Below, piece by piece: positions 1 to 64,000 of a stretch of 64,000 nucleotides of DNA. A program made the translations under genes and the position numbers. Every line of letters begins with the position of its first letter. The stretch's first letter is position 1. The notes beneath the pieces were generated by a model, which saw only the letters and a list, made by a program, of their open reading frames with translations, was not told the origin of the DNA and did no database searches. This DNA comes from Macrostomum lignano (lineage: Eukaryota): assembly GCA_002269645.1 (NCBI GenBank), contig NIVC01003823.1, forward strand, positions 79,559 through 143,558, in the 5' to 3' direction.

Positions 1-153
1 TATTTGAAAGGTGTATGGAATTAGTCCTTGATTAACTGTGAGAAACAATATTGTTCCATAAACATTAGAAATTTATGTAATGTGCAATATCGCTTGCTTA
101 ACAAATCTGAATGACAACACCTTTGAGGCAAAAAATCACGGCTAGGGGGGGAG

Positions 154-1795
154 GGCTTCACAAGCTCGAAATTTTGCATCGCCAAAAAAGTTGGGGTTTG
201 TGAAGCTTCGGTTTGTGAAGTTTGGGGCTTGTGAAGTTTGAGGCTTGTGAAGTTTGGGGTTTGTGAAGTTTGGGGTTTGTGAAGTTTCGGGATTGTGAAG
301 TTTGGGGCTTGTGAAGTTTGAGGCTTGTGAAGTTTGGGGTTTGTGAAGTTTGGGGTTTGTGAAGTTTGGGGTTTGTGAAGTTTGGGGTTTGTGAAGCTTC
401 AGGTTTGTAAAGCTTGGGGCTTGTGAAGTTTGGGGTTTGTGAAGTTTCGGGATTGTGAAGTTTGGGGTTTGTGAAGTTTGGGGTTTGTGAAGTTTGGGGT
501 TTGTGAAGCTTCAGGTTTGTAAAGCTTGGGGCTTGTGAAGTTTGGGGTTTGTGAAGTTTCGGGATTGTGAAGTTTGGGGTTTGTGAAGTTTGGGGTTTGT
601 GAAGTTTGGGGTTTGTGAAGCTTCAGGTTTGTAAAGCTTGGGGCTTGTGAAGTTTGGGGTTTGTGAAGTTTGGGGTTTGTGAAGTTTGGGTTTGTGAAGT
701 TTGGGGTTTGTGAAGTTTGGGGTTTGTGAAGTTTCGGGACAGTGAAGTATGTGGATTGTGAAGTTTCGGGATTGTGAAGTTTGGGGTTTGTGAAGTTTGG
801 GGTTTGTGAAGCTTCAGGTTTGTAAAGCTTGGGGCTTGTGAAGTTTCGGGCTTGTGAAGTTTTATTCTGTGATCTTTGGGTTTGTGAAGTTTCGGGCTTG
901 TGAAGTTTTATTCTGTGGATCTTTGGGTTTGTGAAGTTTCGGGCTTGTGAATTTCGGTTTTTGTGAATTTTTGGGCTTGTGAAGTTTGGATTTGTGAAGT
1001 TTTGGGCCTGTGAAGTTTGAGGCTTGTGAAGTTTGGGGTTTGTGAAGTTTGGGGTTTGTGAAGTTTCGGGATTGTGAAGTTTGGGGCTTGTGAAGTTTGA
1101 GGCTTGTGAAGTTTGGGGTTTGTGAAGTTTGGGGTTTGTGAAGTTTGGGGTTTGTGAAGTTTGGGGTTTGTGAAGCTTCAGGTTTGTAAAGCTTGGGGCT
1201 TGTGAAGTTTGGGGTTTGTGAAGTTTCGGGATTGTGAAGTTTGGGGTTTGTGAAGTTTGGGGTTTGTGAAGTTTGGGGTTTGTGAAGCTTCAGGTTTGTA
1301 AAGCTTGGGGCTTGTGAAGTTTGGGGTTTGTGAAGTTTCGGGATTGTGAAGTTTGGGGTTTGTGAAGTTTGGGGTTTGTGAAGTTTGGGGTTTGTGAAGC
1401 TTCAGGTTTGTAAAGCTTGGGGCTTGTGAAGTTTGGGTTTGTGAAGTTTGGGGTTTGTGAAGTTTGGGGTTTGTGAAGTTTGGGGTTTGTGAAGTTTGGG
1501 GTTTGTGAAGTTTCGGGACAGTGAAGTATGTGGATTGTGAAGTTTCGGGATTGTGAAGTTTGGGGTTTGTGAAGTTTGGGGTTTGTGAAGCTTCAGGTTT
1601 GTAAAGCTTGGGCTTGTGAAGTTTCGGGCTTGTGAAGTTTTATTCTGTGGATCTTTGGGTTTGTGAAGTTTCGGGCTTGTGAAGTTTTATTCTGTGGATC
1701 TTTGGGTTTGTGAAGTTTCGGGCTTGTGAATTTCGGTTTTTGTGAATTTTTGGGCTTGTGAAGTTTGGATTTGTGAAGTTTTGGGCCTGTGAAGC
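154..1795. repeat. ~16-bp tandem satellite (GTTTGTGAAGTTTGGG) with a ~780-bp higher-order duplication
   Basis: Unit is visible directly. The variant order at ~235-1015 recurs at ~1015-1795. One inverted unit (GCTTCACAAGCTCGAAA) lies at ~155-172. Confidence 0.95.
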
Positions 1796-2868
1796 TTACT
1801 ATCTTCGATGAGGCGAAGCGTTAAATTTTTAAACGTTAAGCAATGGTCTTAAACTAAGTTTCTTTCAGAAGCCTTAATTTCGCAATGCTTCATTGAAAGA
1901 GCATTTCTAAACGTGAGAGCTATGCTATAAGCCAGAAATATTCTATATTGTTTGATACAGTGTACATTAAAATAGGTAGAAAAAAGACGGCACTTCCTAC
2001 TGCCCAGATAATAGTAGTAGCAATAGGATGCTTAGCCAATTTAGTGAGATTCCTTCAAAGCAAAAAATGAGTACCAATACGGTAATTTTAGAAGCCATAA
2101 CTACATGACAATAAAAGCGCTTGGCAAAAATAACAAAGCCATAGCGAGCACCTGCTAACACATAAATATGTAAATAACCAACGTGTCACGCCAAATGTAT
2201 TTTTTATACTAAATTTATTACAATTATATTTATAAAGTTATACAGAATAATCAATCCGGAGCCTTGCCTTGCCCCTAACTTTATTCTATATGCAATACAG
2301 ACAAGTTTGTAATAACCGGGGGAAATATTACATGCTCGCTACTGGTCGTCAGTAGTACGTATAGATTCTTTAATTAATCTTAGTTTGGAGAAATGGGGGC
2401 AGTCAAAGGTGAAATTGCGTATACTCGTAATATACAAAGATGCTAAAAATGATGCTAACCCTGAAAGGACAACAGAAGGCCTTCCCCCGCCAGTGGATGG
2501 GATAAATATGGAGAATGGAAATACCATACAAACTTTTTTTGATTCCTTTGCCTTTATGTGAATTTTGTCCGACTAAAACGGTTACCTAGGCCAAGAAGCA
2601 CCCCAGAGTCACAATTGCGTCGCTCCAAAGTCACTCCACAGGTAAAATAGGAAAGAAGCTTATCTAGTGCGCCTCTACAATGACTCTGGAGCCGTAGGGC
2701 GTCACTTTATGCCAATTTACTGTCATTTTCAGGGTTGCATTAGGCCCTAGTATTAGAAAAGATAGCTAAGATAGACACTCAATTTGTGTCCCAACTAATC
2801 AGGGCACCCTAGTTCAACCGTGAAATCGATTCAAAAGACCTTAATTCTGTATATATCTAGTCAGTAGT

Positions 2869-4969
2869 TCAGTTATAACCGCTGGGCACGCCGCGCCGCC
2901 GCCTGTCCTGCAGGAGGGCGGTCCTGCCGATCAGCTGGTGCACAGTGTTAGTGGCCTGGATCAGGGTGCCAAGCAGAGCTGTCAGCTGCACATCGTTGCA
3001 CTGACGATAGAATGACCGATAGAAATCTTCACCGCCGCACACAGGCAGCTGGTCGGCTAGTCGGCGAAGGTCGCGCAGAATAGCGTGACACGGCGGCAGC
3101 CGGCCGGCGGACACGTCGCGCAGATAGGACAGTAGTAGGCCAAGGCGGCTGTACAGGGCGCGGACAGCGCTGCGCTGTACGGCTAGGGCTTCGGCAACCT
3201 AGCGGGTAAATATCAAAAAAATGAATAATGCCTTTTATTATTGATGCAATTTGTATTGAAGTTAATATTCCTTTTTGCGGCCTAGTTGGTACTGCAAGCT
3301 TTCAATTCAATCATAGATACGGAAATCAGACTTGCGAGACTGAAAATTGTCGACACTCGTTGGCAACAAGTACAAAAAGATTAGCGATGAAGTGGCTACA
3401 AGTGAAAGTCCGTACTGTTTACTCGATTCGAAGGCGGTACGAACTTACAAATTCGGCTTTTTGGCCATAGACATTGAGTCTTAGCGGGCGCAGCTAAATA
3501 TGCTTGCTCGCTTGCTTTTAGGACTACATAAGGCATTGAGCAATACCAGACCGTAACTTCTTAATGCATCATGCAGTTTTTATACTTTGTGGGGCTTATG
3601 ACAACAATGCCTCGAGCTCGCGACAAACCTTAGTCCCACCGCTGCCGGACATATCCCTGGACACGTGGTCAACCCCGATTCGCTCGGCCTCCTCGGTGGC
3701 CAGACTGTAGGCAGGGGTATGAACAGACACTTGGGCGAGCCGTTCACCAGTTCTAGCACGGATTCGAATAGACGAACCGGCAGGGATTCGGCCGTGGTAG
3801 CCGCTGAGCTGGGCAGCAGGCGGAGCAACACCGGCATTAGTGGCGAGTCCGACATTACAAGATCGCACACCTGCTTGTGCAAGGCTGCCTCAGTGTCGGT
3901 CACCTGTGGGTGCGGTTTTTAGGACTAATGCATGATTAATATTGATTTTGGCGCAATTATTGACGATAATTCAATATTGAGTAGCCTAGTGGTTAGAGCG
4001 TCGGACCCACGACTTGAAGGTCGGGGGTTCGACTCCCGATCCCACTGGAACAATTTGTCCTTGGGCAAGACACTCAACTCTGTATTGCTGAGCTGTCGGT
4101 TGCACATCTGGCCCAATTAGGGCAGGTGTAATCAATTATTTTTATTTTTATTATTAATATTGAGTAGCTCAGCCGCAGCTATTGCGCGGCGCATCTGAAG
4201 GCTGCGTACGGCTGTTCAGTTCAAAGACTGGGGGTCGTCAATTACCCCAGCGAATACTGGCACTCATTTTACAGTTGGGTGGACTTGCTCAAGGACAAAT
4301 TGTTCCGAGTGGGTCGAGAATCGAACCCCCGACCTCCCAGTCTTGAGTCCGACGCCCTAACCACTACGTACAATCCCCTCTTCGGAAAAACAACTTTTAT
4401 ATTTTCATCACTGCATTTTTCTACTTAAAGTAGAAAATTTGGAATTTTATTACTATATTTAAAAAAATGAACAACTTAAGAATATTATTTCAGATACAGG
4501 GCAGGGGCTGTGTAATTAGATTGCTGGTGATCACGACTACTTCCTTGTCCCAACATTTTACCTCTTCAGGCAGGTCGCAGCAGTAGTACCAGCCAACCAC
4601 AGTGAGGCTAGGATAGACCTCGCGATACTGGGCCAGCCTAGTCTGAAAGAATCCAGCATCAATAGTGTCAATATCGGCTGTCTGCGGATTAGCCGGCGAG
4701 AAATATGGCGCCAATTCGAAACAGTTGCAAATTTCTACTAGGCGACCTTCCTGCTTGCCTAACAGGGCGCCTAGTACCCGATTGTGACCGAACTGCAGCC
4801 GGCAGCGGGTCCAGTGATCGGAGATGGTTAGCAGTACCAGCGGGTGCAGGGCGGCGTTCACGGACGGCTGCACGCCTTGCGGAGCCATGTGGCCCGGCGA
4901 GCCTGCGGACAAAGAGTCTGAAGCTGATGCGGCAGCTGTCCCGGAGGTTGTAGAAGCGTCTACTTCCAT
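2869..4969 (-). CDS. COPS6: COP9 signalosome subunit 6 (MPN domain); exons 4969-4562, 3903-3629, 3198-2869; 1-nt frameshift in exon 2
   Basis: Family motifs LHPLVLLTISDHWTR, GALLGKQEGRLVEICNCFEL, VVGWY, YSLATEEAERIGVDHV and QCNDVQLTALLG. GT-AG phase-0 junctions. Exon 2 is 275 nt where 276 is needed. Confidence 0.93.
3978..4135 (+). mobile_element. tRNA-derived SINE family A (internally deleted copy)
   Basis: A box TAGCCTAGTGGTTAGAGCG, B box GGTTCGACTCCC, then TGTCCTTGGGCAAGACACT core. Related copies occur at 16.7, 38.0 and 61.8 kb. Confidence 0.85.
4165..4370 (-). mobile_element. tRNA-derived SINE family A (inverted copy)
   Basis: Reverse complement of the family A head and body (GAATCGAACCCCCGACC...CTAACCACTA). 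Confidence 0.85.
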
Positions 4970-5094
4970 TGTTTTACAGATATGGTTTGGCTTGAATACT
5001 GGAATAATAGGTGCGGTACTGTTGAAAATGCGCTTTGTAAATCTAACTTCAATGTAATTAAATTCGAGCAACCTAATGGCATTTTGGAAATAAA

Positions 5095-5400
5095 GATAAG
5101 AGAATAGGAAGGCTGCGGGATAGAGAGGGGAGATGAGAGAGCGGAAGGGTATGGATAGTGAATCGAGAGAGTGGGATGGGGTGGAAAGGGAGATGAGGGA
5201 GAGCGGGCGTGGGATGGAGAGGGAGATGAGGGAGAGTGGGATGGGATAGAGAGGGAGATGAGGGAGAGTGGGATGGGATGGAGAGGGAGATGAGGGAGAG
5301 TGGGATGGGATGGAGAGGGAGATGAGGGAGAGTGGGATGGGATGGAGAGGGAGAAGAGGGAGAGTGGGAGATCATGAGGCGAGAGAGAGTAGGCTGTGAA
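5095..5400. repeat. GA-rich ~32-bp minisatellite between the ZNF gene and CSN6
   Basis: GAGAGGGAGATGAGGGAGAGTGGGATGGGATG units. Confidence 0.9.
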
Positions 5401-5716
5401 AGAGATAGCTGCAAGCATCTCTAACAGGTTTACTGCTACATACAGCTTCTAGTGTTAAAAGTCAATATAAAACGTCGAGTAGACAAGTGAAAGCAATAAA
5501 CACACGGCATATCAATTCGTAAAGTTTATTTTCTGCAATTGTATGACGCAATTGACAAATTAGGGAATTTATACAATATTAACTTGCTATATATTAAAAA
5601 TATTTAATGCTGATTGACTTAAATAACAGGAATAATGCGGAACTATATTTTAGTTCAACTGCACCAAAAGTGCCCATTGTTTTCCCCTTTGCCAAGGGCA
5701 CTCTGCTTTTGTCGAG

Positions 5717-8700
5717 TTAAGTAGCCGCGTCGCTTTTGTGCAGCATTCGGAAGTGCCGTAACAAATTGCCGCGCTGGGAGAACCGAATGCCGCACACTTT
5801 GCACAGGTGCGGCCTGGGCTTGTCGGAGTGCAGCAGCATGTGCGTCACTAACGAGGATCGCTGGGTAAAACTAATATTGCAACTTGAGCACACGTGCTTA
5901 GAGTCCTCCCTACTGTTGTGCGACTCCTCGTGACGGCGGAGGTGCGACTGACAGGTGAACTCGCGATCACAGGCGTAGCACTTGTGCAAACCCTGCAGCT
6001 TACTTGGCCGCTTGGCTGCCGACGAGGGTGCTGAGGCGATGGAATCGACCGTGCCGGCCGCCTCGCAAGTGTGGGAAGCGTAAGCTAGCAAACTATTGAA
6101 GAACTGCAAGCACTGGTCGCAGCGGTAGCTTCGCTTGTAGCTGCTGCTGATGACGGCGGCGGAGGCGGCTGCAGACGACGACCCGGCGGTGCCCGATGTC
6201 GGCGGAGCGTCGGGCAGGCGTCGATAATTCCGACCGCCAGTACGCTGGATGGCGGAACCGTTTGACGCCGACGATGAAGATGCTAGCAAAGTTGTCTGCG
6301 GCGGTGGCGGCGGAGGACCGGGCTCGCCGCTGAGCTCCTTCAGGAGTGACTCGCTGGCAGCCTGACCAGCCAAGTCGGAACCGTCAAACTGCTGTCCGGC
6401 TGTGCAGCTGTCCGGTTGCTGCTGCTGCTGCTGTTCAGCTATGACAACCATCTTGTCGACGGCGTCGATGTCGATTTCTAACGCCGGGTCGACAACAGCC
6501 GATGTGCTGGAGGCCGCAACGGCCGCAGTCGGAACAGTCGATGCCGAAGCATTAGAGGCAGAAGCAGCGGCGGTTGCAGCGGCGGTGGCGGCAACAGCTG
6601 ACACGGAGCTGACAGTTGAAGGTGCCGACGTAGTCTGGAAACCGTAGCCTTGCAGCAGAAGCGACAGGTCGCTGTGATCGGACTCAGCTAGGAGCAGAGT
6701 GGGGCCCCCGACTGACCCGGCCGTACCGGAGCTCACGATGTCGCCGGAGGCGGTGAGCATGTCGGTGTTGCTTATAACGTATAACACATTGCCAGAATCT
6801 ACACTAAGAACCAATTGCTGCTGTTGTTGTTGTTGCTGTTGCTGAGACTGTTGATGGAATTGCTGCTGCTGAAGGATCAACTCCTGCTGCTGCTGCTGTT
6901 GTTGCTGCTGTTGTTGCTGCTGCTTCTTCTGCAACTGGCGCTGCCTGTACCGCTGCCGCCTTCGCTGCTGCTGCAGAAGATCCCTCTGCGGTGGCTGCCT
7001 CTGCCGCCGATTCGGCTGTCGAGACCCCGTTGCCGCTGTTGCCGATGACGCCGACGCTGAGCCCGTCGCCGTCTCGACTTCCGACGTAGACGGCGCGGGC
7101 CCGGATGGGGCGGCTTCCTCAGCAACTGCGGACAGCTGCTGCCGTTGCCGATTACCGTCCGCACCAACAGGAATGGGCCGAACCCTAGCAGTGGTCGGAT
7201 CCCGTTTAAGCAGCATATTGTGGCTCTTTAAATAGTGCCGCTTTCTACTCGACGAAGAGTGAAAACTGTCCGAGCACAGCTGGCACTGGTAGGGCTTGGC
7301 GTCGGCGTGCAAATTCATATGGGTTCGCAGGCTGCTCTTCGATGAGAAGTAGTTCTTGCATAGATGGCAGGCCAGCAGCTTCACCTGCGAGATTGGAGAG
7401 TTGCCCCCGAAAATTCGGGTATAGCAAAGTTTAATAATGATATAGTGCTTTGGTCTCTATGGTGCTGGCGCCCACTGACACAATTCTCTATTATTGCTAT
7501 TAATTTACTGTTGCTTTAACATCTGTGCCGCGTGGCAGCAAGAGTTACGGGGGGGGGGGTAAAAGGCGATTCCCTAGGGGGAGGGTGTTAAAGGGCGCAT
7601 TCCGATTGGGAGGGGGTTAAAGGGCGATTCCACAGGGGGAGGGGGTCAGAGGGCGATTCCACAGGGGGAGGGGGTCAGAGGGCGATTCCACAGGGGGAGG
7701 GGGTCAGAGGGCGATTCCACAGGGGGAGGGGGTCAGAGGGCGATTCCACAGGGGGAGTGGGGTTAAAGGGCGATTTCCCACGGGGAGGGGTTAAAGGGCG
7801 ATCCCCAGGGGGTGGGGGTGTTAAAGGGCGATTCCCCAGGGGAGGGGGTTAAAGAGCGACTTCCAGGCGGGGATTAAGGGGCGGCTCCCAGACGAGGGTT
7901 AGAGGAATGTGCAGAAGTCTGCAGAATCTTTAGAGGCCCTAAAGAAGCGATGAAAATGCTGGTACACAAAAATTCAATTAACAACTCAAAACCCACCTGT
8001 TGACTGTGCAGCCTGCTCATGTGATACTTCAACGAGCTGCTAGCCGTGAAAGTTTTCTGACAGACGCTACAACTAAACGGCCTGGCCCCGATGTGCACGT
8101 TGCTGTGCCGCACAAGTTCAACCCGTCTGGAAAACTGGGCGTGACAGATGTCGCACTCGAATCCAGCGCCGGCAGTGTCGCTAACGCCGCCCTCCTCGGC
8201 GACACCGACGCGCCGATGATGAGCAGCGGACGAGGCGGAGGCAGCCGCGGCGGTGAAGCCAGCTAGTTCATCATCGGTGTGCCGAGATTTGGCGGCTCTG
8301 ACTAGCATGCGCTGCGAGACGGTCATGTCAGTGGTGAGCGCCGATTGGGCCAGGCTGCGAGTCTCGTCCTCCGGCAGGCGAAGCTGGCAGCGCCGCTCCC
8401 GGACAAAGTCCCGACTGCCCAGCTGGTAGTGGCGCGCCTTGAAGCATTTGTGGGATTGAGATGGAGCTCAAATCTGTGCTATAAATACAAGACCAATACA
8501 AGCTACTTAAGCTCATTCCATATGCGTAACACCATAGTCCAAATCATGATAATGTTGTCCAATCCAAGCCACGCTTAATTACGATTCAAACTATTTCAAT
8601 TCTAATTCTATTTCTAACACGCTTAAATTCTAATCCAAGCCACTCCATTCCGATCTAAGCCACTACATTCCAATCCAAGCCACTCTATTCCAATCCAAGC

Positions 8701-11700
8701 CACTGCATTCCAATCCAAGCCACTGCATTCCAATCTAAGCCACTCCATTCCAATCCAAGCCACTGCATTCCAATCTAAGCCACTCCATTCCAATCCAAGC
8801 CACTGCATTCCAATCGATCTAAGCCACTCCATTCCAATCGATCCAAGCTACTCCATTCCAATCGATCCAAGCCACTCCATTCCAATCGATCTAAGCCACT
8901 CCATTCCAATCGATCCAAGCCACTCCATTCCAATCGATCCAAGCCACTCCATTCCAATCCAAGCCACTGCATTCCAATTGATCCAAGCCACTCCATTTCA
9001 ATCTAATCCACTCCATTTCAATCTAAGCCACGCCATTCCAATCCAAGCCACTCCATTCCAATCCAAGCCACTCCATTCCAATCCAAGCCACTCCATTCCA
9101 ATCTAAGCCACTCCATTCCAATCGATCCAAGCCACTCCATTCCAATCCAAGCCACTCCATTCCAATCCAAGCCACTCCATTTCAATCCAAACCAATTCAT
9201 TCCAATCTAAGCCACTAAATTCCAATCGAAGTCATGAAATTTCAATCTAAGCCACTTTATGCCAGTCAAATCAGCTAAATACTAATCCAAGCCACTGAAT
9301 TTCATTTCCCAACCCAAGCCAATCAAGCAATAACCCCTGGCTCACTTTTTTCAAATCCACAATCAGACTTTCCCGTTCGGAGCGCAGTTCACCAATATGC
9401 AATTGCAAATGCTTAATATTGTGAAAGTCCCGCTCGCAATGGTTGCACCGAAAATGGCGCCTATCATTGTGCCGCATAGTCGTGTGCACAGCCAGTGCGC
9501 TCTGGCTAACGAACTCTTGGCCGCAGTCTCGGCACTGCTTTGGCTGGTCGGGCTGATGAGCCAGCTGGTGATTTTTCAACGCCAGCTCAGATAGGAAGGC
9601 CTTGCCGCACAGTTCGCACGAGTGCCTCTCCTGGTGATGCTCAGTGCGCACGTGCAATTGCAATTGTTTAGCTTTGTAGAAGCTGCGCTGGCATTTAGCG
9701 CAGCCGTAGTAAGCGTCTAGGCTAATCTGCGAAAGGTAAAATTAAGGGAGCAAAGGCCGTCAGTTGAAGCAGTTCTTTAAGACTACTCGAGGTATAGATA
9801 CACTATATATCTGCGCAGGCAGATTCAGGGAGAGAAAGCGGAGAGGCAGATTCAGGGACAGAAAGCGGAGAGGCAGATTCAGGGACAGAAAGCGGAGAGG
9901 CAGATTCAGGGACAGAAAGCGGAGAGGCAGATTCAGGGACAGAAAGCGGAGAGGCAGATTCAGGGACAGAAAGCGGAGAGGCAGATTCAGGGACAGAAAG
10001 CGGAGAGGCAGATTTAGGGAGAGAAAGCGGAGAGGCAGATTCAGGGACAGTAAGCGGAGAGGCAGATTCAGGGAGAGAAAGCGGAGAGGCAGATTCAGGG
10101 ACAGTAAGCGGAGAGGCAGATTCAGGGAGAGAAAGCGGAGAGGCAGATTCAGGGACAGTAAGCGGAGAGGCAGATTCAGGGAGAGAAAGCGGAGAGGCAG
10201 ATTCAGGGACAGTAAGCGGAGAGGCAGATTCAGGGACAGAAAGCGGAGAGGCAGATTCAGGGACAGAAAGCGGAGAGGCAGATTCAGGGACAGAAAGCGG
10301 AGAGGCAGATTCAGGGACAGAAAGCGGAGAGGCAGATTCAGGGACAGTAAGCGGAGAGGCAGATTCAGGGACAGAAAGCGGAGAGGCAGATTCAGGGAGA
10401 GAAAGCGGAGAGGCAGATTCAGGGAGAGAAAGCGGAGAGGCAGATTCAGGGACAGAAAGCGGAGAGGCAGATTCAGGGACAGAAAGCGGAGAGGCAGATT
10501 CAGAGAGAGAAAGCGGAGAGGCAGATTCAGGGAGAGAAAGCGGAGAGGCAGATTCAGGAGAAGAAAGCGGAGAAGCAGATTCAGGGAGAGAAAGCGGAGA
10601 GGCAGATTCAGGGACAGTAAGCGGAGAGGCAGATTCAGGGAGAGAAAGCGGAGAGGCAGATTCAGGAGGAGAAAGCGGAGAGGCAGATTCAGGGACAGAA
10701 AGCGGAGAGGCAGATTCAGAAGGAGAAAGCGGAGAGGCAGATTCAGGGACAGAAAGCGGAGAGGCAGATTCAGGGACAGAAAGCGGAGAGGCAGATTCAG
10801 GGACAGAAAGCGGAGAGGCAGATTCAGGGAGAGAAAGCGGAGAGGCAGATTCAGGGACAGTAAGCGGAGAGGCAGATTCAGGGACAGAAAGCGGAGAGGC
10901 AGATTCAGGGACAGAAAGCGGAGAGGCAGATTCAGGGACAGAAAGCGGAGAGGCAGATTCAGGGACAGAAAGCGGAGAGGCAGATTCAGGGACAGAAAGC
11001 GGAGAGGCAGATTCAGGGAGAGAAAGCGGAGAGGCAGATTCAGGGAGAGAAAGCGGAGAGGCAGATTCAGGGAGAGAAAGCGGAGAGGCAGATTCAGAGA
11101 GAGAAAGCGGAGAGGCAGATTCAGGGACAGTAAGCGGAGAGGCAGATTCAGGGAGAGAAAGCGGAGAGGCAGATTCAGGGACAGTAAGCGGAGAGGCAGA
11201 TTCAGGGAGAGAAAGCGGAGAGGCAGATTCAGGGACAGTAAGCGGAGAGGCAGATTCAGGGAGAGAAAGCGGAGAGGCAGATTCAGGGAGAGAAAGCGGA
11301 GAGGCAGATTCAGGGACAGTAAGCGGAGAGGCAGATTCAGGGACAGAAAGCGGAGAGGCAGATTCAGGGAGAGAGACCACAGACGCAGTTTATGCTCACC
11401 AGATCGTCACTCTTCGGTATAGGATATTGATTAACAGTTGCCGTGCCATCGCTAGCGTACAAAGCCTCAGTCAGCTGAGGAAAATCAGCGGCAGACAGTA
11501 CGCTAGACAGTGGCAAGTTGAGATCCGGTTCAGTAACTGTAGCCGGGTTAGCCGCCCGATTCAATGACAGAGAGTTATGATTATTAGCTGCGATTGCGTT
11601 ATCGCCAGACGGAATTCTTCCGAGGCTAGACGAGCCGGACACAGCAGCGGCAGAGGCGGCAGCAGTGGAGGTAACGGATTGTACCGGCATAGATGACACC

Positions 11701-14700
11701 GGCACGGAGGCGGCCGCATCCAAGCTGGGATCGCCCAGATGGGTGGGCACAACAGCATCTAGACTGTCCATCCCGGTAAGGCAGTTGTTTAACAGCCGAT
11801 CGAAATCCTGCTCGATAACAGGGGCCGAGCCGTCCTGCAGATTCGATAGGAACGAAGCATCAGTCGGGCACAGGCTGGTCAGCGCGTCCTGCATCATGTC
11901 GTCGGTTGGTAGGACAGGAGCCGGGGCCTGCGGTGGGTCCGGGACCAGAGCCAGTGCGTAGCTGGTGCGCGGCACCGGGTCGCCGCGGCGAGTGTGCGCG
12001 ATGGAGTGGCGCTTGCACTTGGTTCGGGTGCGGAAGCCCTGCGCGCAGTGCGGATGGTGGAAATTATGCGGAGTCTGCTGTTGCTGCGGCAGCGGAGATT
12101 CGATTAGATATCGCTGCAGATGGGGGTACTAAACTCGAACTATTCCCTATTAAGGTTACCGCACATTTAAACTAAGCGGATTATGCCTTTTGATGAATGG
12201 AAGTACGTAGGGTATTGCTACCCCATAATTTAGAGCCCGAGTATTGTTAACGCTCCCATCCTTCGGAGAGTATTGCTGTCAGATCCATCAGTGGGTATTG
12301 CTATGCCAGATCCATCAGTGGGTATTGCTATGCCAGATCCATCAGTGGGTATTGCTATGCCAGATCCATCAGTGGGTATTGCTATGCCAGATCTATCAGT
12401 GGATATTGCTATGCCAGATCCATCAGTGGGTATTGTTATGCCAGATCTATCAGTGGATATTGCTATGCCAGATCCATCAGTGGGTATTTCTATGCCAGAT
12501 CTATCAGTGGATATTGCTATGCCAGATCCATCAGTGGGTATTTCTATGCCAGATCTATCAGTGGATATTGCTATGCCAGATCTATCAGTGGGTATTGCTA
12601 CAGTACCTTGTGGCAGACTTTGCAGAAGAAGCTGACGCCGTCTCCATGCCAGTTGTCAATGTGCCGATTCAAATTGCTGCGACTTTTAAACGACATATTA
12701 GGACAGCGGTCGCACACGTAGGGCCGCTGGCCGCCGTGCACGGCTCGAATGTGCTGCTGCAATACATTCGAGGTGCTGTACATTCGATGGCACATCTGGC
12801 ACTTGTGCGGCTTCAAATTCGAATGGCTCATAGCGTGGCGCTGGAGGTGGCCTTTCTTTTTAAAGATTTTGCCGCAATCTTTGCACCGATGCGGCCGGCT
12901 GGGATCCGGGGCGTCGGCTACAACGCCCTGACTGCGGCCGGGAGCGGACGGCACCAGCACCCGCTGGAACTGGCTGTCGTAGACAATCTCCAACGGGTCT
13001 AAGGCCGGCGCCGGGTCCAGCTGCGGCTCCAGTACGCGCGACACGGTGCGCAGATCCCGGGCCGGATGAGTGCGCATGTGATATTTCAAATTGCTCTTAG
13101 TGATGAAGCGATGGAAGCAGTATTTGCAACTGTAGGGATAGCTCTGCTCGTGGCGTCGCAAGTGCACCTGTGTATTAGTTAGGTAAGTTAATTACTTAGT
13201 CTGCAGGGGCCCGGTGGGCCGTAGCCCAGTGGTCCAGCGAATCTCGGCTTGTCTCTGCTCGTGCAATTAACGCCTCTTAAGGCCCAACCCCCCAAGGCAA
13301 ATTGAAGTGTACATGCCTAACAATAAATAAAGCTAGGGCCGCTGTACACTACTGTGTGAGTGTGTGCCTGTGCGTACGTATGTACGTATCCGCGCCCTTG
13401 TTTGCCTGATCAGTGAAGTAGGGCAACAGCGATATACCACTGAGTAGCACGGAATCGAACCCGGGTTGTTTAGCGCAGTGAGCTACTCTGCCACCTTGAG
13501 CATCGGTAAATAATAACAAACTTAATTCTAATGTAGATCAGGTTGGTTACCAGTGAACTTATTTGTTTGCGAAGTGTATTAAGTACAAGTGTACTATAAC
13601 ATCGTAAAAGTGCACCGGCCGTAAGCTGAACAAAATTGATTATTATATCTCCTTAAATTTTTAATAAATCATACGAAATTTCATTTTAATGATATCCCAC
13701 ATGATCTAAGGAGAATTTTGGATATTTTATCAAATAAAATATACTTGTTTTAATTACAGTTGATGCTACTATGACTGCCAGTAGTAGTATATTAATTTGT
13801 TGATCAGGTTGGTTACCAGTGAACTTATTTTATCGCAAATTTAAGTACAAGTGTACTTTAACATCAAAAAAGTGCACCGGCCGTAAGCTGATCAAGCTGT
13901 ATTAATATTATCTCCTTAAAGTATTATTAAATCATACATTCGATACCAAATATTTGCATGAATGATATCGAGTATGAATTAAGGAGAAATAGACACTATC
14001 CTACTGAGACTATAAGTAGTCCCGAGTCGGACTATGAGTAAAAATGCTCAATAACCTGTAGGTCAGGTTGGTTACCAGTGTACTTATTATCCTTGATGAA
14101 TTAAGTACACGTGTACTTAACCATCGCAATAAAAGTGCACCGGCCGTAAGCTGACCAATTGAACAATAATTCATTATAATTTTCTCCGTTGGAAACAAAT
14201 CAAATCGATGACGCAATTAAAATTATGCCAACGGACATCGATTAGTAAACGGAGACCTGCTTTAGAAATTTCTCGTCACTTTTGTTAAAAAATTGTTGGA
14301 AAGATTGATTACCGATGCACTTATAGTTGAAAAAAGTACATCGGCCAGTAATCTAACCATATTATTATACTCCCGCTAAACTAATTAGATATGTAAGCCA
14401 TGCTTGATCTCAACCAGAAATGCCATTTGGAATATGGTGCACTGGCAGATGCAGGCGGCGGGAGATATGTCTACTACAGTCAGTCTGGGGTCAGTGGTTA
14501 AACTCCGAAATTCAGGCATACCACTTAGGGGATTCCTGACAGGGATTCCCCTGGAGTGAATTCCTGACTGGGATTCCCCTGGAGTCCCCTGGGATTCCCC
14601 TGGAGTGAATTCCTGACTGGGATTCCCCTGGAGTGAATTCCTGACTGGGATTCCCCTGGAGTGAATTCCTGACTGGGATTCCTCTGAAGGGATTCCTGAC

Positions 14701-17700
14701 TGGGATTCCCCTGGAGTGAATTCCTGACTGGGATTCCCCTGGAGTGAATTCCTGACTGGGATTCCCCTGGAGGGCATTCCGCTGACTGGGATTTCCCTGA
14801 AGGGGGATTCCATCAACTGAGATTTCCTTGAGGGGCATTACGCTGACTGGATTTCCACTGTCTGGGATTCAGCTGACTGAGATTCCACTAGGGGATTCCC
14901 ATGGCTGGGATTTCCCTGATGGAATTCCACCGATTGGGGTTTTCTACGTTTTCATTCTGAAATCATTAATAAAACTTTTAATTCAAAGTATACATTCGAG
15001 CATTACCTTAAGGCTAGCCTGACTAGATAATTTTTTAGAGCACTGCGGACACTCGACAGGCCTTGAGTAGTGCGATCGGAGATGCGGCAGCAGAGTCTGA
15101 CGCAATCGGAATCGTTTGTGACAGACGAAACACGCGAATGGTCGGTCTTGGCTGTGACGGCGCATGTGTCTGGCGGGATGGCGGGGGGGCCGAGGTAAGA
15201 TATATTAATAACCCCGATTCTTTCGCCCGAGGTGTGAATATAATAGACATATTGGGACAATACCAACATTTATTGTGGGATGGAAGCTACAAAAATCCCC
15301 ATTATCTTAATTGGGATGGAAACCACAATAATCCCTATTATTTCATTTGTGATGGAAACCACAAAAATCCCATTTTTTTCAATTGGGATGGAAACCACAA
15401 AAATCTCCATTTTTTCATTTGTGATGGAAAAAACCACAAAAATCCCGATTATTTCAATTCGGATGGAAACCACAAAAATGACGATTATTTCAATTCGGAT
15501 GGAAACCACAAAAATCCCGATTATTTCAATTCGGATGGAAACCACAAAAATCCCGATTATTTCAATTCGGATGGAAACCACAAAAATCCCGATTATTTCA
15601 ATTCGGATGGAAACCACAAAAATCCCAATTATTTCAATTCGGATGGAAACCACAAAAATCCCGATTATTTCAATTCGGATGGAAACCACAAAAATCCCGA
15701 TTATTTCAATTCGGATGGAAACCACAAAAATCCCGATTATTTCAATTCGGATGGAAACCACAAAAATCCCAATTATTTCAATTCGGATGGAAACTACAAA
15801 AATCAACTAAAATATGACTAAAACTCTTCACTTTTTAATAAAAGTCAAAAAGCAACCCTATTATTGAAATAAACCAAGCTATGATAAACAAACCTAGCCA
15901 AGTCGACAATACGGCGAAACGCGTGCCTACAGACCATGCACCGTTTCCTATTGGCCACGGCTTCGTAAGTGAAACTGCGACCAGTTGCTTTATCAGTTGC
16001 CGATTTAACCAGAGGCTGCAAGCCAATCACAGTTGAGGTGGAGGTGGACGGCTGCTGCGGCTGCTGAGAATCGGCCGCTTCAACAGACGATTGACCGGAG
16101 GCCGCCGTTTTTGATGCCGACTTTGAAGCGGCGGCCGATCGTTTCGAACTCGGCTTAGCAACAGTGGCTGGAGGTTCAACAGCTGGTTCGGCGACAGCGG
16201 TGGCCGGGGCAGAATCGGCCGTTGCTTCAATTGAAACAGAAACTGCAGCAATGGTCGAATTGTCGCCATCGGCGGTTGTTGCGAGGTCGCCCCGTTCAAC
16301 GGCATTGTCGGTGGCTGTGCCGACACTTTTAGATTTCGGCGGCCGGCGCTGTTTGATCTTCTCGGCTATGGCGGTTACCTGCAGTTTGGTTTGTCAATCT
16401 AGTTAACCTTCGTTGGAATTAGTCCACAGATAATATAGAACCTGAAGTGGCTGGCTACTCTTAGGACAGTAGTATAATTTGCATGCACTAAGATAAACTG
16501 ATTAACACATAGAATGAAACTGGTAAGAAGGCAAGATATGTACATCTTAGAGTTTGGTACAAATTTAAAAAGCATTGAATTTCATAATTATAATAAGATT
16601 TTTATATTCAAACAATGAAATTCTATCGGGTGTATACACAACTGGGGCAGATATCATCACAACTAGCCAGGGGGGTTCTAGCCTAGTGGTTAGAGCGTCG
16701 AACTCACGACTCAAGGTCGGGGGTTCGATTCCCGATCCCTCTGGAACAATTTGTGTCCTTGAGCAAGACACACTAAACTCTGCATTGCTTCAGTTCACAC
16801 AGCTGTATAATGGGTGCCAGTTGCACATCCCTATTAGGGGCAAGTGTAGTTAATTAGTATTATCAACACAACAGCAATCTCTGTACAGCTCTCTCACCTG
16901 CGGATCTTTAGCACATTCGCCGTGCTGCCTGGCCATGTGCAGTTTCAAATTGTACCGCTGAGCTGTAGAAAACTCGCACAGGTCGCACTTGTGCTTGCTG
17001 CCAGCGTGCAGCCGTTCGTGAGTGCGCAGAGTTGATCGCTGGTTAAACGATTTATTGCAGGCCAAACAGCGATAGGGCTTCTCGCCCGTGTGGGACAGCA
17101 GGTGCCTAATTAGTAGGAAATTCTTTGGGAAATCCTTACTACACAGAGGGCAACGGCGCGGGTGGCTAGGGTTTACCAGCTTGGCGGCTTCTGTGCCACG
17201 AAGCTCGTCGCCCAAATCAACAGCGGCGACGAGGCCGTCGGCGGCGCACCGGTCGGTGTCAGCGATCACTATTTTGCGAGGCCGATGGTATTTTCTCTTC
17301 TTTTTCTGTTGCTGCTGCTGCTGCGGCTACAAAGGTGATCGAATTAGGCTTCATTTGTTCGGCGAATGACAATACTGTACGCAGGCACAGCACTCACAGA
17401 CACGCTCTTTATTAGAGGCAGGGGGTTGTGTGCACCCTGGCGCACTTTAAGCGACATTGGCACACAACCGGCGAGAGGCATTGCTGCCCATTCCGCCGAC
17501 TCCCCTGAGCAGGCACACAAGCGCGCGGATACGTACGCAGGCACACACTCACACAGGAGTGTACAGCGGCCCTAACTTTATTTTATCGTTAGGCATGTAC
17601 ACTTCACTGCGCCTTGGGGGTTGGCTCTCAAGGCCGTTAATTGCACGAGCAGAGCCAAGCCGAGATTCCAATTTAGCCCCAAATTAATGTGACTGCACTT

Positions 17701-18963
17701 GGAATCGAGCCTGGGTCGCTGGCACACCAGAGCAGCTGCGCTACCGCTGGGCTACGGCCCCCCTAACACAGACAGACACGCTCACACAGGGTGTACAGCG
17801 GCACTGCCTTTCTAGTTGTCAGGCATGTGCACCCTCTGCGCCTTGGGGGGGGGCTGGCCCTCTTGGCTGATTTCCATGCACACAAGCCCAAAAATGAATT
17901 CGGCGAGTTGAAACGAGCGAGTCAGATATGCGTTTAACGCGAAAACCGTTCTGCCTACCTTAGTCTTAGCGGCAGGAAGTTCTTCACTAGGACTAGCACC
18001 GGCCGCCGCCAACTGCTGCTGCTGCTGCTTACGTCTCCGTTTCTTCAGCATTGGGCTGGACAAATCGGGCAGGGCGCCGGCGCTGCCAGACGGAGGCGAC
18101 GCAGACGCCTGGCCATTCAGTGAGCGGAGCTTAGCGCTGCAAACTGAACGGAAATGCAGCAGCAGGTTGAGACGCTGATCGAAGTCTTGAGAGCACACTG
18201 GGCATTGATAGACTTCGTCTGTCCAATGCAGTGAGCAATGCGCCACAAAAGCGGACCGACGCATGATCCGCTTGGAGCAGATCGGACAGACAAATCCGGA
18301 CCTGGCAACTGATTGGTCCTCAGATTCTGCCGGAGAATTCGCATGATTAATAGCCACGTGTAGACGGAGATTCTCCATAGTAGAAAACGCTTCGTCGCAA
18401 TCGGCTACCTCACAGTCGAAGGGTTTACGTAGGGCGTGATCTAACACGTGCGAGGTGAGACTGTAGCAAGACACTAGTACCTGACAGCAGGGACAGTGAG
18501 CGTAGCCTATGGGCGGCGGAGACCTGGCGGCGGCAGGTGAATCAGAGCTCGGCTGTTGCAGCTGTTGATGCTGCTGTAAAGAAGCATTAGCAGGCGCAGA
18601 GGCAGTGGCAGTAGCAGTTGATTGGTCAGCAAAACTGACAATCTGCAAGTAGCCGCTGTTTGCATCTGAAGCAGGTATAGTTATGGTCGATGCCTGCGGC
18701 ACCGCCATTGCTGCGGTATCATCTGTGGACACGGTGAGAGTCTGGTAGACACTACCAGAGCTTGCTGGGGCCTCTGCCCACAGGGCTGAAAGGAGAGCAT
18801 CGCCACTACCAACGGCCGAGTTCAAGTTCACTATTTGAATGTAGCGACCATCAAGTTCGATGCACTGAATAGCATTCTGATTTGATAAAGAGGGGATTTC
18901 AACATTGTCTAAGGCAATATATACTCGCTGCTCTGCATCAGTTGGCTGCTTTAGTTGCTCCAT
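5717..18963 (-). CDS. Large multi-C2H2 zinc-finger protein (~1,950 aa, ~28 fingers); 9 exons: 18963-17959, 17326-16898, 16378-15894, 15169-15007, 13167-12607, 12113-11400, 9726-9346, 8437-7997, 7384-5717
   Basis: CxxC...HxxxH arrays with TGEKPY-like linkers. Exons join in frame through GT-AG sites and several fingers are completed across junctions (DLAR|HMRRH, SLK|VHLRRH). The donor at 9346 is the least certain boundary. Confidence 0.88.
7556..7872. repeat. G-rich ~30-bp minisatellite (AGGGCGATTCCACAGGGGGAGGGGGTCAG), potential G-quadruplex
   Basis: About 10 tandem units with multiple G>=3 runs, in the last ZNF intron. Confidence 0.9.
8560..9260. repeat. 20/24-bp minisatellite (AATCCAAGCCACTCCATTCC)
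   Basis: Tandem units visible directly in a ZNF intron. Confidence 0.95.
9818..11375. repeat. 27-bp minisatellite (GCGGAGAGGCAGATTCAGGGACAGAAA), ~57 copies
   Basis: Highly homogeneous tandem array filling a ZNF intron. It explains the 552-aa and 525-aa pseudo-ORFs. Confidence 0.97.
12265..12600. repeat. 27-bp minisatellite (CAGATCCATCAGTGGGTATTGCTATGC), ~12 copies
   Basis: Tandem array starting a few nt inside the intron donor at 12606. Confidence 0.95.
13210..13400 (+). mobile_element. SINE family B (partial)
   Basis: GGGCCGTAGCCCAGTGGTCCAGCG head and CTCTGCTCGTGCAATTAAC...GTGTACATGCCTAAC...GGGCCGCTGTACAC body, shared with copies at 17.5, 37.7, 42.9 and 57 kb. Confidence 0.85.
13529..13716 (-). 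ncRNA. Putative intronic box H/ACA snoRNA, copy 1
   Basis: On the minus strand: hairpin (UCUCCUUA/UAAGGAGA), H box AUAUAA, hairpin with CUUACGG/UAACCAAC internal loop, and ACA 15 nt after the upper stem. Same strand as the host gene. Confidence 0.75.
13795..13990 (-). ncRNA. Putative intronic box H/ACA snoRNA, copy 2
   Basis: Same architecture. Stems UCUCCUUAA/UUAAGGAGA and UGAUCAG/CUGAUCA, H box AGAUAA, ACA at 13800-13798. Confidence 0.78.
14054..14257 (-). ncRNA. Putative intronic box H/ACA snoRNA, copy 3
   Basis: Same architecture with compensatory stems UCUCCGUU/AACGGAGA and GGUCAG/CUGACC, H box AGAAAA, ACA at 14059-14057. Confidence 0.78.
14520..14930. repeat. 28-bp minisatellite (GGGATTCCCCTGGAGTGAATTCCTGACT)
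   Basis: Tandem units that degenerate toward the right end. Confidence 0.92.
15295..15805. repeat. 36-bp minisatellite (GGATGGAAACCACAAAAATCCCGATTATTTCAATTC), ~14 copies
   Basis: Tandem array in a ZNF intron. Source of the DGNHKNPDYFNS pseudo-ORF. Confidence 0.95.
16672..16850 (+). mobile_element. tRNA-derived SINE family A
   Basis: TAGCCTAGTGGTTAGAGCG...GGTTCGATTCCC...GTGTCCTTGAGCAAGACAC. Confidence 0.85.
17400..17760 (-). mobile_element. SINE family B, near full length
   Basis: Reverse complement of the 42791-43152 copy, including the GTCGCTTAAAGTGCGCCAGGG...CTAATAA tail. Confidence 0.88.
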
Positions 18964-19599
18964 AGCAACCGACAGCTAGCAGACAGGCTGTCCAAATATG
19001 ATGAAATCAAGCTCATGCAATAGAAATAAAAGTTTAGCTAGAGAAAGTTATATCTATTTGAACAATTAAAAAAGCAATGGCCGCATAAATTCGGCTTTTT
19101 TGTCAGACACAGGATGCATTATTCTTAACAACAATTGTTAAATGCATAATTTAAGCTAACATTTGGCCAGTGGCCAGAAATCATGATATTTGTTATCATT
19201 ATCAATCATATATACTAGAATACTAGAAAACCTAAAAATATAAAATAGATTGAACATTGTAATCAATAAATGATGCATCCTTTAGCAATTAGCATAATTA
19301 CTGCAATATACTATATGTATGCTATATTATAATAACTAAATATATTTAGATTATTAGAGATAAATCATTTTAGCATAATAGATATAAAAGTATGTTTAAT
19401 TTCAGGTTTTATCTAATCAATTCTATAAAATAGCATTTGGTATTAAAAGTTATTTCAAAGTTAAAACAAGTCTAACAAAGACTCTAAGTCATATAAAATA
19501 TATCATAAATGATAGGCCTAACAACTAAAGTTATTTTTAATGAATCTTAGGCAATTCTTATACTTAATCCTCAGATAAAGATTGAGGAATAGTATTATA

Positions 19600-22500
19600 T
19601 CTCCTTATATCTTAATACTAAAAGTGGTGCGTTGTTTGTTTGTGTGTTGCAATTTTTCTCCTAGACTACTGGCAAGTCAGCGTTGAAACTTATATGGGAA
19701 AACTGCAAATTTTCCGGATTGGGTTTATAGCAATTTTAATCTTTCATTTTTACATTTTAAGATCCCTAGAAAAGCAGAAAACTGTTTTTTTAACCCTCAA
19801 TAACCTTCTTTGGCCACTCTGCCTGGGGCTGCAGCCAGTTTGTAAAAATAGCCACCCCAACCTCCGCCCGCGGGCCGCTGTGTATTGAGGGGTGGTGGGT
19901 GCGCATGTTCCGCGTTCAATGCAAATAACCCCCCCGCGTGTTGGGGGGTTCAATTAAATTTAACGATTCCCCCGGAATGGGAGGGGGTTGGGCTTGGGCT
20001 GAGTGTACATAGCAGTTGTACAGTGTAAGGAGATAGCTAGGACTGTGTCGAGATTTAATTGGTTTTATTATCGGCGGCATTCAATAGGCAGCCATGTGTA
20101 TTTGCTGGGCAGTAAAATTTAATGAATAAACTTGCGAGCCTCTTTAGCAGGCTGTGAACGTACACTCGATACTTTAATGCTTTAAATCAGGAAATTTCAA
20201 GCGCTAACTGTTCCTCGAGTTTTAAACTTTCAGAAGAGAGACTTATATTACTGGAAAGATCTTGCAATACTGAGTTCGGGGATATAAGTTGTTTGCTTTA
20301 AATGTGAAAACAAAAAGCACAGCATTTAAAAAACGATTTCCATACTTTTAACTTTCGGCAGTGTACTCATTTTGGAGTTCAATGGGGGTTCGACCAACCC
20401 CCAAAAGTTGGTGGGAGGGGGGGTTCAACTTTTAATTGCCACTGCGTATTGGAAGGGGGTCAGTCGCTGTGTATTGGAGGGTTGATTTAGTTTGCGCAAT
20501 CTTTTTGTTAACTTTTACCGAGACTGATACTGACTGACTGTGAAATCGGTTGCGCATTCAATTAATTCAATTGGTTCAACACGCTGCTGCGTTGTAGCTC
20601 TAACCCTAACCCTAACCCTAACCACTAAATCCTGAGAGTTGATTCTTTTTTACGGAGAAAATTTCGATTCAGTCCAGTTTAATGGAGAGAATTTCTGTTT
20701 CGCGGAGACGATTTTGATGGATGTCAGTTTCACGGAGAGGATTTCCATGGAGTCCAGTTTCACGGAGAGGATTTCTGTTTCTCGGAGGGGATTTTGATGA
20801 ATGTCAGTTTCACGGAGAGGATTTCCATGGAGTCCAGTTTCACGGAGAGGATTTCTGTTTCTCGGAGGGGATTTTGATGAATGTCAGTTTCACGGAGAGG
20901 ATTTCCATGGAGTCCAGTTTCACGGAGAGGATTTCTATTTCTCGGAGGGGATTTTGATGAATGTCAGTTTCACGGAGAGGTGTTTGATGGAGTTCTCTTT
21001 TACGGAGAAGATTTCGATGATGTTCAGTTTCGCGGAGAGAAGTTGGATGATGGGATTCAGGGAATGGCATTTCAGGGAATGGAGTACCGGTGATGGGAAT
21101 TCTTCCCCTTTCTCCTCCAGAGGAGGAGTTGGCCTCGTCCTTATACTAAAACCGACGCGATGTTTGTCTGTCTGTATGTCTGTCTGTCTGTATGTAGCAA
21201 GTGAACTCCTACAATTCTGCCAAGTCAACGTCGAAACTTATATGGGAAAACTGCAAATTTTCCGGAGCAGGCTTTAGGCTATTTTAATTTTTAATTTTCA
21301 CATTTTAACATCCCTAAAAAAGCAGAAAACTGCTTTTTTAACCCCAATAACCTTCTTTGGTCACTCTGCCTGGGGCTTCAGCCAGTTTGTAAAAATAGCC
21401 ACCCCAACCTCCGCCCGCGGGCCGCTGTGTATTGAGGGGTGGTGGGTGCGCGTGTTCTGCGTTCAATGCAAATAAAACCCCCGCGTGTTGGGGGGTCGAG
21501 TTAAATTTAATGCTTCCCCCAGAACGGGGGTTGGGCTTGGGCTGAGTGTACATAGCAGTTGTACAGTGTAAATAGATAGACTGTGTCGAGATTCATTTGG
21601 TTTTATTATTGGCAGCCCTGTGTATTAGTTTGGCAGTGAAATTCAATGAATAAACTTGCGAGCTTCTCTAGCAAGCAGTCGGGAAATTGGTAAATTTCAA
21701 ACGCTAACTGTTCTCGAGTTTTAAACTTTGAGAGGAGAGACTTATATTGCTGGAAAGATCTTGCAACGCTGAGTTCGGGGATATAAGTTGTATGCTTTAA
21801 ATATGAAAAGAAAAAGCACAGCATTTAAAAAACTATTTCCATACTTTTAACTTTCTGCAAAAATTGTACTCAGTTTTGCGAGACGTAATAGATAAAGTTG
21901 GGCGTATTGGAAGGGGGTCTGCCGCTGCGTATTGGAGGGTTGATTTAGATTGCGCAACCGTTTATTTAACTTTAAATAAGACTGATACTGTCTGACTGAG
22001 AAATGGTTTGCGCAATTAATTGATTCAATTAATTCAACACGCAGCTCTGTGCAGCTCTAACCCTAACCCTAACCAATGAATTCTGAGAGTTAAGTTCTTT
22101 TTGACAGAGAAAATTTCGATTGAGTCCAGTTTCACGGAGTATTCTGATGGTTTTCGGTTTCACGGAGAGGATTTCTTTTTCGTGGAGAGAATCTAGATGT
22201 ATTTCTGTTTTACGGAGACGATTTTGATGGATGTCAGTTTCACTCAGAGGATTTCCATGGAGCCCAGTTTCACGGAGAGGATTTCTGTTTGGCGGATTGG
22301 ATTTCGAAAGGAGTCCAGTTTCACGGAGAGGGTTTCTGTTTCATGGAGGGATTTTGATGGATTTGGTATCTTCAGTCAGTCAGTAAAGAGAGTAAAGAGA
22401 AGAGTGAAAAGAGAAGAGAGAAGAGATTATAGAAAAGAGAGTAGAGATGAGAGAGGGCAGATTAGACATGACAGATGGGAGAGAAGAGGGGAGTAAGGCG

Positions 22501-23215
22501 GGAACGAAGATGGAGAGAGAAGAAAAGAGGAGAGAGGAGATGAGAGGGAAGATATGAGATAGCAGAGGGAGACAGGAGAGAGGAGAGGAGAGAGAAGAGA
22601 GGAGCTGAGAGTAGAGGAGAAAGAAATAGTGAGATGAGGCATGAGGGATGAGAGATGAGAGAGGAGAGAAGAGAGGAGAGAGGAGAAAACAGGGGATAAA
22701 GGAGACAGGAGAGAAAGACGAAAGACGAGGGAGAAGAGATAAATAAGGTGGTAGAGATGAGAGACGTGAGAGGAGAGAAAAGAGAAGAGAGGAGACAGAA
22801 GAATCTGAGTCTGGACAATGGCAGTCAGTTTTTGCGAACAGGGAAAACAAGATATGGTATTTGAAAGGCTTTACAGAGGATTTGGAGATGATTTGGAAGA
22901 TGGGATTCAAGTCATGGAATTTCAGCTGATGGATTTCAGGGAATGGAATTCCGGTGATGGGAGTTCTTCCCCTTTCTCCTCCAGAGGAGGAGTTGGCCTC
23001 GTCCTTATACTAAAACCGACGCGATGTTTGTCTGTCTGTATGTCTGTCTGTCTGTATGTAGCAAGTGAACTCCTACAATTCTGCCAAGTCAACGTCGAAA
23101 CTTATATGGGAAAACTGCAAATTTTCCGGAGCAGGCTTTAGGCTATTTTAATTTTTAATTTTCACATTTTAACATCCCTAAAAAAGCAGAAAACTGCTTT
23201 TTTTCAAAATCCCCA
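19600..23215 (+). mobile_element. Head-to-tail tandem array of a non-autonomous Helitron-like element (units ~19600-21137, 21138-23001, 23002-~23215 truncated)
   Basis: Units start TC (TCCTTATACTAAAA...TGTTTGTCTGTCTG) and end with hairpin CTCCTCC-AGA-GGAGGAG followed by CTCG. The junction sequence is identical at 21137 and 23001. Internal (CCCTAA)n and an 80-bp subrepeat are present. No Rep/Hel ORF. Confidence 0.65.
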
Positions 23216-23489
23216 ACGCCGCTCCGCTTTACCGTTCTCTTCAATGCAAATTCAGACACAATCGTGTAAAATTTCAAACTCAGTTAATCCTGAAAGCCGC
23301 TGTGTTTTAAATTGGCTGTTTTTTTCAGCGAGGCAAAACCTCCGCGCGCCTCTCTTTCCCGTCTGGGCCCTAGATAAGTTTGGTGAAATAGGGGTAAAGT
23401 TTCAAAAATTCAGACTAAACTGCTATTTTTGTGAATTGAAAACTTGTCTGCTCATCTCTGCAACCATTGAGCCAAGACGAGAGACGAAG

Positions 23490-27420
<3,931 letters not shown>

Positions 27421-29131
27421 TCAAATCCTAATTTTTCACGAATGTACTCTATTTTATGTTTAATTCTAACCTAACTATATATTAACGAGTTTTTGTTTGA
27501 GTTTGACCTCAGATTTTAGAATACGAGTACATGCAAAAATAGTTCCAGGGATTGAAATTCCCCGGGTTCAAAATCCGCGGGTTTCAACAGCTTGTATAAT
27601 ATAGTTTTGGTGTCTTAGGCTATAGTTTGAGACTCAAGTCCCACATTTGAGTTGCTAGCCATCTAAAAATATGCATTAAATCTAGGCAGCCTGTCCTTTT
27701 AACTTTAGATAAGATACCAAAAACTATATTTTATGTAGTACTATTTATATAATTATTGCTTATCCAACTGCTAGCCAACTTGGCTAATCTAGGATCTAGC
27801 TAGCATGAATTATAGCAAAGACTAAGCCCTGATGGTAAGCTACAAAAATAGATAAGAAATCAAATATTATATTTTGTTTTTAGGTCTAATTTATAAAACT
27901 AACTGAAATCATATTTTTAGTCATAACTAAATCATTTGCCTCATTGGAAAAGTGACATTTTCATGGATAGCTATTGAATATACTTAAGAAAATATTGGCA
28001 TGCAACACTATATCTCTCCAATAGCAGTGTTATGCACCATTAATCAAAATCTTAACTTCCATTAATGACAAAAGCATTAGCATAAAAACCTCTTAACTTA
28101 TAAACTCTTGATTTTGTGAAGTTAACTGATATAAGTTAATTGATAATCATTAAAAAGCATTATTATAGTAAAGTTAACATAGAAATAAACATAAATTTTG
28201 CACTTTTTTTCTAAAAACAGACTTAAAATGCACTGTCTTTGCTTTTACATATTTTTAATGAAACACAAAGATGATCCAAGCAGTTTACAAGCTAAAAAAG
28301 TATAACAATAATTGTAAAAACTTGTGTGTATAATATTATTAACTATATGCATATGGTAAAAGAAATAACTTACTTATTTGAAACTAAAAGCTAATTAGTT
28401 AATAAAGTATAAATAAGAAAGTTGTTTCAATAGCATTAGCAGAAAGTTAACAAAGAAATAAGTTAGGCAGTTAGGTAAATTTGAATATATTTATATTATA
28501 ATTATAATCTTATCAGGCATATATTTTTGTTCTTTTTTTGTATCTTTGGTTATTGATATTGTCATTAATGTTAACAATGAATTTGTTGTTAATGTACAAA
28601 AATATTAACACAAATTTGTTAAACTATTAGTGCAAAAAATCTTAATAGCAGCCTATTAACATTAATAAAAATCTAAACAGTTATAATGCTTATTAATGGA
28701 TTAACATTTATTAATATACTGGTACCCAACATTGTCCAATAGAGCATAATCTGTTAGAGGGGCTAAGAGATAGCACACTAGAAGGGTAGTGCATTAAAGG
28801 GGCATTGCATGCTTGTAGGATATCACAAAAATGATAGTAGGCCTATATTCAAAGATAATATGCTAAAATCTGTCTTAATAACAATCTGATAACAAAATGA
28901 ATAATTAAGTAAAGATAAAATAGATATATTTGTTAAGGAAATGCAACAAATATTTAATGCATTAACTTACTGCCATATTGATATTGGTATAAGTCCTACC
29001 TTAGATTTTCTATTGTTGAGAGACCTGTTGAGATACATATTGGGAGACCAAGGGGGATATATACTAATCAAGAAATAAATACTAATAGACTAAGAAGATC
29101 TACACTGATTGATTGCCATTATACTTTATTC

Positions 29132-32100
29132 TAGGGGTAGGACGTGATCACGATCGTGATCACGATATCGTGAATTCACGACCTTTTTCAGTGTCGTGAA
29201 TTCACGAGTCGTGAAACATTTTTCACGTGCGTGATCGTGATTGTGGGTTTCTTTCAGCTTCAGATGTTACTATGTTTATACTTTTCAGTTCCCCAAACCA
29301 CAATCGTGTACAGTCCTAAATGTAGACTTACTTGGTTTTTGTTTTTCTTTTCAAATACAACGAATGTGTTTTAACACAAAACTTACAGAATAGAGTTTTC
29401 AGTTTACTTTACTTAGTTCAGAAAGTTCGAAGTTAAAGTGGATTTTCGAAGTTCAAAGCTTACTGCCTTATTCTTTTCAATCTTTTGTTTATTTTGTAAA
29501 ATGTAAAATTAAAACTGAAAAGCACTGAATGAAAATATAAATTGTATATATGTATGACTGTATATAAATTTCACTACATGATAGTACATGACATGTACAG
29601 ACAAGTGTTTGTTAACTTGCTTAGCTGCCTACAGAACTGAAAACAGTGAAAAGTGAAAAACAGAAAAGCTTATCAGTGTATGAATATGAAGTATAAAAGA
29701 GTACATGTAGGTTTACTACTTTACTTTTACGTTCTACACATATAGTGTTATTACAATGACTAATTTAAGTCTAATCTATACTATACTAGCTACATGCAAA
29801 AAATCATACTACAGAGTCTACAGACTACAGAGTACACAGCTACACACTATAGCAACAGTTATCTATTCCTTATCGATAAACTTTTTCTTGTAGCTCCAAC
29901 TCTACTTGTTCTATAGTCTTTGATTATTTATTTTCTCTATCATTATCTTGTCTCTCTGATCTCAATCTTCAAAAAAGTAAAACTAATCACTAATCAGCAA
30001 TAACAGCAATGAATTGAATGGACCCTGCTCATTTCTCTATGGGTCAAACTTCCGAACATTATAGTTAATAAAAACAAGCTTTTCAACGGTTTCGCCAAGC
30101 AGGCGACGTCGTTTCGGCTCGTAGATGTTTCCAACGTTGCTGAAGATACGCTCACTTGGAACACTGGTAGGTGGTGGTCCCAGAAATTTCCGAACAAGTG
30201 CTGACATTGCAGTTGATGGAGTCTTGTCTCTCCAGAACTTCATTGGGTCTTCCTCAAATGGAAGTCGAGGCTCTGATAGGTAGGCTGCCATTTCACGAGC
30301 CAACTTGTCCATAGCATTGCCTCTGTTTGAAACTGGCAGTAGCGTTCCGGCCCTAGACAGGTCACGCAGAGTTGCAGCTGCAGCACTAGAAGTAGAAGAC
30401 TTCTCGAACAGGGCTGACATAGATAGCTGCTGAGGCTGAGACTCAGTTTGTCTAAAAAGGTGAAATTAAAAGTTAAAAGTTAAAACAAAGAGAACTTTGA
30501 TATATTAGTTATAAAATTTATAACTTACAGATGTAGCAAATGTAATTTATAATTTAATTTTTTTGTTACATGTACATGTACATTGAATTATGAAATAGAG
30601 GAAATACTCACGGCTCAGTTTCGATAGATACATCGGAGAGGTCCTCGTCTATGGCTGTATCGCCATCAACAGTAGGAAGAGAAGTTTCACGCAAAATTTC
30701 ATTCATTGCTTTTACGAGCTCAGCCTTAGCAAAGTTGCGCTGCTCTTCATCGAAAAAATCTAGCCGGAAGCGTGGGTCTAACATCGTAGCAACAATGTGG
30801 TGGTGACTCTTTTTTTCGTCAGAGAAGCGTTGAGTCAACCCTTTCACCAGGTCGTCTCGAAGGTACGTGATGCCAAAGCAGTCTACCTGCTGCAGATGCT
30901 CCAGCGACACTTTCACCATCGGCAAGATACACGAGATGCTGGCAGTTTCCCTGCTGACTTCTAGCGTAAAAACCTCAAAAATCTCAAGAAGTTTGACAGC
31001 TTTCTTTGAAACATCTGACTCATTGTCCGTCAGGATTTCAATTGGTCGGTGTCTGGTGCGATAGACACTAAACGCTTCCTCTTGCTCGTTGATTCGGCGT
31101 AACATGGCTAGTGTTGAATTCCAGCGTGTGTCTACATCTTGCACGAGGCTGTGTGTTGGTAGCTTCAGCTGGAGCTGCAGTGTTTTGAGGTTTGCTTGAG
31201 CGGTTACAGAGTGGTGGAAGTGGCCAACAATGCTCCGTGCTTTGTCAAGTATTGTCTTCAGTCCTCGATGACCGGAGATGGAATCCTTAACAACAAGGTT
31301 CAGCTTGTGGGCAGCACAATGGGCAGATGGTACTTTCAGAAGTTCTCCTGCAAGCTTCATGTTGCTGGCCCCATCACGCAGGAGGAGGCTGACTTGCTCT
31401 AAGCCAATGCCCCACTCACCAAGGGTTGTCGAAAAAACGGCCGAGATGTTAAGCCCAGTATGGGCATCAGTGAATGGCTTTACGCACAGTAAAAGCTGCT
31501 TACGCTCAAAATCTGGCGTGATAGAATGGATTGTGAAGGACATGAGTGCCAACTGGCCGTCACTCCACAAGTCACACGTGAAACCGAAATCTCGCAGTCT
31601 GTCTATTTCGTCCTGGACCTGCAATTTAATTTCTTCATAGAGAGTCTCTAGCTTGTCATGATAAAATCGAGTGCTCTTCAATCGATATTGCGGACATGCT
31701 TCTTTCAACAGATCGCGAAAGCCTTCACCTTCTACCACAGAGAATGGCTGTGAATCCAACACAATAAAGCGGAGAATTTTTCGATCAATTGCAACCGAAC
31801 GAGGGTGCGAATCCGACCATTCTTGAGCATTTGCTTGAGCAAACATTGTGCTCAACTTCTGCTGCTTCAATGGTTGTGGTCCATCTTTACATTTTGGCTT
31901 TGCACGATCTGCCTCAGTGTTTAGGAGCTCTTTGAATTGAATTGGATGGCAGGATTCTATGTGTCTTCGCATGCTGCCTGTTGATCCTGTGTTTCGTAGA
32001 ACCTCCTTCTTACAAGCTAGGCAAGCAGCAGAATTCTCTTTTCCTTCAACGTCTTTAAAGTACAACCACACAGCACTGCCTCTTCCTCGAGGTTGCTGGG

Positions 32101-33345
32101 TTGGCTTATCAACAGAGGCCATTGCAAATGAATGGCTGAAATTGTTTGATTTGTAAATTGTAAATTGTAATGTAATATTGTGTAATTGCCTATTTTAATT
32201 TGCTAGGTAGAAAAGCAAAGAAAAAACAAGTATTATATTATTTTAAATTAAAATATTTATTTATATTTTAAATAAAATATTGCATAGTATAGCAGTATAG
32301 TGTAAATGTAAAGTCACTACAGACTTTAAAGTCAAATAGGCTAGAAAAAAATATTTTTAGACTAACCATATAGATTAGAAATATACTACTATGCATCAGG
32401 CAATCAGGCATACATATTCAATATACCAGTGTACCACATGATAGTACTAGTACATAATAGTTAATACTATATTGAATATTGAATATTATTCATTATTCAA
32501 TTCAATTCAAGAAGAAAAAGTATTTAATATTTGTGTTTGACTATTATTATTACTATTAACAAATGACAATAACAATAGCAAATAACAATTTAATTTAGCA
32601 TATCCATCAAGTATATTTGCTACTTAGTACTTAGACTTAGTCAACCTTAATTTTTAATTTACAGCAATTTATTTTAGTAAAAAAATACTATGCTTATATA
32701 TTAAAAATTATTAGTTATAAATTATAATTACTAAATAACTATTAGACAATCAGATTATAAAATTATGCTCTAGTATCTACTATCTATCTGTATAGTATCT
32801 AATCTATTTATACATTATTATAGCATAAAAATAATAAGAAGAAAGAAAAACTCAAATATGCAAATTCATGATCAAAATGAAATGAAATTTTTGTTTTAAC
32901 TATTTATTTAATACTAAATTCTAAAATAGTAATAGTAGCAAATACTACTTTTAAATTAAAAATTTAAAAATAAAAATACTAAATAGTTACAGCTTTCAGC
33001 TTAGTTTGAGCTTTGAGAAAGCCAAAAAGCAACACAAATGTCTAAGAAGTAAGAACTTCTTACTTCTCAGCCAGACTCTGAGTTCCTTCTCAACCAGAGA
33101 AGAAAGCCAGATGGGCAGATGCAGATGGTATAAGCTGATGGTATAGAAGCACTTAAAAATAGAATCAAACACATTAACTGATAGAAAAATTCAAATTTGA
33201 AGAAAAAAAAACAAAATTTGAACGGAAATTTTTTACTTTTAATTTTTCACGAACCAATCACGATCACGATCACGATCACGGCAAAGCTGAAATTATTCAC
33301 GACTACTCACGCCCGACCCAAAAATTTTTGCTCGTCCGACCTCTA
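29132..33345 (-). mobile_element. Complete hAT (Ac/ZBED-type) DNA transposon, 4,214 bp
   Basis: TIRs TAGGGGTAGGACG and TAGAGGTCGGACG (reverse complement). Perfect 8-bp TSD CTTTATTC at 29124-29131 and 33346-33353. Clustered CACGA/TCGTG subterminal motifs at both ends. Confidence 0.96.
30037..32122 (-). CDS. hAT transposase (~641 aa), 2 exons: 32122-30612 and 30451-30037
   Basis: BED finger (SAVWLYF...CLAC...HIESCH), CDLW, RDGASNM, CAAH, DTRWNST, and dimerisation domain with SERIFS. The phase-2 GT-AG intron joins in frame with no stops. Confidence 0.93.
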
Positions 33346-33483
33346 CTTTATTCATAGAACTCTATCTCTCTCTCCTACACAATTGCTCTTTTTCCAATGT
33401 ATAAGGGCCTACCATTGGCATTCTTTGTAGGATGCTTAGTGCACAGAGTGTATGATGCTTGGCACATATCTGAGTATACATGC

Positions 33484-33635
33484 GCAACCTTGGGAATCAC
33501 TTGGCCATTTCTATTGGCAACACACACATGGAAATCGCTATTGGCTAAGAGAAGTCACGTGACTACTATTCCGTCCAATAACAACTTACATGTGTGTGTT
33601 GCCAATAGAAATGGCCGGGTGAATCCCTAGGTTGC
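33484..33635. mobile_element. Palindromic MITE-like element with CCAAT boxes and central GTCACGTGAC
   Basis: ~47-bp inverted arms with a perfect 28-bp core (GGCCATTTCTATTGGCAACACACACATG). No TSD identified. Confidence 0.6.
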
Positions 33636-34266
33636 ACCTAAGCATGTATCTGAGGATTTTGAGAATTTATTCCAATGGGTATCATTTGGTTAATATAAAT
33701 TCAAAGATTACACATGAATATTAATAACTATTTTATTTAATAAGCTTAAATTAAAATCATAGGCCTATAACTAAGACAAAACTATTATTATTTGCACCAG
33801 AAAATTTAGTAAAATGTTTCTAATTCTAACTTATGATAAGCCCTATTGTTTATAACTAGGCCTACCTAGGCTTTAGCCTTTAGAGTTAGAAATTAGGCCT
33901 GAGAGTAAGCATAATAGGTCAAGTCCTAAGTCTATATATGATGCTAGCCTATGCTATATGCCCATAAACAATGAATAATGTTTATAAGTTAGACTTATCA
34001 ACTACAAAAATTATAGGCTTAGGCCATAGGCATAGTGTAGGGCCTAGCTAGGCTGCTAGGCTAGGCATAGCCTACTGTTTAGCTAAGAAAGCAAAAAATG
34101 AAGATTCAAACAAACTACAATTATGCAGTTAAATAGGCCTAGGCCTAGAAGAACACAGTAACTGTTTTGGAGAGTTAAAAATGAAGGCTAGCATAGGCGG
34201 CCTAGGCCTAAGCCTACGCCTACGGCCTACTGAGTACTGTACCAGGAATACATTCTAAAAATCCAC

Positions 34267-34758
34267 GGCATAATTCTAGTTTACTTTGTTATATTATTCT
34301 GCCTTTCGTTAAATTATTTTACCCCGTTTTTCTATCAATTTTAGGTTCAAGGTCAAGTCAAGTCCTAAACAGGATAATAAACAGAGGCCCAGTACAGCAC
34401 AGCGCCGAAGGGGTTGTTAGGGTACATGTGGCGCCAGATGTACTCCTCAAGATGGGCCTCAAAAAGCACGTTGCTCATTCTGTGCATGGCGCGCAGGCGC
34501 CTCTTGGCCAGGGCCCATGTCCCCTCGATGCGGTTTGTGTGCACCCTTGGGTCAGCCGGATCCACAGCGTTAAGCTCGGCAGCATTAACAATTTTATTTG
34601 CAGGACAAATAACCGTCAGTGCAGCTGGGCGACCAGCCATAATGGCTGAAAGGGTTGTGGTAAGAGTACAGATGCAAGAAAATACATTAAAATAATATAA
34701 CGAAGTAAAGACAAGTAGAATTATGAAATAATATAACGAAGTAAACTAGAACTATGCC
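34267..34758 (-). mobile_element. Non-autonomous Merlin (IS1016/ISXO2-like) element with a transposase C-terminal remnant
   Basis: 30-bp TIRs starting GGCATA, 8-bp TSD AAATCCAC. Remnant DPRVHTNRIEGTWALAKRRL...HLEEYIWRH matches the HTN.IE..W...K...L.EF.WR motif. Confidence 0.88.
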
Positions 34759-34964
34759 AAATCCACAATATCATGTCATGTCACATGTGTGTAGATGGGT
34801 TAAATGCTTTATGGCTTCGTAGCCTAAGCCTAGGTTAAATATGTTAAACAGGTACAGGCCTTCTACCACTACGGCACTACCAGCACCAGAGGCAGACTGC
34901 CAAAGCACTCACTGCCGCAGGCCCGCAGCCAGCTTAGTTTAGTTTAGCATTCTTTTAGACTGAC

Positions 34965-35076
34965 GGCTATCCTGTAGTTTCGCACGTTAAATTATTATCC
35001 CCACCCCCCACCACCCTTGAATAGAGGGCGAAATAATTCCGTAAAATAATTTAACGTGCGAAACTACAGGATAGCC
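34965..35076. mobile_element. 112-bp MITE with Merlin-type ends
   Basis: Perfect 32-bp TIR GGCTATCCTGTAGTTTCGCACGTTAAATTATT and perfect 8-bp TSD AGACTGAC. Confidence 0.88.
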
Positions 35077-36107
35077 AGACTGACTAACTATAGCGTCAAT
35101 TGCAATTTTATATAGGGCGGCTCTGCAATCAGTCACGCTTCAAGCCAATTCTATTAGTGCCGCCAGTAGTGTGTATTGTGTAATGATATTTTTGGTCCAT
35201 AAAAAAGCTGGCGGCAGGCAACGATTATTATTATTCTTCTTTTTTTTCTAGTTATGATGGCGTCGTCGGCGTCAGTGGATTTTAAATGTTATAACAAGTA
35301 TAACAAAGACAACAATATTAATACTTACCAAACACTATAAAGTAGGTATTTAGCTTTTTTTGTCCTCTGAGAAAAAACTTTTAAATAAAAAAAGAAGCTG
35401 ATTTTTTTAGCGATAGTTGAAATTGTTAAAATCTAAATATATTTTGTCTATATAAGAAGCCATGAACGCGAGAACGCCTGGGCACTTTACGGACCAAATT
35501 CAAAGATAACTGAGACTTCCTGCCTTGATTTTACAACTTCAGTAAGTTTACTTTCAGATCAATTTTTCTGATACGTTAATATTTGTGTCGTCTAAACGTA
35601 ATTTGTGTCAGTAAAATAAACCAATTGAGTTGAATTGTCAATACGGTTTGGTAAAGACTAAACTACGGTAAAATAAGGTGCATAGGACAGCTCCTTTCCC
35701 GGACTAATTATTCTCTACACTCGCTAGCAAATGCTTCTTTGAGTAATTTTGGTGTTTGGGTTCCTAAAATAAACAAAATTGGACGATTCACACAAAAAAT
35801 AGTCGTTTCGTACATGTGATGTATCACATTCTGTTTGTTTGAGTTACTATAGCTATTCGCTCTATTTTTTGGATGACGCATGCATTTTTGACACCTCTTG
35901 ATTTGTCGCTGAGTCCTGTTTTTGCAGCGGCATACACAAATAAAAAATTATATAATGCAAGTAAATGTACGACAAGGTATGATGATCACAGCTAACCGAG
36001 AAAATTATTTATACTACGCTTTCATACTTTACTTTGCAACACCAAAATAATCAATAGCGAACAATAGCAAATCTCATTCATTTAACTTTTACTACTTTTT
36101 TTCAGAG

Positions 36108-51598
<15,491 letters not shown>

Positions 51599-53405
51599 AC
51601 CATCTGCTTATGGAATATCCTGTCACATAATTTAAACAACTTGATAAACTGATTTTAATTTTTAAAGGCAAATATATAGTCGCAGCTATTAGCAGATCAG
51701 CCTACTATATAGTAGCAAGTTTACCTTTTTGAAGAAAAGTTTAATTAGCTGCCTGAAAAATGGATTTTACTGCACTTTGATTGGCTCGTTGCCTACGGAA
51801 GAGCTATACGGTTTCAAAATTAATTTGCTACCTTGACACTCTGCAACTATTTTGACCTTTTATGAACTCAAATGCTTTTATTCTTTATTTTTGGAGGCTT
51901 ACAATCGTACAAGTGTACATAAATTCATCAGCTGTGGAAGAAATAAATTTTTAATCTGGCTTGTGTTTTACAATTTGCGAAAAAAATGCTGCGAGTCACG
52001 AATTATTTTGTTATAGTTTTAATGATAAAGCTTCAATTAAACATTCCGGTTTACTTTGCTTGCCATCCAATTCTCACAGCCTTACATGTAAGTAAATATG
52101 TTTATTTGCTGTTTGGTATGCGGACTTATTTTAACAGCTGGATTGTTTTATAAATTTTCAGTAGCTTTTTGACAATGCACGCGTCAACTTTGCTGAGACT
52201 GAAATGCTATCTTTGGTTGCAACTGTGCACGCATTGTAAAATTAATCGCTTTTGGAAGTGCGCTGTTTTTCTCTCGAGCTTTTCTATTTTAGCAAATAGT
52301 ATACTTTTCTCGCTTCTTTTCGTTGTTGATTAAATAAAGGCTTACGAGTACATGTATTTCTTTTTCACTGTAGTTTTCTCACTTGTAAATTTTAATTCCC
52401 ATGAGTTTGTGTGTTTGAGTACAGTTGTAACCATTAACTCTGGGCAGCGCAGTTGGAAAGTGGCTCAGCATCCAAGCATGCACGTTGATGGTTACCATGT
52501 ACATGGAGAAATTTTGATCAGGTTTCTTATACTAAACTTTAGAAAATTTTCACAAGATATGCACGCAAAATGTACAATCCAAAGATGCTTTAAGAGTTCT
52601 CTTCTTTGCAGAGCAGTACGTCGTTTTGCAGTTGACAGCTAGCCTGCGCATATCTCGCGGTCATCCGCGGACAAGTGCGTGAAGCCGATGCTTATATTTA
52701 TAAAGAACGCATAGCGTTGAGCGTGGCAATAAAGAACCAAAAAAGAAATACGAAGCACTATAATTTTGTTGTTTTGCTATAAAAAGATGTCATCAAAGCT
52801 GCATATGTCTCTGCCTTCGGCCGGCGGATGCACAGCTGCAGAAGTCCAGCGCCCGATAATCCAATTACATAGATGTACTATGTAGATATTTAGGCCTTAA
52901 ATTTTGATAAATTAAATTTCTTAGCTGCAGCCTAAAGGTGCGATCCCGATCAATGCAGTATTAAATGCTCAGAGTAATTTTTGTTGCGCACGAATCAAGT
53001 TGTTTCAGTAAACTAAAATAATGAACGATGTTTTTCGATCTCATTCTATTTGATAAAGCAAATTATACGAAACGATTCAGGGTTATTGTATCCAATTACT
53101 GTTTTTTGCGCTCCGCAATAAATTGTAAATCAGTACAAAATTTTTTTATAATTTCGGTGTTATTAAAAGTTTAAACAAATTTTACGCATTAAAATGTTTT
53201 CAAATGATTATAGTGAAATTCTTTTATTTTAATATGTAAAATTTTATGTTTTTATCATCAATTATTTAATATCAATTTATTCTGAATAAATATCTAGTGC
53301 CCACTATTCCTCAGTGAATTTGACGCAAAGGAATTCTGTTTTTTATTGACGATTTTAGGATTTTTATCAAATATTTTCTGATGCTGTAGGACTTGGTTTT
53401 CAGTT

Positions 53406-56235
53406 ATGGCTTTGCATGAAATATTTTCACACCCAGAAGTTAGAGTTTATAAATCTACGCTAGTTTCCAAGGCTACATTTTTTCTTATATGTTGCGTAAT
53501 ACTAACATTTGTAGCTCCACTTTTGTCGGTGTATCGAGCATATGGTAAGCGGGTATTTGCAGTTTTTGACTGCATCTCCTGTCTAAAAGTTTTGCTTAGA
53601 AAAGCGCTTAGATTGCAGTGCCACATTTTTTTAATGGTTTTAGACTCTTTTAAGACAGTAACTGATGGTTCAGTTAAGTGCTGTGAAACAGAAATATAAA
53701 ATAAAAAATAGATATAATAAAACATGGAAGTTACAATGGTAGTTTGTTTAATATGTTTGTTATTTGTTTTGCTATTGTTTTCCTTTAAAATTTATATAAC
53801 AAGCCTATATTTACTTAAGGTTTTTAAGGTTTTCGGTTTAGCACCATAGTCTTTGTTCATATTCTCCTTGTCCTTATTGCAAAAATATTTAACAATTAAA
53901 TTTAAAAAATGTAGTCTATTTAAATTCCTAATAAAATTTGAAAGTAAAAAATATGTTTATGCTGGGTTCGATTTTTGGCATATATTTTAAAAAAATAACC
54001 TAAGGATGGGTTTCTTTACAAATTCTATTCAAACATTTATAGAGAAAAATAGCAACTAAACCTTCAAAACAGACTTTGTTTGCCAAGTAGTACTTAAATA
54101 GATCTAAAAGAATATAGTATATAAATTCAAGTATCAAGTGTCAACTATTCGATTCTAATGGAATAAAAAATTGCTTTTGGAATAAAAAATAACAATATAT
54201 GTAATTCAATATATTTTAGTATACTGTTAAAACAAAGAGTTTTGGCGTACTAGTTTACATACTGAAAGTTAACTAGAAGATATATTTTCTTAGAAATTAT
54301 TTGAAAATATGTTACGAGCATAAGCACAAAATCCTAGTACTAATATAATTTAATGGAGGGATTCATTTGGTAATTTCTATTGGTTATTTGCTTGAACTTT
54401 GATTTTATTAAAAAAAATCTAGGATTCTGGAAGAAGGAAGATTTCTACACTGAGCAGCCAGTTGTGCGATTCAAATACCAGGCATTGCTCATCCTCAGCA
54501 CCAGCACCACCCAATGGACATGGAGCACAATGACAAACTTGAACGCTCTGCAGCAGAAAAATCTACTGGCGGTGCAAATGAAGGTCATGGAGTCCGACTC
54601 TAATTTGGATGGAAAATACGAATCATTGTTGGTGCAGATTGAAGCGCCGCTGGCTTCCAGCGAGAACATTCTAGCAGCCAAGCTCATCCTTCTGTTTGAC
54701 TACAAACTCTCGGTGAGTGGGCGGCTTGGGAGTCAGTGCCGAAATCATGCCCTGAGCTGTGGGGAGCAGGTGCTACTTGAAGTGCACAGTCGATACCAGC
54801 TGTTGTGCTGATTTAAAAACAAATTTTTTTCTAGTATTAAAGTAGACGGTATATTTTCCTTGTTATTTTTATTTTAAGTATTTTCCTATACTTCTACTGA
54901 AAGTAGGGTAGTTAGCAGAAGTTAACAATCTAAATATACTAAATCTCTAAGGTTTGTATGCTTGAATGAATGTCCATAATATATACTATTTTAGCTGTCT
55001 GTAAGTACTGCCTTGTACAGGGACAATGCTAGTTAAATAATTGCATTTTTAGATGCATTTAATTTATCAACCGTTTAGTTTTTATGAATCTAGAGCTCGT
55101 ATTCTGCAGCCAGGGGCGTCGCTACCGGGAAGGACGGGGAGACATGTCCCCCCCCCAGTAAGAGCAATGGGGAGACATGACAATGCTTTGTAAAATTCTT
55201 GGCTTTGTCCCCCCCCCAACCATAACATCCATGGCGACTCCCCTGTCTGTAGAAGTTTGGCCTAATGGCCAAAAATACTTCGTATGAAACCAATTGAAAT
55301 TTTTATTGCTCAATTGCAAGGCTTGGACTTTAACATGAACGCTACTGATCTCCCACAGAAACTGTCGGACTTCACAATGCAGAGCATGGCCTACATAGAC
55401 TACTCATCTAGTCAGTCGGGCGCTTCTCTGTCGGCAACTGGACAGCTCAGCTTCAAGCAAAAGACGCCGCTAAAATCATCGGGAATAGATGTTCGTTATA
55501 ATGTGAGTTCGTCAGGGTTTTTATTCGGGCTTTTAAAATTGTAATCAATCTGGTTATGTAAGTTTTATCAATTTTTACTATACCTATTTTTTCTGTTGAA
55601 AGGACTCGGTCATTCCCAGCACCAGTGTCGTCAGTTCAGACTATCAGCTATCGAAAATATTTTTGAATTATCAACAACGAAATGGTAAGACTTTTTATTG
55701 TTTTTTATGTACGCTGTGCAAAGAGGGGTAGAGAATCTGCAGGAAGTGATGTACACTGTGCACAGAGGGGTAGAGAATCTGCAGGAAGTGATGTACACTG
55801 TGCACAGAGGGGTAGAGAATCAACAGGAGGTGGTGTACACTGTGCACAGAGGGGTAGAGAATCTGCATTATTTAAATTATGAAGATGTTAATATACTAGA
55901 AAATAAGGACAAAACTATCATAAACACCAACTCGTTCTAAAAAAACTGCTCACTCAGTGACCACCATGTTCGACAATGCGCTGTACGTGTGGGAGACGGG
56001 CCGGCCAACTGGTGAACCCTTCAGATTGAACGCCACCGTGTATTACCCGCCGGCAAGGGTTCTGTACCTGACGGGTTTCTGGCACCTGATCAAATGGGCC
56101 TGGGTGCAGTATGTGCCCCTGCTGCTGGTGTTCTTGTTCGTGTTCGATCGGATCAAAGTGTTCGTCTTCCAGAACCAGATTATTGGCACCCTTGTTCAAC
56201 GACCGAAGGTGCCGTGCAAGCAGCATGACACTTGA
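53406..56235 (+). CDS. TMEM231: Transmembrane protein 231 (ciliary transition zone, MKS module), 310 aa; exons 53406-53544, 54423-54712, 55359-55502, 55603-55684, 55958-56235
   Basis: MALHEIFSHP...YG|FWKKEDFYTEQPVVRFKYQ and GFWHLIKWAWVQY match the family. All junctions are in phase. Confidence 0.92.
55111..55245. mobile_element. hAT-type MITE
   Basis: TIR CAGGGGCGTCGC / CAGGGGAGTCGC (reverse complement). Degenerate 8-bp TSD TCTGCAGC/TCTGTAGA. Confidence 0.6.
55707..55866. repeat. 42-bp minisatellite, ~4 copies
   Basis: GTACACTGTGCACAGAGGGGTAGAGAATCTGCAGGAAGTGAT units in TMEM231 intron 4. Confidence 0.92.
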
Positions 56236-56677
56236 AGAGAGGCCACGCAAATTTGTAACAAAAAATGATTTTTTACAACCTACAAATCAGGCTAACAGTA
56301 TTGAGATGGTGCGTCGTCTTCTATCGCGTTGTCTAATAAAACTGATTGATTCAAGACTATAGCTTTAAATATGAATTTATATAATCTAATCTATGCCCTG
56401 CAAATCATTGATTAATTATAAATAAATGCTACACACATTAAAATATGACACTGATATTTTTCTTTCGGGCTGGCCCGACAAAGCTTTTACTTGTAAATTA
56501 GACGTCTTTGCTTTCAGCACAATGGGATATTAATAATCTTCAATGCTGATGTAAAAAATTAATCATTCATAGCAGTTGCTGTGGGACCTCCTAGAAGAAA
56601 AAATGTTGCCTAAATACTGAACTTCTTACATTAGACTAGCTGGTGCACTGTCTCAGGTGTATATGATTGCTTTCGAT

Positions 56678-57262
56678 GGGGCCGTAGCACAGTGGTCCAG
56701 CGCGGCGCTTTGATGTGCCAGCGGCCCAGGCTCGTGTAAGAGCTGAGAAATTAGAGTCAAAATTCACGAAGTATATTATTTGGCATGCACGATAACTATA
56801 GGGAGCGATTATATTGTCAGTGATAGAAAGGTAATAAAATGACTCACCCAACTGGGGTGGAGGGCATGCACAGAGTAAATCAAGATGCAAGTAATAAGAG
56901 AGCAGCCCCCACCCCAAATGCACAAATCAAACGCAACCTCACACTCGATTCCAAGTGCAGTCACATTAATTTGGGGCTGAATTGGAATCTCGGCTTGGCT
57001 CTGCTCGTGCAATTAACGCCCTTGAGGGCCAACCCCAAGGCACAGTGAAGTGTACATGCCTAACGATAAATAAAGTTAGGGCCGCTGTACACTCCTGTGT
57101 AAGTGTGTGCCTGTGCGTATGACTGCGTACGTATCCGCGCGCTTGTGTGCCTGCTCAGGGGAGTCGGCGGAATGGGCAGCAATGCCTCTCGCCGGTTGTG
57201 TGCCAATGTCGCTTAAAATGCGCCAGGTTGCACACAGCCCCCCTGCCCTACTGTCTCTAATA
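56678..57262 (+). mobile_element. SINE family B split by a ~200-bp insert
   Basis: Head at ~56678-56735. Body resumes at ~56943 (CTCGATTCCAAGTGCAGTCAC) and runs to the CTAATAAA tail. Confidence 0.8.
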
Positions 57263-57374
57263 AATAGAGATTGGTTTTCGATTTCCAATAGATTATCTGG
57301 TCACGTGATTGGAAATGTTGGGACGAAGAAAGGTAAATGCGTTTGACGTGATGCAGCTGTAGCTATGCCGGCAA

Positions 57375-57515
57375 GATAAAAATTGAAGACGTTGGGCGAC
57401 GCTATTCCAGGCGTTGGTCGAGACCGTCCTGCTGTACTGCGCAGAGACTTGGACGTTGACGGACTCTCTTGAACTGCAGATTGACGCAGTGCACGCTGGC
57501 CTTGTCTAATGCGCG
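57375..57515 (+). pseudogene. Short non-LTR retrotransposon reverse-transcriptase C-terminal fragment (RTE-like)
   Basis: LFQALVETVLLYCAETWTLTDSLELQIDAVH resembles the F.A.VESVLLYG.ETWTLT motif. Confidence 0.55.
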
Positions 57516-57534
57516 GAGTGTACGAAGCAAACTC

Positions 57535-57665
57535 CCTGCAAGCAAACTCCCTGCAAGCAAACTCCCTGCAAGCAAACTCCCTGCAAGCAATTAACTCCCT
57601 GCAAGCAATTAACTCCCTGCAAGCAAACTCCCAGCAACCAATTAACTCTCTGCAAGCAAACTCCT
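57535..57665. repeat. 15-bp minisatellite (GCAAGCAAACTCCCT)
   Basis: About 8 units. Confidence 0.9.
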
Positions 57666-58592
57666 AACGGAGACAAAGAAAGGATGTTTTGTCTTCTCTG
57701 TCAACAGAGTCTGCTTCAAATTGAGACTGAAATACGCTCGTAATATACTCGTACAATGCAATTTGCTAACAAGTACAATATCAGCATTTACAAATTAGTA
57801 TCTCATTAATGCACATAGATTATATTGGCTAAAACATGCCTTAGATTTTAGCAAGGTTAAAGCAGCTCAATCCAGTTGAAAATAAGAGTTGGAATTAGAA
57901 AGAGAGAGAGGGAGAGAGAAAGAACTGTTTACTACTATGCTCTGGAAGATGCTTCGAAACAGACAGCCACCGGTCAAGTGATGAAGCCTCGTCCCTACAT
58001 ACGCTCGTACGGGTATAGGTTCTTTGGTTGTCACCCGCAGGCCTTCATCACTTTATATCTAGAGAGAGAGAGCAGCTTCTCATCTAGCAGCTTAGCGAAG
58101 TTCTAAGCCCTCAGCTCGTTCTAACCCATCCAACACAGCCAAACCCCATTGTTTGCTTTGTACAGAGACACACCCCTCAACTGGTTTTTGAAGAAGACTA
58201 TTTTCATAGAAGCAGGAATAAGAGCGGGGAAGTTGCAGAGCATTTAGGCAGAAGCTCACCATTATCGTCTGTCCTTTCCGCAATTACTAAACGAGACAGA
58301 AAAAGAAAGAGAGAGGAGGAGAGAGAGAGAGAGATCTTCGCATTTTATTTAAAATTGCTACGAACTACAGCAGCACCAGCAGTCTTACTCACAGCGGGCA
58401 AGCTCAAGCAGGATTGGTAGTGCTGAGGCGGTTGGCTAGAAAAACAGGGTAAGAAATAGAAAGAATTGTGATCTGCATTGGGTAAGCTATATATATACAT
58501 TATACAACAGGCCTGGATGCAAGGACCCAAGCGAGCCTAATCCACAACAACAACAATAATAAAAAGCTCCAATTCCCTGCCGTCTCAAAGCC

Positions 58593-60587
58593 ATGGCCAA
58601 CCCTAGCGCGGTTCTCGCTGACATCAGCGACTTCGACAGAGACAAGATGAACCACGTCAAAGTCACGGAGAAATTGGTTCTACCCAACAGTGAGCAGCTC
58701 AAGTCTGAACGAAAAGAGACTCAACTACGCTCCGAAATTGAGCAGGGCCTCCAGCTGAATCATGTCGCCAAGGTGGAGGAGAAAGTCGTCCTGCCAGATG
58801 CCAGCGTCATCGCCCAGGAGAAACAGGAGCACGAGCTGCACGAGGGCATCAAGGGAAGGCCGAAATTAAATCACGTCGACGTAGAGGTGCGGAACAGCCT
58901 GCCGGGTGCGGAGGCGATTGCCCAGGAGAAACAGGAGCACGAGCTGCACGAGGGCATCAAGAGAAGGCCGAAATTAAATCACGTCGACGTAGAGGTGCGG
59001 AACAGCCTGCCGGGTGCGGAGGCGATTGCCCAGGAGAAACAGGTGAGCAACCGCTTAGAGTTCCAGTTCGTGCCAGTTGGTCTAAATTGAGTCATCACGC
59101 GGCTGATGCAAATAAAAAGCAACCGAAAAAGAAGCAGCTTATTCTCTGTCGAATCGCACAATTGGACCGCGTATCACTCCTAGTCGTCTGTTAGAGTAGC
59201 TTGGTAGATGTTTTGGTTGGCAATATAAGATCCCCATCCTTAGGTACATGCATGTAAAGCCTAAATCTAATCCATCATCTCCGCACCGCACGCAGGAGTT
59301 GCAGCTGCGAACTTACTTACTTACTACTGACGGGGGGCGCAGGCGCCGCGAATAGGCCGCGAGGCCCCTATCGCAACCCCAAGGTAAAAGAGCACAAGGA
59401 TTAGCCTTGGGGGTGCGCCCAGTCCCCGCCAGTAGTCGGCAGGTCCGCAGTGGAGGCATCGGCGACCCTCATCCGGCCGGAGTCCCGGACGAAGGCGCGG
59501 AGGTCTCGGATATTGTCCGCGGTGGTCAGCTCGTCCATCCGCTGGGGGTGGCCGAGGTATTTGTGCCGCGCCTTGTTGAAGTAAGGGCAGAAGGTGACGT
59601 GATGCTCCGCGGTCTCCTCTCCTATGCCACAGAAGGGGCAGGTGGGAGGGCAACCGGTTTGCAACGATATATGTCTCTGGAAGAATCCGTGGCCGGTTAG
59701 GACCATGCACATCTCCCTGAGGTCGGTTCTGTTAAGCGAAATCAGATAATCAGAGACTTTCCTGTTCAGGTTAGGCATGGCAGAGCGGCTCTGCCTGTAC
59801 TCGGTGCAGCTGTTCCAGTGGAGCTGGTGCTGCTGATGGAGCCACCTGTTGATATGGCGGGTGACTTGCGACCTGGGAGTGGGTAGCCTCATCAGACGGT
59901 GGTTGCCGTCTGGGTTGCTGCCCTCCTTGGCGAGAGAGTCTGCGAGCTCGTTGCCCAGGATGTTGCTGTGACCAGGTGTCCAGATAATTCTAATCCTGTT
60001 AAGGACTGAGAGAGATTGCACACTGCGGTGGCATTGAGATACTGTAGCAGCGGAGATATTCTCAGTGGTTAAGGCCTTAATAGCAGCTTGGCTATCAGTG
60101 TAGAAATTAATGTCAAAATTATTAATGTTCGCCTGAAACAGTTGCTGGGCACACTGCTCGATGGCGCAAATTTCAGCTTGGAAAACTGAGGTGTTCTCAC
60201 CGAGGTGCAGACTTTCCTGGAGAAGCATCTTACCCTCGTGGAAAATGGCAATACCCGCTCCAGCGCGGCCGTTGAACAGCGAGCCGTCGGTGAAGCAGTG
60301 AATGCCCTGGCTGCGCCGGTTCACACCGACATCCAGCGGAATGTTGTCTCAGCTGACTGTCTCAGTTTACGCAGCTGCGAAGCGAAATTGAGAAAGTACA
60401 CAAGCTGAACCCTGTAGACACGAAGGTGCGCATCAGCATGCCAGACGCTGGAGACATCCTCCAGGAGCGTCGAGAGCAGCAACTGCGCGAGGAGATTACG
60501 AAGGGCGCGCCGCTGCGCCGCGTTGAAACGAAAGTCCGCGACAGTCTGCCCGACGCTGAGACGATCGCGGCCGAGAAGGCGTGCTGA
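58593..60587 (+). CDS. Multi-repeat beta-thymosin/WH2 actin-binding protein (6 repeats); exon 58593-59042, second exon (originally starting 59296) split by a LINE, remainder 60375-60587
   Basis: Repeats of EI..F....L.HV...EK..LP.......EK type. Coding continues after the TSD as [17 protein letters not shown]...AAEKAC*. Confidence 0.88.
59312..60370 (-). mobile_element. 5'-truncated non-LTR retrotransposon with RNase H and C-terminal Cys/His motif (LOA/R1/I-group-like)
   Basis: ORF 60324-59401 with [33 protein letters not shown] and CPFC...ETAEH....CP. (GTAA)n 3' tail. 11-bp TSD GCAGCTGCGAA at 59301-59311 and 60371-60381. Confidence 0.95.
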
Positions 60588-61721
60588 GGCGCTGAAAAGG
60601 GCCTGAGTTGACGTTGGACTTAATCTCGAACCCATTGATAAAATATAGCTACCCATACAGCTTATTCAAGCAATCTTCCTTTCTGGCGTTCAGCATACAA
60701 TGAACCAAATTAGTAGTGAACATATCTATTCCCGGTATCACACACAGAATTAGCATAGCTTAATCCAAATCCTTCCAATCAAGCTAATCTACATTAAATC
60801 AAAAGCGTTTTTGTTGAAAAGACAATAATAAAAATGTACATATATTCAGCTTAGATGCAAAAGTACTCACTAAGTTACTTTTTACTTGCACTTTTTGTTG
60901 TGGTTCTCGACTTAGTACGAGCTACTTTTTCATGAGTGGAGGAAGTCTTAGAATGACTAATTAGTTAACCTAATTAGTAACAAGTATAGGGGTCCAATGG
61001 GTGCATAGGAATAGTCCTGCAGTACCAAGGGCATTATAAACAAAATCATATGCAAATAAAGTGATTTTTTGTGTTAAGCCTCGATGCGAAAGATCTTAAA
61101 ATCTGCTTTGTGTGGAATATGGTTGGTGTTTATACAATAACATTCTTGGTTTTGGGTTATTATAAAACAAGGTTGTAGCTTTTATAATAAAACCTTAATA
61201 GAAAAAGCAGTGCGACTCACCATTTACTCGTGCTTCATTAGACGGTATTGTTTGCGTTAAACTGTGCCTTATAAATAGCAATGAGCATACGAGCGTATAT
61301 AGCCAAGTGTCTTTAGTAAATTGTAGAATAAAATAAGATACTAAATTGACTCCAGTATTTTTATGAAAACAAATTGGATTTGAAAAAAACACAGTAAGTG
61401 GAGCGCAGGCCCTAACCCTAGCGGAGATACGTGGATATGAAGTTTAATTTCAGATATTTGGTCCATTGCTTATTTTTCGAAGGTATGACGTGTCGGAGTT
61501 ATAAAAGAAATTGCTTTTCGGAGAAATGAATTTTCGGGTATCAAACTTCGGAGATATGCATTCGGAGAAAATTGGATTAAAGTGACCTGGAACTAAAGCG
61601 GCTTTGAATGAAATAACTCATGGTCTCTGCGCTCTTAGATATGCAGTTGCAAGCATCAGCGGCTGCTATTGGCAGTAGTTAAGTTTTTAATAGAAAAATA
61701 ATAAAATGCAACAAAAGGCGC

Positions 61722-61960
61722 TGTAGCATAGTGGTTGAAAGTTCCGGGATTCGATTCTCGACCCACTCGACACAATTTGTGTCCTTGAGCAAGACACTTA
61801 ACTCTGCATTGCTGCAGTTCACCCGGCTGTAAAATGGGTGCCAGCATTAGCTGGGGTAATTGAGGCTGTGTGGCGACCCCCCAGTCCTTGGACTGAACAG
61901 CCGTACGCAGCCTTCAGATGCTGTCGGTTGCACATCTGCCTATTAGAGCAGGTGTAATAA
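61722..61960 (+). mobile_element. SINE family A
   Basis: TAGCATAGTGGTT...GATTCGATTCTCG...GTGTCCTTGAGCAAGACACTTAAC body. Confidence 0.85.
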
Positions 61961-62367
61961 AAATTAAAACAAATGAAGTATCCGATTATGCATTTGATAT
62001 AGGATATCAACAAAATGTGTCCACTCTGATAAGTGAACAAACTGTATATGCACGTTTATATAGCCATTACCACGGCAAGTAAGCGGTAGGAACTTGCTTA
62101 TAAATTAAATATTAGGCGTCTGCATACAGATATAGGAGGAAAAATCGCAAATCAACCATGCAAGACTTGAATTTGAATCGAATTGAAATACTACTCATAG
62201 TTATCTGTAACTAAGTAGTATCGTTATAGACACCAAATCACTATAGAACTGAATAAACAGCAGTAAATAAGATTAATATGTGAAACAAAAATTTATGCAC
62301 TTACATGTATTTACACAAAATAAAAAATAATGGTTTAAATTCTTTATAGCAAGAATAGTTAACCAAA

Positions 62368-62828
62368 GTACTAATCACAGATACAAAAATAACTGGATGG
62401 GCCACTCAGGCACATACTTAGTAAAACAGTTTTCTACTTTCAGTTCAGTAGCAAAGAAGAATACATAAGCTATTTTATAATAATAAAGGCAGCTGAAATG
62501 ACTTTGATAAGTTTAGAAGCCAAGCTTGCAGGCGTAAACAACTTGCTAATTGGTTCAGCAATAATGTACATTGGCCAGTCCACCGAAATGTACATGGCAG
62601 CTTTAGGCTGCAATTCCGAGAAAGGCAATAAAAATTGGGGCGGGGCGGAGGGTAAAGTGGAAAGGCGCTATTGGAGGGTTTAGCTGGGGGGTCAGGGCCA
62701 ATAAATGAACCTTGGCTTTAAAAATACATTAAAATGCTTCTGGTTTAACTTACTACTGGAACTGAAAGTAGCATACACGCAAATGCGCTGAGTGGCCCAT
62801 CCAGTTATTTTAGTATATGTGGTGTACT
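62368..62828. repeat. Long imperfect inverted repeat (foldback/MITE-like)
   Basis: Perfect 24-bp arms AAAATAACTGGATGGGCCACTCAG (~62386 and ~62788) plus CTACTTTCAGTT / AACTGAAAGTAG. Confidence 0.75.
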
Positions 62829-63530
62829 AAATTATACAATTAGCAGGAAAAATACATGCTGATTAAATTTTTCTCCAATTTTTAAATGACACAATTTACG
62901 CACATGTAAATCGGCTGAGCTATCAGTACGGGAAAAATAGGCAATAGCAGGACGTTACTGTAGAAAGACCAGAAATCGTACTCAACACTAAGCAGGTTCT
63001 CATCCTTCAGTGCTTTTTCACTTTAGTAGTAACATAAAATTCGCAGTGTACTGTCATATACAGAAGAAGAAAAATGGTGAGACGTGCAAAGGCTCCAAAC
63101 CAAAGCTTCAACAGTCAGTGCATGCAAGTATTAAATTGAGATGAGATGTACATTCTTAAAAATAGTTCAAACTGTACACTCGTGATAATGATGGCGTAAA
63201 ACCTTCCCTTACTTTGGTCCCTAAACAGAATACGAACTCAATGACACACTAAGACGTCACTTTCTTCGGCTCAAAATCAATGAATATTGATCTGTGGCCA
63301 AGAAATGTTTTAGAACTTTACCAATGTAGAATCTTTACTATAGCAGTCTGTTTCTCGCTAGGAGTTGCTATTTTTGCCAAAGAAATAATTTGTCAAAAAT
63401 TATATATTGAGAGAGGTATAAATAAAAGTGTACTTTTATCTGGCTTACAGGCAGTTTATCCTCTAGATAGGTGCAAGCTAAAAATAATTTATATAGAAAG
63501 CATCATGTTTACAAAAAACACTGATTTGGG

Positions 63531-63761
63531 TCAACAGGAACAGCCGCCGGAGGCCTGTGGCTGCTGTTGGCCTCCGCTGCTGAGGGCGATGCCGTCCGGT
63601 CCGGCAGCCTCCCAGAGCCCAGGCGTCTGGATGATCTTCTCCACCAGCTCCTCGAAGGCGGTCTTAACGCCCTCGTTGGTCTTGGCGCTGGCCTCGATGA
63701 ACAGCATGTGATGCCTGCGTGCAAACCGAAGGCCCTCGTCTCGGGTCACCTCGCGATCGGT
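63531..63761 (-). CDS. RAB18: Rab18 small GTPase, last exon (rest of the gene lies beyond the window)
   Basis: TDREVTRDEGLRFARRHHMLFIEASAKT...FEELVEKIIQTPGLWE is Rab18-diagnostic. C-terminal CSC prenylation motif. CAG acceptor at 63762-63764. Confidence 0.9.
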   Translation of the reverse strand, partial: TDREVTRDEGLRFARRHHMLFIEASAKTNEGVKTAFEELVEKIIQTPGLWEAAGPDGIALSSGGQQQPQASGGCSC

Positions 63762-63827
63762 CTGAGAGGTGTACAGGTGAGTTATGTGCTGACATAAACT
63801 CGACATTTAACACTAGTTGAAGATCAC

Positions 63828-64000
63828 GCCATCCCAGTGTCATGTCTAGCTGGGAATCGTGTCATCCCAGTGTCATGTCTAGCTGGGGATCATGTCATCC
63901 CAGTGTCATGTCTAGCTGGGGATCATGTCATCCCAGTGTCATGTCTAGCTGGGGATCATGTCCTCTCAGTGTCATGTCTAGTTGAAGATCATGTCATCCT
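63828..64000. repeat. 33-bp minisatellite (CATCCCAGTGTCATGTCTAGCTGGGGATCATGT)
   Basis: Five or more units in a Rab18 intron, running off the window. Confidence 0.92.

What the first reader, a model, noticed from the sequence alone, without database searches (positions are those of the whole stretch)
59296..60587. LINE inserted inside a beta-thymosin coding exon carries its own in-frame 3' splice sites (possible intron in the making)
Seen: an 11-bp TSD (GCAGCTGCGAA) duplicates coding sequence, so the antisense LINE split the exon after E-L-Q-L-R. Using the old acceptor (59295) reads into the LINE and stops after 19 codons. The LINE 5' junction has a canonical branch motif CTGAC (A at 60356) and two AGs. 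AG at 60365 gives Q|[10 protein letters not shown], exactly restoring the original length (ELQ to FTQ). AG at 60374, inside the TSD, gives Q|LRSEIEK (-3 aa). Both are in frame with the phase-0 donor at 59043. The junction also has a short duplication (TGTCTCAG twice), which contains the first new AG and brackets the branch motif. Inference: the insertion may be neutralised by being absorbed into the upstream intron, while creating an alternative truncated/NMD isoform.
Basis: partly seen in the sequence, partly recalled or inferred. Interest (0 to 1): 0.82.

Follow-up and report, generated by a model that had tools for sequence, protein, structure and literature searches.

The report
LINE fragment inside a flatworm thymosin exon
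A young, 5'-truncated LINE retrotransposon really does sit inside the last coding exon of a six-repeat beta-thymosin gene of the flatworm Macrostomum lignano. It most likely just truncates one redundant gene copy, and the idea that splicing rescues it is allowed by the sequence but has no evidence behind it.

Summary
A 1059-bp antisense LINE 3' fragment (59312-60370) is flanked by a perfect 11-bp target-site duplication. It splits exon 2 of a beta-thymosin repeat gene 16 nt after its acceptor, and removing it restores [10 protein letters not shown] and the 36-residue repeat period. LINE relatives 92-99% identical are all from Macrostomum lignano, a repeat-rich neopolyploid with three near-identical subgenomes.

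The two in-frame AGs exist, but the LINE does not "carry" either one:
- AG 60374 is the duplicated host CAG codon inside the target-site duplication.
- AG 60365 lies in about 20 nt of junction filler, which 13 of 15 family proteins show is not family sequence.

The CTGAC branch A is only 9 nt from AG 60365. None of five homology-mapped acceptors in this window has such a motif. The old acceptor is fully intact.

No transcript or empty-site data could be reached. The most likely outcome is default splicing to the old acceptor. That gives a four-repeat protein with a 14-residue LINE-antisense tail, tolerated through gene redundancy. Rescue by a shifted 3' splice site stays possible (about 15%). 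This is an ordinary kind of event, so interest is low to moderate.

The parts
58593..59042 (+). Beta-thymosin gene, exon 1 coding sequence (ATG at 58593; four thymosin repeats; ends in phase 0)
   Evidence: Pfam PF01290 Thymosin, E 9.4e-25.
58827..59042 (+). Two tandem 108-bp copies, each encoding one 36-residue thymosin repeat. They differ at one base (58854) and the second copy ends exactly at the donor.
   Evidence: Tandem Repeats Finder reports period 108, 2.1 copies, 99% matches. One difference counted.
59043..59295 (+). Inferred intron 1 (253 nt, GTGAGC...CGCAG). It has a CTAAT branch-like motif (A at 59270), an in-frame stop at 59088-90 if left unspliced, and AATAAA at 59111.
   Evidence: The gene model is inferred from reading frame and repeat period; there is no RNA evidence.
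59296..59311 (+). The 16-nt stub of exon 2 left upstream of the insertion (GAGTTGCAGCTGCGAA, encoding ELQLR). Target-site duplication copy 1 is 59301-59311.
59353..59355 (+). Premature TAG stop reached when the old acceptor is used (after ELQLR plus the 14 LINE-antisense residues [14 protein letters not shown])
59312..59324 (-). LINE 3' tail, (GTAA)n on the LINE strand (CTTACTTACTTAC on the + strand)
   Evidence: Family proteins that read through the 3' UTR align down to 59325.
59325..59403 (-). LINE 3' untranslated region plus the stop codon of ORF2
   Evidence: P0005 residues 484-512 align to 59411-59325.
59404..60348 (-). LINE ORF2 C-terminal 315 codons, open throughout. RNase H domain at 59917-60303; CCHC motif [18 protein letters not shown] at 59587-59640.
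   Evidence: Pfam PF00075, E 6.5e-14. 92-99% identity to Macrostomum lignano LINE gene models. Coordinates.
60349..60370 (.). 5' junction filler that is not family consensus. It holds the CTGAC motif (60353-57), the out-of-frame AG at 60351-52 and the in-frame AG at 60364-65. It also holds the second TGTCTCAG copy (60358-65), which duplicates the LINE's truncated end (60345-52).
   Evidence: 13 of 15 family proteins read RGF[K/Q]TAIPGR where the window reads *TETVS*. The filler is unique in the window.
60371..60381 (+). Target-site duplication copy 2 (GCAGCTGCGAA), holding the in-frame AG at 60373-74. This is the duplicated host CAG (Gln) codon.
60382..60587 (+). Remainder of the exon 2 coding sequence (SEIEK...AEKAC, thymosin repeats 5 and 6, TGA at 60585-87)
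60793..60832 (+). Likely polyadenylation signals of the gene (ATTAAA at 60793, AATAAA at 60827). There are none on the + strand inside the insert.

Best explanation
This is a recent, dead-on-arrival insertion of a 5'-truncated LINE with an RNase H domain and a (GTAA)n tail. It was made by target-primed reverse transcription (TPRT), in antisense orientation, 16 nt into the last coding exon of a six-repeat beta-thymosin gene. The host is Macrostomum lignano or a very close relative.

What the sequence shows directly:
- the element and its complete 3' end;
- the 11-bp target-site duplication;
- the 5' truncation with about 20 nt of filler, including an 8-nt duplication of the truncated end;
- exact restoration of the exon when the insert is removed.

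What I infer:
- The intact original acceptor at 59295 remains the site used.
- The mRNA therefore encodes repeats 1-4, then ELQLR, then 14 LINE-antisense residues, followed by a 3' UTR about 1.2 kb longer than before.
- The allele persists for three reasons. M. lignano carries three roughly 98%-identical subgenome copies of most loci. The protein is modular. A short four-repeat product may exist anyway.
- The in-frame AGs are by-products of how the junction formed, not an adaptation.
For: - The duplication, the insert limits and the restored reading frame are confirmed.
- The insert has an RNase H domain in an open frame. It is 92-99% identical to M. lignano LINE gene models, so it is young.
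- Family sequence stops at the D codon at 60346-48. 13 of 15 relatives read TAIPGR where the window reads TETVS*.
- The old acceptor keeps CAG|G, a pyrimidine fraction of 0.63 and a CTAAT branch motif at -25.
- The branch A at 60356 is 9 nt from AG 60365, and an out-of-frame AG at 60352 shares the same context.
- None of five homology-mapped NCX acceptors has a CTRAY motif within 45 nt, so that motif is weak evidence in this genome.
- The DV1 line has three paralogous subgenomes with about 98% small-scale identity. They differ mainly by indels, and the genome is about 75% repeats (PMC10733133).
- A related 3-repeat homolog (L001) ends where exon 1 ends, so repeat number varies between relatives.
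- Left unspliced, exon 1 runs to a stop at 59088 followed by AATAAA at 59111.
Against: - No RNA data could be reached, so use of the old acceptor is assumed rather than shown.
- The candidate acceptors have pyrimidine fractions of 0.63-0.68, inside the range of real acceptors in this window (0.58-0.79).
- Introns of 139 nt to 4.9 kb occur in the neighbouring gene, so a 1.3-kb intron is acceptable.
- Two in-frame AGs each preceded by CTRAY occur at only 0.6% of random positions.
- The downstream part of exon 2 is still an intact reading frame. In so young an insertion this says nothing either way.
- I did not find the paralogous copies of this locus. Redundancy is taken from the literature.
Confidence: 0.6

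Rival explanations
1. A useful share of transcripts skips the old acceptor and splices donor 59042 to AG 60374 or AG 60365. The LINE is thereby absorbed into a 1.3-kb intron, giving a six-repeat protein that is either 3 residues shorter or carries ELQ changed to FTQ.
For: - Both AGs are in frame and preceded by CTGAC.
- Their pyrimidine content matches real acceptors.
- The resulting intron length is within the local range.
- The motif combination is rare by chance, at 0.6% of random positions.
- AG dinucleotides supplied by target-site duplications are a documented source of 3' splice sites in transposon-derived introns (PMC11282704).
Against: - The old acceptor, with its own branch motif and pyrimidine tract, is untouched and lies 1.07 kb closer to the donor.
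- AG 60365 is only 9 nt from the proposed branch A. From my own knowledge of mammalian 3' splice-site selection, AGs that close are usually bypassed. That would favour the product 3 residues shorter, not the length-restoring one.
- The out-of-frame AG at 60352 would be met first from any branch point further upstream.
- CTRAY is absent from 5 of 5 mapped acceptors.
- There is no transcript evidence.
Confidence: 0.15
2. The main product of the gene is a short four-repeat form that ends in the 'intron'. It stops at 59088-90 and is polyadenylated after AATAAA at 59111. Exon 2 is then an optional or recently recruited extension, so the insertion hardly affects the gene.
For: - A stop and AATAAA lie just past the donor.
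- The homolog L001 ends five codons after the position matching the end of exon 1. It has ATTAAA right after its stop and no GT donor there.
Against: - The donor CAG|GTGAGC and the acceptor are good.
- The 36-residue repeat period is kept exactly across the 59042 to 59296 junction, and exon 2 encodes two well-formed thymosin repeats. This argues for a real spliced six-repeat form.
- L001 is only 59% identical and may be a paralog.
Confidence: 0.15
3. The insert is an assembly artefact: a repeat wrongly joined into the thymosin locus.
For: Published M. lignano assemblies are repeat-rich, and 36% of Mlig_3_7 by length is reported to lie in chimeric scaffolds (PMC10733133). A 1-nt frameshift relative to a 96-100% identical protein is seen in the neighbouring NCX gene.
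Against: - A perfect 11-bp duplication of coding sequence lies exactly at both ends of the insert.
- The element has a complete tail and a truncated 5' end.
- Removing it restores the exon precisely.
- These are the signature of retrotransposition, not of a misjoin.
Confidence: 0.03

Closest known systems
Exonic insertions of 5'-truncated LINEs made by target-primed reverse transcription (for example, disease-causing L1 insertions in human exons; from my own knowledge)
   Same: A complete 3' end with a tail, a 5' truncation, a short target-site duplication of exon sequence, extra nucleotides at the 5' junction, and a disrupted reading frame.
   Different: The element belongs to a different group of LINEs: it encodes RNase H, has a (GTAA)n tail rather than poly(A), and sits in a flatworm. 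The host is a neopolyploid with redundant gene copies. The insertion lies 16 nt from an acceptor in a terminal exon.
Transposon-derived introns (introners), in which the 3' AG is co-opted from the target-site duplication (PMC11282704, PMC9860276)
   Same: A transposable element lies in a coding exon, and an in-frame AG lies inside the target-site duplication where it could end an intron.
   Different: - Introners are mostly short DNA transposons that supply or complete both splice sites and occur as many similar introns.
- Here there is a single 1-kb LINE fragment with no new donor.
- Rescue would need the pre-existing donor to skip the pre-existing acceptor, which amounts to enlarging an old intron rather than gaining a new one.
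- Splicing has not been shown.
Classical leaky alleles in which an exonic transposable element is removed from the pre-mRNA through cryptic splice sites (maize Ds/dSpm alleles; the 412 element in Drosophila vermilion; from my own knowledge, not checked here)
   Same: The general idea that an exonic insertion can be partly neutralised at the RNA level through splice sites in or next to the element.
   Different: Those cases were shown by cDNA analysis. Here only sequence motifs exist.
Multi-repeat beta-thymosin / WH2 proteins (Pfam PF01290; for example Drosophila Ciboulot and C. elegans tetrathymosin, from my own knowledge)
   Same: Tandem units of about 36 residues, each matching the thymosin profile.
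   Different: There are six units here. One arose by a 108-bp tandem duplication with a single base difference. A related species has only three units (L001).

Membership tests
Beta-thymosin repeat protein (Pfam PF01290) | Significant match to the Thymosin profile above Pfam's gathering score | tested here: met
   E 9.4e-25, 86.6 bits against a cut-off of 24.8, three matched stretches.
Beta-thymosin repeat protein (Pfam PF01290) | Tandem units of about 36 residues, each with an L-x-H/P-V type motif, with the period kept across the inferred splice junction | tested here: met
   units of 36, 36, 36, 36 and 34 residues after a 45-residue first unit. The ELQ encoded by exon 2 completes unit 4.
Beta-thymosin repeat protein (Pfam PF01290) | Binds actin monomers | not testable with these tools
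   Needs biochemistry.
Non-LTR retrotransposon (LINE) copy made by target-primed reverse transcription | Coding homology to the ORF2 C-terminus of a repeated element family | tested here: met
   92-99% identity to at least 15 M. lignano gene models that their source names as reverse transcriptase, endonuclease or RNase H proteins. RNase H PF00075.
Non-LTR retrotransposon (LINE) copy made by target-primed reverse transcription | Full-length family members encode an endonuclease and a reverse transcriptase | tested here: inconclusive
   - This copy is 5'-truncated and lacks both domains.
- My Pfam scan of three fragmentary family gene models gave no hits.
- Support comes only from the sources' own names and from the precomputed PF00078 plus PF00075 on a distant hit, P0063.
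Non-LTR retrotransposon (LINE) copy made by target-primed reverse transcription | Complete 3' end with a simple-repeat or A-rich tail abutting the target | tested here: met
   the family 3' UTR aligns down to 59325, then (GTAA)3 runs up to the target-site duplication.
Non-LTR retrotransposon (LINE) copy made by target-primed reverse transcription | Target-site duplication flanking the insert, with the host sequence restored on removal | tested here: met
   11 bp, perfect, only two copies in the window, 0.07 expected.
Transposon-derived intron (introner-like) | Splice signals from the element or its target-site duplication define an intron that removes the element in frame | tested here: inconclusive
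   In-frame AGs and a branch-like motif exist at the 3' side. No new donor exists, the old acceptor is intact, and an out-of-frame AG competes.
Transposon-derived intron (introner-like) | The element is shown to be removed from mature RNA | not testable with these tools
   No M. lignano transcripts or reads were reachable.
Transposon-derived intron (introner-like) | Many similar copies serve as introns in other genes | not tested
   There is no other copy in the window, and the genome was not available.

The most novel reading that the evidence does not exclude
A LINE that landed 16 nt inside an exon is being turned into intron sequence. This would happen by a downstream shift of the 3' splice site, not by creation of a new intron. 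The new acceptor would be the host's own CAG codon, duplicated in the target-site duplication, with a branch point supplied by untemplated 5'-junction filler. That would be a retrotransposon counterpart of the AG co-opted from a target-site duplication in DNA-transposon introners. It would also be a direct snapshot of intron enlargement by exon-proximal insertion.
Probability: 0.12. Interest if true: 0.5.

Novelty: new member of a known kind. Interest (0 to 1): 0.25.

Why it matters
As it stands, this is one more young transposon insertion disrupting one copy of a gene in a genome that is about 75% repeats and effectively triploid to hexaploid. It illustrates how subgenome copies diverge by indels.

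It would matter more if RNA data showed the shifted acceptor in use. It would then be a datable example of a retrotransposon being absorbed into an existing intron through an AG created by its own target-site duplication. That bears on how introns grow and how exonic insertions escape selection. M. lignano has transgenesis, so a minigene test is feasible.

Tried and rejected
1. I looked for transcripts or annotated isoforms of the thymosin gene. A search of the 5.8-billion-protein collection with the reconstructed protein returned only two distant hits. No ELQ, FTQ, 3-residue-shorter or truncated isoform is on record.
2. An exact look-up of the exon-1 ORF was not on record.
3. I first read P0001 as running into an intron, which would have meant a conserved intron position. 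The contig shows a true TGA stop after ...AQEKKALGQE, so I withdrew that.
4. I sought nucleotide copies of the LINE family to resolve the 5' junction base by base. There is no other copy in the window, the M. lignano hits carry no contigs, and the metagenome scan for the LINE 5' end found nothing. I fell back on a protein-level consensus.
5. A metagenome scan for the empty-site junction found nothing.
6. I asked whether the filler is degraded LINE sequence. Its best-case codon similarity to KTAIPGR is 14 of 21, with P about 0.02. AGC TGA could be GGC CGA after two CpG transitions. This stays unresolved. Either way, the AG at 60365 is not in consensus sequence.
7. I looked for a source of the filler elsewhere in the window and found none.
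8. Pfam scans of the family gene models, meant to place the LINE in a clade, gave no hits because the models are fragmentary.
9. I did not build a proper 3' splice-site weight matrix. Only six acceptors could be mapped, so I compared pyrimidine fraction and branch motifs instead.

Full report
**What is in the sequence.** The finding's coordinates are accurate.

- A beta-thymosin repeat gene starts at ATG 58593. Its first exon runs to 59042 and ends in phase 0 at CAG|GTGAGC.
- A 253-nt interval ends at CGCAG| (AG at 59294-95), and the reading frame resumes at 59296 with GAG TTG CAG CTG CGA A.
- At 59312 the sequence switches to CTTACTTACTTAC..., and for 1059 bp (59312-60370) it is not thymosin.
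- The 11-mer GCAGCTGCGAA at 59301-59311 recurs at 60371-60381. These are its only two copies in 64 kb, against 0.07 expected by chance, and 0 of 100 shuffles gave two.
- Deleting the insert and one copy of the 11-mer gives [73 protein letters not shown].
- The reconstructed protein matches Pfam Thymosin (PF01290, E 9.4e-25). It breaks into a 45-residue first unit followed by units of 36, 36, 36, 36 and 34 residues.
- The ELQ supplied by exon 2 completes unit 4. This kept period is my main reason for accepting the 59042 to 59296 splice, for which there is no RNA evidence.

**The insert.** Its minus strand is open for 315 codons (59404-60348).

- It carries an RNase H domain (PF00075, E 6.5e-14; 59917-60303) and a CCHC motif (59587-59640).
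- A 3' UTR follows, then a (GTAA)3 tail that abuts the target-site duplication.
- A protein search gave hits 92-99% identical. All of these are from Macrostomum lignano, and their source names them as reverse transcriptase, endonuclease/exonuclease/phosphatase or RNase H proteins. More distant hits are RNase H proteins linked to reverse transcriptase.
- The neighbouring sodium/calcium exchanger (NCX) gene is 96-100% identical to database protein P0088, whose source is not given.
- So the window comes from M. lignano or a very close relative (taxonomy). The insert is a young, 5'-truncated copy of an RNase H-bearing LINE.
- I could not place the clade more precisely. The family gene models are patchy and gave no Pfam hits.

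**The 5' junction.** I lined up the 15 family proteins that contain the motif D[NS]I[PL]LDVGVN.

- 13 read RGF[K/Q]TAIPGR immediately upstream of it. The other two carry a different gene-model join.
- The window reads FAAA*TETVS* in that frame. tblastn alignments of family proteins stop at 60348.
- So family sequence ends at about 60348. It could end at 60354 if AGC TGA is GGC CGA after two CpG transitions.
- The remaining 16-22 nt up to 60370 are junction filler, and this filler is unique in the window.
- The filler contains a second copy of TGTCTCAG, which is the LINE's truncated end plus AG. It also contains CTGAC and TTTAC.
- Extra and partly duplicated nucleotides at LINE 5' junctions are a known by-product of template jumping and microhomology joining (my own knowledge).
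- A best-case codon comparison of the filler with KTAIPGR gives 14 of 21 matches (P about 0.02). A degraded-LINE origin is therefore not fully excluded. Either way, it is not consensus sequence.

The branch motif and AG 60365 were created at the junction. AG 60374 is the host's CAG (Gln) codon, copied in the target-site duplication. The LINE does not "carry" either one.

**Are the proposed splice sites convincing?** I mapped five introns of the neighbouring NCX gene by homology to P0088. They range from 139 nt to 4.9 kb, so a 1.3-kb intron is unremarkable.

- Pyrimidine fractions at -20 to -3 are 0.58-0.79 for the six inferred real acceptors. They are 0.68 and 0.63 for the candidates at 60365 and 60374. 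On this measure the candidates are acceptable.
- None of the five NCX acceptors has a CTRAY (CT[A/G]A[C/T]) motif within 45 nt. Only the old thymosin acceptor does (CTAAT, A at -25). The "canonical branch motif" therefore carries little weight in this genome.
- The A at 60356 lies 9 nt from AG 60365 and 18 nt from AG 60374. From general knowledge of 3' splice-site choice, an AG that close to the branch point tends to be bypassed. If CTGAC were used, the product 3 residues shorter would be favoured over the length-restoring FTQ form.
It has the same TGTCTCAG context, is out of frame, and would be reached first from any branch point further upstream.
- Most important, the old acceptor with its own branch motif and pyrimidine tract is untouched and lies 1.07 kb closer to the donor.
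- At random window positions, at least one in-frame AG within 20 nt occurs 44% of the time and at least two occur 14% of the time. At least two, each with CTRAY upstream, occur 0.6% of the time. The combination is uncommon but was picked out after the fact.

**Consequences if the old acceptor is used.** The frame reads ELQLR plus [14 protein letters not shown] and stops at 59353-55.

- The stop lies in the terminal exon, because no + strand poly(A) signal occurs before 60793/60827. Exon-junction-dependent NMD would therefore not be expected (my own knowledge). The longer 3' UTR might still destabilise the mRNA.
- The product keeps four of the six repeats.
- A 59%-identical homolog from another sample (L001) has only three repeats. 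It ends five codons after the position matching the end of exon 1.
- Exon 1 has just gained a repeat through a 108-bp tandem duplication with a single base difference. Repeat number is evidently variable.
- Left unspliced, exon 1 runs to a stop at 59088-90 followed by AATAAA at 59111. A short isoform that does not depend on exon 2 is therefore possible.

**Genomic background.** The literature describes the sequenced DV1 line as follows (PMC10733133).

- It carries three paralogous subgenomes (S, L1, L2).
- These are about 98% identical at small scale and differ mainly by indels.
- The genome is about 75% repeats and transposons.

The assembly and annotation paper reports widespread trans-splicing (PMC5730564). 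The insert is at most about 1% diverged from its closest relatives at the protein level, so it probably postdates subgenome divergence. It is then one of those indels, and intact copies probably exist elsewhere. This is an inference; I could not retrieve the paralogs.

**What could not be done.** No M. lignano transcripts, reads or genomic contigs are reachable through these tools. The thymosin protein is absent from the protein collection. Metagenome scans for the LINE 5' end and for the empty-site junction found nothing. The splicing question is therefore open.

**Verdict.** My estimates are:

| Explanation | Probability |
|---|---|
| Ordinary young LINE insertion truncating one redundant copy of a modular gene; the AGs are incidental | about 0.6 |
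| Rescue by a shifted 3' splice site in a meaningful share of transcripts | about 0.15 |
| Short isoform is the main product | about 0.15 |
| Assembly artefact | about 0.03 |

The first three are not mutually exclusive. The closest known systems are exonic LINE insertions generally. For the speculative reading, the closest are transposon-derived introns that co-opt an AG from the target-site duplication (PMC11282704; PMC9860276). This case differs from those in four ways: it is a single LINE fragment, it has no new donor, it would need to bypass an intact acceptor, and splicing has not been demonstrated.

Noticed in passing
window 58827-59042: A 108-bp tandem duplication with one base difference (58854 G/A) adds a whole 36-residue thymosin repeat. 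Its second copy ends exactly at the splice donor. This is a very recent expansion in repeat number.
   Followed up: partly
window 59043-59116; L001 420-440: If the intron is retained, the frame stops at 59088-90, and AATAAA follows at 59111. The 3-repeat homolog L001 ends at the equivalent point, with ATTAAA after its stop and no GT donor. A short isoform may exist, or exon 2 may be a recent addition.
   Followed up: partly
window 59295-59304: The original exon already has a second in-frame AG (59303-04) 9 nt downstream of the acceptor at 59295. Even the uninterrupted gene could therefore make the isoform that lacks ELQ through a tandem acceptor.
   Followed up: no
window 43790-43800: The NCX (sodium/calcium exchanger) gene has a 1-nt frameshift relative to the 96-100% identical protein P0088: CGGTTAACGG where CGGTTTAACGG is expected. 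This is either a homopolymer assembly error or decay of this gene copy.
   Followed up: partly
window 36108-47042: A sodium/calcium exchanger gene has six exon blocks mapped by homology (36108-36710, 41588-42232, about 43717-43957, 45880-45984, about 46125-46303, 46698-47042). Several of its introns are filled with minisatellites (for example 42336-42789, 43153-43683, 45151-45809, 46359-46684).
   Followed up: partly
window 191-1794, 9817-11374, 25953-27311, 47074-47971, 48584-49583, 50476-51329: Long minisatellite and microsatellite arrays occur here, including a 16-mer x101, a 27-mer x58, (GA)n, an 18-mer x56 and (AGAC)n. Some create spurious long ORFs (9764-11422). One creates a false hexapeptide/eIF2B Pfam hit (48542-49567).
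   Followed up: partly
window 30608-32122 (-): A 504-residue ORF carries a BED zinc finger and a Hermes-type transposase DNA-binding domain. It is probably a hAT-family DNA transposon.
   Followed up: no
window 55960-56236 (+): The last exon of a TMEM231 homolog (PF10149, E 5.6e-23) lies here, about 2.3 kb upstream of the thymosin gene. Likely earlier exons lie around 55300-55690.
   Followed up: no
window 5717-7384 (-) and 17812-18963 (-): Long ORFs with C2H2 zinc fingers.
   Followed up: no
window 59326-59331 and 60352-60357: The pentamer CTGAC occurs at both ends of the insert on the + strand: once in the LINE 3' UTR next to the tail and once in the 5' filler. The filler also starts with GTAAA on the LINE strand, which resembles the tail unit. 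Part of the filler may have been copied from a LINE 3' end, but the similarity is too short to judge.
   Followed up: no
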